Source: Longimicrobiales bacterium
GTDB taxonomy: Bacteria > Gemmatimonadota > Gemmatimonadetes > Longimicrobiales > Gaopeijiaceae
Assembly: GCA_965203485.1 (NCBI GenBank)
Contig: OZ241892.1
Location: 2,112,001-2,176,000, forward strand
Length of the DNA: 64,000 bases
Reading direction: 5' to 3'
Shown here: positions 1-64,000 of the stretch, one piece after another
Numbering within the stretch: the first letter of the stretch is position 1
Layout: each line of letters begins with the position of its first letter
The notes under the pieces: generated by a model
Database searches by the model: none
What the model was told of the DNA's origin: nothing
The model's input: only the letters and a program-made list of their open reading frames with translations
Translations under genes and position numbers: made by a program

Positions 1-1138
1 GGGTTCGCCGGCCCCGAATCCTGCCCGCGAAGGCAACTTTGCTCGACGTGGGCGACCAATCGGGATCGGCGAAGTAGCCTCCCTGTCCGTATCGGTAGGG
101 CGACAGCAGGCGGGCGTCCCCGCCGCTCGCCGGCATCACGTATATCTGGGGCGTGGCGACGCCCAAGCGGTTCGACGTGAAGGCGATCTCGTCGCCGCTC
201 GGCGAATAGGTCGGCTGGTAGTTGCGGTGCCGGCCGGCGCCGAGGCTGGCCAAGCAGCAGTCGTCGCGGACGGCGTACTCGAAGAGGCCGTCGCCGACCG
301 CTCCGAGCAACGCGAACGCCAGCCTGTCTCCGTCCGGATGGTACGCGGGGGTGATCTGCTGGCCCGGCCGGCCAGGTTCGAGCCGGCGCTCGGCGCCGTC
401 GGCCAGGGCCCGTTCGTAGATGCGGGGCTCGCCGGACTTCCACGACGTGTAGCTGATGCGGTCGCCGGCGGGCGACCAGACGGGCGAAGCCGTGTTGCTT
501 TCGTCGCGCGTGAGCCGACGCAGGTCTTCGCCGTCGGCGTCGACGACGTATATCTCCGTGGCCACGGCGTCCGGGTCGGGGCGCATGGAGAAGGCGATGC
601 GCGTGGCGGCAGCCCCAGGATCTCCCGTCGCCCACAGCACCACGGCGTCCGCGGCTTGGTGGACCGCCATGCGGAAGTCTTCGTGCCTAGGCGGCGGGAT
701 CGGGAAGCGGCCCTGCTCCAGCACCCGCGCGTAGACGACGTCGTGCAGTTCGACCAGCAACTCGGTGCCCGGGCCCCGGCGCTCGACGACGCCGGTGACC
801 ACCAGATCGACGCCGAAGCCGTCCCAAAGACCGTAGTCGACCCCGCCGCCCGCCAAGCCGGCGGGCAAGGAGTCCACGACGCGAAACCGGTCGCTGTAGC
901 GCAGGTCGCGGCCCATGATCAACTCGGCTTCCACCGCGACGGCGTGCGCCGCCCCCTCGCCGTAGAACGGCATCAAGGCCAGCGGGCGCAGATAGTCGGC
1001 TTCGTACACGAGGCCCAGCGACACGCCCGGAATGACGTTGTCCTCCTGCGCGCCCGCCCGTTGCGCGGCGCCACCCGCCGCAAGGAGGAGCACGGCCCCC
1101 GCGACCCCCCCGCGCGCGCCGCCCCAGGCGCCGTTCAT
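1..1138 (-). CDS. tolB: TolB-like periplasmic beta-propeller protein (3' end runs off the window)
   Basis: Absent from the ORF track; translated by hand from ATG 1138 (ATGA overlap with the upstream gene): signal-like MNGAWGG..AVLLLAAG..AGAQ, then RDLRYSDRF, and PD40-like repeats (SPVWSPAGDRISY, QPTYSPSGDEIAFTSNR). Follows tolQ/tolR/tolA-like genes. Confidence 0.85.
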   Translation of the reverse strand, partial: MNGAWGGARGGVAGAVLLLAAGGAAQRAGAQEDNVIPGVSLGLVYEADYLRPLALMPFYGEGAAHAVAVEAELIMGRDLRYSDRFRVVDSLPAGLAGGGVDYGLWDGFGVDLVVTGVVERRGPGTELLVELHDVVYARVLEQGRFPIPPPRHEDFRMAVHQAADAVVLWATGDPGAAATRIAFSMRPDPDAVATEIYVVDADGEDLRRLTRDESNTASPVWSPAGDRISYTSWKSGEPRIYERALADGAERRLEPGRPGQQITPAYHPDGDRLAFALLGAVGDGLFEYAVRDDCCLASLGAGRHRNYQPTYSPSGDEIAFTSNRLGVATPQIYVMPASGGDARLLSPYRYGQGGYFADPDWSPTSSKVAFAGRIRGRRT

Positions 1139-1926
1139 CCTCCGCCTCTCCGGCCCGGCGGAGAAAGCTCTATCTCGACGGGGACCGTGTCCCAGGGAAA
1201 ATCGTCCGGAAGCGGACCCAGGCGTCCCGCCTTGCCGATGCACTCGGCGGCGCCCATCGCGTCCAAGTCGAAGGCGAAGCTGCCCGACGACTCGGCGATC
1301 CCGATGCCGGACGTGCTGCCGTCGCGACGAACGACGAACCGGACCTTGGCGGCGCGGTCCTGCTGAGTAGGCCGAAAGCATCGCTTCATCTGCCGTATGA
1401 GGTTGTCCCAGTACTCCGGATGGTCCCGCTGCATGCCTTCTTGGCGGACGTTGATGTTCTCGCCGCCCTCTTCGGCGTCCGGCTCCTCCGAAGCGTCCGC
1501 GGGCGCAGGCTCGGGCTCGGGGGGCGGCGTCTCCGCGGAGTCGGGAGGGGGCGCGGTCTCGGACGGTTCGAGCGGCGGAGGCTCCGGCTCCGCGGGCTCC
1601 GGCTCCGGTTGCGGTTCCGGCTCGGGCAACGCCTCCTCGGCCACCGCTTCGGCAGGCTGCTCCGGCGGCGCGGCGCTGGGCGTCTCCACGACCAGCTCGT
1701 CCTCGGGCGGCGGGGGCGGCGCGCGCTCCTCGACGGGGGCGGACGCCGGGGGCGGCGAAACGACGCGGATCCGGATCACCTCGTACAGCACCGGCTTCTC
1801 CCGGGCCAGCGGACCCCAGAACACCAGCGCGAGAACGGCGGCGTGGCAACCGACGGACACGCCGAACGCCCCGGATCCCAACGGTCTCATGCCCGCACGC
1901 ACCGGCGGCCGGCGGTCGCCGCTCAC
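1135..1926 (-). CDS. TolA/TonB-family energy transducer
   Basis: N-terminal TM helix with S..H motif (SVGCHAAVL), long Pro/Glu-rich linker, TonB_C-like end (VRFVVRRDG..SSGSFAFDLDA). Start may be the ATG near 1890. Confidence 0.85.
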   Translation of the reverse strand: MSGDRRPPVRAGMRPLGSGAFGVSVGCHAAVLALVFWGPLAREKPVLYEVIRIRVVSPPPASAPVEERAPPPPPEDELVVETPSAAPPEQPAEAVAEEALPEPEPQPEPEPAEPEPPPLEPSETAPPPDSAETPPPEPEPAPADASEEPDAEEGGENINVRQEGMQRDHPEYWDNLIRQMKRCFRPTQQDRAAKVRFVVRRDGSTSGIGIAESSGSFAFDLDAMGAAECIGKAGRLGPLPDDFPWDTVPVEIELSPPGRRGGG

Positions 1927-2336
1927 CTGGAAAGCTCTCGCGCGATGAGGGACAAGACTGCTCCTTCCTGTCTCACGACGGTGGAGATCACGTCGAACAC
2001 GCTGCCGTACAGCGCCGCCGTGTCGCCCTTGACGAACACGGCCTTGGTGTCGCTCTCGCGCAACAGGCGGGCCAGGAATCCTGCCACGTCCTCGCTGGGC
2101 ACGTGCGTGGCGCCGAAGAACACGGAATCCGTCGCCGTGACGCTGACGATGATCTGATCGTCGGTGGCTTCGATGACGCCCACTTCGCCCTCGGGCAGGT
2201 TGACCTCGACGCCGCCCTGCAGCACGGGCGCGGTGATGATGAAGATCACCAGCAGCGTGAACGCGACGTCGACGAGGCTGGTCACGTTGATCTCCGCCCT
2301 CACGGGAAGGCGGCCGGCGCGCTCGCGCCCAGTCAT
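1923..2336 (-). CDS. tolR: TolR/ExbD biopolymer transport protein
   Basis: EINVTSLVDVAFTLLVIFIITAP signature; VKGD motif. Confidence 0.9.
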   Translation of the reverse strand: MTGRERAGRLPVRAEINVTSLVDVAFTLLVIFIITAPVLQGGVEVNLPEGEVGVIEATDDQIIVSVTATDSVFFGATHVPSEDVAGFLARLLRESDTKAVFVKGDTAALYGSVFDVISTVVRQEGAVLSLIARELSR

Positions 2337-2406
2337 GCCCGCCGTCCCGTCGCCAGCGGCCGCGCCTGCCGCGGCGCAGCTCGATGAACGCCGACCCGGC
2401 TCCGAG

Positions 2407-3126
2407 TCATATTCGCCGCTCCTTCGCCAGCGCCCCGATGAACTCGCTCGCGAACCCCTCCAGTTCTCCGTGCACCAAGTTGAGCCGCGACACGAAGTGG
2501 TTGTACGCCATCACCGCGGGGATCGCCACGGCCAAGCCCGCGACGGTCGTGATCAGCGCTTCCGCAATGCCCGGCGCCACTGCGGAGATGTTGGTGGAAC
2601 CGACTCGCGTGATGCCGAGGAACGTGTTCATGATGCCGATGACGGTCCCCATGAGACCCAGCAACGGCGACACCGATCCGATCACCGCCAGCCACGTGAG
2701 CCCGTGGGCCAAGTCGTCCGCCTCTTCCGCGCGGACCTTGTCCATGACCATGCGCAGCGCCTCGAGCTGGGTAAGCGACAGGCCGGGGACGCCGTCGCGC
2801 TGAGCGGGCTCGCCGAATCCGCCCGGACGAAGCTCCTCCACGAAGCTGCTCCCCTCCCTGAAGACCCGCGCGTACGGCGAGTCGGGAAGCGCGCGCACGA
2901 TCACCTGAGCTTCGCTTAGGCTCATTCCGTCTTCGAGGCGGTCCAGAAACTCGTCGCCGTCCCTGCGCACGCCGCGAAAGTGCCTGAGCTTCGCCAGGAT
3001 CACCCAGAGGGCGATGACCGAAAAGAGGAACAGAACGCCCAGAACGACGTGCGTGGGCCAGCTGGCCGCCAGCACCATGTCGACCGGCCCCAAGGGCACG
3101 CGCATCTGGAAGTAGGCCGAACTCAT
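2407..3126 (-). CDS. tolQ: TolQ/ExbB/MotA proton channel protein
   Basis: SPLLGLMGTV and VAPGIAEALITTVAGLAVAIPA motifs. Confidence 0.9.
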   Translation of the reverse strand: MSSAYFQMRVPLGPVDMVLAASWPTHVVLGVLFLFSVIALWVILAKLRHFRGVRRDGDEFLDRLEDGMSLSEAQVIVRALPDSPYARVFREGSSFVEELRPGGFGEPAQRDGVPGLSLTQLEALRMVMDKVRAEEADDLAHGLTWLAVIGSVSPLLGLMGTVIGIMNTFLGITRVGSTNISAVAPGIAEALITTVAGLAVAIPAVMAYNHFVSRLNLVHGELEGFASEFIGALAKERRI

Positions 3127-3193
3127 GCGGAGCGAGCACGCACGCGGTCGGTTGGCGGAACGGGGCTTCCGCCCGACGTCTCGCAGCAGGGGT

Positions 3194-4186
3194 TCACGTG
3201 GGCCGAGCGGGGGCGAGCGTTGCGGCCACGTAGTCGAGGGCTTCGCCGAGGCCGTCGGCCAGGCGCGTCCGCGGCGACCAGCCGGCGACGGCCTGGAGCT
3301 TCGTCGGCGAGAGAGCGCTGTGACGAACTTCGCCGGCGCGCGCGTCCACGTGCCGGCGACCGGGATCCGTCCCGGACGCTTCGGCCAGGAGGTCGGCGAT
3401 CTCGTTGACGGAGGTCTGGGTCCCGCTGCTGACGTTGAAGGCCCGCCCGTCCACGCTTCCGTCGGCCGGGAGCGCCAGGTCGGCGAGAACCATGTTGGCC
3501 TCCACGACGTCGCCGACGAAGACGAAGTCCCGCGCCTGGCGGCCGTCGCCCATGATCGTCAGCGGATCGCCTCGCACGAGTCGGCCGCAGAAGGCCGAGA
3601 TCACTCCCGTGGTGCGGTGAGGGCTCTGGCGCGGCCCGTAGACGTTGCTGTATCGCAGCGTCACCGACTCGATGCCGCGCGTCTCCCGGTAGAACGCCAA
3701 GTAGCGCTCGCACGCCAGCTTGGCGATGGCGTAGGGCGAGACGGGCTCCTTGGGGGCTTCTTCGCCAAGAGGAGGCGTTCCGTGCCCGGCGTCCGCGTAG
3801 ACGGCCGCGCTGGACGGGAAAAGGACCCTGCTCGCACCCGGCCGGCAGGCGCTCTCCAGGACGTTGATCAGTCCCAGGACGTTGATCCGCGCGTCCGTCG
3901 CCGGGTCGTCCACGGACGCCCCGACGTCGATCTGCGCCGCATGATGGCTCACCAAGTCGAAGTGCGCGTTGCCGACGACGTCGCCGAATTGCGGGTCCGC
4001 GACATCGACCTCGTGGAAGACGGCCTCGGGCGGCACGTTCTCGCGGCTCCCGTGCGAGAGGTCGTCCACGACCCACACTTGGTCGCCTCGGGCGACGTGC
4101 GCTTCCGCGACTTGGCTCCCGATGAAGCCGGCGCCGCCGGTCACGAGCACCCGCCGGGCCTTGGAGACGATTCGTTCGGAGACCAT
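3194..4186 (-). CDS. NAD-dependent epimerase/dehydratase (UDP-glucose 4-epimerase-like)
   Basis: VTGGAGFIGS Rossmann motif, YxxxK (YAIAK), RYSNVYGPRQ; start taken at MVSERI. Confidence 0.9.
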   Translation of the reverse strand: MVSERIVSKARRVLVTGGAGFIGSQVAEAHVARGDQVWVVDDLSHGSRENVPPEAVFHEVDVADPQFGDVVGNAHFDLVSHHAAQIDVGASVDDPATDARINVLGLINVLESACRPGASRVLFPSSAAVYADAGHGTPPLGEEAPKEPVSPYAIAKLACERYLAFYRETRGIESVTLRYSNVYGPRQSPHRTTGVISAFCGRLVRGDPLTIMGDGRQARDFVFVGDVVEANMVLADLALPADGSVDGRAFNVSSGTQTSVNEIADLLAEASGTDPGRRHVDARAGEVRHSALSPTKLQAVAGWSPRTRLADGLGEALDYVAATLAPARPT

Positions 4187-4290
4187 CGTTTCGCGCAGCG
4201 GCCAAGCCTCGGCATCTCGGTCGTGTCGCAGCTGGGGCGCGTGCAAGGGCCCCGCCCCGGGCAAGTCAAAATGTAGTGGAGAGCGGGGAC

Positions 4291-5151
4291 TCAGCCGGGG
4301 CGCCATTCCCTCACGTAGTCGGGCTCCCAGTCCGCGATCGAGACGGGCGTCCAGTGGCAGCAGAGCAAGAGTGCGTCCGCCACCGGGAATCCCGCCGGAG
4401 GCGGCGCGACCGCATGGCCCGCGGCGCGCAACAGGCGCTCGTGCGCGACGGCGCCCGCGCCCGCGAACACGGTGCCCGACGGCGGGCGGCTGTTGACGAG
4501 GTCGACGATGGTCCCGCCGTGGGGAGCGACCGCCTCCGCCAACCCCGAATCGCCCGCATGGTAGCAGGCCCCGTAGACGCGGCCGCCGCGCGCGTCGAAG
4601 AGCACGTAGCGGATGTCGGGCCCCTGCCGACGACTGGTGTCGCGCGCCGGACCGCGCTTTCCGGCGCCGGTTCGTTCGCGCGGAAACTCCGACGGGCGCG
4701 GCGGGCGCGGCGAGGGCGGCGGGCGTGCGCATGGAAACTCCGGCGGCAAGTCGGGCTCCGGTCCGAGCGCTTCAGGAGCCGCCGCGGCCGCGGCCAAGCT
4801 CGAAGCGGCGTGGAGGGGCACGGACAGGGCGGCCGCCAGCGCCTTGGCGACCGCGGCGCCGGTCCGGACGCCGGTGAACGATCCCGGGCCGGCTCCCGCG
4901 ACAACGGCGTCCAGGTCGCCGAGCGCGGCCCCGGCCTCGTCCAGGACCTCGGAGACGGCGGGCACGAGCCGGGCGCCGTGCTCGCGTTGCCGCGGCAGGA
5001 ACCGGCGGGCCGCAACCACGCCTTCGATCGCGAGCGCGACGGAGCCCACGCGCCAGGAAGTCTCGATCGCCAGAACGCAGCTCGGTCGCCGGTCCGGTCC
5101 CGAGGCCGCCGACCGGCCGACGGCGGCGGCGCGATCCCGCGGCTCGGTCAC
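4291..5151 (-). CDS. tsaB: tRNA t6A biosynthesis protein TsaB
   Basis: LAIETS, GPGSFTGVRTG, DARGGRVY, terminal EPDYVR; GTG 5151 overlaps the tsaE stop. Confidence 0.9.
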   Translation of the reverse strand: MTEPRDRAAAVGRSAASGPDRRPSCVLAIETSWRVGSVALAIEGVVAARRFLPRQREHGARLVPAVSEVLDEAGAALGDLDAVVAGAGPGSFTGVRTGAAVAKALAAALSVPLHAASSLAAAAAAPEALGPEPDLPPEFPCARPPPSPRPPRPSEFPRERTGAGKRGPARDTSRRQGPDIRYVLFDARGGRVYGACYHAGDSGLAEAVAPHGGTIVDLVNSRPPSGTVFAGAGAVAHERLLRAAGHAVAPPPAGFPVADALLLCCHWTPVSIADWEPDYVREWRPG

Positions 5152-5612
5152 CTGCCCTCGGCCACGAGCCTCGGCAACGGGGCCGGCTCTCCGATCCGGC
5201 GAACTTCCAGCTCGCGCAGCTCCGGTTCGCCGGGCACCATGCGCAACGCGATCTCCCAACGGTCCGCCGGGCGCGCCGATCCGGCCCGTTCCGGCCACTC
5301 GACCAGGACCAAGGCCGGATCCGCCAACATGTCCTCCCAGCCGATCGCCGCCAGCTCGTCCTCCGAGCGGACGCGGTACAGATCCGCGTGCACCACGGCG
5401 CGGGCGGGCTGGTCCGGCAACTCGTAGCGAAACACCAGGTTGAAGGTGGGAGAAGGCATGAATTCCTCGACGCCCGCCCCGGCGGCGACAGCGCGCGCAA
5501 CGACCGACTTGCCCGCCCCCACCGGCCCCGCGAGGCCCAGGAACACGGGCGGCCGAGAGGCCGTTCCGATCCGCCTGCCCCATGCGGCCAGCTGCGCCTC
5601 CGTCAGCCGCAC
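5148..5612 (-). CDS. tsaE: tRNA t6A biosynthesis ATPase TsaE
   Basis: GPVGAGKS, SPTFNL, HADLYR, LVEWPER motifs. Confidence 0.93.
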   Translation of the reverse strand: MRLTEAQLAAWGRRIGTASRPPVFLGLAGPVGAGKSVVARAVAAGAGVEEFMPSPTFNLVFRYELPDQPARAVVHADLYRVRSEDELAAIGWEDMLADPALVLVEWPERAGSARPADRWEIALRMVPGEPELRELEVRRIGEPAPLPRLVAEGR

Positions 5613-5733
5613 CGCTGGTCCTCGCCGGCCGCGCCGCCGTTCCCGTCCGGCGAGACTCCCGGCGGCACGGGTCCCGCCGGCCGCACCGTCGCGCCTCGGC
5701 GGCCCGCCTCCCAGCGCCAGCTCCCGCGACGCC

Positions 5734-7716
<1,983 letters not shown>

Positions 7717-7731
7717 CTCGGGTACTCCTCG

Positions 7732-10062
7732 TCACGCCGCGTCGTCGTCCGCCGGCTTCCGCAGAGCCGCGGGGCCGCCGCCATCGCCGATCCCTGCGCC
7801 TGCCGCCGCGAGTCCGCCGCCGTCGGTGCCCGCTGCCCCGGGGCCGCCATCGCCGTCGGGCGTCCCGCCCGGCAGGTCCGCGTGCCGGAAGCTCTCCCGG
7901 CGCTCGACCGACACCACGCCCTTCACCCGCTTCACCGCTTCCATCACCTTGCGCAAGTGGCTGAGATTCTGCACTTCCACGACGAACGCGGCCTTCATGC
8001 CCCCGTCGGTGGCGCGCATGTCCGCGTGCTGGATGTCGGTGGCGGTTTCGGTGATCGTCTTGGCAACGTCGCTCAGCAACCCGCGCCGGTCCGTTCCCTC
8101 CATGTGAAGGTGGACGAAGAAGCGGTCGTCGCGCTCCGCCTTCCATTCGATCTCGATCCGCCTGCCGGGATCCCTGTCCAAGGCGTGCGCGTTCGGGCAA
8201 TCGTTGCGGTGAATCGAGATGCCTCTTCCGCGCGTGACGTAGCCGATCACGTCGTCGCCGGGCACCGGCTGGCAACACTGCGAATAGCGGACCATCAAGT
8301 CGCCCATCCCCTGAATCGTCACGCTGTCGTTCGACTTGCGGATCTTCTCGGCGATGCGCTCCAAGGCGGACGGCGACCGCTTGACGACGACCGCGGGATC
8401 CTCGCCGGGGAAGAAGGCCCGGATGACGGCCGAAGGCCCGATGCTTCCCCGCGCCAGCGCGGCTAGGGTCTCGTCGAAGTCGGAGAATCCCAGGTCCTTC
8501 GCGACGCGCGCCCGCTCGCCTTCGCCGGGCTTGGGCCGGCGGGCGCGCCGAAGCTCCCGCTGAAACAGCTCGCGTCCCAAGCGCAGCGCCTGGTCGAATT
8601 CCTCCCGCCGGATCCACTGGCGAATCCGCTGGCGCGCGCGCGCGGTCTTGACGATCGCCATCCAGTCCCGCGTCGGCTTCTGCCGCGGACTGGTGATGAT
8701 CTCCACCGAGTCTCCGTTCTTCAGTTCACGCGACAGCGGCGCGATCCGCCCGTTGACCTTGGCGCCGGCGCAGTGCAATCCGACTTCGGTGTGCACCGAG
8801 AACGCGAAGTCCAGCGGCGACGCCCCCACGGGCAGCTGCTTCACCTCTCCCTTCGGCGTGAACACGAATATCTCGCCGTGGAACAGGTCCATGTGAAGGA
8901 ACTCCATGAACTCCTCGGGCTCGCTGGCGTCCTTCTGCCACTCCAGGACTTGGCGCAGCCACGTGAGCGCCTCGTCCACACCGGTGCCTTTGCCGTCCTC
9001 CTTGTAGAGCCAGTGGGCCGCGATGCCGTGCTCGGCGGTGCGATGCATTTCGCTCGTGCGAATCTGGATTTCGTAGCGGCGCCCGCCCGGCCCGTACACG
9101 GTCGTGTGGATGGACTGGTACATGTTGGACTTGGGCGTGGCCACATAGTCGTGGAAGCGGTCCTGCACCGGCGTCCAGCGGCCGTGGATGACGCCCAGAG
9201 CCGCATAGCACATGCGGATCGACTTGGTGATCACGCGCAACGCCATGAGGTCGTATATCTCGTCGTAGCTTCGGTCCTGCGTGACCATCTTGCGGTGAAT
9301 CGACCACAGGTGCTTGGGCCGTCCCGTCACTTCGGCGGCGACGCCGGCCTCCTCCAGCGCCTCTTCGAGCGGCCGCTGCATCTCGAGGATGTTGCGCTCG
9401 CGCGCGCGCCGCCGTTGCCGCACCAGCTTTCGCAGGTCGCCGTACGCCCTTGCGTCCAGGTGCTTGAAGGCCAAGTCCTCGAGCTCCCACTTGATCGACG
9501 CGATCCCCAGCCTGTGCGCCAGGGGCGCGTATATCTCGCGCGTCTCGCGAGCCACCGCCTCCTGCTTTCCCGGCGGCATGTGGTCGAGCGTGCGCATGTT
9601 GTGCAGCCTGTCGGCCAGCTTGACCAGGATGACGCGAACGTCGCGAGCCATGGAGAGGAGAAGCTTGCGGTAGTTCTCGACCTGCTGCTCGGTGTGCGAG
9701 CGGAACCGAACTCGCCCGATCTTGGTGACGCCGTCGACGATGGCGCCGACTTCCTCGCCGAAGAGCTCGCGAATGCCCTGAAGCGACACCGTCGTGTCTT
9801 CGACGACGTCGTGGACGAGCGCCGAGACCACGGACGCCGTGTCCAGGCGCAGTCCGGCAACGATCGCGGCCACCTCCACGGCATGGCTGACGAAGGGCTC
9901 GCCGGACGCCCGCCGCTGCTCCGAATGGGCCTCCGCGGCGAGTTCGTACGCGGCCAGCACCTCGTCCACGTCGAAGCGGCCCTCCGAGTCCGCCACCGCC
10001 CGGGCGAGCGGCTGCGGGAGCTTGCGGATCGTCCTCGCGCGTTCGGTCGTCGTCGTCGCCAT
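7732..10062 (-). CDS. relA: Long RSH (p)ppGpp synthetase/hydrolase
   Basis: Intact HD hydrolase motif (HDVVED), KLADRLHNMRTL, YQSIHT, EIQIRT, TGS (FVFTPKG), CCQPVPGD and ACT domain. Confidence 0.96.
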   Translation of the reverse strand: MATTTTERARTIRKLPQPLARAVADSEGRFDVDEVLAAYELAAEAHSEQRRASGEPFVSHAVEVAAIVAGLRLDTASVVSALVHDVVEDTTVSLQGIRELFGEEVGAIVDGVTKIGRVRFRSHTEQQVENYRKLLLSMARDVRVILVKLADRLHNMRTLDHMPPGKQEAVARETREIYAPLAHRLGIASIKWELEDLAFKHLDARAYGDLRKLVRQRRRARERNILEMQRPLEEALEEAGVAAEVTGRPKHLWSIHRKMVTQDRSYDEIYDLMALRVITKSIRMCYAALGVIHGRWTPVQDRFHDYVATPKSNMYQSIHTTVYGPGGRRYEIQIRTSEMHRTAEHGIAAHWLYKEDGKGTGVDEALTWLRQVLEWQKDASEPEEFMEFLHMDLFHGEIFVFTPKGEVKQLPVGASPLDFAFSVHTEVGLHCAGAKVNGRIAPLSRELKNGDSVEIITSPRQKPTRDWMAIVKTARARQRIRQWIRREEFDQALRLGRELFQRELRRARRPKPGEGERARVAKDLGFSDFDETLAALARGSIGPSAVIRAFFPGEDPAVVVKRSPSALERIAEKIRKSNDSVTIQGMGDLMVRYSQCCQPVPGDDVIGYVTRGRGISIHRNDCPNAHALDRDPGRRIEIEWKAERDDRFFVHLHMEGTDRRGLLSDVAKTITETATDIQHADMRATDGGMKAAFVVEVQNLSHLRKVMEAVKRVKGVVSVERRESFRHADLPGGTPDGDGGPGAAGTDGGGLAAAGAGIGDGGGPAALRKPADDDAA

Positions 10063-10176
10063 CGCTGTCCCCGGCCTCCGTCAACCCTCGTTCAACGGTA
10101 AGCGCTCGGCGGGCGAGAGGCATCCCGCGAGGGCGCGGCCTCCAGCGCGGCCAAGGCGCTCGGCACCCGCGTCCAA

Positions 10177-11328
10177 CTAGGCCAGCGCTTCGTGGAGCGC
10201 CGCCGCGATCTCGTCGATCTGCTCCTCCGCGACCACCAGCGGAGGCAGCAGGCGAACGACCGTGGCGCCGGCCGAGAGCGCCAGCACGCCCCGTTCCGCC
10301 AGCGCGGCCACGCACGGACCCGCGCGCTCCTTGAGTTCGACGCCGATCATCAGCCCGATCTGGCGCACCTCGCGCACGCGCCTGGACGGCCGGCGGCCGA
10401 AGCGGTCGAGGAACCGGGCGCCCATCGCCTCGGCGCGTTCGGCCAAGCGCTCCCGCTCCATGCAGGAGATGGCGGCCAGGGCGGCCGCGCAGGCCAGCGG
10501 ATTGCCTCCGAAGGTCGTGCCGTGCTTGCCCGGAGCGCACCGCACGCCTTCTCGGCAGAGCAGCGCGCCCATGGGCACTCCGCCCGCGATCCCCTTGGCC
10601 AGGCAAAGCATGTCCGGGACGACGCCCCAGCGCTCGCACGCGAACATCCTTCCCGTGCGGCAGAAGCCCGTCTGCACCTCGTCGAACGCCAGCAGCGCGC
10701 CGACCTCGTCGCAGGCCGCGCGGGCCGCGCGCAGGAACTCGGGGTGCGCGGGCCGCACGCCGCCCTCGCCCTGCACCGGCTCCAGCACGACGGCCGCCAC
10801 CTCGCCGGTCACGGCCGCCCGCAACGCCTCGGCGTCGTTGAACGGCACGAACGAGAAGCCCGGAACGAGCGGGCCGAACCCGTCGCGGTACGCCTTCCTG
10901 TGGGTCGCGCTCAAGGCCCCCATGGTGCGGCCGTGGAAGCCGCGCATGGCCGCGACGACCCGCGCGCGTCCGGTGTGCAGGCGGGCCAGCTTGAGGGCGG
11001 CTTCCACGGCCTCGGCGCCCGAGTTGCAGAGGAAGGCGCGGGCCAGCCCCCGCGGCGCGATCTCGACCAGCTTGCGCAGCAATGCGGCCCTGCGGTCGTT
11101 GCAGAAGATGCCCGCGCAGGCCACCAGCGCGCGCGCCTGGGCGGCCACCGCCTCGGCCACCGCCTCGTTGGCGTGCCCCACGCTGGCCACGCCGACGCCG
11201 GCGACGCAGTCCAAGTACCGGTTTCCCTCTTCGTCCCAGACTTCGGCCCCGGAGCCCCGGACGAGCGCAAGCCCGCGCTTCGCGAAGACATCGAGCCCAA
11301 AGGCCCGCTCCGTCGCGACGGCGTTCAC
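10177..11328 (-). CDS. lysJ: LysW-semialdehyde aminotransferase (LysJ/ArgD, class III PLP)
   Basis: [40 protein letters not shown]; last gene of the lysW operon. Start uncertain (11328 or 11409). Confidence 0.85.
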
Positions 11329-11425
11329 GGGCCGCCGCAGGGAGCCGGGGGGCTCGCGAAGCCGCCGCGCCCCCGCGCTGCGCCCGTCTGACCGCAGGCG
11401 GCCCGGCACCTGCGAATCTCGGCGC

Positions 11426-12238
11426 TCACGAGATCACCGTGCCCCCGCCGGCAAGCACGTCCCGAACCGGGCGCGCGGCCCGGCCGTCGCCCAGGACGAT
11501 GCGCGCCCCGGTCGATTCCGCCAAGACGCGCAACGCGCGCATCTTGCGCTTCATCCGCCCCTTGGCCTGCTCCTCCCGGCCCGCCAGCTCGGCGCGCGTC
11601 ATTCGCTGGACCACGGACGCCGGATCGCTCGGGTCGTCCAGGAAGCCCGGCGCCTCGATCAGCTGGACCACGCAGTCCACCTCGAGCGCCTTGCCCAGCA
11701 GCGCGACGACATCGTCGTTCTCGGAGTTGACCGCGTAGCCATTCTCGTCGGCGATCGGAACCGTCAGCACCGGCGCGAACCCGCCTTCCAGCAACAGATC
11801 CAACAAGCGTCTGTTGATCGCCGCGGGCTTGCCGGAGAGGTCGCGCTTGATCAGCGTCTTGCCGCCTTCGCGCACGCGGATTCCCTTGTTGCGCCTCCCC
11901 CGCACGACGGCGCCGTCCAGGCCCGTGAGCCCCACGGCGGCGACGCCCCTCACCTGCAGGAGCTCGACCAGCCGCTTGTTGCGAAGACCCGCGTACGTCA
12001 TCAGCATGAGGTCGATCGTCTCGGCGTCCGTGTATACGCTCTCGTAGCCGGAGACCGACGTCAGCGCTTGCTTCTCGATGCCCAGGCGCCGTCCCAGCGA
12101 GTCGCGCAACGCGTTGGCGCCGTGCACGACGACGAAGCGTTCCTGCAGCTCGGACAGGTCCGACGCGATCCCCTCGAGGTTGATCGACTCGCCCCCGCCG
12201 ACCTTCACTAGAATCACCGGCGGGCCCGTGCCGGTCAC
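11426..12238 (-). CDS. lysZ: [LysW]-aminoadipate/glutamate kinase
   Basis: [37 protein letters not shown] 12238 overlaps the upstream stop. Confidence 0.9.
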
Positions 12239-12876
12239 AGCGCGATCACGGCGCCGTCGGGAACCCGCGTCCATTCCTCGGCGCTCCCCGGATAGCGTTG
12301 CGAGCAGATCACTTGCGCGGCTCCGAGTCGGGCGCGCCTCATTTGGAAGTAGTCCGGCGACTCGCTGAACCGGCTGGCCGCGTAGACACCGCCGGACGCG
12401 TCGGCGACGATCATGTTCATGGCGCGGACGTGCCGGGTGCGCCTCTCGATGGCCGCGACGCCGCGCCGAAGAGCCGCCGAGAAGTCGTCCCGCCCGAAGC
12501 GCTTGACGAAGTTGAACACCTTCTCGGCGCCGATCCGTCCGCGCTCCCGGATGCGCACGCCGCGCAATTCGCCGTTGAAGACGAACACGCGCTCGCCGTC
12601 GAAGAAGGGCATGTTGTTCTCCAGCCGGATCCCTTCGTTGCGAAACGCGCTGCGGGCGTGGGCGACGAGCAGGGTCGCGCGCCCGGGGGGACGGTACGGG
12701 TCCTCCCACACGGGCGCGAGGCAACGGTAGACGCACCAGCGGCCCTCGTTCAGCCAAGCGCAGCCCCAACCGTGGCCTTGATACTCGCGGCTCTCCTTGG
12801 CGATGCGGGCGAAGGCGGCGAGATGCCCCTCCATGTCGAAGCCCTCCGCTTCGCGAACGCACAGCATGCGGCACAT
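12235..12876 (-). CDS. Ntn-hydrolase, class II glutamine amidotransferase-like (EgtC/Dug3/YafJ-type)
   Basis: Met-Cys2 start (MCRML), HGWG, AHARSA, NNMPF, FVFNG motifs. Confidence 0.8.
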   Translation of the reverse strand: MCRMLCVREAEGFDMEGHLAAFARIAKESREYQGHGWGCAWLNEGRWCVYRCLAPVWEDPYRPPGRATLLVAHARSAFRNEGIRLENNMPFFDGERVFVFNGELRGVRIRERGRIGAEKVFNFVKRFGRDDFSAALRRGVAAIERRTRHVRAMNMIVADASGGVYAASRFSESPDYFQMRRARLGAAQVICSQRYPGSAEEWTRVPDGAVIAL

Positions 12877-12886
12877 GCCCGGGACG

Positions 12887-13912
12887 TCAGACGGGGTGGA
12901 GGCCCGCGAACTCCAGGCCCGTGGTCTCGGGGAACCCGTGCATGACGTTGAACGCCTGCACGGCTTGCCCGGCGGCGCCCTTCATCAGATTGTCCAGCGC
13001 GCTGACCACGACGACCCGGTTGGTGCGGGGGTCGCGTTCGAAGCCCACGTCGCAGAAGTTGGCGCCGGCGAGAAGCTTCGGCTCCGGGTAGCGGTGGACG
13101 CCGCCGCGCTCCTTGACGATGCGGACGAACGGCTCGGTCCCGTAGGCGTCGCGGTAGAGCCGCCAGAGCGCTCGGTCGTCCATGTCCCGGTTCACGAAGA
13201 CGTGGCAGGTCGCGAGCACGCCGCGGACCATCTCGACGGCGGTGGCGGAGACGTGGACGTCGTCGAGCCCCAAGGACTGCGCGATCTCGCCGGTGTGGCG
13301 GTGCCCGGTGGGCTTGTAGGACCGCAGGGCCCCGCTGCGCTCGGGGTGGTGGCTGGCGTCGGTGGCCACGCGTCCCGCTTCGCTCGAACCGACCTTGACG
13401 TCGATCACGGCGCGGTCGGCCAGCCCCTCGCGGCACAGCGGCAGAAGCGCGAGCACGGCGGCGGTGGCGTTGCATCCGGCGCACGCCACGAGTTCCGCTT
13501 CCGGCAGGGCGTCCCTGTGCAGCTCGGCGACGCCTCCCGTGAACTGGTCCAGGAGTTCAGGCCGGGGGTGTCGCTCCCCGTACCAACGCTCGTAGGCGCC
13601 GGGAGAGGCCAAGCGAAAGTCGGCGCCCAGATCGACGACGCGGCCGGCGACCCGGCGGACTTCGTCGATCCGGCGCGAACTCTCGCCGTGCGGCAAGCAC
13701 AGAAACAGCACGTCGCACGGGTCGATCTCGTCGGCGGCGGAGAACTTGAGCCCGGAGGCGCCCCGAAGGTTCGGGTGGGCGCCGTGCGCGAACCGGCCGG
13801 CGAGGCGGTTGGACGTGACCTGCTGCACGCGCGCTTCCGGATGGCCCAGCAACAGCCGCAGCAGCTCTCCGCCCACGTAGCCCGAGGCCCCGGCGATGGA
13901 AACGCCGATCAT
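12887..13912 (-). CDS. lysY: [LysW]-phosphate reductase (LysY/ArgC)
   Basis: GASGYVGGE, DLGADFRL, catalytic GCNAT, SHHPERSG, HRHTGEI, DNLMKGAAGQAVQ. Confidence 0.92.
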   Translation of the reverse strand: MIGVSIAGASGYVGGELLRLLLGHPEARVQQVTSNRLAGRFAHGAHPNLRGASGLKFSAADEIDPCDVLFLCLPHGESSRRIDEVRRVAGRVVDLGADFRLASPGAYERWYGERHPRPELLDQFTGGVAELHRDALPEAELVACAGCNATAAVLALLPLCREGLADRAVIDVKVGSSEAGRVATDASHHPERSGALRSYKPTGHRHTGEIAQSLGLDDVHVSATAVEMVRGVLATCHVFVNRDMDDRALWRLYRDAYGTEPFVRIVKERGGVHRYPEPKLLAGANFCDVGFERDPRTNRVVVVSALDNLMKGAAGQAVQAFNVMHGFPETTGLEFAGLHPV

Positions 13913-13943
13913 CCCGCTCGCGCCAAGTCGGACGCCCCGCCGC

Positions 13944-14780
13944 TCACGGCGCCTGCGCCAGCGCGTAGGACGCGATCTCGGCGGGGATGTTCACGCCGGT
14001 GACGTCGACGCTGTTCCTGAATTCCATCGTGTAGTTGACTTCGTTGGCGAGCAGTTCGCCGTCCCTCTCCAGCAGATCGACCGCCAGCACGCCGCCGCCC
14101 ACGGCCGCCGCGGCCTGAATGGAGACGGCTCCGATCTCGGCGGTCACCGGACAGTTGGAGGTCCGCCCGCCCCGCGCCGTATTGGTGATCCAGTGGTCGG
14201 ACGCGCGGTAGACCGCCGCGACGCACTCGTCGCCCACCACGAAGCTGCGGATGTCGCGCCCCCGCTTCCTCACGTACTCCTGCACGAAGAAGATCGAGTG
14301 ATGGTAGGTCCCCAAGACCGCCTTGTGCTCGAGCACCGTCTCCGCCGCATCGCGGTCGTTGATCTTGGAAAGCAGCCGCCCCCAGGAGCCGACCGCCGGC
14401 TTCAGCACTACCGGATACCCGAGCTCTTCGATCGCCCGGAGCGCCGACTCCGGCGTGAACGCCACCCGCCACCTCGGCTGCGGGACGCCGGCCTCCGCCA
14501 GGGCCGTGGCCGTCAGGATCTTGTCGCCGCATCGTCGCGCCACGTCGTAGCGGTTGACGCAACGCGCACCCACGCTCTCGAACAGGCGCAGCGCATGCAT
14601 CGCCCGCGAGTGGTTGATGCAGCGCTCGAGCACCAGATCGAAGTCCGGCGGCGAGCCCAGTCCGAAGACCAGCCGCCGGTCGTCCAAGCGCACCAGCTCG
14701 ACGCCCGGGCGGCCCTTCAGCTCGGCAAGGATGAGCTTCTCGTCCTTGCGGATCAGCGAATGCAGGAAGCCGACCCTCAC
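13944..14780 (-). CDS. lysX: LysX ATP-grasp ligase (RimK family)
   Basis: [30 protein letters not shown] (the LysX-type signature), [14 protein letters not shown] start at 14780. Confidence 0.92.
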
Positions 14781-14874
14781 GCGGCCGCCTCCGGGCCGAC
14801 GGCCGCCCGCCCCAGTCCTCCCCGGCAAGGAGCGCCGCCGCGCCGCCGGGCGAAGCACGCGCCAGTCCCGGCGG

Positions 14875-15039
14875 TCACTCGCCCCAGTCCTCTTCCGCGT
14901 CGGGGGCTTCGGCCAGCGCCGGCGGGTCGAGCGAAAGAACCTCCAGCTCGCATCCGCACTCCGGGCATTCGAGGAGCTCGCCCTCCACCGCGTCTTGCTC
15001 CAGTTGGACCTGCGCTCCGCACACCGGACATTCCGCCAT
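14875..15039 (-). CDS. lysW: Amino-group carrier protein LysW (54 aa)
   Basis: Missed by the ORF track. [54 protein letters not shown]: two CxxC and the terminal EDWGE; AGGAGAGG RBS upstream. Confidence 0.97.
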
Positions 15040-15223
15040 GCCTGCTCGCCTCTCCTAGTTGGGTCTCGACGTCTGGGGGGCGGAAAATCTAGGACAAGCG
15101 ACGGCAACGGCGGGCGCAACCGCACCGCCGACCTGGAGCGAGGAAAGCGACCCTTGTTGAGAGAGTTCCGCGCCCGTACCTTGAGCGTCGCCGACATGCG
15201 GGAACGGTCGGCATACCCCGGCC

Positions 15224-16390
15224 ATGGCCACGGTACGGCCGAACATGAAGAACGATTTTCATCCCTGCACCTTCGCGTCGCCCTTCCTGTGGATGCGCCT
15301 CGTCTGGGAAAACGGCGGCATTCCGCGCCGGTACTGGCGGAAATTCGCGGGCATCCTTGCTTGGTCCGCGCCGTTGGCCCCGTTGCGGCTGGCCGAGTGG
15401 TTGGCGTTCTCGCGGAAGATCGCCAGGACGCCCGTCGACGAGCCGCCGCTCTTCGTCCTGGGCTTCCCGCGCACCGGCTCGACGCACTTGCAGAACTTGC
15501 TCGCCCAGGATCCGCGCTGGGGCTGCTTCACGACCTTTCAGTGCGTGACGGCGCCGTTCTCGTTCGTGGCGCGCGGCCGCCTCAGGCGGCTGATGGAGAA
15601 GGCTATGGCGGCCGCCGGCGAGCAGACCCGGCCGATGGACAACGTCAAGATCACGCTGGACTCGCCGCAGGAGGAGGACGTCGCCGTCGCCGCCATGTCG
15701 CGGCTGTCGGCCGTGCACCAGCTGGCGTTCCCCAAGCGGGGTCGGGAGCTGCTGGCCAAGTACGTGATGATGGGCGCAGGGCCGGACGGGTCTCCCAACG
15801 GCAGCCTGTCGGCGCGAGAGCTACGCCAGTGGGAGCGCGTCTACGTCCGCGAGGTGCGAAAGGTGGTCCTCCACTCCGGCGGCAAGCCCCCGATGCTGCG
15901 CAACACGCTCAACATCGCCCGCTCCGACCACCTGTCGCGCCTCTTCCCGGGCGCCAAGTTCCTCCACATCGTCCGCAATCCGTACGCCGTCTACCCCTCG
16001 GTGCTGCACCTCGCGCGCACGCTGCTGCCGCTGTACCAGCTCGACGACTACGACTGGGACGAAGTGGAGCAGCACTGGATCGACGGGTACAAGCTCCTGA
16101 TGTCCAAGTACATGCGAGACCGCGAGCAGATTCCGGACGGCCACTTCGCCGAGGTGCGCTACGAGGACTTGGACCGCGATCCGCTGGGCGAGCTCGGGCG
16201 GGTGTACGAGGAGCTGGAGCTGCCCGGCTGGCGCGTCGCCCGCGAACGCATCGAGGCGTACCTGGAGACGCTGTCGGGCTACCGCAAGAACCGCTTCACG
16301 CTGCCGCAAGCGACGATCGACCGCATAAGCGACGAATGGGGGTTCGCGGTGGACGCCTGGGCCTACGAGCCGCCGGCGGCGGACGGATGA
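15224..16390 (+). CDS. PAPS-dependent sulfotransferase, Stf3 (Rv2267c)-like
   Basis: 5'-PSB loop [16 protein letters not shown], 3'-[25 protein letters not shown]. Start may be 15245. Confidence 0.88.
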
Positions 16391-16418
16391 GGCTCTTCGG
16401 CGGACACGGACAGCCGGC

Positions 16419-18401
16419 GTGCTGAGGTTCGCCGAGGAGTTGCTGCTCCTCCTCATCGACGAGGACTCCGGCAACTTGGCGCTCGTGCCCGAGCGCGACT
16501 TGAACCACGCGCTGGCCGGCGCCGCGCTCATGGACCTGGCGCACGAGAACCGGATCGACACGGACCTGCAGCAGCTGACGGTGGTCGATCCCGCGCCGCT
16601 GGGCGACGACGTGCTGGACCCGGTGCTGGCCCGCTTGGCGAAGAGCGCCGAGCCGCGCGCGCCCGAGTACTGGGTGCGGCGCTTCGCGCAGGACGGCGAG
16701 CGCATCCGGGCGTCGTCCCTGCAGCGGCTGGTCGAGGCCGGGATCCTGCGTTCCGCCGACGAGGGCGCGATCGAGACGACGACCAAGGTGGCACGAGCAA
16801 GACGCTACCCGACAGCGGACGGCAAGGCGGAGCAGGAGGTGCGCCTGCGCATCATGGGCGTGCTCTTCAGCGACGACGTGCCCGGGCCCCGCGACGTGGT
16901 GATCATCTGCTTGGCCGACGCCTGCGGCGTCTTCGAGGGCATGCTCGCCAAGGAGGAGCTCGCCGAGGCGCGGGAGCGCATCGATCTGGTGCGCCGTCTC
17001 GACCTGATCGGCCAAGCCGTGACCCGGGCCGTGCGCGATTCCGAGGCGGAGGCCAAGGAGACCCGTCGCCCCCCCCGGTCGAAGAAGCCGCCGATGGCCA
17101 AGGGCCTGCCGTTTGTCGGCAACGTCCGCGAAGCGTCGATCGACTTGGTGCGCTTCCTGGCCGCGCAGCACTTGGAGCTCGGCCCCGTGTTCGAGGTTCG
17201 CATTCTTCGCAGGACGCTTCTCGTGCTGGCGGGCGAGGAAGCGAACCGCTTCGTGAACCGCCAGGGACGGCGCTGCTTCAGCTCGCGAGGGCCGTTTCAG
17301 GGCCTTGCCGAGGGCCTCAATGCGCACAGGATCGTGCTGAACATGGAGGGGCAGGAGCACTTCGCGATCCGCAAGGCGTTCGCCCCTGCGCTGGGCCGCG
17401 CCCGGTTCAACCAGTGCTTCGACTTGGCCAGCGAAGTCGCCCACCGGCAAGTCGTCGCCCTGCCGGTGGGCACGCCCCTGCATCCCTTGCCGTTCCTGCA
17501 GCAGGTCGTCGCCGAGCAGATGGGAAGGATTCTGGCGAACCGGTCGGCCTCCGAACAGGTCGAGGACATGGCGACGATGCTCGACATCCTGTTGAAGACC
17601 AAGGTGACCAAGCAGCTGCCGATGCTGCCCTTCGCGCGCAAGTTCAAGAAGGCGAGCGAGCGCGTGGAGACCGTTGCCCAAGAAATCCTCGATGCCCACG
17701 GGCCGGACGGGCCGCTGCACGACTGCGGCGACTTCATCAGCGACTTGATCGACCTGAACCGCCGGGACCCGCAACTCATACCCGAGACCGACATGAGGGC
17801 CTGGGCGATCGCTCCCTATCTCGCGGGACTGGAGACCGTGGCCAACACTTGCGCCTTCAACCTATACGCCGTGCTGAAGCACCCGGAGCTGAAGGAACGA
17901 GTCGTCGCGGAAGCCGACGCGTTCTTCTCCGGCGAGCCCGCGGCCGAGGGATTGGCGCAACTGGACGTCACGCGTCGCCTGATCATGGAATCGATGCGCA
18001 TGTGGCCGGCGGCCCCGGTGCTCTTCCGGGTCGCGGCCAACTCCTTCGACTTCGCTGGCTACCACGTGCGTGCGGGCACGCCCATGTTCCTTCCGCAGGC
18101 GGCGACCCACCACTTGCCCGAGAACTTCCCCGATCCCGGGCGCTTCGACATCGACCGGTACCTGCCGGACCGCTCCGAGCACCGGCAACCGAATGCCTAC
18201 GTCCCCTACGGCGTAGGCACGCACCGTTGCCTGGGCGCCAGCTTCGCCGATCTCCAGACAATGCTCATCCTGGCCGTCATGATGCGCGCGGCGGACATGG
18301 AGCTCTACCCGCGCGGCTACGATCTCAAGGTGAGCAACGTGCCGACGCCGAGGCCCGCGAAGAACTTCAAGGTCAGGGTGACGAGGCGGCGGGAGGCGTA
18401 A
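16419..18401 (+). CDS. GPP34 (GOLPH3/Vps74-like) domain fused to cytochrome P450
   Basis: Residues ~1-210: AEELLLLLIDEDSG..ALAGAALMDLA..RI..D.VLD..L..LVEAGIL (GPP34-like). Remainder: I-helix AGLETVA, ExxR (ESMR), FDIDRY, heme ligand PYGVGTHRCLG. Confidence 0.85.
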   Translation: MLRFAEELLLLLIDEDSGNLALVPERDLNHALAGAALMDLAHENRIDTDLQQLTVVDPAPLGDDVLDPVLARLAKSAEPRAPEYWVRRFAQDGERIRASSLQRLVEAGILRSADEGAIETTTKVARARRYPTADGKAEQEVRLRIMGVLFSDDVPGPRDVVIICLADACGVFEGMLAKEELAEARERIDLVRRLDLIGQAVTRAVRDSEAEAKETRRPPRSKKPPMAKGLPFVGNVREASIDLVRFLAAQHLELGPVFEVRILRRTLLVLAGEEANRFVNRQGRRCFSSRGPFQGLAEGLNAHRIVLNMEGQEHFAIRKAFAPALGRARFNQCFDLASEVAHRQVVALPVGTPLHPLPFLQQVVAEQMGRILANRSASEQVEDMATMLDILLKTKVTKQLPMLPFARKFKKASERVETVAQEILDAHGPDGPLHDCGDFISDLIDLNRRDPQLIPETDMRAWAIAPYLAGLETVANTCAFNLYAVLKHPELKERVVAEADAFFSGEPAAEGLAQLDVTRRLIMESMRMWPAAPVLFRVAANSFDFAGYHVRAGTPMFLPQAATHHLPENFPDPGRFDIDRYLPDRSEHRQPNAYVPYGVGTHRCLGASFADLQTMLILAVMMRAADMELYPRGYDLKVSNVPTPRPAKNFKVRVTRRREA

Positions 18402-18452
18402 CGCGCAAGTTGCGACTCGCCGGGTCGGCAAGTACGACGCGCCGGTAGCGCC

Positions 18453-19235
18453 TTGACCGCTCTCGCCAGCCTGACGCCCAGTTCCGCCCTGCGGCGCGCC
18501 GGGTTCCGATTCGGGGATCGCGGAACCCAGTCGAGCCGCAACACGATGCTGGGCGAGTTGCGCGTGCTGTTCGACGCGCTTTCGCCCGACGCAAGCCGCA
18601 CGGACTATGCCGATGCGATGGTTGGCGAAAACGTGTTGGGCAAGCCGACCCTGGCCGCCCGGCGGAGCGTCCGCCAGCGTCTGACCGAGCTGTACGGCCT
18701 GGACCCGAGCCTGCCGTTGTTCCGCGTGTTGCGGCGGCTGTGGGACGCGGACCCGCCGGGACGGCCGCTCCTGGCCATGCTCTGCGCGCTGGCCCGGGAC
18801 CCGTTGTTGCGCTTGACCGCGCCGCCGGTGCTCGGACTGGCCCAAGGGAAGCCGTTGGAGCGATCGGCATTTCTGGCGCACGTCCGGGAAGTGGCCGGTT
18901 CGCGATTCAACGACGCGGTGCTGGCCAAGGTGGCGGCGAACGCGATCCGCTCCTGGCAACTGGCCGGACATTTGAGCGGACGCGCGGGACATCGCACGAG
19001 GCAGATGATCCAGCCCACGCCCGGCGCCGCTGCGTTCGCCTTGTGGATGGGTCAGGCGGAGGGGCTGGCGGGGCTTCCGCTGCTGGACTGCCGGTGGGCG
19101 CCGGTGTTGGACGTTCGGGGCAAGGCTATGCTTGTATGGGCGGTGGAGGCGGGCAGACGGGGGCTGATTCACGTTCGAGCGGCGGGAGACGTCGTGGAAA
19201 TCGACACCACGAAGCTGGACGCGTACGCGCCGTGA
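18453..19235 (+). CDS. brxA: BrxA-like protein, first gene of BREX locus
   Basis: Position before brxB/brxC with GTGA overlap; ENVLGKPT..R..RLTELYGLD pattern of BREX first genes. TTG start uncertain. Confidence 0.6.
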   Translation: MTALASLTPSSALRRAGFRFGDRGTQSSRNTMLGELRVLFDALSPDASRTDYADAMVGENVLGKPTLAARRSVRQRLTELYGLDPSLPLFRVLRRLWDADPPGRPLLAMLCALARDPLLRLTAPPVLGLAQGKPLERSAFLAHVREVAGSRFNDAVLAKVAANAIRSWQLAGHLSGRAGHRTRQMIQPTPGAAAFALWMGQAEGLAGLPLLDCRWAPVLDVRGKAMLVWAVEAGRRGLIHVRAAGDVVEIDTTKLDAYAP

Positions 19236-19783
19236 GCCAGGTCCGCGACTTGGCCGCGGTCTACAAGCGGCACGTGAGCGCGCCGTGGCCGCGCACGCTC
19301 GCAGGCGCGCAACGCGTAATGATGATCGTGTATCCCAAGGACCGCGAGCGGGCGTTGCGGGCGGCCGTCGGCGAATTCGAGCAAGCCACGGAGGGCGCGG
19401 GCCACGGATGGCGGCTTGTCGATTGCACCGATTGGTTCGCCGAGTGGATGGCTGGGCACGAGTACCGAGAACCGTACTTCGAGGAACCGGAGCTGCTGGA
19501 CGACGCATTGCTGGACCAGGAGTTCCGCAAGGTCGCGTCGGCCCGCTTGGAGAGCGCCTTGAAGGGCGCCGGCGAGAAGACGGTCGTCGGGCTCGTCGGC
19601 GTGGCATCGCTGTACGGCTTCGTGCGCGTGTCGAAGCTGATCCACGACGTCGAGCGGTCCATCGAGGGACGCTTGGCCGTCTTCTTTCCCGGCAGCAAGG
19701 ACGGGAACAACTATCGCCTGCTGGACGCCCGGGACGGCTGGAACTACTTGGCCCAGCCGATCACGCTGGAGGGATGGCCATGA
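19232..19783 (+). CDS. brxB: BrxB (DUF1788 family)
   Basis: GRLAVFFPG..NNYRLLDARDGWNYLA C-terminus; overlaps both neighbours. Confidence 0.85.
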   Translation: MSQVRDLAAVYKRHVSAPWPRTLAGAQRVMMIVYPKDRERALRAAVGEFEQATEGAGHGWRLVDCTDWFAEWMAGHEYREPYFEEPELLDDALLDQEFRKVASARLESALKGAGEKTVVGLVGVASLYGFVRVSKLIHDVERSIEGRLAVFFPGSKDGNNYRLLDARDGWNYLAQPITLEGWP

Positions 19784-22700
19784 GCTCCCCGAAGATCTTC
19801 GAGCTGATGGAACGCGATCCGCGCTCCGAGCAGCTGGCCAACAACGGCCAAGCGCGAATCGCCGGCGACAGCGACGACGAACGCGTGGAACTTCGAGCCG
19901 AGCTGGAGTCCTTCGTGTGCTGCGGCAAGTTCGCCGACGCGTTCGAGACGGTCCTGGACAGGTACTTGGCGAACCTGGGCGCCGCGTCCCGGCAGGACTC
20001 GGTCTGGGTGAGCGGCTTCTTCGGCAGCGGCAAGTCCCACTTGCTGAAGATGCTCGCTCACCTCTGGGCGAACACGCGCTTCGACGACGGCGCGGCGGCC
20101 CGGTCGCTGGTGCCGGGCGGATTGCCTTCGCGCATCCAGGAACAGCTTCGCGAGCTGGAGGTGCAGGCAAAGCGAACTGGCGGCCCGACCGTCGCCGCGG
20201 CCGGCACCATGCTCAGCGGCGCCGCCGACCGGGTTCGGCTGGCGGTTCTGGCCGTCATCCTGCGAGCCCGCGAATGGCCCGAGGACTACGCCCAAGCTCG
20301 GTTCTGCTTCTGGTTGCGCGACGAGGGGCTGCTGGACGATGTCCGGAGCGCAGTGGAGGACGCCGGCAAGGACTGGGGCCGCGAACTCGCCAATCTATAC
20401 GTGAGTCCGGTCGTCGCGGACGCCTTGATCAGGGCGCGCCCCGACTTCGCTGCGGACGCGAGGGCGGCCAAGCAACTGCTGCGCGCGCAATTCGCCCGCC
20501 CGGCAACCGACATCGGAACGGCCGACTTCGTGGCCATGGCCAAGCAGGCGCTCGGGGACCCCGGCGGCCCGCTCCCCCTCGCGATTCTCGTGCTGGACGA
20601 AGTGCAGCAGTACATCGGCGACTCCAGCGACCACGCCGTGGCGGTCACCGAGGTCGCGGAGGCCGTCCAGACCCAGTTCAACGGCCGGTTGCTGCTCGTG
20701 GCGGCGGGCCAGTCCGCGCTCGAAGGGCACCCCTCGCTCCAGTGGCTGAGAGATCGCTTCCGAATCACCGTTCAGCTCTCGGACGCCGAAGTCGAAGAGG
20801 TCACCCGCGAAGTGTTGTTGCGAAAGAAGCCCAGCGCCGCCGCGCCGATCGAGCGCATGTTCGAGGAGCACGCCGGCGAGGTGTCGCGCCAGCTGCAGGG
20901 CACCAAGCTCGGCGTTTCGAGCGAGGACCAGGGCGCCGACGTCGCCGACTATCCCCTCCTTCGAACCCGCCGCCGGTTTTGGGAGGCCTGCTTCCGAGCC
21001 GTGGCCGGCACGCACAGCGAGCTCCGTTCGCAACTGCGCATCCTGCACGACTCGCTGCAACGGATCGCCGACCGAGGCTTGGGGGCGGTCATTCCCGCCA
21101 GCGACCTGTTCGGCGCCCTGACGACCGACTTGGTGAACTCGGGCGTGCTGCTCAACGAAATCGCCACCCGCATCGCCACGCTCGACGACGACACCGACGA
21201 CGGCCGACTTCGACACAACCTTGCCGGGGTCGCCTTCCTCGTCGGCAAGCTGCCCCGCGAGCGCGCCGTGGACCTCGGAGTCCGCGCCGACGCGCGCACG
21301 CTGGCGGACCTGCTCGTCGACGACGTCGCGGCGGACTCCGGCGTCTTCCGCAAGCGCGTGCAGGACGCCTTGGACGCGATGGCGCAGCAAGGCGTCCTGT
21401 TGAAGGTCGCCGACGAGTACCGCATCCAGACCACCGCGGGCGCCGAGTGGGAACGGGCGCTTCGAGAGAGGCGCACTGCCCTCGAACGGGACGAAGGGCA
21501 CATTTCGCTGACGCGCCAAAGTCTGCTGTCCGGAGCCGTCGGCGCCTTGGTCGCGCAGATTCGCTTGCCGCACGGCGAGTCCAAGACCAATCGCAAGCTG
21601 GTCCTCCAAGTCGACACGCTGGGCGAAGACGCGCCCGGCGACACCATTCCCGTGTTGCTCCGCGACGAGTGGTCGTGCAGCGAGCAGGAAGCGAAGAACG
21701 ATGCCCGAAGGCGTGGCATGGAGGATCCGGTCCTGCACGTCTTCCTGCCCAAGCGCAACGCCGACGACCTGCGCCGCCGCATCGTCGAAACCGAAGCGGC
21801 CCGGCAAGTGCTGGACGAGAAGGGCCGCCAGTCCTCGGCGGAAGGCCGCGAAGCGCGCGACGCCATGAAGAGCCGCCGTGCCGGCGCGGAGGCCCGCCGC
21901 GACCACCTCGTCCAGATCACGCTCGCGTCCGCCCGCGTGCTCCAAGGCGGAGGAACCGAGGTCTTTGCCGGAGGCGACCTGAAGGCCAAGATCGAGCACG
22001 GCGCGAAGGCGTCGCTGGCTCGCTTGTTCCCCCGCTTCCCAGAGGCCGACCACCGAGCCTGGGGCGTTGCCCTGAAGCGAGCGCAGGAGGGGTCCGACAC
22101 GCCGTTTCAGGCCGTGGACTGGGACGGTCCGCTAGCCCGCCATCCGGTGGCCAAGGAAGCGCTCGCCGCAGTTGCGACGGGCAGGCGAGGCAACGAGGTC
22201 CGCAAGGCGTTGGCGCGGCCTCCGTTCGGTTGGCCCCGAGACGCCGTGGACGCGGCCTTGGTCGCGCTTCACGGTCTCGGCCAGCTGGCGGCCACCCGCA
22301 ACGGCGCACCTGTGCGGCGCCTGGACCAGACGGGAATCGCGACGACCGTGTTCCGCCCCGAAACGGTCGTCCTCGACGCCAGCCAGCGGATTGCGTTGCG
22401 GGGGCTCTTCCAAAAGGCGGGCGTGGCCTCCCGATCCGGCGAGGAGACGGTAGGAGCCCGGCAGTTCCTCGACGCCTTGCGGACGCTGGCCGCAAAGGCC
22501 GGGGGCGACGCGCCGTTGCCCGCCCCGCCCGACACGGCGTTGCTCGACGAGATTGGTCGGCTGGACGGCAACGAGCAACTGGCCGAGCTCTTCGAGGCGC
22601 GAGAGGGGCTGATCGCGGACATCGAGCAGTGGGAGGGACTCGCCCGGCGTGCTCGGACGCGGACGCCCGCTTGGGACATGGCCGTCGCGCTTCGCCGACA

Positions 22701-23241
22701 CGCTACCGGACTGCCGATCGCGGAGGACGTCGGCGCCGAACTCGACGCCATCGCCGAACGGCGGTCGCTGTTGGACGAGATGGACCCCGTGTCGCCGTGC
22801 GTCGCAAAGCTGGCCAAGGCGCTTCGCGAGGCGCTGGGCAAGGCGCGGGACGGATTGGCCGAGGCCGTCGCCGACGCCACCGCCCGGCTCGACGCCGACC
22901 GTGCCTGGTCCGAGTTGGACGACGCAGATCGCGCGGCCATATTGTCGGATGTCGCCTTGGCCACCCCCGTACCGCTCGCCGTAGAGACCGACCCGGCGTT
23001 GCGGCGGGAACTGGACAGGCGCAACTTCGCCGCTTGGCGCGCGGAGACCGACGCCGTCTCGTCCCGAGAAGCCGAGGCGCTGGAAGCGGCAACGGCCCGT
23101 CACGGAGAAGGCAACGTACCCGTCGCGGTCGCTGTCCGCCGAGCCACTCTCGCGAACGAGACCGACGTGCGCCGCTGGCTCGACGAGCACGAGACGAAGC
23201 TGATGGAGGCGGTCAAGAAAGGAACGGTGGTGGTGAAATGA
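19780..23241 (+). CDS. brxC: BREX P-loop ATPase BrxC
   Basis: WVSGFFGSGKSH Walker A, LVLDEVQQY Walker B, DYPLL, PPFGWPRDAVD; ATG 19780. Confidence 0.92.
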   Translation: MSSPKIFELMERDPRSEQLANNGQARIAGDSDDERVELRAELESFVCCGKFADAFETVLDRYLANLGAASRQDSVWVSGFFGSGKSHLLKMLAHLWANTRFDDGAAARSLVPGGLPSRIQEQLRELEVQAKRTGGPTVAAAGTMLSGAADRVRLAVLAVILRAREWPEDYAQARFCFWLRDEGLLDDVRSAVEDAGKDWGRELANLYVSPVVADALIRARPDFAADARAAKQLLRAQFARPATDIGTADFVAMAKQALGDPGGPLPLAILVLDEVQQYIGDSSDHAVAVTEVAEAVQTQFNGRLLLVAAGQSALEGHPSLQWLRDRFRITVQLSDAEVEEVTREVLLRKKPSAAAPIERMFEEHAGEVSRQLQGTKLGVSSEDQGADVADYPLLRTRRRFWEACFRAVAGTHSELRSQLRILHDSLQRIADRGLGAVIPASDLFGALTTDLVNSGVLLNEIATRIATLDDDTDDGRLRHNLAGVAFLVGKLPRERAVDLGVRADARTLADLLVDDVAADSGVFRKRVQDALDAMAQQGVLLKVADEYRIQTTAGAEWERALRERRTALERDEGHISLTRQSLLSGAVGALVAQIRLPHGESKTNRKLVLQVDTLGEDAPGDTIPVLLRDEWSCSEQEAKNDARRRGMEDPVLHVFLPKRNADDLRRRIVETEAARQVLDEKGRQSSAEGREARDAMKSRRAGAEARRDHLVQITLASARVLQGGGTEVFAGGDLKAKIEHGAKASLARLFPRFPEADHRAWGVALKRAQEGSDTPFQAVDWDGPLARHPVAKEALAAVATGRRGNEVRKALARPPFGWPRDAVDAALVALHGLGQLAATRNGAPVRRLDQTGIATTVFRPETVVLDASQRIALRGLFQKAGVASRSGEETVGARQFLDALRTLAAKAGGDAPLPAPPDTALLDEIGRLDGNEQLAELFEAREGLIADIEQWEGLARRARTRTPAWDMAVALRRHATGLPIAEDVGAELDAIAERRSLLDEMDPVSPCVAKLAKALREALGKARDGLAEAVADATARLDADRAWSELDDADRAAILSDVALATPVPLAVETDPALRRELDRRNFAAWRAETDAVSSREAEALEAATARHGEGNVPVAVAVRRATLANETDVRRWLDEHETKLMEAVKKGTVVVK

Positions 23242-24020
23242 GCAATCGGACACTTCAGTTCCGGCTAGAGGCTGCCAAACCGGGCCGGGCAGTCGATGCG
23301 CGCGACTTCCGCGACCTCGTGTCTGCGGCACTCGAGTGCCTGACACACTTGGAGAAGGAACTCGGATCTGCAGTCTCGGTAGCGTATCCGCTTGTCGGTC
23401 TGGAGTTCGGAAGCGCGAGCTTGACGATACAGCCGGAGTCCAAGGGAGATCAAAACTCCACCGCTGGTACGATCTCGGCCCACTTCGAACGAGGATTCGC
23501 CGCACTTACCAAGAACCAGCTGAGTGCAACGGATTTTGCTAAGCAGACTCAGGAATCCTTCTGGCGTCTCCAGAAACCGCTAAAGAACAAAATGGGTGTT
23601 GTCATATTCACCGGGACCAATACGTACCGCATGGACTCCGCACTTGTTGTTCGAATCCAGCGCACCAAGAAGAAGGTCGGCAAAGCAACGAATAGCGTAT
23701 CCGGGCGCATTGAGGCCTTGAACATTCACAATCAAAGGACTTTCTTAGTCTATCCTGTCATCGGCCCACGTGTGAAGTGTGAGTTCCCGGAAACCCTACT
23801 TGACCGCGTCTTCCATGCCCTTGGGCGCCACGTCACAGTCCACGGCACGTCCGATGCCGATGCTTCCGCATTGTTTCCAAAAACGATTGCTGTCAGCAAG
23901 ATCGACGTTCATCCCAAATCTGATCAACCCAAGTTGCGGGATTTCCTTGGATCGATTCCAGATCTCACCGGCGGTGTGGACAGTGTTGCCCTCGTAAGGG
24001 CACTAAGAGATGCTGACTAA
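23238..24020 (+). CDS. Hypothetical 260-aa protein, possible OB-fold C-domain and antitoxin-like tail
   Basis: ATGA overlap with brxC; lower GC; SVSGRIEALN..VKCEF..ALGRHVTVHG and terminal GGVDSVALVRALRDAD; overlaps the PIN gene start. Confidence 0.75.
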   Translation: MSNRTLQFRLEAAKPGRAVDARDFRDLVSAALECLTHLEKELGSAVSVAYPLVGLEFGSASLTIQPESKGDQNSTAGTISAHFERGFAALTKNQLSATDFAKQTQESFWRLQKPLKNKMGVVIFTGTNTYRMDSALVVRIQRTKKKVGKATNSVSGRIEALNIHNQRTFLVYPVIGPRVKCEFPETLLDRVFHALGRHVTVHGTSDADASALFPKTIAVSKIDVHPKSDQPKLRDFLGSIPDLTGGVDSVALVRALRDAD

Positions 24021-24474
24021 GTTCTGCTGGGATTCTTGCTTGTTTATTGACATGTTGTCCGCCGAACCTCAATCAGCTGACCGACGTTTACAATTGGAAG
24101 GCGTCCTCAAGGCCGTCGATCAAGAATCGGCCATCTTGGTGACCAGCACGTTAGTGGCAACAGAAGTACTGGACATCATTGGCGATGCGAGCAAGCGAGA
24201 GATTTTTGATCGGGTTATGGCTCGGCCGAGCGTCTTGTGTCAGCCCGTAACGATGCCGATTGCCGAGCTAGCAGGTAGAATTCGGCATTCTCTCCGACCT
24301 CAGCACAAACTGAAGAGCATGGATGCATTGTTTATAGCAACTGCGATCATCCAAGAAAGCGATATGCTACATACCTACGATGATAAGTTGTTGCGACTAT
24401 CAGGACGACAAGAAATAAATGATTTGAAGATCTCGCCCCCTAGTGTCTTGCAGCCCAGCCTTGACCTCGACTGA
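24010..24474 (+). CDS. PIN-domain (VapC-like) ribonuclease
   Basis: WDSCLFI, STLVATEVL, LKSMDALFIATA, HTYDDKL: the acidic residues of PIN domains. Confidence 0.88.
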   Translation: MLTKFCWDSCLFIDMLSAEPQSADRRLQLEGVLKAVDQESAILVTSTLVATEVLDIIGDASKREIFDRVMARPSVLCQPVTMPIAELAGRIRHSLRPQHKLKSMDALFIATAIIQESDMLHTYDDKLLRLSGRQEINDLKISPPSVLQPSLDLD

Positions 24475-24483
24475 TCATCCCGA

Positions 24484-24640
24484 GCGGAGACGGACGCCGT
24501 CTCGTCCCGAAAAGCCGAGGCGTTGGAAGCAGCAACGGCCCGTCACGGAGAAGGCAACACACCCGTCCCGGTGGTTGTCCGCCAAGCCACTCTCGCGGAC
24601 GAAGTCAATGTGCGACACTGGCTCGACGAGCACGAGACGA
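24484..24640 (+). repeat. 157-bp diverged copy of brxC 23041-23197
   Basis: Colinear match from gcggagac.gacgccgtctcgtcccga to gctcgacgagcacgagacga. Confidence 0.92.
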
Positions 24641-25307
24641 GCAACTGGCCGAGCTCTTCGAGGCACGCGAGGGGCTGATCGCGGACATCGAGCAGTGGGA
24701 GGGGCTCGCCCGGCGTGCTCGGACGCGGACGCCCGCTTGGGACATGGCCGTCGCGCTTCGCCGACACGCTGCCGGACTGCCGATCGCGGAGGACGTCGGC
24801 ACCGAACTCGACGCCATCGCCGAACGGCGGTCGTTGTTGGACGAGATGGACCCCGTGTCGCCGTGCGTCGCGAAGCTCGCCAAGGCGCTTCGCGAGGCGC
24901 TGGGCGCGGCGCGGGATGGATTGGCCGAGGCCGTCGCCGACGCCACCGTCCGTCTCGACGCCGATCGGGCATGGGGCGATTTGGATCAACGCGATCGCGC
25001 GGCCATATTGTCCGAGGTGGATCTCCTCGCGCCCGCGCCTCTCGCCGTGGACACCGACCAGGCCCTGCGACGGGAGCTGGAGAAGCACCACCTGTCCGCT
25101 TGGCATGCGGAGACGGACGCCGTGCCGTCCCGCGAGGCCGAGGCACTGGAAACGGCGGTCGCCCGCCACCAAGAGGGCACCGCCTCCGTCGCCGTAGCTC
25201 TCCGGCGAGCGACCCTCGCGGACGAGCGCGACGTGCCCCAGTGGCTCGCCGAACACGAAAAGAAGCTTATGGACGCAGTCAAGAAAGGAACGGCCGTAGT
25301 AAAGTGA
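24637..25307 (+). pseudogene. Second brxC 3' end (671-bp copy of 22571-23241), alternative C-terminal allele
   Basis: About 11 mismatches by my count over the first ~310 bp, then clearly diverged but same length and in frame, ending KKGTAVVK* versus KKGTVVVK*. Contains ORF 24744-25307. Confidence 0.9.
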
Positions 25308-25341
25308 GTGCCCGGTTCATCCTACCCTGGACGCTACGCTC

Positions 25342-26760
25342 GTGATCTTCGAATTCGAGAACATCGGCCCCGTGGAGCACGCGACGTTGGACTTGGCGGA
25401 TTTCACGATCATCGCAGGGCGCAACAATACCGGCAAGACCTACTTGGTCTATGCCCTGTATGGATTCTTGAAACAATGGCCGGGGTGGCCTAGAGCACAA
25501 CAGTTCTTCTTTCGTCCCCCCGCCAATCACGTCATGAGGCCGTTGCAACTCCGCCGTATCGCCCAGGACATTGTCCAATCCGGCCATGCCCATGTCAACG
25601 TCGATGCCGACACGTTGTACGCCGCCAGCAAGGCAATCATCGATTCGCTTGCCCATGATTTCTCTGTCACGGCGTTGCCCACGGTCTTCAGTTCTTCTTC
25701 GGAAGAGTTCAAGACCGCTCGCGTATCGATCGACATCGCGGGAGACCGTAGTGGCCACTTGCACGAGTCGGCGATAGAACTGGCATTCCCGCCCATCGGC
25801 CGCCTTGCTCTCGAGTATGATGGCACGATACTATCTATCACCAGCAGATTGGATAATCCATCTCGTCCATTTCATCGGGAACAAGTGGATATTCTGTTGC
25901 CTCACGCCTTGATGTCTTTCTTGTGCCATTTTCCGACGCCGTTTATTCTTTCTGCAGAACGCTTTGGCATCTCTCTTTTCTACAAAGAACTAGATTTTGC
26001 AAAAAGTCATCTCGTCGATCTTCTTCAGAAGATGAGTAATGACGACAAGAAGGATTCTGATTATCCGTTTTTTCTTATTGACAAGAACGCAAGCCGATAT
26101 GCACAACCGATAAAGGACAACATTGATTTTACGCGAAACATACCTGCCCTTACACGCCATCGAGGACCTTTGGAAGATCACAAGTTATTTGACGACATCA
26201 AGCATATTATGGGTGGTTACTATCAAGCTTCAAAAGATGTCATTCGATTTCGTTCGAAAGCTCGCGGCAAGCGTAAATTCAATATTCCATTGCATCTTGC
26301 CTCTTCTTCTGCCCGGGGTCTGGCTGATTTATATTTTTATCTGCGGCATCAGGCTAGACAAGGCGATCTCCTGATTGTTGATGAACCCGAAAGCCATCTA
26401 GACACGCAGAACCAGATTTTCCTCGCCCGCACGCTTGCGCGATTTGTGAACGCAGGAATTAAAGTACTGGTCACGACTCATAGTGATTACTTGGTTAAAG
26501 AGATAAATAATTTGATCATGCTTGGTGAAATAGCTGATAAAAGAAACGACGCATTAGAACAGTGGGGATACTCGGCATCGGATGTATTGAAGCGTTCATC
26601 GGTACGAGCATACGTCGCCGATCGGCACCAGTTGTGCCCCGCCATCATTGACCGTTTTGGTGTCTCTATGGCGGTTTTCGATGACACGATAGACGGCATC
26701 AACCGCGTATCCAATGCTCTCGTAGCGACAGTAGCGAAACAGAATGACCTTGGCACATAA
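25342..26760 (+). CDS. ABC-like ATPase (AAA_15/AAA_21 type)
   Basis: FENIGP, GRNNTGKT, ASSSARG signature, IVDEPESHL, TTHS; low-GC 3' half. Confidence 0.88.
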   Translation: MIFEFENIGPVEHATLDLADFTIIAGRNNTGKTYLVYALYGFLKQWPGWPRAQQFFFRPPANHVMRPLQLRRIAQDIVQSGHAHVNVDADTLYAASKAIIDSLAHDFSVTALPTVFSSSSEEFKTARVSIDIAGDRSGHLHESAIELAFPPIGRLALEYDGTILSITSRLDNPSRPFHREQVDILLPHALMSFLCHFPTPFILSAERFGISLFYKELDFAKSHLVDLLQKMSNDDKKDSDYPFFLIDKNASRYAQPIKDNIDFTRNIPALTRHRGPLEDHKLFDDIKHIMGGYYQASKDVIRFRSKARGKRKFNIPLHLASSSARGLADLYFYLRHQARQGDLLIVDEPESHLDTQNQIFLARTLARFVNAGIKVLVTTHSDYLVKEINNLIMLGEIADKRNDALEQWGYSASDVLKRSSVRAYVADRHQLCPAIIDRFGVSMAVFDDTIDGINRVSNALVATVAKQNDLGT

Positions 26761-27316
26761 CGCAAAGAAGGCTACGCATTTTTCTGATGGCCTCAAGCGT
26801 GTTCTTCACAGCTCGAGCATCAACCTGACAACCGAAGACGGCACGACGGTCTTACATGACAAAGAGACATGCTTTGTCATCACTGACATGCCGTCGTCGT
26901 CAATCGTGGTTAAGCTGGAAACGATCGGACACCTAAATACGCTGGACGGGAGAAACTGGAAAAAGAAATGCGATTATTTGATTGCAATTGCGTATGATGA
27001 TCATGTTCAAGTCATATTGCTTGAGACGAAGAAAACTCTTCGTAGCGATTCGAAGCCGAGAGAGCAGGTAAGGCGATCCATTCCTATCCTGAAGTATCTC
27101 GTGTCTCTGTGTGAAATTGAATACGAGCGTTCGTGGAATATTGTCGAATGTTTCTCGGTGATAGCCGAGAAAGAAGCAGAACGATTCGACAAACAACCTA
27201 CCCATGTAGGTCCCGATCCATTATCACGCTCGGAGAGATACAAGGAAATTGACATTAATTTCATCATTGGCACGAATCTGTCGTTCAGTTCACTTACGTC
27301 GTCCGCTAGACGGTAG
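26744..27316 (+). CDS. Hypothetical protein, possible PD-(D/E)xK nuclease
   Basis: Overlaps the ATPase end; KKCDYLI..ILLETKK..Q pattern; low GC. Confidence 0.65.
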   Translation: MTLAHNAKKATHFSDGLKRVLHSSSINLTTEDGTTVLHDKETCFVITDMPSSSIVVKLETIGHLNTLDGRNWKKKCDYLIAIAYDDHVQVILLETKKTLRSDSKPREQVRRSIPILKYLVSLCEIEYERSWNIVECFSVIAEKEAERFDKQPTHVGPDPLSRSERYKEIDINFIIGTNLSFSSLTSSARR

Positions 27317-27336
27317 CGATTGGCTCTGCAGACATG

Positions 27337-27780
27337 GGCTCTTCCCCTGTTTCGATGGGCGTCGTAGGATGGACGGGGGTACGGCGTGACTGGAGCGAGG
27401 AGAGCGGATGGAGGGCAGAAGGCCCTTGTCCCCACGTCCCCCGGCCTCGGGAGGTACGGCGTGACTGGAGCGAGAAGAGCGGATGGAGGTGCGGGAGTTG
27501 GAGCGGCTGATGGGAGTTTGGGCCCGGAGTGGCGGATCGAGCGCATGGATGAGGCGTCGGAGACCGTTGGGATACCGCAACCGGGGGCTGGGCGCGATCA
27601 GCCTGGGTGCGCTGGCTGCGATGGGCGTCGGCCTCGAGGCCGGTCGAGAAGACCGCGGCGATGGTCCGGACTCACCTGTGGGCATCGTCAACGCCGTCGT
27701 GCTCGATGCCACCAACGGTCCCGGTCGAGGGCGTCAACACCCGCGTCCAAGCGATCAAGACGGGGTGTCGCGGAAGAGCC
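27337..27780 (+). mobile_element. Internally deleted ISL3-family element (remnant)
   Basis: Inverted ends GGCTCTTCC (27337) and GGAAGAGCC (27780); frameshifted transposase pieces GYRNRG / AWVRWLRWA / PVEKTAAMVRTHLW / GIVNAVVLDATNG / VEGVNTRVQAIK..CRG resembling ISL3 C-termini. Confidence 0.75.
27378..27489. repeat. Two 37-bp direct repeats separated by 38 bp
   Basis: GGTACGGCGTGACTGGAGCGAG(G/A)AGAGCGGATGGAGG at 27378-27414 and 27453-27489, one mismatch. Confidence 0.9.
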
Positions 27781-27825
27781 CAGTTTTGTTGAGATTCTTG
27801 CCAAGCTGATGGAGGTGGTTCAGTC

Positions 27826-29061
27826 ATGACAGCGCACAACGTCGACCGACGGTTTCTTACTCGCGTGGTACTGCGCAACTACAAGAGCATCGCAACGGCC
27901 GACGTTCCCCTGTCCCAGGTCTCCTTCTTGGTCGGCCCCAACGGCTCCGGGAAAAGCAACTTCCTTGACGCCCTGCGCTTCGTGGCGGAATCGTTGCGAT
28001 CGACGATGGACCATGCGATCCACGAGCGCGGAGGAGTCAACGAAATCCGAAGACGATCCAGAGGGCATCCCAATTACTTTGGCATTCGCCTCGAGTTTCG
28101 GTCCGAGCAGTTTCGGGGTTACTATGCGTTCACGGTAGGAGCCAAGGCAGGCGGGGCCTACGAGATTCGCAAAGAAGAATGCGAAATATGCTGGCTCGAC
28201 AGCGACCCGTCTCGTAACTACTACCGCGTGCAGAACGGCGAGGTCCATCAAAGCACGCTTCACGTGCCGCCCCGCACCGATCCTCGCCGCCTCTACTTGG
28301 TCGCAGTATCTGGGATAGAATCTTTTGGGCAGGTGTACGACGCTTTCGTGGAAATGGGATTCTACAACCTGGTCCCCGAGGTCATTCGAAACCTCCAGCC
28401 ACCGGGGCCAGGCACCCTCTTGGCCAGGGACGGCGGCAACGCCGCCAGCGTCTTGGCGAACTTGGCGGCGCGTTCCCCGATGTTCAAGGAGAGGATTGAA
28501 GACTACCTCGGCCGAATCGCGCCCGGCGTGGTCCGCGTCGATCGAAAGGTCTTGAGCAACAGGGAAACGCTTGAGTTTCACCAGAAAGTAAAGGGAGCAA
28601 GGGATCCCTGGCGGTTCGGCGCTACCAACATGTCTGATGGCACGCTTCGGGCCCTCGGAGTCCTGCTGGCCCTCTTTCAGAACGGTCGACGCGGACCCCG
28701 GATCGGTCAGCCCCTGGTGGGGATCGAGGAACCGGAGCTGGCATTGCACCCTGCCGCTACCGGCGTGCTCTTGGACGCGCTTCGAGAGGCATCCCAGCAC
28801 TCCCAGGTGTTGGTTGCCAGCCACAGCGCCGACCTTCTCGACAACGTAGATGCGTCCACGGAGTCGGTGCTTGCGGTGCTGGCCGAGCACGGAGTCACCC
28901 ACATCGGTCCGCTGGACGACGCCGGACGTTCGGCACTCAAGGAGGGGCTCTTCACGGCTGGTGAACTTCTCCGCGTGAACCAGCTTATGCCGGACCCGCA
29001 CAGCACCAGTCTGTTGTCGCATACGCTCTCGTTGTTTGGAGCCGGAGGCGTGGCTGGATGA
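27826..29061 (+). CDS. ABC-like ATPase (AAA_21 type)
   Basis: LRNYKSI, GPNGSGKSN, MSDGTLR, IEEPELALHP, ASHS. Confidence 0.9.
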   Translation: MTAHNVDRRFLTRVVLRNYKSIATADVPLSQVSFLVGPNGSGKSNFLDALRFVAESLRSTMDHAIHERGGVNEIRRRSRGHPNYFGIRLEFRSEQFRGYYAFTVGAKAGGAYEIRKEECEICWLDSDPSRNYYRVQNGEVHQSTLHVPPRTDPRRLYLVAVSGIESFGQVYDAFVEMGFYNLVPEVIRNLQPPGPGTLLARDGGNAASVLANLAARSPMFKERIEDYLGRIAPGVVRVDRKVLSNRETLEFHQKVKGARDPWRFGATNMSDGTLRALGVLLALFQNGRRGPRIGQPLVGIEEPELALHPAATGVLLDALREASQHSQVLVASHSADLLDNVDASTESVLAVLAEHGVTHIGPLDDAGRSALKEGLFTAGELLRVNQLMPDPHSTSLLSHTLSLFGAGGVAG

Positions 29062-29645
29062 CCACGATCGCCGCGATAGTTGAGGGGCACGGCGAGGTAG
29101 AGGCAGTGCCCGTGCTCCTTCGGCGAATCGCCGAACAGGTGTCGGCCAAGCACGCTGTCAACGCCCCGCGACCCTTTCGGGTTCGGCGCCAGAACTTCCT
29201 CAAGCCCGACGAGATGGAGCGCCACGTCGAGTTCGTCGCTACCCGATCTGGACCCGAGGGAAGGATCCTGATACTGCTAGATGCAAACAGCGACTGCCCC
29301 AAGACGCTTGCAACCCACATTAGGGAACGTGCGCGGCAAGCCAGACGCGATCGGATCATACGAGTCGTATTGGCCAAGATGGAATATGAGGCGTGGTTTC
29401 TCGCCGCGGCCGAGTCCGTTGCCGGACGCAGGGGCATCAAGCACGACGTCGTTTCCCCTCCCGATCCCGAGGCCGTTCGAAATGCCAAAGGATGGATCAG
29501 CGCCCGCATGGAGCCAGGACGCTCGTACAGCCCATCGACCGATCAACCGGCATTGACGGCCGTGTTCGACCTGGCCGCCGCCCGCAAGGGATCGCCCTCG
29601 TTCGACAAGCTGTGGCAGGCCGTGGAATCCCTGCTAGTAGATTGA
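29058..29645 (+). CDS. DUF4276-family (TOPRIM-like) protein
   Basis: IVEGHGE, ILLDANSDCP, EYEAWFLA, Y....DQ, SPSFDKL; ATGA overlap with the ATPase. Confidence 0.8.
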   Translation: MTTIAAIVEGHGEVEAVPVLLRRIAEQVSAKHAVNAPRPFRVRRQNFLKPDEMERHVEFVATRSGPEGRILILLDANSDCPKTLATHIRERARQARRDRIIRVVLAKMEYEAWFLAAAESVAGRRGIKHDVVSPPDPEAVRNAKGWISARMEPGRSYSPSTDQPALTAVFDLAAARKGSPSFDKLWQAVESLLVD

Positions 29646-29770
29646 AGGATGGGCGTGTCGTCCATAGTCCATATCACGAGAGCTCCCAGGACAAGCCAAG
29701 TGCAACTTAACGCTAGCCGTGACAGGCGATGTGCGGAGCCACAACTACCACCTCGAGACAGGAACACTTC

Positions 29771-30481
29771 ATGAAGACATGGATTGCCCTCGGCGATGCA
29801 GCCCAAAGTCTATTCTACATGCTTGGTGCTGTCGCGGCCATTGGCCTGGCGACATACAGTGTCTGTAATGGATATACTTTTCGATTCGTTCGTTTTTTCG
29901 GTCCCACTACCGATCGCTGGCATAAACGCGGTTTCTCGTTCCGCCATAAAATCACGCACGAGCATCACGGCGTAGACCGACTAGAAAACAACAAAAGTCG
30001 AGAAACCATCCACGACCTGTCTCATTACTTGACGGTCTATGGCGTCTTCTGGAACACCAACCATCTTGTCGACGAAGATCGTATCCGCATTGGCAAACGC
30101 GAATATCTCATCCATGGCAAACATGCACAGTCCACATCCACGCGTTTATGGCACCTCAACTACGACAAGAATACCATCACTGATTCCTTAAGAAGCATTG
30201 GCATAGATGAACTTAAGCATGTTCTCAGTCGTATTGAGTATGCCGTTGATTTCACAAACTTTCGAATCCTTCTACATGACGCTCAGCGACACGTAGCCAA
30301 GCAAGCTAAACAGCCATCTCGACCCCAATACCCTCCCCGCGCCGTCATTCTCATAAACGGACGGAAAGATGCGCTTTCCGCATGGTTCGATTCCAACAAA
30401 GACGACCTCACAAGTGCTATCACCACCATTATCAACCAACATAGCAGGCGTATCTCGCAACCAATCGAGACACCGGATTAG
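29771..30481 (+). CDS. Hypothetical low-GC protein with N-terminal hydrophobic segment
   Basis: 236-codon ORF in AT-richer DNA; LFYMLGAVAAIGLATYSV putative TM helix. Confidence 0.65.
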   Translation: MKTWIALGDAAQSLFYMLGAVAAIGLATYSVCNGYTFRFVRFFGPTTDRWHKRGFSFRHKITHEHHGVDRLENNKSRETIHDLSHYLTVYGVFWNTNHLVDEDRIRIGKREYLIHGKHAQSTSTRLWHLNYDKNTITDSLRSIGIDELKHVLSRIEYAVDFTNFRILLHDAQRHVAKQAKQPSRPQYPPRAVILINGRKDALSAWFDSNKDDLTSAITTIINQHSRRISQPIETPD

Positions 30482-30655
30482 ACACCACCGTAAGGTCCTT
30501 CACATTGGGAAGGCCGACATGGTCGGAACGAAGCCATCGGGTGGCCGACGATTGGTCGGTGAAGCGTACGGCAAACTCGAGGCCAACAACCATACAGGCT
30601 GCCAGAACGGCCCCCTACTGCGGCGGCCTCCTCGCCAACCCGTACCATTGATCCC

Positions 30656-33600
30656 GTGACCAGTTCCCACCCTCACCTTTCCCCCGACCTCCGCAACCAG
30701 CTGGCCAAGGTCGTCCTCGCCGCCCGGAGCGTTGCCGAAGCGGCGGCCCGCCACGCGCTGGAGGCGCTGGCCGTAGACCGGAGCGCGCCCCACCAGGCGA
30801 TGCCCCTTTCGGAGCAAGGGCTTCGGAATCGGCTACGGGCACGGGGACGGCAGCTTGGCGACCATCTTGACCGCCGGACCCGCATCCAGGAGATCGGCCG
30901 GCTGGGCCACGAGGTGGCGTACGAGCAGTGGCACCGGATGCTGTTTGCCCGGTTCCTCGCGGAGAATGGCCTGCTCTTGGACCCGGAGCACGGGGTGCCC
31001 GTCTCCACGGAAGAGTGCGGCGAGTTGGCACGAGCAGAAGGCACGGACCGGTGGGCCGTGGCGGGCGGGTTCGCGGCGCAGATGCTGCCGGGGGTCTTTC
31101 GGCAACACGATCCCGTGCTCGAGGTCGTCTTGGCGCCGGAGGCGCGGCTCGAGCTCGAGGAGCTCTTGGAGTCGCTTCCCCGGGCCGTCTTTCTCGCCGG
31201 AGACGCTCTTGGTTGGACGTACCAGTTCTGGCAGGCGAGCCGCAAGGACGAGATCAACCAAAGCGGGGTCAAGATCGGCGCCGACGAGCTGCCCGCCGTC
31301 ACGCAGCTGTTCACCGAGCGGTACATGGTGCTCTTCCTGTTCCACAACACGATCGGCGCTTGGCGGGCGGCGAAGAAGCTGACCGGAAACGGCGGCGGCC
31401 GCGAGTACGAGTCCGAAGAGGACCTCCGGCGGGCGGTGCAGATCGATGCCGACGGAGGCTACGACTTCACGCATCTGCGGTTCGTGCGCGACGAGGACCA
31501 AACTTGGCGTCCGGCCGCCGGCGGCTTCGAGGGTTGGCCGCGGACGGCGGCGGAACTTCGGATTCTCGACCCCTGTTGCGGAAGCGGTCATTTCTTGGTC
31601 GAGGGTCTCGAGCTTCTGGTGCGCCTCCGCATGGACGAGGAGGGTCTCTCAACGGAGGACGCCGTTCGCCGCGTCCTGGCCGAGAACTTGCACGGTCTCG
31701 AGATCGACCCGCGTTGCACGCAGATCGCCGCGTTCAACGTGGCCTTCACGGCTTGGCGCTTGGTCGGCCGCCCCATCGAGCTTGGCCGGATCAAGGTCGC
31801 CTGCTGCGGCTTGGCGCCCAACGCCACGGAGGGCGAATGGATGGTGCTCGCGGACAAGGGCGAGAGGGCCATCGGCTTGGAAGGGAGTCGAAGTCTATTC
31901 GGTTCCGAGCCCTCGCTGGCTTCAGGTCCGCTTCGGGAGGGCGTGGGGGCTCTGCACCGCCTGTTTCGAGATGCGCCGGAACTCGGATCGCTGATTGATC
32001 CGGCGAGGACTCTTCGCGCCGATCTCTTCAAGGCGGACTTTCCGGCCATTCGTAAGGTGCTCTCGGCCATCCTCGAGCGAGAGACGCAACACGCCGAGGG
32101 ATTCGAGCGTGCCTTGGCGGCCGAGGGCATGGCCGGTGCCGTCGAGCTTCTGAACGGTACCTACGATCTAGTTGTCACGAACGTTCCTTTTCTTGCTCGC
32201 GGCAAGCAATCGCCCGTTCTGAGGCAGTTTGCCGACAGCAATCATTCAGCCGCCAAGGGCGATCTTGCGACGATGTTCGTCTCTCGCAATCTACGGTGGC
32301 TGGGAAAGTCCGGAACGCAAGCCTTGGTTGCACCCCAGAATTGGTTGTTCTTGAAGACGTACAAGAGATTCCGGAAAGCTTGCTTGGATGAACGAACTTG
32401 GAACGCGGTGGTGCGCCTGGGCATTCGAGCATTTGCAAGTGGCAGTGGATGGGACTATAATACACAGTTGCTCGTCTTGTCCGGTGGTCGGGCCGAAGAC
32501 GATTGGCACATGGCTGCAATCGACGTCTCCACAACACGCGACCAGCAACCAATCCGGGCGACCGAGAAAGGACGATTGCTAAAGGGTGCCGTAGCGGTGG
32601 AGCTGATTCGTCAAGCGCGCCAACTCGAGAATCCAGATGCTGCCGTTCTGATGCGTCCGATTGGTGACCAACCCTTGTTGTCAAAGTACGCTACCGGATG
32701 GCGCGGCACCATTACCTTCGACTATTCGAGTTTTGGAAGGCTCTTCTGGGAAGTGGTGACGTCAGATCGCCGGGACGTGTGGCGTCTGCAACAAGGTACG
32801 GTGTCGGCAACTTGCCTTTACGGAGGACGAAGGCATGCCATCCATTGGAGGGAAATTCGGCGCTTCAATGGTGCCAAGGCTTACTTCCATAGTTCCCCGA
32901 AAATCGAAGGTAGCAATGGCGTTGCCGTCTCAGCGATCGGTGCCTTGCCGGTCACGCTGTACACGGGCGAGCCGTTCGACAACAACGTCGGCGGCCTCGG
33001 CCCCTTGGACGACGAGCACCTCCCCGCCGTTTGGGCCTTCTGCTCCTCACCCGAATACGCTCGCTCCGTTCGCGAGATCGACCAAAAACTCAACGTCACC
33101 AATCGCACGCTCGTCAAGGTCCCCTTCAACCTGGAACGCTGGCAGAAGGTCGCCGCCGAACAGTACCCCAACGGCCTCCCGGAACCCTACTCCGACGACC
33201 CCACCCAATGGCTCTTCCACGGCCACCCCTGCGGCAGCGTCGTTTGGGACGAAGACGCCAAGCGACTGGCCCATGGACCGCTTCGCACGGACGCCACGGT
33301 CCTTCAGGTGGCCGTCGCGCGGTTGCTGGGCTTTCGCTGGCCGGCCGAGCACGACCCGAACCTGCGACTGGCCGACGAGTCCCGCACGTGGGTCGAACAT
33401 TGCCGCCAACTCGACCGGTTCGCGGACAGCGACGGCATCGTCTGCATTCCGGCAGTCGGCGGCGAACGCCCCGCCCAGGACCGCCTGCGGGAATTGCTGC
33501 GGGAGGCCTACGGGAACTCCTGGTCGGTGGGAACCGAACGCACGCTACTGGCCGCCGCGCAGGACACCGGGCGCGACCCCGCATCCATCGACGACTGGCT

Positions 33601-34417
33601 AAGGGATCGCTTCTTCGAGCAACACTGCAAGCTGTTTCACAACCGGCCCTTCGTCTGGCACGTGTGGGACGGGCGGCGGGACGGCTTTCACGCGCTCGTC
33701 AACTATCATCGCTTGGCCGGACCCGGCGGGGACGGCCGCCGCACGCTGGAGTCCCTTGCCTTTCGATACCTGGGTGCCTGGATTGAGCAGCAACGGGACG
33801 ACCAACGCGAAGGCAAGCCCGGCGCCGACGTCCGCTTGGCCGCCGCCTTGGGCCTTCAGCAGCAACTTGAACGGATTCCGTCGGGCGAGCCGCCGCTCGA
33901 CATCTTCGTTCGCTGGCGGCCTCTGCACCAACAGCCCATCGGCTGGGAACCCGAACTCGACGACGGCGTTCGCCTGAACATTCGGCCGTTCATGCGTGCC
34001 CAGCTTCCGTTCGGGGGCCGCAAAGGGGCGGGAGTCCTGCGCTGGAAGCCCAACGTCAAATGGGGCAAGGACAGAGGCAAGGAACCCGAACGCCACAAGG
34101 AAACGGACGAAGCCATCCGGCTCCGCGAGGACTTTCCCTGGTTTTGGAACTGCCCCGGCACCGGTGCAGAAGAGGAGCGGACCAACTTTCCCGGCGGTCC
34201 AGCCTTCGACGGCAATCGTTGGAACGACTTGCACTACACGCGGACGGCGAAGGAAGAAGCTCGCGCACGAGAAGCTCGCGCCGACGCCGTCCCCACGAAA
34301 ACCGCCCGCAAGCACCAAGACGCCCGAGCCAGAGACGAACAAGCCGGAGACGCCGGCCGCCCAGAGCTCTCCCCGCAAGCCGCCGCTTCGCAACCGCCCC
34401 TGGAGGCCGCCCCATGA
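30656..34417 (+). CDS. pglX: BREX adenine methyltransferase PglX
   Basis: LGWTYQFW, PAVTQLFTE, motif I DPCCGSGHF, GLEID, motif IV NVPF, RPFVWH, DDGVRLNIRPF. Confidence 0.92.
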   Translation: MTSSHPHLSPDLRNQLAKVVLAARSVAEAAARHALEALAVDRSAPHQAMPLSEQGLRNRLRARGRQLGDHLDRRTRIQEIGRLGHEVAYEQWHRMLFARFLAENGLLLDPEHGVPVSTEECGELARAEGTDRWAVAGGFAAQMLPGVFRQHDPVLEVVLAPEARLELEELLESLPRAVFLAGDALGWTYQFWQASRKDEINQSGVKIGADELPAVTQLFTERYMVLFLFHNTIGAWRAAKKLTGNGGGREYESEEDLRRAVQIDADGGYDFTHLRFVRDEDQTWRPAAGGFEGWPRTAAELRILDPCCGSGHFLVEGLELLVRLRMDEEGLSTEDAVRRVLAENLHGLEIDPRCTQIAAFNVAFTAWRLVGRPIELGRIKVACCGLAPNATEGEWMVLADKGERAIGLEGSRSLFGSEPSLASGPLREGVGALHRLFRDAPELGSLIDPARTLRADLFKADFPAIRKVLSAILERETQHAEGFERALAAEGMAGAVELLNGTYDLVVTNVPFLARGKQSPVLRQFADSNHSAAKGDLATMFVSRNLRWLGKSGTQALVAPQNWLFLKTYKRFRKACLDERTWNAVVRLGIRAFASGSGWDYNTQLLVLSGGRAEDDWHMAAIDVSTTRDQQPIRATEKGRLLKGAVAVELIRQARQLENPDAAVLMRPIGDQPLLSKYATGWRGTITFDYSSFGRLFWEVVTSDRRDVWRLQQGTVSATCLYGGRRHAIHWREIRRFNGAKAYFHSSPKIEGSNGVAVSAIGALPVTLYTGEPFDNNVGGLGPLDDEHLPAVWAFCSSPEYARSVREIDQKLNVTNRTLVKVPFNLERWQKVAAEQYPNGLPEPYSDDPTQWLFHGHPCGSVVWDEDAKRLAHGPLRTDATVLQVAVARLLGFRWPAEHDPNLRLADESRTWVEHCRQLDRFADSDGIVCIPAVGGERPAQDRLRELLREAYGNSWSVGTERTLLAAAQDTGRDPASIDDWLRDRFFEQHCKLFHNRPFVWHVWDGRRDGFHALVNYHRLAGPGGDGRRTLESLAFRYLGAWIEQQRDDQREGKPGADVRLAAALGLQQQLERIPSGEPPLDIFVRWRPLHQQPIGWEPELDDGVRLNIRPFMRAQLPFGGRKGAGVLRWKPNVKWGKDRGKEPERHKETDEAIRLREDFPWFWNCPGTGAEEERTNFPGGPAFDGNRWNDLHYTRTAKEEARAREARADAVPTKTARKHQDARARDEQAGDAGRPELSPQAAASQPPLEAAP

Positions 34418-35607
34418 ACTGGGCCCACGTCCACGAACGCATCCGGGCCGGCGAGGACGCGCAAACCGAATTCAAGCGGGACGCCGCCAATGCCGCCGCC
34501 CTCGCCAAGGCCGTCTGCGCGTTCGCCAACGGCGCGGGCGGGCTGCTCGTCATGGGCGTCGAGGACGACGGGACGCTCGCCGGCGTCTCCAAGGATCCCG
34601 AGGCCGTTCAGGAACGGTTGACCAGCCTGCTTCAGAGCGGATGCGGCAGGCCGGTCACGGCGGAATGCGGCAGGCGCAACATCGAAGGCGAGCGGTGGAT
34701 TCACTGGATCGACGTGCACCGGCACCAACGCGGCTACGAGCCCTTCGCCAGCGACGGGCGCTACTGGATTCGCCGGGGCCGCGCGACCGTGCAGCCGTCG
34801 CCGTCCGAATTCCAAGAGCTGCTCAATACCTTCGGGCTCGTCCTCACCGAGCAGCAGATCATTCCCTCGGCAACCGTGGACGACATCGACTTCTCGGCCG
34901 TTCGCACGTTCTTGCAGGCGCAGGGCATGGACCTCGACACTGCGCCTCAGCCCACGCGCCAAGAGGACTTGCTCGTGGCCAGCGCCGCGGACGAGGTGGA
35001 CGGGGTGGCCCGTCCGACGCTGTACGGGCTCATGGTGTTCGGACGCCAGCCGCAGGCCCATCCGCACACGCACAACCTGTTCGTGCAGTGCTCGCGGTAC
35101 GACGGCCGGGACCAGTCCGCCGACGTGCTCAGCGTCGCCGAAGGCACGGGGCGCTTGGAAGACCAAGTGCGGCAGTGCATGGGCTGGTACCGCAGTCTCG
35201 GCAGGCGCGAGGAGTATCGCGGACTCGAGCGCATCGACGTTCCGATGGTCCCGGAAGCGGCCCTTCGCGAGGCGCTGGTCAATGCGGTCGTCCACCGCGA
35301 CTACGCCATCACGGGCTCGCAGGTTCTGCTGGAGGTCTTCTCCGACCGGATCGTCGTGACCAGTCCGGGCGCCCTGCCCAACCACATGACGGTGGAGCGG
35401 GCCACGGGCGGGGGCGCGCCCAGGTCGCGCAACGAGATGATGGCCAACGCCATGGTCGTGCGCAGGCTCATGGAGCGGCGCGGCCGGGGCTGGCTCGTCA
35501 TCCGCCGCACGATGCGGCAATTCAACGGAACCGAGCCGACGTTGGAGAACGATGCCGTCAGCCGCATCGTCCGCGTTACGTTTCCGCTCGCCCCAGCCGC
35601 CGCCTAG
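34414..35607 (+). CDS. Schlafen/AlbA_2 domain plus HATPase_c_4-like protein
   Basis: EDAQTEFKR, CAFANGAGG.L.MGVEDDG, REALVNAVVHRDY, SPG, RN, ERRGRG; ATGA overlap with pglX. Confidence 0.87.
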   Translation: MNWAHVHERIRAGEDAQTEFKRDAANAAALAKAVCAFANGAGGLLVMGVEDDGTLAGVSKDPEAVQERLTSLLQSGCGRPVTAECGRRNIEGERWIHWIDVHRHQRGYEPFASDGRYWIRRGRATVQPSPSEFQELLNTFGLVLTEQQIIPSATVDDIDFSAVRTFLQAQGMDLDTAPQPTRQEDLLVASAADEVDGVARPTLYGLMVFGRQPQAHPHTHNLFVQCSRYDGRDQSADVLSVAEGTGRLEDQVRQCMGWYRSLGRREEYRGLERIDVPMVPEAALREALVNAVVHRDYAITGSQVLLEVFSDRIVVTSPGALPNHMTVERATGGGAPRSRNEMMANAMVVRRLMERRGRGWLVIRRTMRQFNGTEPTLENDAVSRIVRVTFPLAPAAA

Positions 35608-35620
35608 CCGGGAGGCCGTC

Positions 35621-37354
35621 GTGCCGAAGAGCCGCGCCGAAGTCGAGGAGCTGCTGGAGCGCTTGGACGAGCGCTCGGCGGACGAGCTGGAGGCGCAGGA
35701 CGTCGACTTCAAGGAATGGGGCAAGGACGACAGGGCGGCCGTGACCAAGGCGGTCGACTGGGCCGTCTGCATGGCCAACGGAGGCGGAGGAACGATCGTC
35801 TTCGGAGTCGCCGACGACTTGGTGGGACGCCGCAACGCCATCGTCGGCGTCCCGCGCGACGTCGCGGTCGACCGTCTTCGTCTCGCGGTTTACGACAGGA
35901 CCGATCCCAAGCTCACGCCGACGTTCGACGAGATCGAAGTGCCCGAGGGAACGGGCCGGGTCCTCGCCATGCACGTTCATCCCGGCATCCCGCCCTACAC
36001 GGACACGTCCGGCAAGGGACTGATTCGCATCGGCAAGGACTGCAAGCCGCTGACGGGCGCGATGCGGCGGCAGTTCTTCCTGGATGCCGGGGCCGAGGAC
36101 TATACGGGAGAGACCGTGGGACCCGCGGGTCGCGATTCCCTTTCGTCCGCGGCCATCGGCGCATTGCGGGACGCCGCGATCAAGGAGAGCGCGCCAGCCG
36201 AGGTCGCCAAACTGGGCGACGAGGAACTGTTGGCCGCGATTGGCGTCGTTCGCGAAGGCCGGTTGACGCGAGCGGGCGTTCTTCTTGCAGGTTCGGAGGA
36301 CGCCTTGCGAACGCACGTGCCCAAGTACGCCTGGACGCATCTTCGGATGTCGTCCGACACGGACTACTCCGCTCGCCTGGACGGACGCGCAGCCATCCCT
36401 CTCGCCTTGGCGCGCATTCTCGACCGGGTGTCGGCAGGCAATCCCATCGAGACCATACGCTACGGCTTGCATCACTTCGAATACCCGACGTATCCGGACA
36501 TCGCCCTTCGCGAAGCGCTGCTCAACGCCCTCTGCCATGCGGACTACCGCATCGCCAGTCCAATACTGGTCAAGCAGTTTCGCCGCCGCCTGGAAATCAC
36601 GAATCCGGGAAGGCTCGTGGGCGGCATCACGCCCGACAACATTCTTCACCATGCGCCCGTGGCTCGGAATCCGTGCTTGGTGGACGCGCTCGTGCGCTTG
36701 CATCTGATCAACCGCGCCAACCTAGGCATTCAGCGCATCTACACGTCGCTTCTCGTCGAAGGGAAGGACTTGCCCGCCATCGAAGAGGTCGGCGAGTCGC
36801 TTCGAATCACGTTCAGGGCATCCAAGATGTCGCCGGCCTTTCGCACGTTCGTGGAGGAAGAGCAGAAGGCGGGCAACGAACTCGGCGTGGATGATCTGCT
36901 CGTCTTGGATCACTTGCTCCGTTGGGCGGAAACCGATTTGGCCGAAGCGTCTCGGATCTGCCAAAGGTCGCCAGAAGAAGCGAGCGGCGTCCTCGAGCGA
37001 ATGGAACAAGACTTGGGCTACGTGGACCGCGGCGGCGACAGCGGAGACGGCTATTGGACGTTGCGGCCGGATGTTCACGCGAGGCTTTCGGGCGCCCAGG
37101 GCGACGGACGGAATCGCGGGGCGGAATGGGACTCGGCCAAGTCCAGAGTGCTCCGCGTCGTCCGGCGTCAAGCGGCACGAGGAGCGCAGCCGCTGGTGAA
37201 TGCCGACGTTCGGCGCATCACTGGATTTGACCGTCATCAGGTCTATCGTCTCATTCAAGCGCTCGCCGACGAGGGAAGGATTCGGATCGATGGGCACGGG
37301 CGGGCGGCCACGTACGTGTATTGCGACGACTCGGGGAGGAACGTCCCGGCTTGA
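35621..37354 (+). CDS. Schlafen/AlbA_2 plus HATPase_c_4-like protein with C-terminal winged helices
   Basis: LEAQDVDFKE, MANGGGGTIVFGVAD, REALLNALCHADY, NPG, RNP, terminal wHTH-like NADVRRITG..GHGRAATY; GGAGG RBS before GTG 35621. Confidence 0.87.
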   Translation: MPKSRAEVEELLERLDERSADELEAQDVDFKEWGKDDRAAVTKAVDWAVCMANGGGGTIVFGVADDLVGRRNAIVGVPRDVAVDRLRLAVYDRTDPKLTPTFDEIEVPEGTGRVLAMHVHPGIPPYTDTSGKGLIRIGKDCKPLTGAMRRQFFLDAGAEDYTGETVGPAGRDSLSSAAIGALRDAAIKESAPAEVAKLGDEELLAAIGVVREGRLTRAGVLLAGSEDALRTHVPKYAWTHLRMSSDTDYSARLDGRAAIPLALARILDRVSAGNPIETIRYGLHHFEYPTYPDIALREALLNALCHADYRIASPILVKQFRRRLEITNPGRLVGGITPDNILHHAPVARNPCLVDALVRLHLINRANLGIQRIYTSLLVEGKDLPAIEEVGESLRITFRASKMSPAFRTFVEEEQKAGNELGVDDLLVLDHLLRWAETDLAEASRICQRSPEEASGVLERMEQDLGYVDRGGDSGDGYWTLRPDVHARLSGAQGDGRNRGAEWDSAKSRVLRVVRRQAARGAQPLVNADVRRITGFDRHQVYRLIQALADEGRIRIDGHGRAATYVYCDDSGRNVPA

Positions 37355-37389
37355 GACCGCCATCCCAACTGGGCGTCGGTTGCTCGTCC

Positions 37390-38050
37390 GCTTCCGGCAT
37401 GGGCCTTCCGCAACAAAGGCCGGCGACAACCGGCCCTTGCCACGTCCTCGAATTGCTCGCCGTTGTCCGTCTTTCCGAGCATTTCCGGCGAGAAGGCCGA
37501 CAAATGCTCGCGAGCCCAGAGGTTTCCGCGCATTTCGCGCCAAAATCCCCAAAACGCCTGCGCCATGGGCGTTTTCCGCAACATGAGCCCGCCGACACGG
37601 GGGCGTTTCGTGTCGGAAAGGAGCGCGGATCCAAGCCTTGCGCTCATTTGCCCCGCAATGGACGCCCGAAATGATGACGAATCCCAGATTTCCCGCGCAT
37701 TTCGCGCCCAACCCCGAAAAACGCTTGCATCATAAGGCTTTTCCGCAGAACGAACTTGCTGACGCGAAGCCTCCCCACGTCGCCCGACGGAAGCACGGTC
37801 GCCTTCACGGCCTCCCCCCAACCGCTCGCCGTTTCCGTTTTGCGAGCATTTCCGGCAAGGAAATCCGGGAATTGCTCGCGAACTCGAGCTTCCCGCACAT
37901 TTCCGAGCATTTCCCCACATTGAAGGCCTGAAATGATCGCGAGGCCCAGGTTTCCCGATCATTTCCGCGCAATGAACGCCGGGAATGATCGCGAGTCCAC
38001 GTCTTCCGCGCATTCCCCCGCCGAGTCTGCGCAATTGCCCGCGTAGGCGT
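37390..38050. repeat. Degenerate ~51-bp tandem array of imperfect palindromes
   Basis: CATT(T) cores at 37480, 37531, 37645, 37698, 37847, 37898/37908, 37960, 38011; consensus TTTCCGMGCATTTCC-N(~14)-GAAATGMTCGCGA. Confidence 0.75.
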
Positions 38051-38071
38051 TCTCCTGTTTCCCTTCGCTCG

Positions 38072-40567
38072 ATGACGCCAACCGTCCTGAACCTGCTCGC
38101 CGACAGCCTCCGAGGGCGGAGCACGTCGCCTGAAGGCCAGCAGCCGCCGGTGGCCATTGTCTGGCCCGACCCCAAGGAGGAATGGCGGAGTCTCTTGCCG
38201 ACCCTCCGCGGCCCCATCCCGGAGCTGCTGGCGCTGGGCGGATACGATCCGGAGGCTGGCAAGGGTCCCGCCATCTGGCTTCGCTGCGTCGTGGAGGGAA
38301 CGTTGCCCGCGCCGCATGCGCAGGACGGCGGCGACCGCGACATGGACGATCCGCCCGGTGCCGCCCAGCGCATCCCCATCCTCTACCTGCCCGGCGTCGC
38401 GCGCGAGGACCTGCGGGTGGGCGCCGACTGCCCGGATCGCTTGAAGCCGCTGGTCGAGCTCATGTATCGCGGGACCTTGTGGGTTCAGCCCAACGGGCGT
38501 CCGTGGAGCCCGGCGGCCTTTCTCCGTTCCTCCAATGGGGCGGGCCTCGACGTCGCCACCGACGCGGCGACGCTCAAAGCCTTGAACAGCGCCTTGCCGG
38601 AAGTCTCCGAGCTTCACGTCGCCAACCTCCAGGGACGCCGTTTGGACGCCGACGACTTCAACCGGTTGCTGGCCGACGACCTCGAGCGCGACGTCCTGCG
38701 GTGGATGGCCGACGCGGACCGAACCAGAAATCGCATGGGGTCGAACAGCTGGCCCGCGTTCCGCGCCCGTTGCCGCCAAGAGCTGGAGCTGGACCCCGAA
38801 GCCGACGCGGACGTCGACGCAGCCGTGAAGCTGGTCAAGGGAACGGGCGAATGGGGCAAGGTGTGGAACCGGTTCGCGGAGGCGCCGGATGTCTACGCGG
38901 GCGTCGTGGAGGTGCTTCGGCGAGCTCGGCCGTCGGGCGAAATCCCGCTTGACCGCGACCGCTGGCCGGACCTGAACGCGGAGGACGAAGAGGAGGCGCG
39001 GAGAGCGCTGGCGGCCGCCGTGGAGCTGTCGCCCAAGGAGGCCCGGGCCGCGGTGGCCGAGTTGGAGCAGACGCACGGCCCGAGGCGAGAGTGGCTGTGG
39101 GCGCGTCTCGGGGAGTCGCCGGTCGCGCAAGTCTTGGAACCCCTGGCTCGCTTGACCGAGGCCACGGCGGCCGCCATCGGCGGAGCGACGCCCGACGAAA
39201 TCGCGGACACCTACGCGAACGTCGGTTGGCAGGCGGACGCCGCCGTGCGAGAAGCCGTGGCTGGCGCGGCCCACCGGGACGAGGCAATGGTTGCCCGGGT
39301 CGTCGGCCACCTGCTGGAACCCTGGATGGACAAGACGGCGCGCGCCTTCCAGGCGGCCGTGGAAGACTCGCCGCTGCCCGGCGCCGACGGCGCGGATCTC
39401 GTGGAGGCGCGCGAGGACGAGTGCATCGTCTTCGTGGACGGACTTCGCTACGAACTCGGACGGCGGCTGGCCGAGCATCTGGAAGACGAGGGCTGCGCCG
39501 TCGGGACGACGCACCGATGGGCCGCGCTGCCGACGGTGACCACCACCGCCAAGCCCGCCGTCGCTCCCGTCGCCGATCAAGTAGCGGGCACGGCGGCGCT
39601 TGGGGCGGACTTTCGCCCCCAGATCTGCCCTGCCCCGCATCTCCCCGACGCAAGGAGGGCCGCCACTCACGCGCAATCGCCAACCGCGGCTCGCCCCGGA
39701 TCCGGCGCAACCGACGAGGGCCGCCCGTCCGATGTCGAAGGCCCACCCAACGCCGCGCGTCCGTGCGACGCCGCCCGCCTGCGCCAGGCAATGGCGGAAC
39801 GGGACTATCGGGTTCTCGGATCGGACGTCCCCGAGATGCCGACGCAGTCCGCCGCCCGCGGCTGGATGGAGACCGGCAAGATCGACAAGCTTGGCCACGA
39901 CCACTGCACCGACGCTGTTGGCTTCGCCCGCGCCGTCGAGACCGAGCTGGAGCGGATCGCCCAAAGCGTCCTGGGTCTGCTGGAAGTGGGCTGGCGCTCC
40001 GTCCGCCTGGTCACCGACCACGGCTGGCTCTGGCTACCCGGCGGACTACCCATGGTCCGCCTGCCCAAGCACCTCGCGGCCTCGAAATGGGCTCGGTGCG
40101 CCGTCGTCTCCGGCGAGTCCCGGCCCGCCGACGTCCTTCGCTTCCCTTGGCGATGGAACGCGGCCCAATGGTTCGCCACCCCGCCGGGAATCGCCTGCTT
40201 CAGCAAGACGGACGAGTACGCGCACGGGGGAGTCAGCCTCCAGGAGTGCCTGACGCCGGACATTCGCGTGGAGCGCGGAGCTGGGCCGGCCGGGATCTCG
40301 GCGTCGATTCGCTCGATCGCATGGGTGCGCTTGCGTTGCGTCGCGGAAGTCGAGGTCAGGGGCGGAGCGGGCACGGCGGACATTCGCGTCGGCGGCCCGT
40401 CCGGCGATTCCGTGGTCCTGGAGCCCAAGCCCGTTGCCGACGACGGCACGGCGAGCCTGGTCCTGGACGGAGACGAGCACGAAGACGCAACGTTGACCTT
40501 CGTCGTCGCCGACGCCGACGGGCGCGTGCTCGCCCACCAATCCACCCGCACGGGGACCACTCGATGA
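38072..40567 (+). CDS. pglZ: BREX phosphatase-fold protein PglZ (type B-like)
   Basis: GPAIWLRC, FVDGLRYE, LPTVTTTAKPA, IDKLGH, VTDHGW, YAHGGVSLQEC. Confidence 0.92.
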   Translation: MTPTVLNLLADSLRGRSTSPEGQQPPVAIVWPDPKEEWRSLLPTLRGPIPELLALGGYDPEAGKGPAIWLRCVVEGTLPAPHAQDGGDRDMDDPPGAAQRIPILYLPGVAREDLRVGADCPDRLKPLVELMYRGTLWVQPNGRPWSPAAFLRSSNGAGLDVATDAATLKALNSALPEVSELHVANLQGRRLDADDFNRLLADDLERDVLRWMADADRTRNRMGSNSWPAFRARCRQELELDPEADADVDAAVKLVKGTGEWGKVWNRFAEAPDVYAGVVEVLRRARPSGEIPLDRDRWPDLNAEDEEEARRALAAAVELSPKEARAAVAELEQTHGPRREWLWARLGESPVAQVLEPLARLTEATAAAIGGATPDEIADTYANVGWQADAAVREAVAGAAHRDEAMVARVVGHLLEPWMDKTARAFQAAVEDSPLPGADGADLVEAREDECIVFVDGLRYELGRRLAEHLEDEGCAVGTTHRWAALPTVTTTAKPAVAPVADQVAGTAALGADFRPQICPAPHLPDARRAATHAQSPTAARPGSGATDEGRPSDVEGPPNAARPCDAARLRQAMAERDYRVLGSDVPEMPTQSAARGWMETGKIDKLGHDHCTDAVGFARAVETELERIAQSVLGLLEVGWRSVRLVTDHGWLWLPGGLPMVRLPKHLAASKWARCAVVSGESRPADVLRFPWRWNAAQWFATPPGIACFSKTDEYAHGGVSLQECLTPDIRVERGAGPAGISASIRSIAWVRLRCVAEVEVRGGAGTADIRVGGPSGDSVVLEPKPVADDGTASLVLDGDEHEDATLTFVVADADGRVLAHQSTRTGTTR

Positions 40568-42729
40568 ACCAGCCCCGAGAGGCCATGGCCAGTCCTGCCG
40601 AGCCCCGAGACGCCACGGCCGACCCCGCCGCGGGCCGAGACGCTTCCGCCGCCGCTCCCGTCCCCGGCGACGGCGCTTCCATTCCCTCCATGGACGCTCT
40701 CGACCGCAAGGCCGCGGACGCCTTTCCCGGCTACCTGGTGCGCAAGGACCTGGTTCGGCGCTACGCCCGCCAGTACCCGGTGCCCACCTACGTCGTGGAG
40801 TTCCTGCTGGGCCGCTACTGCGCCAGCGTGAACGAAGACGAGATCGCCGAAGGACTCGCCATCGTCGAGAAGCAGCTGGAGGGACGCACGGTGCGCCCGG
40901 GGGACCGCGAGGTCTTTCGCTCTCGCGCCCGGGAGGACGGATCGGTGAAGCTCATCGACGTGGTGCGCGTGCGGCTGGACGCCCAGAACGACCGCTACGT
41001 GGCCGAGCTGCCCAGCTTGTCGCTGAAGGACGCGCGCATAGGCGACGGGATCGTCAAGCGCAACCAGCGGCTGCTGTCCGACGGCTTCTATGCGGAAGTG
41101 TCGCTGGAATACGACGCGGTGGTCGCGCTGGAGGAGAAGGGGCAGCCGTTCGGCGTGGCCTCGCTTCGTCCGGTGCAGATGTCGGATCCCAACGTGCTCG
41201 ACGTGCTGGCCAAGGGCCGCGAGGCGTTCAGCACGGCCGAGTGGCTGGACTTCCTGCTTCGCTCCACGGGACTGGAGCCCGGAGCGATGGACGAGGCGGC
41301 CAAGCGCGTGGCGCTCCTGCGCCTGGTGCCGTTCGTGGAGCGCAACTACAACTTGGTGGAACTGGGGCCGCGGGGCACTGGAAAGAGTCACGCGTACCAG
41401 CAGATATCGCCTTTCTCTCACTTGTTGTCGGGAGGCAAGGCGACGGTCGCGAAGATGTTCGTCAACATGGCCAGCGGGCAGCGCGGCCTGGTCTGCCAGT
41501 ACGACGTGGTGTGCTTCGACGAGATCGCCGGCATTTCGTTCGACCAGAAGGACGGCGTGAACATCATGAAGGGGTACATGGCGTCGGGCGAGTTCAGCCG
41601 GGGCAAGGAGAGCATCCGCGCAGAGGGATCGCTGGTCATGGTCGGCAACTTCGACGTCTCGGTCGAGCAGCAGCAGCGCATCGGCCACTTGCTGAGCCCC
41701 CTGCCCCCCCAGATGCGCGACGACACGGCCTTTCACGACCGCATTCACGCCTACGCGCCGGGCTGGGACTTTCCCAAGCTGGATCCGCGCAAGCACCTGA
41801 CCGACCGCTTCGGGTTGGTCAACGACTTCCTGAGCGCGTGCTGGACGCGGTTGCGCGAGACGACCCGCCTTCCGGTCCTGCAGAACCGCGTCTTCTGGGG
41901 CGGCGCCATGTCCGGCAGGGACATCGAAGCCGCCAACAAGACGGTCTCGGGCCTCCTCAAGCTCCTGTTCCCGGGCCCCGCCATGGCCGTGGAGGACGAG
42001 GACCTGGAGTGGGTCGCGCGCTTGGCCCTGGAGTCGCGCCGCCGCGTCAAGGAACAGCAGAAGCGGTGCCTGAAGGCCGAATTTCGCGACACGCACTTCT
42101 CCTTCGTCCTGGGCGTGGACGGTCCGGAACGGTTCGTCGCCACTCCGGAACTGCGAAGCGACGAAGCGATCAGCGCCGACCCCCTGCCCGCCGGCCAGAT
42201 CTGGTCGATCGGCCCGGGCACGGAGGGAACCGGTCCCGGCCTTCACCGCATAGAGGTCGCGTCCGGTCCCGGCAGCGGCGCCAAGATCCTCAACCACCCG
42301 GCGCCGCCCTCGTTTCGCGAAAGCGTGCGCATCGGCGAGCAGAACTTGTACGCCCGGGCCGCCGAGCTGGTCGGCCACCGCGACGCCCGCGGCCACGAGT
42401 ACGCGATTCAGCTGCGCCCGTTCGACGCCGACCGTTCCGGCGCGGGCCTGGGCTTGGCGGTGCTGGCGGCCATGACCGGCGCGTTGCTGGATCGTCGCAC
42501 GCGGGGCGGCGCCATCGTGGCGGGCGCCCTCAACCTGGGCGGATCGCTCGAGCGCGTGGCCGATCCGGTCGCGATCGCCGAACTCGCCGCTGACAAGCAG
42601 GCATCCGTCCTCCTGATGCCCGTGGGCGCCCGGCGCGAACTGGCGAACCTGCCCGACGACGTCTGGACCAAGCTCAACATCGAGTTCTACCGCGACGGCC
42701 CGGACGCGGTGTTCAAGGTGCTGGAGTAA
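40564..42729 (+). CDS. brxL: BREX Lon-like protein BrxL
   Basis: VRKDLV..VPTYVVEFLLGRYC, ELGPRGTGKSH, CFDEIAG, MKGYMASGEFSRG, C-terminal Lon-like domain. Start may be ATG 40690. Confidence 0.93.
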   Translation: MNQPREAMASPAEPRDATADPAAGRDASAAAPVPGDGASIPSMDALDRKAADAFPGYLVRKDLVRRYARQYPVPTYVVEFLLGRYCASVNEDEIAEGLAIVEKQLEGRTVRPGDREVFRSRAREDGSVKLIDVVRVRLDAQNDRYVAELPSLSLKDARIGDGIVKRNQRLLSDGFYAEVSLEYDAVVALEEKGQPFGVASLRPVQMSDPNVLDVLAKGREAFSTAEWLDFLLRSTGLEPGAMDEAAKRVALLRLVPFVERNYNLVELGPRGTGKSHAYQQISPFSHLLSGGKATVAKMFVNMASGQRGLVCQYDVVCFDEIAGISFDQKDGVNIMKGYMASGEFSRGKESIRAEGSLVMVGNFDVSVEQQQRIGHLLSPLPPQMRDDTAFHDRIHAYAPGWDFPKLDPRKHLTDRFGLVNDFLSACWTRLRETTRLPVLQNRVFWGGAMSGRDIEAANKTVSGLLKLLFPGPAMAVEDEDLEWVARLALESRRRVKEQQKRCLKAEFRDTHFSFVLGVDGPERFVATPELRSDEAISADPLPAGQIWSIGPGTEGTGPGLHRIEVASGPGSGAKILNHPAPPSFRESVRIGEQNLYARAAELVGHRDARGHEYAIQLRPFDADRSGAGLGLAVLAAMTGALLDRRTRGGAIVAGALNLGGSLERVADPVAIAELAADKQASVLLMPVGARRELANLPDDVWTKLNIEFYRDGPDAVFKVLE

Positions 42730-42777
42730 GGTTCGCGTCCGGCTCCGCGTGCTGCCGGGCCGCGCTGGGAAAGCCTC

Positions 42778-43977
42778 TCACGCCGGCCGCGTCGTCCGCT
42801 CCACGCGCGGCATCGTCCTACGCAGGTATTGGTCGAAGAGCGGGACCGTGAACGCGGTGTCGCCATGGGCCGGGCTGTAGATCATCCCCTTCTCGATCAG
42901 TTGCGCGCGCGTCGGCGCCACGGACGTGACCGCCTTGCCGAGAACGTCGGCGATCCCTCCCGAGCGATGGGGACCCGGGCCGAGTTCGGCCATCGCTCGC
43001 AAGTACCGCTTCTGCGCCGGCGCGAGTCGCTCGAAGCGCACTCGAAAGAAGGCGGCGTCCAAGTCGGCCACGGCGGCGGCGGTGGCGGCATCCACGTTTG
43101 CCACGGTGATCGGCGAGCTCTCCGCCACGTCCCAGCAGTGCTTTCCCCATTCCTGGAGGAAGTAGGGATAGCCGTGGGTGCGCCGGATGATCGCGTGCAC
43201 TGCCGCCCTCTCGTACAGAACGCCGTGGGGCCGCGCCGGCGCTTCCAAGGCGAGGGCGGCGGGTTCGTCCTCCAGCGGCCCGACGTCGGCAACGCTGAAG
43301 AGGCGCTCCGCATAGGACCTCGCTTCGCCGGCGCGAGCGACGATCTGCGGAAGTCCGGCGCCCACGAGAGCGACCGGCAACTGCGTTTGGGCGATCCGGT
43401 GAAAGGCGGTGATCAGCGCCCCGAATTCGCGCCGCTCCAGGTACTGCAGTTCGTCCACGAAAAGAGCCAGGGCGGTCTTGCTTCCATGAGCCGCTTCCCC
43501 GGCGACCCGCAACAAGTCCCAGAGGTCGTGTTCGAGATTGCCGCTGTCGGCGACGCCGGGTTCGGCGTCCAACGCCAAGCCGAATTCGAGGCCCTGATGC
43601 TTGACCCTCGCCGCCGACACGAAGCCGCCCAGCACCCGAAGCGCGCGCTTGGTCAAGTCCCCTGCCGCCGCCCGCCGGCTCATCTTCACCAGCGTCGCGT
43701 GCAGGGGCGCCGTGAGCAACGCCGGCAACGAACCGCCCTCGGGCGCTTCCACCACCACGGTCGCGAACCCCCGGTCGGCCGCGTCCATTGCGATCCGATT
43801 CAACAGGACGGTCTTGCCGACGCCCCGCAGTCCCACGGCCACCATGCACTTGGCCGCCAGTCCGTTGCGGATCCGGTCCAGGGCGATGCTGGCCTCTTCC
43901 AGCAGCCTGTTGCGGCCGGCCAGCTCCGGCGGAGGCGTCCCGGCTCCGGGAGAATAGGGGTTCGTGCGGGGATCCAT
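42778..43977 (-). CDS. P-loop ATPase (AAA_16-like) with C-terminal winged helix
   Basis: NPYSPGAG.PP.LAGR, GLRGVGKT, FVDELQ, GYPYFLQ, R..LI.KG.IY. Confidence 0.85.
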   Translation of the reverse strand: MDPRTNPYSPGAGTPPPELAGRNRLLEEASIALDRIRNGLAAKCMVAVGLRGVGKTVLLNRIAMDAADRGFATVVVEAPEGGSLPALLTAPLHATLVKMSRRAAAGDLTKRALRVLGGFVSAARVKHQGLEFGLALDAEPGVADSGNLEHDLWDLLRVAGEAAHGSKTALALFVDELQYLERREFGALITAFHRIAQTQLPVALVGAGLPQIVARAGEARSYAERLFSVADVGPLEDEPAALALEAPARPHGVLYERAAVHAIIRRTHGYPYFLQEWGKHCWDVAESSPITVANVDAATAAAVADLDAAFFRVRFERLAPAQKRYLRAMAELGPGPHRSGGIADVLGKAVTSVAPTRAQLIEKGMIYSPAHGDTAFTVPLFDQYLRRTMPRVERTTRPA

Positions 43978-44138
43978 GGGCTTCTTCGCAGGCGATTTTG
44001 AGTGAAGTTATCCCAGTTTATCCAAAAATGATAATATGGGGTAAGATCGCTCAAATCCTGGTGTTGGCCGTCCCTGGAGTCGCTTGGCGCGCTCTTGGTT
44101 CGCCAGAAGTCCCCGGCCCCGCCGGCCTTCCCCGCCCG

Positions 44139-45317
44139 TCACGCATCAACCGGCCGCGTCGCGTTCAATCGCCGCACGACGTCCTCCACGGTCACCGCCT
44201 CCACGCCGCGCCGCAACGGGAAGCTGTCGTCGCCGGCGTGGACGACGTACTTGCGTGTGGGCCGAAGGTCGTCGCAGGCCGCGTGGAAGCCTCGTGAGAC
44301 CGACGGGACCGAGCTTCGCTTGACCTCGATCGCCCACAGCTCGCCGGCGCCCAGGTCGAGCGCCAAGTCGATCTCGGCGCCGCCACGGGTCCGGTAGTAG
44401 CCCCCCTGGGCGTGGACGGGGGCGGCGCCCAGGATGCTCTCGAGGACGAACCCCTCCCAGCTTCCGCCGACGACGGGATGGCCCAGGAGGGAGTCGTAGG
44501 ACTCGATTCCGAGCAAGGCGTGGCAGACGCCGCTGTCCCGCAAGTAGGTCTTGGGCGCCTTCACCAAGCGCTTGCCGACGTTGCTGGACCACGAGGAAAG
44601 GCGGCGCGCGAGCAGCAAGTCCACCATGAGGTCGAGGTAGCGGCCGACCGTCACGCCCTTCACGCCGAGGCTGCGCGCCAGCAAGGCGGCGTTGAACGCT
44701 TGGCCTTGGTTGTGGGCCAGCATCGTCCAGAAGCGGCGGAGCGTCTCGCTCGGGATGCGGGGGCCGAGCGCGGGGATGTCGCGTTCGAGATACGTCCGCG
44801 CGAAGTCAAAGCGCCACTCGAAGCTGGCGCGGTCGTCGCCGGCCAGGAAGCTCTCGGGCAGGCCGCCCCGCAACCAGAGTTCGTCGCGAGCGCCCTGGGG
44901 AACCTCGCCAACGTTCAGCGGGCGGAGCTCGAAGTGCGCGACGCGACCCGCCAAGGTCTCGCCCGACTGCCGAAGCAGGTCCAACGACGCCGAGCCGAGG
45001 AAGAGGAAGTGTCCCGCCCGCCGGCCCTCGCGTCCGCGCTCGTCGATGATGCCGCGCAAAGGCTCGAACAGACCGGGCATCCGCTGGATCTCGTCGAAGA
45101 CGACGAGTCGGCCGGCATGGCGCGCGCAATAGCGCTCGACGTCCGCGAGCTTGGCGGCGTCGCTGGGGCGCTCCAGGTCGACGTAGGCCGCGTCTCGTTC
45201 CCGTGCGATCTCGAGAGCGAGGGTCGTCTTGCCGACTTGGCGCGTGCCCGTGAGCACGACGGCGGGCGCGCGGTCCAGCATGCCCTGGACCACCGCCTTG
45301 GCTTGGCGCGGGATCAT
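44139..45317 (-). CDS. AAA_14 ATPase with DUF4143 domain
   Basis: GTRQVGKT, FDEIQ, ETLAGR, RGGLP, KAPKTYLRDSG, EIDL..AIEVK; GGAGG RBS before ATG 45317. Confidence 0.9.
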   Translation of the reverse strand: MIPRQAKAVVQGMLDRAPAVVLTGTRQVGKTTLALEIARERDAAYVDLERPSDAAKLADVERYCARHAGRLVVFDEIQRMPGLFEPLRGIIDERGREGRRAGHFLFLGSASLDLLRQSGETLAGRVAHFELRPLNVGEVPQGARDELWLRGGLPESFLAGDDRASFEWRFDFARTYLERDIPALGPRIPSETLRRFWTMLAHNQGQAFNAALLARSLGVKGVTVGRYLDLMVDLLLARRLSSWSSNVGKRLVKAPKTYLRDSGVCHALLGIESYDSLLGHPVVGGSWEGFVLESILGAAPVHAQGGYYRTRGGAEIDLALDLGAGELWAIEVKRSSVPSVSRGFHAACDDLRPTRKYVVHAGDDSFPLRRGVEAVTVEDVVRRLNATRPVDA

Positions 45318-45502
45318 GGAGCCTCCGAATCCGGCATGGCGCAACTACGCAAATGTAACACAGCATATGCGATTTGCACCTACGCAAGCACCGACGACAA
45401 TCGAACTACAGCTCTCCTGCGCCCCGCCGACGCCAACGACGAGGACGCCGCGAAGCCCGCCGAAAAGGAACGCCGCGGACCTGCTGCTCGGCGGCTGACG
45501 AC

Positions 45503-46786
45503 CTAGCGACCCCCCAGCACGGCCGCGATCTCCACCAGCGCGTCTTCCAGCTCCGACCGCTCCACGGTCAAGGGCGGCGCGAACCGAACCACCTGCTCGT
45601 GCGTCTCCTTGGCGAGGATCCCCCGTTTCTGGAGCGCCTCGCAGAAGGGCCGCGCCGTGCCGGAGGACTCTCGGATCACGACGCCGATCATCAGGCCCTT
45701 GCCCCGCACCTCCTCGACGTGCGGCGACGGAATCGCCCGCAGCCGCTCCATGAACCAGCGGCCCAGCTCGTCGGAGCGCCGCGACAAGTCCTCCTCCAGC
45801 ACCACCCGCAGCGACGCCCGGCCGACCGCCGCGCCCAGCGGATTGCCGCCGAACGTCGAGCCGTGGTCGCCCGGACGAAACACGTCCATGAACTCGGAGT
45901 CCGTGATCACCGCCGACACCGGGTACACGCCGCCGCCCAGCGCCTTGCCAACGACGAGCACGTCGGGCCGCACGTCTTCCCACTCGCAGCAGAACAGCCG
46001 GCCCGCGCGGCCCAGGCCCGTCTGAATCTCGTCGGCCACAAACGCCACGCCGTTCTCGCGGCAGAGCGCCGCCGCCGCCGCCAAGTAGCCTTCGGGCGGC
46101 ACCACCACGCCCGCCTCGCCCTGGATCGGCTCGACCAGGAAGGCCGCCGTGTTCGGTCCCACCGCCGCGCGCAACGCCTCGATGTCGCCGTACGGCACGA
46201 GCTTGAAGCCCGGCGTGAACGGCCCGAATCCCTCGCGGTACTGCTCTTCCGACGAGAAGCCCACGATGGTCGTCGTGCGGCCGTGGAAGTTGTCCTCGCA
46301 CACGACGATCTCGGCTTGGCCGACCGGGATTCCGCGCGTCTCGTAGCCCCACTTGCGCACCATCTTGACGGCGGTCTCGACGGCTTCCGCGCCCGTGTTC
46401 ATGGGCAGGGCCGCCTCGTAGCCCGCCGCCTCGCACAGCTCGCGCAGGAACGGCCCCATCTGGTCGTTGTGGAAAGCGCGCGAAGTGAGCGTGAGCCGCT
46501 CCATCTGGGTCTGCGCCGCGGCCATGATCGCGGGATGGCGGTGCCCCTGGTTGAGAGCCGAGTAGGCACTCAGCATGTCCAGGTAGCGGTTGCCCTCCAC
46601 GTCCCAGACCCAAGCCCCCTCGCCGCGGTCCAGCACGACGGGCAACGGCAGGTAGTTGCGGGCGGACCAGCGCTCGGCTTCGTCCAGGTAGGCCGTCGTG
46701 CGCTCGGCGGAGGCCGCTACGGGGCCCAGGGCGCCGGGCGCGGTGGTCGAAGAACGACGGGGCGCGGTAGCGGTGGCAGAGGTCAT
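45503..46786 (-). CDS. rocD: Ornithine--oxo-acid aminotransferase
   Basis: LSAYSALNQGHRHP, LTLTSRAF, MNTGAEAVETA.K..RKWGY, EPIQGEAG, GKALGGG, HGSTFGGNPL. Confidence 0.93.
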   Translation of the reverse strand: MTSATATAPRRSSTTAPGALGPVAASAERTTAYLDEAERWSARNYLPLPVVLDRGEGAWVWDVEGNRYLDMLSAYSALNQGHRHPAIMAAAQTQMERLTLTSRAFHNDQMGPFLRELCEAAGYEAALPMNTGAEAVETAVKMVRKWGYETRGIPVGQAEIVVCEDNFHGRTTTIVGFSSEEQYREGFGPFTPGFKLVPYGDIEALRAAVGPNTAAFLVEPIQGEAGVVVPPEGYLAAAAALCRENGVAFVADEIQTGLGRAGRLFCCEWEDVRPDVLVVGKALGGGVYPVSAVITDSEFMDVFRPGDHGSTFGGNPLGAAVGRASLRVVLEEDLSRRSDELGRWFMERLRAIPSPHVEEVRGKGLMIGVVIRESSGTARPFCEALQKRGILAKETHEQVVRFAPPLTVERSELEDALVEIAAVLGGR

Positions 46787-47018
46787 TGCGAAGCCCATGG
46801 AATGCGTGAAGTGTCGCCGTGGTCGTCCCAGGCGCGCTCTCCTTTTGGAAGGATCAAGGGCGGCCCGGATCGCGAACAACACCAAATCTAGCGCGACGAA
46901 CGGGATTCCGCGCACGGCAGGCCGCCCGCGGCCACAGGCGCGAGCCCTCCACGCTGGTCGGTCACCAGGATGCGATGAACTCCGCCGTTCGATGCCGACC
47001 GCAATGCCCCGTCCTGCT

Positions 47019-48599
47019 TCACATCCCCCAGACTTCGATCTCGGGGCCGTCCGCCGGCGTCTCGGCACGGCGAAAGATCTTGTCCGTCCACGATCGTCCT
47101 TCGCGCCGGTCGAACACAATCAAGTGCCCAGCGTCGGCGTCGCACCGGTCCATGTAGCGCGCAGTCTGTTCCAAGCCCTTGGCCACCGTGCGCTTGCGAC
47201 TCGACCGCAACACCTTGCACTCGACCACGAACCGTTGTTCGCGCTCGTCCGCCGCCACCGGCCACAGTACCAGAAGATCGGTGCGCCAGCGTCCGAGTCC
47301 GTACTCGCGTTCGATGCGGCCACCGCTGTTCACGACCCGCTGCAAGAACGCCTGGAGGAGAAGCTGTGGTCCGGCTTCCCGGTACTGGAAGCGGCCCATC
47401 CAGTGCTCGGAGTTGGCCCGGAAGAACACCTGGAACGCCTCCAGCAAGCCCGGCATGTCCAGCCGGCCCGCGTCGTCCACGTACCAAGTGGGCTCGGCCT
47501 CCATTTCCTCTTGGGCGGCCCACGTCAGCTCGCGCGGGATCACCTCGGCGTAGATGGGATTCGCCACGCGCAACGGTCTGCTTGCCGCCACGAGCCCCAA
47601 GTCCCGGACATACTCCAGGTCGCGGTCCGCGAACTCGGCCTCGTCGCTTCCGCTCAGCATCGGCTCGACGACCCGGCGCACGCGTTCTTCCTTGAGCTTG
47701 TCGGCGAGCTGGTCCAGATGCGTCTCCCGCCGGGCGATTAGTCGTTCTTGCGCGGCCCGGATCGCGGCCGTTCCGATGACCCGCGATCGATCGCGCCCCG
47801 CCTTGTCCTCGAAGCACGCTTCAGCGGCAAGGGCGTTGACCAGCCAGGGCTGGCCCCGGGTCTGCCTCCACACGAGGTCCAGCGCCTCGGACGCGAACGA
47901 CTGCCCTGTTTCGGCCGTGTGCTGCTGCAGGAGCGCGGTCGTCTCGGCGACGGAGAAGTCGCCCAGGCGCAGAGACTTGGCCTTGACGTTGAAGGCGCTT
48001 CCGCCGGTCACGAGTTCGTTGGCGGACCTGGAGCGGATGCGGTAGTCGCGCACGTCCCGCACGCCGCAGAGCGCCAAGCTCTGAGGGAACGCGCCGGGAC
48101 GCTGGTCGTACCCGGACCGCAGCTGGCGCAACGCCGACAGCAGGGAATCCCCCGCCAGGGCGTCGATTTCGTCGATCAGCACGACCACGGGCCGGTCGCC
48201 GGCTTGGCACCAGCGCGTCAGCGCCTCGCCCAGCGCCGCGGGGCCGAACTCCGCGAAGATGCCGGGCCATTCCTTGGCCAGGAAGTCGTCGCCGAGCGCG
48301 ACCCGGGCTCTGGACGCCAAGACGCCGAGGACGATGCGCACGGCCTGTTCGACGTCGTCCCGAGCCGTCTGCGCCGCCTCGACGTTCGCATAGACGCAAC
48401 GGTACCGTCCTTGCGCGTTGAGCAGGTCGCGCAATGCGAGCAAAGTGGACGTCTTTCCGGTCTGGCGCGGAGCGTGAAGCACGAAGTACTTGCGCTGATC
48501 GACGAGGGACAACACGTCGCCGAGGTCCACGCGCTCCAACGGCGGTATGCAATAGTGGCGCTCGCGCTCCACGGGGCCCGCGGTGTTGAAGAAGCGCAC
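47019..48599 (-). CDS. AAA-like ATPase with C-terminal PD-(D/E)xK-like domain
   Basis: RFFNTAGP, HAPRQTGKT, IDEID, GQPWLVNAL, REYGLGR.RTDL..VVECK; GTG 48599. Confidence 0.85.
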   Translation of the reverse strand: MRFFNTAGPVERERHYCIPPLERVDLGDVLSLVDQRKYFVLHAPRQTGKTSTLLALRDLLNAQGRYRCVYANVEAAQTARDDVEQAVRIVLGVLASRARVALGDDFLAKEWPGIFAEFGPAALGEALTRWCQAGDRPVVVLIDEIDALAGDSLLSALRQLRSGYDQRPGAFPQSLALCGVRDVRDYRIRSRSANELVTGGSAFNVKAKSLRLGDFSVAETTALLQQHTAETGQSFASEALDLVWRQTRGQPWLVNALAAEACFEDKAGRDRSRVIGTAAIRAAQERLIARRETHLDQLADKLKEERVRRVVEPMLSGSDEAEFADRDLEYVRDLGLVAASRPLRVANPIYAEVIPRELTWAAQEEMEAEPTWYVDDAGRLDMPGLLEAFQVFFRANSEHWMGRFQYREAGPQLLLQAFLQRVVNSGGRIEREYGLGRWRTDLLVLWPVAADEREQRFVVECKVLRSSRKRTVAKGLEQTARYMDRCDADAGHLIVFDRREGRSWTDKIFRRAETPADGPEIEVWGM

Positions 48600-48601
48600 G
48601 G

Positions 48602-49561
48602 TTACGCGTGCCTGGTCACCGACCTCGACGGCTCCTCGTTGACCGACAGCGTGAAGACGTCGGGCCGCGCATAGTGGCCGACGACGTCGAAGTCGAACTT
48701 GCCGCGGGCGATGTCGCCCATGTCGAGGTCCGCGTACAGGATGCCCGGCTCGCCCAGGAGGGGTCCGGCGACGGAGCGGCCCAGAGGGTCGTAGATGGAG
48801 GTGCCGCCGGGGCACAGAACATCGGGCCAGCCCGACAGCTCGTCGAGGATCTCCAGGTCGGCGGGGTAGTGCTCCTTGGTAACGAACTGGTTGCATCCTA
48901 TGACGAAGCAACGTCCTTCGAGCGCGATGTGGCGAAGCGTCGCCTGCCAGCGGTCGCGGGCGTCCGCCGTGGGCGCCAAGTAGATCTGCACGCCCTTGCC
49001 GTACATGGCCATGCGGGCCAGCGGCATGTAGTTCTCCCAACAGATGAGGCCGCCGATCTTGCCGAAGGGCGTCTCGACGACCGGGAGCGTGCTCCCGTCT
49101 CCTTCGCCCCAGACGAGGCGCTCGGCGGCGGTCGGCTTGAGCTTGCGGTGAAGGCCGGCCAGTTCGCCCCCGGGCGAGAAGTACAGCAGGGTGCAGAAGA
49201 GCGTGCCGGGCGCGTGGGCCGCGTCGCGTTCGATGACGCCCACGGCCACGTAGGCGCCGGCCTTGCGGGCCGCCTCGGCGATGCGCTCGGTCTCGGGGCC
49301 GGGCACGGAGACCGCCGCGTCGTGGTAGCGTCCGAACGTGCGCCGGCCGGCCGGCTTGCGTCCGCCGACGGCCGTGCCGAACGCCAAGCCCCACGGATAG
49401 CCGCCCACGAAGGCCTCGGGAAAGACGACGAGCTGGGCCCCCTGCGCGGCGGCTTCGGCGGTGGCGGAGCAGATGCGGTCCACGGCATGCGCCGAGTCGA
49501 AGGGAAAACCGCGCGGCTGCACGGCGGCCACGCGGACGGTGTCGGCGGGGGCTTCGGTCAC
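48602..49561 (-). CDS. Nitrilase (carbon-nitrogen hydrolase)
   Basis: Glu-Lys-Cys triad: FPEAF, HRKLKPT, ICWENYMPL; terminal FDVVGHYARPDVF. Confidence 0.93.
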   Translation of the reverse strand: MTEAPADTVRVAAVQPRGFPFDSAHAVDRICSATAEAAAQGAQLVVFPEAFVGGYPWGLAFGTAVGGRKPAGRRTFGRYHDAAVSVPGPETERIAEAARKAGAYVAVGVIERDAAHAPGTLFCTLLYFSPGGELAGLHRKLKPTAAERLVWGEGDGSTLPVVETPFGKIGGLICWENYMPLARMAMYGKGVQIYLAPTADARDRWQATLRHIALEGRCFVIGCNQFVTKEHYPADLEILDELSGWPDVLCPGGTSIYDPLGRSVAGPLLGEPGILYADLDMGDIARGKFDFDVVGHYARPDVFTLSVNEEPSRSVTRHA

Positions 49562-49616
49562 TTGAGCGAGCGCTCCTTCGTCGAGGGATGGGGACGCTGG
49601 CGGCCTGGGGGCGGGG

Positions 49617-50348
49617 CTATTCGCAAGCCCACAGGCAAAACTGAACCAAGCTGCTGCTCCGCTCCCCGTCGATTCGCACGAGGTGGTGGTCGGTCCCGCG
49701 CGGGTCTCGCCAGCTGGTGGCCACGCCGTACGTGGCGTCCTGAAAGCGAAACAGGCCGTCCCAGACGGATTCGTCGTCGCCGGTCGGCCACGGCCTCCGT
49801 CCAAGCCCCAGTCTCGCTTCGACGTCCGGCAGGCCGGGGACGTCCGACTCCGCGAGCACTTCGTCCGGGCGGCGTGAAAAAGCCACGGCCTGCAGAGGCC
49901 CGTCCCGGGGGAGAACGCTGATGCGCAGTCTCCAGGCCCAGCCTTCGGTCATCACCAAGCTGCTGACGACGCGAGCGACCATGCCGCCGCCCGGACCGGC
50001 TGCAACGTCGTCCGCCGACCCAGGGAACAGCCACGAGATCGGCGGCGCGATCCTGGGGGAGCGGCGGTTGCTCCAGTCCAACGGGAAGACCGACTCGACC
50101 GCGCGGGCATCGACCCGGCCGAGCGAATCCACGGCGATCTCAATCCGGGCGGATGACTCGATCCACGCCTTCCGCCAAGCCGTTCCGTCCCACCGCGCGA
50201 ACGGCGTGAGATCGCTTGAGTTGCCCCAAGGGCGTGGCAAGACCACGCCGACCCACAACGTCTCGTCGGACTCCGCATCCATCGGCGGCTCGCAGGCGAG
50301 CGCTCCGGCGGACGCCGCCACAGCAGCGATCGCGAAGCAACGGGTCAT
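49617..50348 (-). CDS. Putative lipoprotein, paralog of the adjacent gene
   Basis: Signal with lipobox-like ALAC; shares LWVG, IEIAVDS, SPRIA, RPDEVL, GLFRF, IDGERS with 50349-51227. Confidence 0.65.
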   Translation of the reverse strand: MTRCFAIAAVAASAGALACEPPMDAESDETLWVGVVLPRPWGNSSDLTPFARWDGTAWRKAWIESSARIEIAVDSLGRVDARAVESVFPLDWSNRRSPRIAPPISWLFPGSADDVAAGPGGGMVARVVSSLVMTEGWAWRLRISVLPRDGPLQAVAFSRRPDEVLAESDVPGLPDVEARLGLGRRPWPTGDDESVWDGLFRFQDATYGVATSWRDPRGTDHHLVRIDGERSSSLVQFCLWACE

Positions 50349-51227
50349 TCAGCAACCGCCCCGGTGAAGGCTGGCGACGATGCGGCTGCGCTCCCCGTCG
50401 ATCTCGACGACGCGGTACCCAGCGCCCTCGTAGCCCCGGTGGTCCACGACGCTCAGCACTGTCGATCCGAATCGAAACAGGCCCATCCACGAGAAGTCTT
50501 CGAGCTGGATGCCGCGACCCTCGTCCGTCCGGCTCTCGATCCCCAAGCGGGCCGCAATCTCGTCCAGCCCGGCAACGTCGCTTGCCTGCAACACCTCGTC
50601 GGGCCGCTGGTTGACGCTGACGCCTTCCATCAAGCCGCCGCCGGCCGTTTCCGCCGAGTGGTCGGCGGCGCGCGGGTCCCGGATGCGCAACTTCCAAGCC
50701 GTCTCGCAATACGCCGGAAGCAACGCCAGCCCCACGACAAGGACCGCAACGGGCTCGGCGGACCGAACAGCGCGGACAAGCCCGTGTTCCGGAAATGCCA
50801 GCGACGGCGAGACGGAGTAGTGCAACCAGCGGGAAGGCGCGGCGATTCGAGGGGACCCGGGATCGCTCAGGTCGAGCGGGAGGGCGGCCGCCGGCGCGTG
50901 GCGATCTACCAGACCGGCCGAATCGACGGCGATCTCGATCGGCGGATCGTACATCGCATCCGGCCAAGCATTGCTCCAAACGCCCCCGTCCCGTCGCGCA
51001 ATGGGCATCAGCAATGCGGTACCCTCCGGCCCCTCTCCCTCTCGGACAAGCTCGACCGCGCCCACCCACAGCACATCGTCGTCCGCGTCCGCCTCGCCGG
51101 CCGACGGCGTCTCGCAGGCAAGCTGGAAGACCGACAGCGCGAGCGTTCCCAAAAGCGCGACCCGGGGCCGGAACAGCGGCCGAGGCCGCATGGCGCGTCG
51201 ACGCCTTCTGTCGGGAGCGTGCGTCAT
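50349..51227 (-). CDS. Putative lipoprotein
   Basis: Basic N-terminus, hydrophobic core, QLAC lipobox-like site; start uncertain (51191-51269). Confidence 0.65.
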   Translation of the reverse strand: MTHAPDRRRRRAMRPRPLFRPRVALLGTLALSVFQLACETPSAGEADADDDVLWVGAVELVREGEGPEGTALLMPIARRDGGVWSNAWPDAMYDPPIEIAVDSAGLVDRHAPAAALPLDLSDPGSPRIAAPSRWLHYSVSPSLAFPEHGLVRAVRSAEPVAVLVVGLALLPAYCETAWKLRIRDPRAADHSAETAGGGLMEGVSVNQRPDEVLQASDVAGLDEIAARLGIESRTDEGRGIQLEDFSWMGLFRFGSTVLSVVDHRGYEGAGYRVVEIDGERSRIVASLHRGGC

Positions 51228-51370
51228 CGGCCGGTTCTCTCGCTTGCCGTGCCGGGCCAAAACGGGCATTGTTGCGACGGCGGCCCGGCCAGCCCGTCGC
51301 CGGAGACGCCCGCCGTCAAGCTAGACGCGGCCGATTCGTCCTGCAAACCAAGTCCCTGGAGAATGCCAGC

Positions 51371-52843
51371 ATGAACCCGTTCGCCTTCGCCCCGCGCCCC
51401 ATCGCCACCGCGTTCTTGGCCGCCGCCATGGCCGTGTTGCCGCCGCTCGGCGCCGCCCACGCCCAGAACGGCCACGACGCCGTGGTCGCGCACGTCGAGG
51501 CCGGGGCCGCTCAGTACGCCGGAATCGCCCAGCAGATATGGGACTTGGCGGAGGTCGGGTACCAGGAAGTCGAGAGCAGCGCGCTGTTGCGGGGCGCGCT
51601 TGCCGAGTCGGGCTTCTCGATCGAGGAGGGCGTGGCGGGCATGCCGACGGCGTTCGTGGCCAGCTGGGGCGATGGGTCGCCCGTGGTCGGCATCCTGGCC
51701 GAGTACGACGCGTTGCCGGGGATCACCCAGGACCGCGCGCCGGAGCGGTCGCCGCGGCCGGAGATGGGGGCGGGACACGCCTGCGGGCACCATTTGTTCG
51801 GGGCGGGATCGGTGGCCGCCGCGCTCGCGGTGAAGGCGTGGCTCGAGGAGTCGGGGACGCCGGGCACGGTGCGGCTGTACGGAACGCCGGCCGAGGAGGG
51901 CGGCGCAGGCAAGGTGTACATGGTCCGGGCGGGCCTCTTCGGCGACGTGGACGCCGTCCTTCACTGGCATCCCGGCAGCGCGAACAGCGCCAGTCCTTCG
52001 TCGTCGCTGGCCAACAAGTCGGCCAAGTTCCGGTTCTACGGCGTTTCTGCTCACGCGGCGGGCGCGCCCGAGCAGGGGCGGTCCTCGCTGGACGGCGTCG
52101 AGGCCATGAACCACATGGTCAACATGCTGCGCGAGCACGTCCCCCAGGAGACGCGCATTCACTACGTGATCACGGCGGGCGGCCATGCGCCGAACGTCAT
52201 CCCCGATTTCGCCGAGGCGTTTTACTACGTGCGCAACCCCGATCCCGAGATGGTCAAGTCGCTGTTCGAGCGGGTCGTCGCGGCGGCCGAGGGCGCGGCG
52301 ATGGGCACCGGCACGCGCATGGAATACGAAGTGATCCATGGCCTGTTCGCGATGCTCCCCAACGAGACGGTGCAACGCAGGGCGCAGGCGAATCTGGAGC
52401 GCGTGGGCGGCGTGACGTACGACGAGACGGAGCGCGCGTTCGCCGAAGCGATCCACAAGACGTTGCGGGAGGACGCGCCGCCCCTTGAAGCCGCGGCCAC
52501 TGTGCGGCCGTACATGCCCCGCCCCGGCGGCGGCTCCACCGACGTGGCCGACGTGAGCTGGGTGGTCCCCACCGCCGGCATGAGCGCCGCGACATGGGTG
52601 CCGGGGACGCCCGCCCACTCGTGGCAGGCCATCGCCGCCGGAGGCATGTCGATCGGCAACAAGGGCATGGTCGTCGCGGCCAAGACGTTGGCGATGACCG
52701 CCGTGGACTTGTTCACCGACCCGGCGCTGCTGGCGGCCGCCGCCGCAGAGCACATGGAGCGCGTGGGCCCCGACTTCGAATACGTCTCGCTGGTGGGCGA
52801 CCGAGACCCGCCGCTGGACTACCGGAAGCCGGCGAATCGGTGA
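51371..52843 (+). CDS. Secreted M20 amidohydrolase (AbgB-like)
   Basis: Signal peptide ending AHA-Q, EYDALPG, GHACGHH, PAEEGG, HWHP, GSTDV, HSWQ. Confidence 0.9.
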   Translation: MNPFAFAPRPIATAFLAAAMAVLPPLGAAHAQNGHDAVVAHVEAGAAQYAGIAQQIWDLAEVGYQEVESSALLRGALAESGFSIEEGVAGMPTAFVASWGDGSPVVGILAEYDALPGITQDRAPERSPRPEMGAGHACGHHLFGAGSVAAALAVKAWLEESGTPGTVRLYGTPAEEGGAGKVYMVRAGLFGDVDAVLHWHPGSANSASPSSSLANKSAKFRFYGVSAHAAGAPEQGRSSLDGVEAMNHMVNMLREHVPQETRIHYVITAGGHAPNVIPDFAEAFYYVRNPDPEMVKSLFERVVAAAEGAAMGTGTRMEYEVIHGLFAMLPNETVQRRAQANLERVGGVTYDETERAFAEAIHKTLREDAPPLEAAATVRPYMPRPGGGSTDVADVSWVVPTAGMSAATWVPGTPAHSWQAIAAGGMSIGNKGMVVAAKTLAMTAVDLFTDPALLAAAAAEHMERVGPDFEYVSLVGDRDPPLDYRKPANR

Positions 52844-52974
52844 CGGACTTCGCGGATTGGCTCCCTACTCAGGCGTAGCAAGATAAACAACCTCTTGCTC
52901 CGTCGGCTGGATCGACGGCGCGAAACGATGCCTGCTCCCGGGAAGTCCGTCGGCGTAGCCGTGGCTACTGTCGT

Positions 52975-55900
52975 CTAGCGCCGAACGGCTCGGTCGCCCC
53001 CGATCGTCGGTTCGTGCACGAGACGACGGCGCCAGTCCGCCACGGTTTCGCGATTCAGTCCGACGGCTTCCGCCGCGACATCGTCCAGCGTGGCACGAAC
53101 GGGGCACTCGTCCATGCGGGGCCATGGCTCGAGCGGCTGGTGGCGCAATTCCTCGTAGGCCCTCGCCAGGGGCCGCCAACTTGTGGCCTGGGACGGGTCC
53201 GGACAGGGGAGCGAGTTCAGCTTGTTGGGCATGAAGTCGGAATAGTCCAGCGTGCGTCCTCGGCGGTGCAGAAATCCCAAGAGGCCGGGCGTCGAGTTCA
53301 GCCAAGCGCACCAAGCTTGCAGAACAAGAAGGGAACTGTCGGTCAGTCCCGGTCTCGGACTTGCCGGGGTCCACGCACTGCCAACGGCAGGAGAATCCAA
53401 GAGCACGGCCGTCACGTGGCCAACGGTCATCCTCAGCTTGTTGCCGACCAAGAGCCGGCTGGCCTTTTTCCATGCCCTTTCGGCTTCGCGTTGCTTGTCC
53501 GGCTTGGCACCGGTCGTGAATTCGTGTACTGAACGCATCGTTCTGCGTTCCTTCGTCCGGTGCCGCCAGAGAACGCGATAAGGGCCGTCGGAGGGATCGC
53601 CGAGCGGGTTGCGCATGTCGGATCGCACGTGCGCGGGTCCCACTTCGGCCAACGCTCCCAACGGCCGCAGTCCCGGCAATGCCGACATGGAATGGGCCGC
53701 CTCCGCGAGCACGCCGTCCATCCACTGGGACGCGGACCAGTCTCCCGCCTCGACCCGCTCTCGTGGCCACCTGCAGCAGGCGCCCCACTTGGACGCCAGC
53801 CTCCCCGACCGTATCTGTTCCGCCACTTCCACAGCTTCGTCGGCGGTCTCAGGCATGCGGCAAAGCGCCGCGAAGAGCGTATCGCGACGTTCCTTCTTCG
53901 GTCGGCGCCGGCACACCAACAAGCATTCATGAATGCTCGTAGCAGCGGAAAAGCTGCCGACATGGGAAGTGACGACGATCGAGACCTCGAAGCGGTCCGC
54001 CAAGAAGCGTCTTTCGCGGGCGCCGGTGGAACTGACGCTTGCCGCGAACGGCAACACCTTCGCCAACACGCCGCGATCCCTGCGCAACAGCGAATCGGCT
54101 AGCGGCGTGAAGAACGTCCTCAGCGTCTTCCTCGTGATGGCGTTGGCGGCTTCAGGATCATGCTGTCTCATCGTCTCGAGAATCCAGTCCTCCCGAGACC
54201 GCATCTTCCTCTGGCCTTCGACGCCGAACTTGGCGCTACTGCCCGTGTTGATCGAAAACGGCGGATTCATCAAGACGACGTCCATGTCGCGCAAGTCGAG
54301 ATCGCGTCCGGCGGCAACCTGCTCCGCACCGACGAAGTCCGCAGTGAGGGTCGCCGTGCTGGAAGCTGCCAAGAGGTCCGGGCGACGACGTGCGATCAGG
54401 TCGGGAATCAACTCAAGCGACCCGGATCGTGCCGAATAATCCCCCCCCCCCCCCCCCCCCCCCCCGTTTTCGTCTGCGGGCCCATGTTCCATGGCATGAA
54501 GGTGCATGGCCTTGTAGTCGACGGTGGGCGCTCCGAGCGTCAAGTTGGACGCCGCCAGCTGCAGAGCGTGCCAGTTGATGTCCAGCCCTCGGATGGACGA
54601 TTCGACGAGATGCTTGTGAGCCTCGTCGACATTGTCCTCGGTCAAGGCACGGCCCTTGATCGCACGTTCCTTAATCGTCTTCAAGGCGGCCATCAGCAAC
54701 GTGCCCGTGCCGCAAGCCGGATCGATGATTCTCAGCCCCGTCACAGAATTGACGTCCGACCAGTCGGCAATGTCGTCGTCCACCGCCAGCCGCGCCAACA
54801 AGACGGCCGACACGTTGTGCGTGTAGTACGCGCCATCGCTTTGGGCCGACGGCAATATGCGGTGGTAGAGCGGCCCGGCGTGATCGTAGCCCATCTCGCT
54901 GAGGGAATCGGCCACGGTGTCGGCGCAGTCCGCCAAGACGCTCACCGCCTCGTTGGCGTTGGGACCGGTCCGCAAGCTGACGAGAACCGCCAAGGCGGGA
55001 GCGAAGATCGGCGCGTAGTCCCGCTTGAGGATCTCCTCCCACGAGGGGATCAAGCCGTCCGCGGGCGCCTTTCGGCGAACAATGGCGTCGAGCGGCTCAA
55101 CGTCCGATATCTCGATCGCGTCCAGCAGTCGCTTGTGCATCAGAAGTGCGTTGCACAGGATCAGCGAAGCGATCTTGTACAGGTTCTTCGGTTGGATTCC
55201 ATGAAGCTTCAACGCCTCCGCCAATGCTCCCTCGCATTCGTCGCGGGCCAGAATCCCAGCCGCCGCGTTCACTGCCATCTCGATCCAGTCTGCGGTCACG
55301 CGGCCCCGTTGTCGGCCGCTGAGGCCGAACGCCGCAGAGATCTTGGCGTACACCTGCGAATCGAAGAGGAGCAACGGAAGCTGATCGTTCAGCTCGTGTC
55401 CGTTCGTCTCCCCGTCTGCCGAATCGTCCCGGGGCAGGGGCACGCTTGGCGGGTCGACGACCCGAACGAAGTGCGCAACGTTGTCCGCAAGCCGCTCGTC
55501 GTGCGACTGAAGGGCGCGGAGCACGTCTCCCACGACCTTGAAGCCGTCGCGGTCTGCGGCCAAGGCGTCGACGATGCTCTCGCCTTCCTGCAAGGCTATG
55601 GGGAGGATGATGTAGCCGAACCGCTTGCCTCTGCTCTTCCTCATGACGCGGCCCACCGCCTGGACGATGTCGATGTGGCTCTTGCGAGCGTCCAGGAACA
55701 CGACCGAGTCGAGCTGGGGCACGTCCACGCCTTCGGCGAACAGCTTGGCGTTGCACACCATCCGGCATTCGTAGGGGCTCGCCCCGCCATCTCGAAGAGC
55801 GCGAAGCCCACGGTTCCGCTTGAGGGCGCTGTCGCTACCGTCCAGGTGCTCCGCCACGACGTGCATTGCCGCCTGCGCGTCCTGTCCTCGATCCATCCGG

Positions 55901-57456
55901 ATCCGTCTCGTGGTTCGCTTTCGCAACTCGGGGTCGTTGATGGTCTCGGCGTACCACTTGGACCGGGCAATGGTGTTGGCGAACGCCAAGCTCCGGCCGA
56001 GGGGGCCTCGAGGCGCATCTTCCATATCGCCCTGGATGTGGCCGTTGATGGCCAGCGACACTCCCAGCAACCGCGTGGCGTCGCTCGGCGTCACGACCTT
56101 GTGATTGGCCTCAACCAGCCTGGCCAGCGAGGCCGTTACCCATTCGCTTCGCACACCCAGCACGATCACCCGGTAGTCCGACAGCATCCCGGCCTCGACT
56201 GCCTCCTTGAACTTGAGGCGATACAGCTGGCGGCCGAAGACCTTCGGGTCGCTCATGTCGTACACCCGGAACCGGCTGGTGGCGCCCAGCGTACCCCGTG
56301 CCTGCCGCGTCTTGAGGCGCTTGACCGAGGCCGGACTGTAGATGCGGGGCGTCGCCGTCATGTACAGCCGCTTTCTGCACTTCAGGGCGTCAGCTCGGTG
56401 GAAGTCCTGGAACGCCTTGTCCTTGTCGCCCTCCACGCCTACCGTCCGATGCGCTTCGTCGGCGACCGCCAAGTCGAACACCAAGTCCGGGGAAGTCTGT
56501 TGGGCCGCAATCACCTTGTTCAGGGACTGGTACGTGCTGAACACGGCTCTCACGCCGCCTCCGCCACGCAAGTGCTCCGCGATTCTCTCCGGGCTGGTCG
56601 CCACGGGGCATACGAGGTCGTCCAGCCCCGCCCTGTCGCTCTCGCCGCCACCGCCGGCGCCGGCATCCGAGCACACCACCAACGAGCGCAACGGCCTTTC
56701 GGTATGGGTCAGCCACGCCTTGCGGGCCTGCGAAACCAGGGCGATCGACGGAGCGGCGAACAGGACCCGTCCCGCGTCGGGCACCAGGCGCTCGGCAACC
56801 TTGAGCGACACGAAGGTCTTTCCAGTGCCGCAGGCCATGATCAGCTTGCCCCGGTCGTGTCGCTGGGTCTCGAGGCCGTCCACGACGGCTTCGACGGCTT
56901 CGAGACGCTTTCCGTCCAAGAAGAAGGGGGCCGAGGGCTTCGCGACCTCCAGAACTTCCCGGTCCGCATAGTCCATGAAGTCGATCCGATGAACCGGGAT
57001 CAGGAGCTTGCCCGCCACGGCCTGCTCCGCTCCTCTGCCCCACTTACAGGTGACTACCAACCAGCGCTTGGCGAACGGTTCGCGCGCCGACTCCGCCAGG
57101 AAGCCGTCTATGTCCTTCCGAGAGATCCGCCGATGCTCGGCGTAGAACTTGCATTGAACGGCCACCCATTCGCCTCCGTGGAGCCTGGCCACCAAGTCGA
57201 TGCCCATGTCCCGCCCGTCAAGACCGGTGAGCTCCTCGCGTTCGGGCCAGTCGCGCCACGTCCAAATGTTCTGGACCTCGAAGGTCGGCTCCTGGGTCAG
57301 AAATTGTCTTGCCAGCGTCTCGAACCACTTGCCCTTCTTGGCTTCGTTGCCGCTGTCGGCCCGGATGCGAGCGAGCGCTTCGCCCAACGTCTCGCTGGGA
57401 CGCAGGTCGAGCCGGGCTTGGCTCGATTCGCACGGCCCGTTAGGGTTGGATGCCAT
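52975..57456 (-). CDS. Type ISP-like restriction-modification enzyme (Mrr-type nuclease, SF2 helicase, adenine MTase, TRD)
   Basis: GIDLVA..AVQCKFY; MACGTGKT, DEAHR, TATPR, EGVDVP.LD, QAVGRVMRK; GAYYT, DPACGTGT, MNPPF. Confidence 0.9.
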   Translation of the reverse strand: MASNPNGPCESSQARLDLRPSETLGEALARIRADSGNEAKKGKWFETLARQFLTQEPTFEVQNIWTWRDWPEREELTGLDGRDMGIDLVARLHGGEWVAVQCKFYAEHRRISRKDIDGFLAESAREPFAKRWLVVTCKWGRGAEQAVAGKLLIPVHRIDFMDYADREVLEVAKPSAPFFLDGKRLEAVEAVVDGLETQRHDRGKLIMACGTGKTFVSLKVAERLVPDAGRVLFAAPSIALVSQARKAWLTHTERPLRSLVVCSDAGAGGGGESDRAGLDDLVCPVATSPERIAEHLRGGGGVRAVFSTYQSLNKVIAAQQTSPDLVFDLAVADEAHRTVGVEGDKDKAFQDFHRADALKCRKRLYMTATPRIYSPASVKRLKTRQARGTLGATSRFRVYDMSDPKVFGRQLYRLKFKEAVEAGMLSDYRVIVLGVRSEWVTASLARLVEANHKVVTPSDATRLLGVSLAINGHIQGDMEDAPRGPLGRSLAFANTIARSKWYAETINDPELRKRTTRRIRMDRGQDAQAAMHVVAEHLDGSDSALKRNRGLRALRDGGASPYECRMVCNAKLFAEGVDVPQLDSVVFLDARKSHIDIVQAVGRVMRKSRGKRFGYIILPIALQEGESIVDALAADRDGFKVVGDVLRALQSHDERLADNVAHFVRVVDPPSVPLPRDDSADGETNGHELNDQLPLLLFDSQVYAKISAAFGLSGRQRGRVTADWIEMAVNAAAGILARDECEGALAEALKLHGIQPKNLYKIASLILCNALLMHKRLLDAIEISDVEPLDAIVRRKAPADGLIPSWEEILKRDYAPIFAPALAVLVSLRTGPNANEAVSVLADCADTVADSLSEMGYDHAGPLYHRILPSAQSDGAYYTHNVSAVLLARLAVDDDIADWSDVNSVTGLRIIDPACGTGTLLMAALKTIKERAIKGRALTEDNVDEAHKHLVESSIRGLDINWHALQLAASNLTLGAPTVDYKAMHLHAMEHGPADENGGGGGGGGDYSARSGSLELIPDLIARRRPDLLAASSTATLTADFVGAEQVAAGRDLDLRDMDVVLMNPPFSINTGSSAKFGVEGQRKMRSREDWILETMRQHDPEAANAITRKTLRTFFTPLADSLLRRDRGVLAKVLPFAASVSSTGARERRFLADRFEVSIVVTSHVGSFSAATSIHECLLVCRRRPKKERRDTLFAALCRMPETADEAVEVAEQIRSGRLASKWGACCRWPRERVEAGDWSASQWMDGVLAEAAHSMSALPGLRPLGALAEVGPAHVRSDMRNPLGDPSDGPYRVLWRHRTKERRTMRSVHEFTTGAKPDKQREAERAWKKASRLLVGNKLRMTVGHVTAVLLDSPAVGSAWTPASPRPGLTDSSLLVLQAWCAWLNSTPGLLGFLHRRGRTLDYSDFMPNKLNSLPCPDPSQATSWRPLARAYEELRHQPLEPWPRMDECPVRATLDDVAAEAVGLNRETVADWRRRLVHEPTIGGDRAVRR
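54441..54465 (-). repeat. G25 homopolymer (C25 on + strand) inside the MTase region
   Basis: 25 consecutive C; reads AAC-(GGG)8-GAT in frame, giving ENGGGGGGGGDY. Confidence 0.93.
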
Positions 57457-57739
57457 TGCCGTTGTTGAACGTCCCGCTCCTGCCGTCGCGGTCTTCGGTG
57501 CGCAACAAAGAATGCCCGAGAAACAACTCGGGATCAGCGCCGTCCGCGATCATGTCCATTGCTGCACGAAACGACACCGTGTAGACTCGGTAGCTGCCAT
57601 AGGGCAACTTGTCGAACCGGGTCACCGCGTCATCTGCGACCTGCGACGTCTTTCTGCGCGACACCTCGTCCAACGCCTCTTGGAGCGTGTCGTAGTACCG
57701 GTCTGGAAGCAACCGCGGCAGGATGTCGAAGCGGACCAT
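57440..57739 (-). CDS. Small hypothetical protein (99 aa) overlapping the start of the RM gene
   Basis: ATG 57739 with GAGGGAAG upstream; protein-like composition; 17-bp overlap with the RM gene. Confidence 0.55.
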   Translation of the reverse strand: MVRFDILPRLLPDRYYDTLQEALDEVSRRKTSQVADDAVTRFDKLPYGSYRVYTVSFRAAMDMIADGADPELFLGHSLLRTEDRDGRSGTFNNGNGIQP

Positions 57740-57832
57740 GCAACTTCCCTCGGAGCCCAGCCTAGCTAGCCCGCCCCAGCGCAACCCCGCGCCGACTCCG
57801 GCCTTACTGGTCACCTGTAGCCCAGATCGGCC

Positions 57833-60379
57833 CTACCCGCACTCCGAGAAGCCGCAGACGTAGCACTTCTTGCAACCCTCCTCGAAGGCCAGCTGGCTGG
57901 CGCCGCACGCGGGACAGGCGCCGAGCGCGGCGTCCGTGTGGTCCACGTAGCGGACAGGCCCGGCGGCGGGCGCGGCCCCGTCGGCCGTCGCGGCCTGCGC
58001 GCCTGCGGGAGCCGGCGAGACCGGCATCGGCAACTCGGACTGGACTCCCTCCTTCTCGGCCAGGTACTGCTCGATGGCCTGGGCCACGGCGTCCGGGGCG
58101 GAGAGCACCTTCTGGACGCCCACGCCCACGGCGCGGTCGCACGAGATGCCGCGGAGCTGGTCGCGCACCGCGGTGATGGGCACGCCCGAGCGAAGCGCGA
58201 GCGAAGCCAGCCGGCCGATCGCCTCGGAGTCGGCCATGGCCGCGCCGCCCGCCTTGCCGAGCGTGCAGAAGACCTCGAACGGCCGACCCGCGTCGTCTTC
58301 GTTGACGGTCACGTAGAGGTCGCCCAGCGGCGACTTCATCTTCACGGTGCGGCCCTTCAGGACGGCGGGGCGGAGGCGCTTGCGGCGCGGGGCGCCGGCC
58401 TGCTTGTCTCTTTCGTCCAGCGCGTTCTTGGCCTCCTCCAGCTCGCCTTCGAGTTCGTTGATGCGCGCCCGGGCGTCGGCAAGCTCCAGCCGGAGCGTCT
58501 CGGCGTCGCCCGGCTGCACGGCGTCCGCCGCGGCGCCTTGTCGGCCGGTCTTGCCGGTCGAGAGCACCTGCTGCGGCCTGGAGCCGTCGCGGTAGACGGT
58601 CACGCCCTTGCAACCCGATTCGAACGCCAGCTCGTATATCCGCCTCACGTCCTCGCGCGATGCGTCGCGGGCGAAGTTGGTGGTCTTGGAGATCGCCGAG
58701 TCCACGTGCTCCTGGAAAGCGGCCTGCACGCGCACGTGCCATTCCGGCGAGATGTCGTGCGAGGTCCGGAACACGTCCTGCGCTTCGGCCGGAACCTCGT
58801 CGAAGTGGATGTGGCCTTCTTCGGCGATCCTCGCCATCAGACCCTCCGAGTGCCACCCTTCCGCCTTGGCGCGGGCCAGGAAGTCCAGGTTCACGTCCGG
58901 CATCTGCACGCCCGCCTGGTTCCTCATGAACGCCACGGCGAACAGGGGCTCGATGCCGCCGCTGCACCCCGCGATGATGGAGATGGTGCCGGTGGGAGCA
59001 ACCGTCGTGAGGTTGCAGTTGCGGAGCCGCCGGCACGGTCGGACGCGCTCTCCGCCGACGCCGCGCGCGCACTCGTCGTCCGGCCCCCATATGGATTCGC
59101 GCCACGCCGGGAAGGGCTCGCGCGTCTCGGCCAGCCGCTCCGACGCCTTGAGCGACTCCTCCTGCAGGAAGGCCATCACCGTGCGCGCCAAGCCGACGCC
59201 CGCCTCGGAGTCGTAGCGCACGCCGAGCCGCACGAGCAGGTCGGCCCAGCCCATGACGCCCAGCCCGACCCGGCGAATCTTGTGGGCCAGATCGTGGATG
59301 TCGTCCAGCGGATAGCGGTTGGCGTCGATCACGTTGTCCAGGAAGTGCACCGACAGGTGCGTGGCCCGGCGGAGCTCGTCCCAGTCGATGCCGTCGACCG
59401 GATCGTCGAAGCTGCCCGGCTTGGCGAACGCGCCCACGTTGACGCTGGCGAGGTTGCAGACGTCGTAGGCGAGCAGCGGCTGCTCCCCGCAGGGGTTGGT
59501 GGCCTCGTAGGCGCCCAGCCGGGGCACCGGGTTGAACTCGTTGGCGCGGTCGACGAAGAAGACGCCGGGCTCGCCCGTCAGCCAAGCGCCGTCCACGATC
59601 ATGCCGAAGATCTCGCGGGCGTTCTCGCGGCCCACGACCTCTTGGTCGCGCGGGCTGACGAGATCGTACTCGGCGCCGTCCCGGACGGCCTGCATGAACG
59701 CATCGGTGACCGCGACCGAGATGTTGAAGTTCGTCACCTGGGACGTGTCGTTCTTGCAACGGACGAAGTCGCGGATGTCGGGGTGGTCCACCCTGAGGAT
59801 GCCCATGTTGGCGCCGCGCCGCGTGCCGCCCTGCTTGACGACCTCCGTGGAGGCGTCGTAGAGCTTCATGAACGAAACGGGCCCCGACGCCACGCCCATC
59901 GTCGAGCGCACAGGGTCGCCCTGGGGCCGCAGGCGGGAGAATGAAAAGCCGGTGCCGCCGCCCGACTGGTGCACGAGCGCCATGGCCCGGAGCGTGTCGT
60001 AGATGCCGCTCTGGTCGTTCGAGAGCGCGTCCTCCACCGGCAGCACGAAGCACGCGGAGAGCTGGGCCAGCGGCCGCCCGGCGTTCATCAGCGTGGGCGA
60101 GTTGGGCTCGAAGCGGCCCGTCGTCATGAGGTCGTAGAAGCTGCGGGCGAGTTCCTCGGCGGCCGCTTCCGACGCGCCGTACTTGCGGTCCTCGTCGGCG
60201 ATCACCCTCGCCACCCGCCAGAACATCGTCTCGGGTTCCTCGGTCGGCTCGCCCGACTCGTTCTTCTTCAGGTACCGGCGTGCCAGCACGACGCGGGCGT
60301 TGGGCGAGAGGTCGGCGGCCGGGAGGTCGTCGGGGACTTGGTCTGTGAAGATGGGGCGGGACGGGGACGTCGAGGGCAT
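57833..60379 (-). CDS. nrdJ: Class II (B12-dependent) ribonucleotide reductase
   Basis: PNSPTLMNAG, SACFVL, QGGTRRGANM, TNPCGEQPL, CNLAS, APTGTIS, VYRDGSR, TSCPD-like domain, terminal CPAC..CYVCGFSECG. Confidence 0.96.
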   Translation of the reverse strand: MPSTSPSRPIFTDQVPDDLPAADLSPNARVVLARRYLKKNESGEPTEEPETMFWRVARVIADEDRKYGASEAAAEELARSFYDLMTTGRFEPNSPTLMNAGRPLAQLSACFVLPVEDALSNDQSGIYDTLRAMALVHQSGGGTGFSFSRLRPQGDPVRSTMGVASGPVSFMKLYDASTEVVKQGGTRRGANMGILRVDHPDIRDFVRCKNDTSQVTNFNISVAVTDAFMQAVRDGAEYDLVSPRDQEVVGRENAREIFGMIVDGAWLTGEPGVFFVDRANEFNPVPRLGAYEATNPCGEQPLLAYDVCNLASVNVGAFAKPGSFDDPVDGIDWDELRRATHLSVHFLDNVIDANRYPLDDIHDLAHKIRRVGLGVMGWADLLVRLGVRYDSEAGVGLARTVMAFLQEESLKASERLAETREPFPAWRESIWGPDDECARGVGGERVRPCRRLRNCNLTTVAPTGTISIIAGCSGGIEPLFAVAFMRNQAGVQMPDVNLDFLARAKAEGWHSEGLMARIAEEGHIHFDEVPAEAQDVFRTSHDISPEWHVRVQAAFQEHVDSAISKTTNFARDASREDVRRIYELAFESGCKGVTVYRDGSRPQQVLSTGKTGRQGAAADAVQPGDAETLRLELADARARINELEGELEEAKNALDERDKQAGAPRRKRLRPAVLKGRTVKMKSPLGDLYVTVNEDDAGRPFEVFCTLGKAGGAAMADSEAIGRLASLALRSGVPITAVRDQLRGISCDRAVGVGVQKVLSAPDAVAQAIEQYLAEKEGVQSELPMPVSPAPAGAQAATADGAAPAAGPVRYVDHTDAALGACPACGASQLAFEEGCKKCYVCGFSECG

Positions 60380-60612
60380 GCCGGGCCTTGTGCGAGTATG
60401 CGGGGTATTTGCGTTTGGCGGGCGACGGAGAAGCGCGCCGCAAGGGCGGAGGAGGGAGACCTACGGCGGGCGGACGGGAAGCGGCGGGCGGCGGCGCTTG
60501 GCGGCATTCATGGGAGGATGCCCAATATGTTGTGCCTTTCGTTCGCCATCGCCACTACAGATTGGTGAAGGTAACCAATTCGGCGACGAAGCGCCACGGA
60601 GCAGCTGTCCCG

Positions 60613-63600
60613 CTAGAACGCGTCGCCGAGGCGCACGTAGAAGCGCGATCCGCCGCCGAGAAGCGCCGCGGCCCAGCCGACGCGGACGGTCGTCTTGGTG
60701 GCGTAGAAGGGCAGAATCGACGCCGACAACTCGGCCCCGGCGCTGGTCAGGGGACGGTCGGCCGGGTTGTAGAAGCCGGGCTCGCCGAGGGTGGGCCCCC
60801 AGGCGTTGGCGGCGTCGAAGAAGACGGCGCCGTGAACGCGGTCGAAGAACAAGGGGAAGGGCCCGGCGCCCCGGTCGACCAGGAAGAGCGGGAAGCGGTA
60901 CTCGACGGTGGCCGCCCACGCGAAATTGCCGAAGCGGTTGCCCTCCGCGTAGCCCCTCGCCGGGAACAGCAGGCGGGACCCCGGCAACCGGTACCCGGCC
61001 AGGCTCCGCGAAGCGCCGGACGCGCCGCCCACGTCGAAGTGGTACTGGTCGGCGCCCGGTCCCGACGCGTAGCCGGCGGACGCCCGAACGCCCAGCACGT
61101 GGCGGGAGAAGCCCGGCAGGGCCATGGACTTGTAGGCTTCGATCCTGGCGAGCGCCTCGTTGTACGATCCGTCCCGGCCCGCCACGCCGGCCAACGACGG
61201 GTACAGGTCGCGGCGGATGCGGCCGGCGGCCGACGCCGTGATGCCGTCCTCGCGCGAGATCGAGAACGGGTGGCGCCGCGCGTTCGACGCCCACAGGCCG
61301 ACGCCGGCCTCCGCGTACGTGCGGCGGGGCCGCGCGAGCGAGACGCGCTCCGTCTGGTTGCCGTCCAGCTCGAGCAGCATGAAGTCGGAGCGAACGAAGC
61401 CCGCCCGCGCGGTCAGCGCCGCATTGCTTCGGACGCGCCGGCGCGCGAGGGAAGTCGTGAGCATCGCCCGGCGCTCGCGGGCCGCCAGCAGGAACTCGGC
61501 GGCCGAGCCGTCGAGCGCTTCGGCCGCAAGCGTGCGAGAGCGCGCGTCGTAGTCCTGCGACGCCGAAAGGCCCACGACGGGGTTGCCGAACCCTCCGTAC
61601 TCGTAGGCGAAGGCGCCCGTGAAGCGCCGGTCCAGCGAGAGTTCGCCCGTCGCCGTGAAGGAGTGGCGGCCGACCAGGTCGCGTCCCCCGGTCCGGAAGC
61701 CGATCGAAGTCCGAACGACGTCGTGCCGCCTGCCGGAGCGGTCCAGAGCCGTCAGGGCACGTCGCAACCGCGGCAACCAGTAGTGCGGCCGAAGCGTGCG
61801 GAGCGCACTGTAGGGCCGGCGCTCGAAGGGCGCCGACCGCGACTGGGATGCGCCGGGAGCGTTTGGGAGCAACCCGGCGGCCGCGGGACTGGCGGGACTC
61901 TGCTCGGCGGGGGAATCCGCGAACCGGGGGCTCGTCGGCTGCGGCTCGAACCAGTCGCCGGGCGAGAGGGGGATGCGACGGATGCTCCATCCGTCCGCGT
62001 GATACGACGAGTAGTAGAGCCAGCGGCCCGAGGGGTCCACGGAAGGATGGGCGGCGCCGCCCAGGACGTTCGTCGCTTGGCGGACTACGAGCCGGTCGTC
62101 GGCGGCGTCCGGCAGGAGCGCGACGAAGATGTTGGGGATGCCGGTGCGGTCGGACGACCAGACGACGCCGGAGCCGTCGGGGAGCCAGAACGGCGCGGTG
62201 TCCACCGCCCGGTCCTCGGTGACCTGGACGGCCAGGGCGCCGTCCGCCTCGAGCACCACCACGTCCATCATCCCCGGCGCCGTCCAGCGCGACGCCGCGA
62301 TGCGCCGTCCATCCGGCGACCAGCGCGGATATGCCCAGTGGCGTTCGGCGTCGGGCGCCACGAGCTCGGTCACGGCGCCGGCGCGCAAGTCCACCGTCAC
62401 CAAGCGGTTGGTGCCCTCCCCCTCCTGCACCGCCACGGCCGAGCGACCGTCCGGCGACACGTCGGCGTACGTGAGCCTCATGTCCCGCGTCAGCCGCTCC
62501 GCATGCCCGTCCATGCCCAAGCGGTACAGGTCGCTGTACACTCGGTGCGCCCCCGCGAACTCGATGTCCTGATGGACGAGGCCGCCGTCCGGGTGCCACG
62601 AGAGCGATCCGCCCAGCGCGTTCACCCGCCGAAGCACGCGAGCGTTGGAGCCGTCCGCGGACGCCACCACCACTCGGGGATCGGCCACGCCGTCGTCCGC
62701 CAAGTACGCCACGAAGGCGCCGTCGGGGGACACAACCGCTTGGCGCGCGTGGCGGCCCCCGTCTTCCACGACTTGGCCCTCGGTGACCGGCGCATGCCGG
62801 GCCACGCGTCGCGCCGCATCCCGCTGGCCTTCGGCGACCGCGGCGCGCCACTCGTCCCAGCTCCGCGACAGCGGCGTCCCGAACGCGTTCCGGCTGGCCG
62901 CGCCCAGGCGAAACGGAATCCACTGAGCCGCCACCGACCGGGCCATCTCGCTCAGCGCGGCCTCGCCGTGGCGCTCCGCCATGTGCTCCAGGTAGCGCGC
63001 GCCGTACACGTAGGGGCGGTTGCCGCCCGGCCACGCGGGGGAGTCGCCCGACGCCTGGTCCACCGGGCTCAGCGCGTCCTCCAGCACGGCCGCGCGAAGC
63101 ACCATCTCCTGCCAGGTCCCGTGAACGCGCCCGGCACCGGCAATTTCGGACTCGTAGTACGTCGCCAGCCCCTCGGTCACCCAAGTGGGCGCGGCGGCCG
63201 ACGGAAAGAAGGGCCAGCCGTACGGCGCTCGCCCGAACAGTCCGCGGAGCGTCTTGGCCAGCGGTCCGGCCATCTCGAAATGGAAGGCGTGCACCAGCTC
63301 GTGCGTGATCACCAGCTCGAGCCAGTCGTCAAAGTAGGAGATGCTGCCGCCGTCCATCGGGGGTCGGGCGAAGACGGTGATGCGGTTGTAGGGAGACGGC
63401 GAAGCGTAGCCGTTCGAGATGTCGGCGTGGTCGGCGAGCAGCAGTTGAATGCGGCCCGCGGGCGCCGAAGCGAAGCGGTCGGCAAGAAGCCCGTGTGCCC
63501 GTTCGGCGATCGCGGCGGCCTTGCCGGCAAGCGCGTCCATCGACGCGGGATAGGTGATGTCGAAGTGGTCCGTGCGCAACTGGCGCCAGTCCTCGTCCGG

Positions 63601-63789
63601 GGGCGGCGCCTGGGCCGGGGCGGGGGCGGCGAAGACGAAGGACAGGAACACCCCGGCCAAGAGCGCAAGGACCGCCGGCGGCGCCGATTGGCGGCGGGAC
63701 GGCCGTTCTCCTCGCGCGGCCTCCCGGGCACGGCGATGGAGATGGCGTGAGACGGGTCGTCCGCCATTGGCGGAACTCGCACGCGTCAA
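60613..63789 (-). CDS. Outer-membrane protein: HExxH peptidase-like domain, PD40 beta-propeller, Omp85-like barrel
   Basis: Signal ending APAPA-Q, ITHELVH and WVTEGLATYYE, YPRWSPDG / SPDG repeats, RGY and EYRFP barrel motifs, terminal Phe. Start uncertain (TTG 63789 or GTG 63882). Confidence 0.8.
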   Translation of the reverse strand: MTRASSANGGRPVSRHLHRRAREAARGERPSRRQSAPPAVLALLAGVFLSFVFAAPAPAQAPPPDEDWRQLRTDHFDITYPASMDALAGKAAAIAERAHGLLADRFASAPAGRIQLLLADHADISNGYASPSPYNRITVFARPPMDGGSISYFDDWLELVITHELVHAFHFEMAGPLAKTLRGLFGRAPYGWPFFPSAAAPTWVTEGLATYYESEIAGAGRVHGTWQEMVLRAAVLEDALSPVDQASGDSPAWPGGNRPYVYGARYLEHMAERHGEAALSEMARSVAAQWIPFRLGAASRNAFGTPLSRSWDEWRAAVAEGQRDAARRVARHAPVTEGQVVEDGGRHARQAVVSPDGAFVAYLADDGVADPRVVVASADGSNARVLRRVNALGGSLSWHPDGGLVHQDIEFAGAHRVYSDLYRLGMDGHAERLTRDMRLTYADVSPDGRSAVAVQEGEGTNRLVTVDLRAGAVTELVAPDAERHWAYPRWSPDGRRIAASRWTAPGMMDVVVLEADGALAVQVTEDRAVDTAPFWLPDGSGVVWSSDRTGIPNIFVALLPDAADDRLVVRQATNVLGGAAHPSVDPSGRWLYYSSYHADGWSIRRIPLSPGDWFEPQPTSPRFADSPAEQSPASPAAAGLLPNAPGASQSRSAPFERRPYSALRTLRPHYWLPRLRRALTALDRSGRRHDVVRTSIGFRTGGRDLVGRHSFTATGELSLDRRFTGAFAYEYGGFGNPVVGLSASQDYDARSRTLAAEALDGSAAEFLLAARERRAMLTTSLARRRVRSNAALTARAGFVRSDFMLLELDGNQTERVSLARPRRTYAEAGVGLWASNARRHPFSISREDGITASAAGRIRRDLYPSLAGVAGRDGSYNEALARIEAYKSMALPGFSRHVLGVRASAGYASGPGADQYHFDVGGASGASRSLAGYRLPGSRLLFPARGYAEGNRFGNFAWAATVEYRFPLFLVDRGAGPFPLFFDRVHGAVFFDAANAWGPTLGEPGFYNPADRPLTSAGAELSASILPFYATKTTVRVGWAAALLGGGSRFYVRLGDAF

Positions 63790-64000
63790 GGCGCGCCCCG
63801 GGCGTGGGCCACTACCGGAACCTCGTCGCTGCCCAGCGGGGTCCAATCGGTCGGCACGTCGGAGCTGGGCATGTCGGGACACGGGCCGATCGAGCCCGTG
63901 CCCTCGGAGTCCGCGCCGCCGGACTCGGTGATTTCCAGCAAGCCGACCACAAATTGCGGCTCGATCCGCAACGCCCGTTGAACACAGAAGCGATCCGGAT
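63786..64000 (-). CDS. Possible 3' end of an upstream gene (partial)
   Basis: Frame is open from the window edge to TGA 63786, which overlaps the putative TTG of the next gene; no recognisable motif. Confidence 0.3.
   Translation of the reverse strand, partial: PDRFCVQRALRIEPQFVVGLLEITESGGADSEGTGSIGPCPDMPSSDVPTDWTPLGSDEVPVVAHARGAP

Follow-up and report, generated by a model that had tools for sequence, protein, structure and literature searches.

An uncharacterised gene within the LysW operon of a Longimicrobiales bacterium (Gemmatimonadota), here called gene N, probably encodes the enzyme that completes the pathway. With a probability of roughly 85%, its product is a predicted Ntn cysteine amidase that would take over from the metalloenzyme LysK the last LysW step, the release of what is probably lysine. 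This reading draws on the operon position of the gene, the absence of LysK, the mutual exclusion of the two and a set of conserved residues, all of which were observed, together with a predicted fold and a predicted docking of the carrier tail. All LysW/ArgW pathways in the accessible literature end with an M20 metallopeptidase, and no description of this kind of LysK replacement was found in the open-access literature.

Operon organization and conservation

Within the window, a stretch of 64,000 nucleotides, the genes lysW, lysX, lysY, N, lysZ and lysJ follow one another on the minus strand, with relA/spoT after lysJ (Table 1). None of the operon genes contains an internal stop, and their GC3 ranges from 0.78 to 0.93. 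Gene N starts 10 bp past the stop codon of lysY, and its TGA overlaps the GTG of lysZ by 4 nt. The coordinates and family calls thus bear out the gene order given in the earlier note, which had also reported the Met-Cys start, the close spacing and the overlap. LysW combines Zn-ribbon cysteines with a C-terminal EDWGE, the motif described for this family in PMC10433800. The specificity signature of LysX, read against the Thermus thermophilus enzyme, is F-V-T-NS and therefore LysX/aminoadipate-like, and LysJ scores 459 of 700 bits with the Thermus LysJ model NF042418, under its Thermus-specific cut-off.

Table 1. Genes of the LysW operon and the gene that follows it (positions within the window)
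Gene	Assignment	Position	Strand	Supporting features
lysW	Amino-group carrier protein, Zn ribbon	14875-15039	-	54 aa, C-terminal EDWGE; PF21344 66.7 bits; TIGR01206 68.6 (cut-off 53.2)
lysX	ATP-grasp ligase	13944-14780	-	TIGR02144 325 (cut-off 275.6)
lysY	lysY/argC-type reductase	12887-13912	-	TIGR01850 372 (cut-off 233.6)
N	Stand-alone class-II-amidotransferase-type Ntn cysteine hydrolase (predicted); likely LysW release enzyme (proposed from sequence and models)	12235-12876	-	213 aa, Met-Cys-Arg start; Cys2, Arg75, Asn101-Gly102, G113-x-I-G116-A-E-K119
lysZ	[LysW]-aminoadipate kinase	11426-12238	-	NF010659 231 (cut-off 223)
lysJ	Class-III aminotransferase	10177-11328	-	PF00202; TIGR00707 (argD subfamily) 427.7 (cut-off 410); start inferred
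relA/spoT		7732-10062	-	

Among the best 80 of 148 related GTDB loci, the order lysY-N-lysZ is present in all 80 and an M20/LysK gene in none within flanks of up to 7 kb, so that the arrangement is not a matter of chance and gene N belongs to homologous lysW operons, as the earlier proposal presupposed. Neighbour clustering of ORFs brought out no further conserved operon member in close relatives.

Fold and conserved residues of gene N

Gene N has no Pfam match. Its sole family-model match is a weak one to EgtC (TIGR03442, 35.4 bits, far below the cut-off of 218.65), and a single-sequence PDB search likewise returned only EgtC, at an E value of 0.25; profile and fold searches were therefore required. 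The predicted model (pLDDT 97.2) adopts an Ntn sandwich fold (Foldseek E 2.8e-12). Its best structural matches are EgtC (4zfj), with a Z of 26.1 and an rmsd of 1.9 across 198 residues, and the glutaminase domain of GlmS (Z 22.6), and neither Pfam nor the family models gave an M20 match. The predicted fold, together with Cys2, Arg75 and Asn101, agrees with the earlier call of an Ntn-hydrolase-like protein. C2, R3, Q33, H73, R75, N101, G113 and G116 are found in 96 of 96 gene N locus copies, G102 is nearly invariant, and 80 of 97 full-length representatives start with MC. By analogy with GlmS, whose catalytic set is given as Cys1, Arg73, Asn98 and Gly99 in PMC9280312, R75 may bind a carboxylate and N101-G102 may form the oxyanion hole. 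The protein is basic (pI 9.7), a character reported for carrier-binding enzymes in PMC11726168.

Predicted recognition of the carrier tail

A predicted complex of gene N with LysW, a model that the earlier note had called for, scored 0.67 against 0.09 for the best of three controls; among reference pairs, 116 of 157 solved and 2 of 215 mismatched ones attain the score mark, figures that hold only roughly where own alignments are used. At least 69% of contacts were common to the runs, with a partner pLDDT of at least 80. In the model, residues 2, 75-78, 100-111 and 115-120 of gene N contact residues 49-54 of LysW, the EDWGE tail is placed in the active site at Cys2, Arg75 and Gly116, and Gly116 faces Trp52 and Gly53 of the carrier.

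The position of Gly116 is informative in itself. The G-x-T-D-S-E segment of the uncharacterised structure 3mdn aligns with G-x-I-G-A-E-K of gene N, so that an invariant Gly occupies the site of an Asp in 3mdn and the sister paralogs. This Asp of the T-D-S/T-E motif, which we take to correspond to GlmS Asp123, presumably binds the free alpha-amino group of the substrate. TDSE is kept in all 11 weaker paralogs examined, none of which has a lysW, lysX, lysY or lysZ neighbour; the 11 strong homologs fetched all adjoin lysJ, and the Gly form appears in all 10 displayed. Across the sequences compared, loss of the Asp is thus specific to the clade linked to the operon, and the substitution fits a peptide-bound glutamate as substrate.

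These features bear on whether gene N might simply be an ordinary glutaminase or a small gamma-glutamyl-amide hydrolase of the EgtC/Dug3 kind, supplying, for example, glutamate or ammonia without acting on LysW. The nearest structures, EgtC and the GlmS glutaminase domain, are in line with such a role, as is the database label of the homologs ("class II glutamine amidotransferase"). It is nevertheless very improbable, given the clade-specific loss of the TDSE Asp and the predicted location of the LysW tail; moreover, we know of no LysW pathway step that needs ammonia from glutamine.

If gene N is instead the release enzyme, it would cut the gamma-amide between the C-terminal glutamate of LysW and the finished amino acid. 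Removal of Met1 would expose Cys2, which would attack the gamma-carbonyl of Glu54, with Asn101/Gly102 as oxyanion hole and Arg75 holding the Glu54 alpha-carboxylate. A gamma-glutamyl thioester would form, lysine would leave and water would regenerate LysW, while Gly116, an Asp elsewhere in the family, would leave space for the backbone that runs on into Gly53 and Trp52. Under such a mechanism gene N would read the bond from the carrier, unlike LysK, which as a carboxypeptidase reads it from the product.

Mutual exclusion of gene N and LysK

The genome, a single contig at 95% completeness, contains 10 M20 matches and, genome-wide, no LysK, the best TIGR01902 match scoring 64.5 against a cut-off of 163.1; the lack of an M20 carboxypeptidase noted earlier for the operon thus holds. 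Within the host phylum, LysX exceeds its cut-off in 19 of 201 genomes, of which 17 carry gene N in the operon while lacking a LysK above cut-off, and two have LysK without a gene N match; no gene N match above 48 bits occurs in the other 182 genomes. Acidobacteriota show the same exclusivity (301 genomes: 18 with gene N, 12 with LysK, none with both), so that the exclusion proposed for checking in the earlier note is seen in two phyla. A third phylum (167 genomes) yielded 24 strong gene N matches and no LysK, and LysK is over cut-off in none of 50 gene N-carrying genomes from four phyla. The genomes compared are kin and largely MAGs, in which absence can reflect incompleteness, so these counts overstate independence.

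In five metagenomic loci, and in at least two genomes (L274 and L278), gene N follows lysJ and thus occupies the lysK position of LysK-type operons. One Acidobacteriota locus of 9 kb (L286) has gene N without an adjoining lys gene, and the contigs of two further Acidobacteriota loci are too short to show lys neighbours. ArgE-like M20 matches in two genomes (G188 and G146) were considered as LysW release enzymes and set aside, as they adjoin canonical argB and not the LysW operon. Exclusion, position, fold, the Asp-to-Gly substitution and the predicted complex together support the earlier suggestion of a non-orthologous LysK replacement. The other role suggested at the time, proofreading of mis-loaded carrier, is unlikely as the only one, because these genomes have no LysK for release.

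Gln-ended carriers

Many operons related to this one encode a LysW that ends in Gln. A scan of 30 of the 64 parts of a metagenome collection, with the pattern A-P-x-x-E-E before DWGQ (which may miss carriers of other form), gave 119 loci, 118 of them with Gln-ended carriers; flanks were available for 80 of the 119. All 32 Gln-ended loci that reach lysZ contain gene N. Another 85 show no gene N, and all of these except L220 stop short of lysZ. In L220 a Gln-ended lysW has a LysK remnant of 22 residues as its neighbour, with no lysX, lysY, lysZ, lysJ or gene N. Among the Acidobacteriota carriers, a Gln end is seen in 8 of 11 of N-type and in 0 of 9 of LysK-type. Because bacterial Gln ends track gene N in this way, the sequences suggest that gene N also deamidates Gln-ended LysW, which would be brought to the active Glu form by the same chemistry. 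The link is not universal, which weakens this suggestion. A LysK is predicted in the archaeon Nitrosopumilus (GapMind 2026). Glu and Gln ends are interleaved among N-type operons in a quick LG+G4 tree, which has one long-branch join and no outgroup.

Gene N might accordingly do nothing more than maintain the carrier, deamidating Gln-ended LysW or stripping mis-loaded Glu/AAA, with release left to a general M20 peptidase encoded elsewhere, for which the 10 M20 matches of the genome offer candidates and with which the tracking of Gln ends agrees. We regard this as improbable, as it leaves both the exclusion with lysK and the occupation of the lysK position unexplained, and gene N is retained in many operons with a Glu-ended LysW, including the present one. 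A broader version of the release reading, for which the odds seem about even, would make gene N the founding member of a so far undescribed gamma-amidase family acting on the C-terminus of LysW, whose members release lysine in place of LysK and also uncap, by deamidation, the Gln-ended pro-carriers of many bacteria. A single Asp-to-Gly change would then have converted a glutaminase fold for small molecules into an isopeptidase for protein tails. Pup/Dop offers a loose analogy for a pro-carrier activated by deamidation.

Lysine or ornithine as product

Judging from gene content and signatures, the operon likely makes lysine rather than ornithine. Ornithine was at first taken as the best reading on the presence of LysA and the lack of ArgB, and was dropped on an ArgB survey, the lack of DapB, homocitrate-synthase-like genes and the LysX signature. 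That gene N releases ornithine here (an ArgW-like use), or lysine and ornithine both, is now considered unlikely. In favour of ornithine, the genome encodes ArgF, ArgG and LysA and contains no ArgB or ArgC other than LysZ and LysY and no homocitrate synthase over cut-off, and LysA is present in 29 of 31 gene N-carrying genomes tested; according to PMC12998189, LysW-Glu is a substrate for both LysZ and LysY, and the wild-type LysX has a weak capacity to load Glu. However, the LysX-type signature F-I/V-T-NS, a motif taken from the same source, is found in all 95 LysX copies, and a homocitrate-synthase-like gene lies inside related gene N operons in at least 17 N-type loci. DapB is missing from this genome. 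A separate canonical ArgB accompanies gene N in 13 of 31 genomes, and ArgB is missing altogether in 5 of 8 LysX-negative relatives, which shows that genomes without LysW often lack it too. The genome also holds a LeuA/homocitrate-synthase-like gene under cut-off, which occurs in relatives without LysW as well, a HacA-like aconitase and three Iso_dh-family genes.

Relation to known systems and significance

With lysine release as the preferred reading, gene N would fill the same pathway slot as LysK, the ArgE-type [LysW]-lysine hydrolase (M20; TIGR01902) of Thermus, Sulfolobus and haloarchaea, and would cut the same bond, in some operons from the lysK position. LysK is a metallo-carboxypeptidase, whereas gene N has an unrelated fold with a predicted Ntn cysteine nucleophile, and the two never occur together in the genomes searched. 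The T. thermophilus LysWXZYJK pathway shares with this operon the EDWGE carrier, LysZ, LysY, LysJ and a near-identical LysX signature; it differs in having LysK, in gene order (W-X-Y-N-Z-J here) and from the many related operons with Gln-ended carriers. EgtC (4zfj/4zfk/4zfl) resembles gene N in being a stand-alone Ntn protein of class-II fold with an N-terminal Cys and the motifs H/x-x-R and N-G, and it catalyses the kind of reaction predicted for gene N, gamma-glutamyl amide hydrolysis. Gene N is nonetheless only about 20% identical to it (35 bits, where the cut-off is 219), belongs to a LysW operon, has Gly for the TDSE-motif Asp and has a protein C-terminus as predicted substrate; ergothioneine context is absent among its immediate neighbours, which are lysY and lysZ in all of the best 80 of 148 loci. 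The class II glutaminase domains of GlmS/PurF (1xff, 1ao0) and the uncharacterised stand-alone proteins 3mdn and 1te5 share the fold (Z 17.6-22.6) and the catalytic set of Cys, Arg and Asn-Gly. Unlike GlmS/PurF, gene N (213 aa) has no synthase domain, and unlike 3mdn and 1te5 it does not keep G-x-T-D-S-E.

If this reading is correct, replacement of LysK by a cysteine Ntn enzyme would exemplify non-orthologous displacement in a clean form. Some 3,100 sequence clusters (counted at E <= 1e-20, weaker paralogs included), now labelled hypothetical or generic amidotransferase, would gain a family name, and the lysine pathway would no longer seem to have a gap in Gemmatimonadota, Acidobacteriota, some Pseudomonadota, Myxococcota and further lineages that are mostly uncultured. 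Gene N may also explain how a bacterial LysW encoded with a terminal Gln could function, and an amidase for a protein C-terminal gamma-glutamyl could be a tool in carrier-based biosynthesis.

The lysW operon and its extra gene

The window carries a six-gene lysW operon in which N, a gene encoding 213 residues, stands between lysY and lysZ. As the earlier note had described, the N protein begins with Met-Cys (followed by Arg) and its gene is separated from lysY by 10 bp and overlaps lysZ (by 4 nt), with relA/spoT next after lysJ. The sulfotransferase-family gene divergent from lysW is not conserved at this place in relatives; a putative P450-like ORF, recognized from sequence, and ORFs that we take to resemble a BREX-type defence locus follow it.

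Features of the window and of other loci discussed in the text
Feature	Position	Strand	Remark
lysW	14875-15039	minus	passes NCBIfam cut-off
lysX	13944-14780	minus	passes NCBIfam cut-off
lysY	12887-13912	minus	passes NCBIfam cut-off
N	12235-12876	minus	weak EgtC match only, 35.4 bits vs cut-off 218.65
lysZ	11426-12238	minus	passes NCBIfam cut-off
lysJ	10177-11328	minus	above argD subfamily cut-off only
Sulfotransferase-family gene	15224-16390	plus
Long P450-like ORF (putative)	16419-18401
Putative BREX-like ORFs	18453-23241	plus
LeuA/homocitrate-synthase-like gene	G000:C1:2056874-2057944 (L122:6794-8038)		source genome; 415 aa
LysA (DAP decarboxylase)	G000:C1:1633168-1634382		source genome; intact
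Orphan Gln-ended lysW with LysK remnant	L220:4226-4656		metagenomic locus

Distribution of N and LysK

LysK, the M20 metallo-enzyme (TIGR01902) of the LysW-pathway release step, was not found in the source genome (one contig, 95% complete), consistent with the expectation that no lysK lies elsewhere: despite 10 M20 matches, the best scored 64.5 bits against a cut-off of 163.1, while 4 of 14 control genomes gave a match above it in the same search. Among the best 80 of 148 related GTDB loci, many from close kin, the order lysY-N-lysZ is kept in all 80, accompanied by lysJ in 79, lysX in 78 and lysW in 76, with no M20 or LysK match in flanks of up to 7 kb. These loci span Gemmatimonadota, Acidobacteriota, Pseudomonadota and Myxococcota, the closest named relatives being Longimicrobiales (77-78% identity), which makes Gemmatimonadota the probable phylum of the source genome, and none of the 50 N-carrying genomes that supplied 50 of them has LysK above cut-off.

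The proposed mutual exclusion of lysK and N was borne out in two phyla. LysX exceeds the cut-off in 19 of 201 Gemmatimonadota genomes. In 17 of these, the source genome among them, the operon contains N and LysK is lacking, versus two (G037 and G091) with LysK and no N match; the N profile matched strongly (E < 1e-50) in these 17 and no others, and weakly (at most 48 bits) in 15 further genomes. Among 301 Acidobacteriota genomes, LysK occurs in 12, N in 18 and both in none, and the 16 retrieved of these N regions divide into 13 with surrounding lys genes, two on very short contigs and one (L286) without lys neighbours. A third phylum (167 genomes) showed strong N matches in 24 and LysK in none. 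Five genomes flagged as unpublished (G055, G095, G155, G180 and G402) contribute to the counts for the 201 and 301 genomes, and little weight is placed on Fisher values for the exclusion because kin genomes are not independent. In five metagenomic loci and at least two genomes the order is W-X-Y-Z-J-N, so that N occupies the position of lysK in LysK-type operons.

Fold, active site and predicted LysW complex

The N model, built from a 77-sequence alignment (pLDDT 97.2, pTM 0.93), matches EgtC best (Z 26.1, rmsd 1.9 over 198 residues, 20% identity), followed by the glutaminase domains of GlmS and PurF. N is better described as a divergent class-II Ntn protein than as EgtC; its putative role is LysK-like, but it stands outside the LysK family.

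Residues C2, R3, Q33, H73, R75, N101, G102, G113 and G116 are kept in 96/96 locus copies of N. In GlmS, Asp123 belongs to a T-D-S/T-E motif and binds the alpha-amino group. Glutamate binding there involves Cys1, Arg73, Asn98, Gly99 and Asp123, according to the available text of PMC9280312. The motif region of N instead reads G-x-I-G-A-E-K, the invariant Gly116 aligning with the Asp of 3mdn. Weak paralogs and strong homologs in the third phylum form an internal control for this loss: TDSE is kept in all 11 weaker paralogs examined (nine from the third phylum, two from Acidobacteriota), none with a lysW/X/Y/Z neighbour and one near a class-III aminotransferase, whereas the Gly form occurs in 10/10 strong third-phylum homologs with the motif displayed, and all 11 fetched of the 24 adjoin lysJ. 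Loss of the Asp would be expected if the glutamate amino group sits in a peptide bond, as in the last residue of LysW. Stand-alone Met-Cys Ntn proteins at L305-L313, L289 and L290 form a sister subfamily that keeps TDSE and has no lys linkage.

The predicted complex of N (residues 2-213) with LysW scored 0.67 (median of 0.67, 0.49 and 0.72), against 0.09 for the best of three controls; the mark for such scores, reached by 116/157 solved and 2/215 mismatched pairs, is only a rough guide with custom alignments. Contacts agree between the modelled runs to at least 69%, with partner pLDDT of at least 80, and the predicted interface joins N residues 2, 75-78, 100-111, 115-120 and 145-148 to LysW 49-54 and 16-23, such that G116 and K119 would face W52/G53. 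PDB searches returned no solved Ntn-LysW complex.

LysW carriers ending in Gln

The LysW of the window ends in Glu, and 4 of 93 LysW copies in related loci end in EDWGQ-stop. A metagenome scan for Gln-ended carriers, with a pattern derived mostly from N-type carriers, yielded 119 loci, 118 of them LysW; N is present in 32/32 that reach lysZ and partial in one further locus, and no whole LysK was found among them. Gln replaces the substrate-carrying Glu in many bacterial N-type operons (L083, L086, L099, L106 and L142-L260). In Acidobacteriota, 8/11 N-type but 0/9 LysK-type carriers end in Gln. When 54 operons are placed on a tree from LysX+LysY, N-type operons with Gln ends interleave with those that have Glu ends, well-supported branches forcing at least six changes, and all 10 LysK-type rows have Glu. 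The pattern is compatible with N hydrolysing any gamma-amide at the LysW terminus, making Gln tolerable; whether N additionally uncaps Gln-ended LysW we regard as evenly balanced. Locus L220, where an orphan Gln-ended lysW precedes a 22-residue LysK C-terminal remnant without lysX/Y/Z/J, looks like a deleted operon, and the lysW frame of L027 lacks the EDWGE end through an apparent frameshift or assembly error. As a point against a necessary link between Gln ends and N, GapMind 2026 predicts LysK in Nitrosopumilus (PMC13759103).

Product of the operon

A five-residue LysX signature reads F-I-T-NS in Thermus LysX and I-Y-V-GF in ArgX, as given in the available text of PMC12998189; it is F-V-T-NS in the window and F-I/V-T-NS in 95/95 copies. 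A gene resembling homocitrate synthase occurs in at least 17 N-type loci, sometimes lying between lysW and lysX. The source genome offers a LeuA/homocitrate-synthase-like gene, a HacA-like aconitase and three Iso_dh-family genes as upstream candidates, which are not diagnostic of a lysine route because the synthase occurs also in relatives without LysW. The 415-aa synthase-like protein scores below all cut-offs, has homocitrate synthase 6ktq as best PDB match and is common in relatives, whether or not they have LysW.

Lysine is the probable product. Ornithine, a less likely one, would agree with the presence of ArgF and ArgG and the lack of a second ArgB/ArgC in the source genome, but ArgB is missing also in 5/8 LysX-negative relatives; the operon may also serve both products. 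Among 31 N-carrying genomes, 13 have a separate ArgB, in favour of lysine, and 29 have LysA, which fits a lysine product less well. The source genome has LysA although DapB was not found in it, possibly reflecting diaminopimelate salvage. In marine Gammaproteobacteria (Pseudomonadota; L077, L079, L086 and L089), the LysW-N operon accompanies canonical ArgB and LysA and looks redundant, possibly serving aminoadipate salvage after horizontal transfer.

Role of N

The open literature searched yielded no description of LysK being replaced by an Ntn enzyme; much primary LysW work is in subscription papers, outside this search, where an earlier description is possible. The available text of GapMind 2026 and its six supplements (PMC13759103) make no mention of such a release enzyme. 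Mutual exclusion, the lysK position, conserved active-site residues and the predicted LysW complex together support the earlier proposal that N may replace LysK, and we put at roughly 85% the probability that N is the release enzyme of the LysW pathway, working like LysK.
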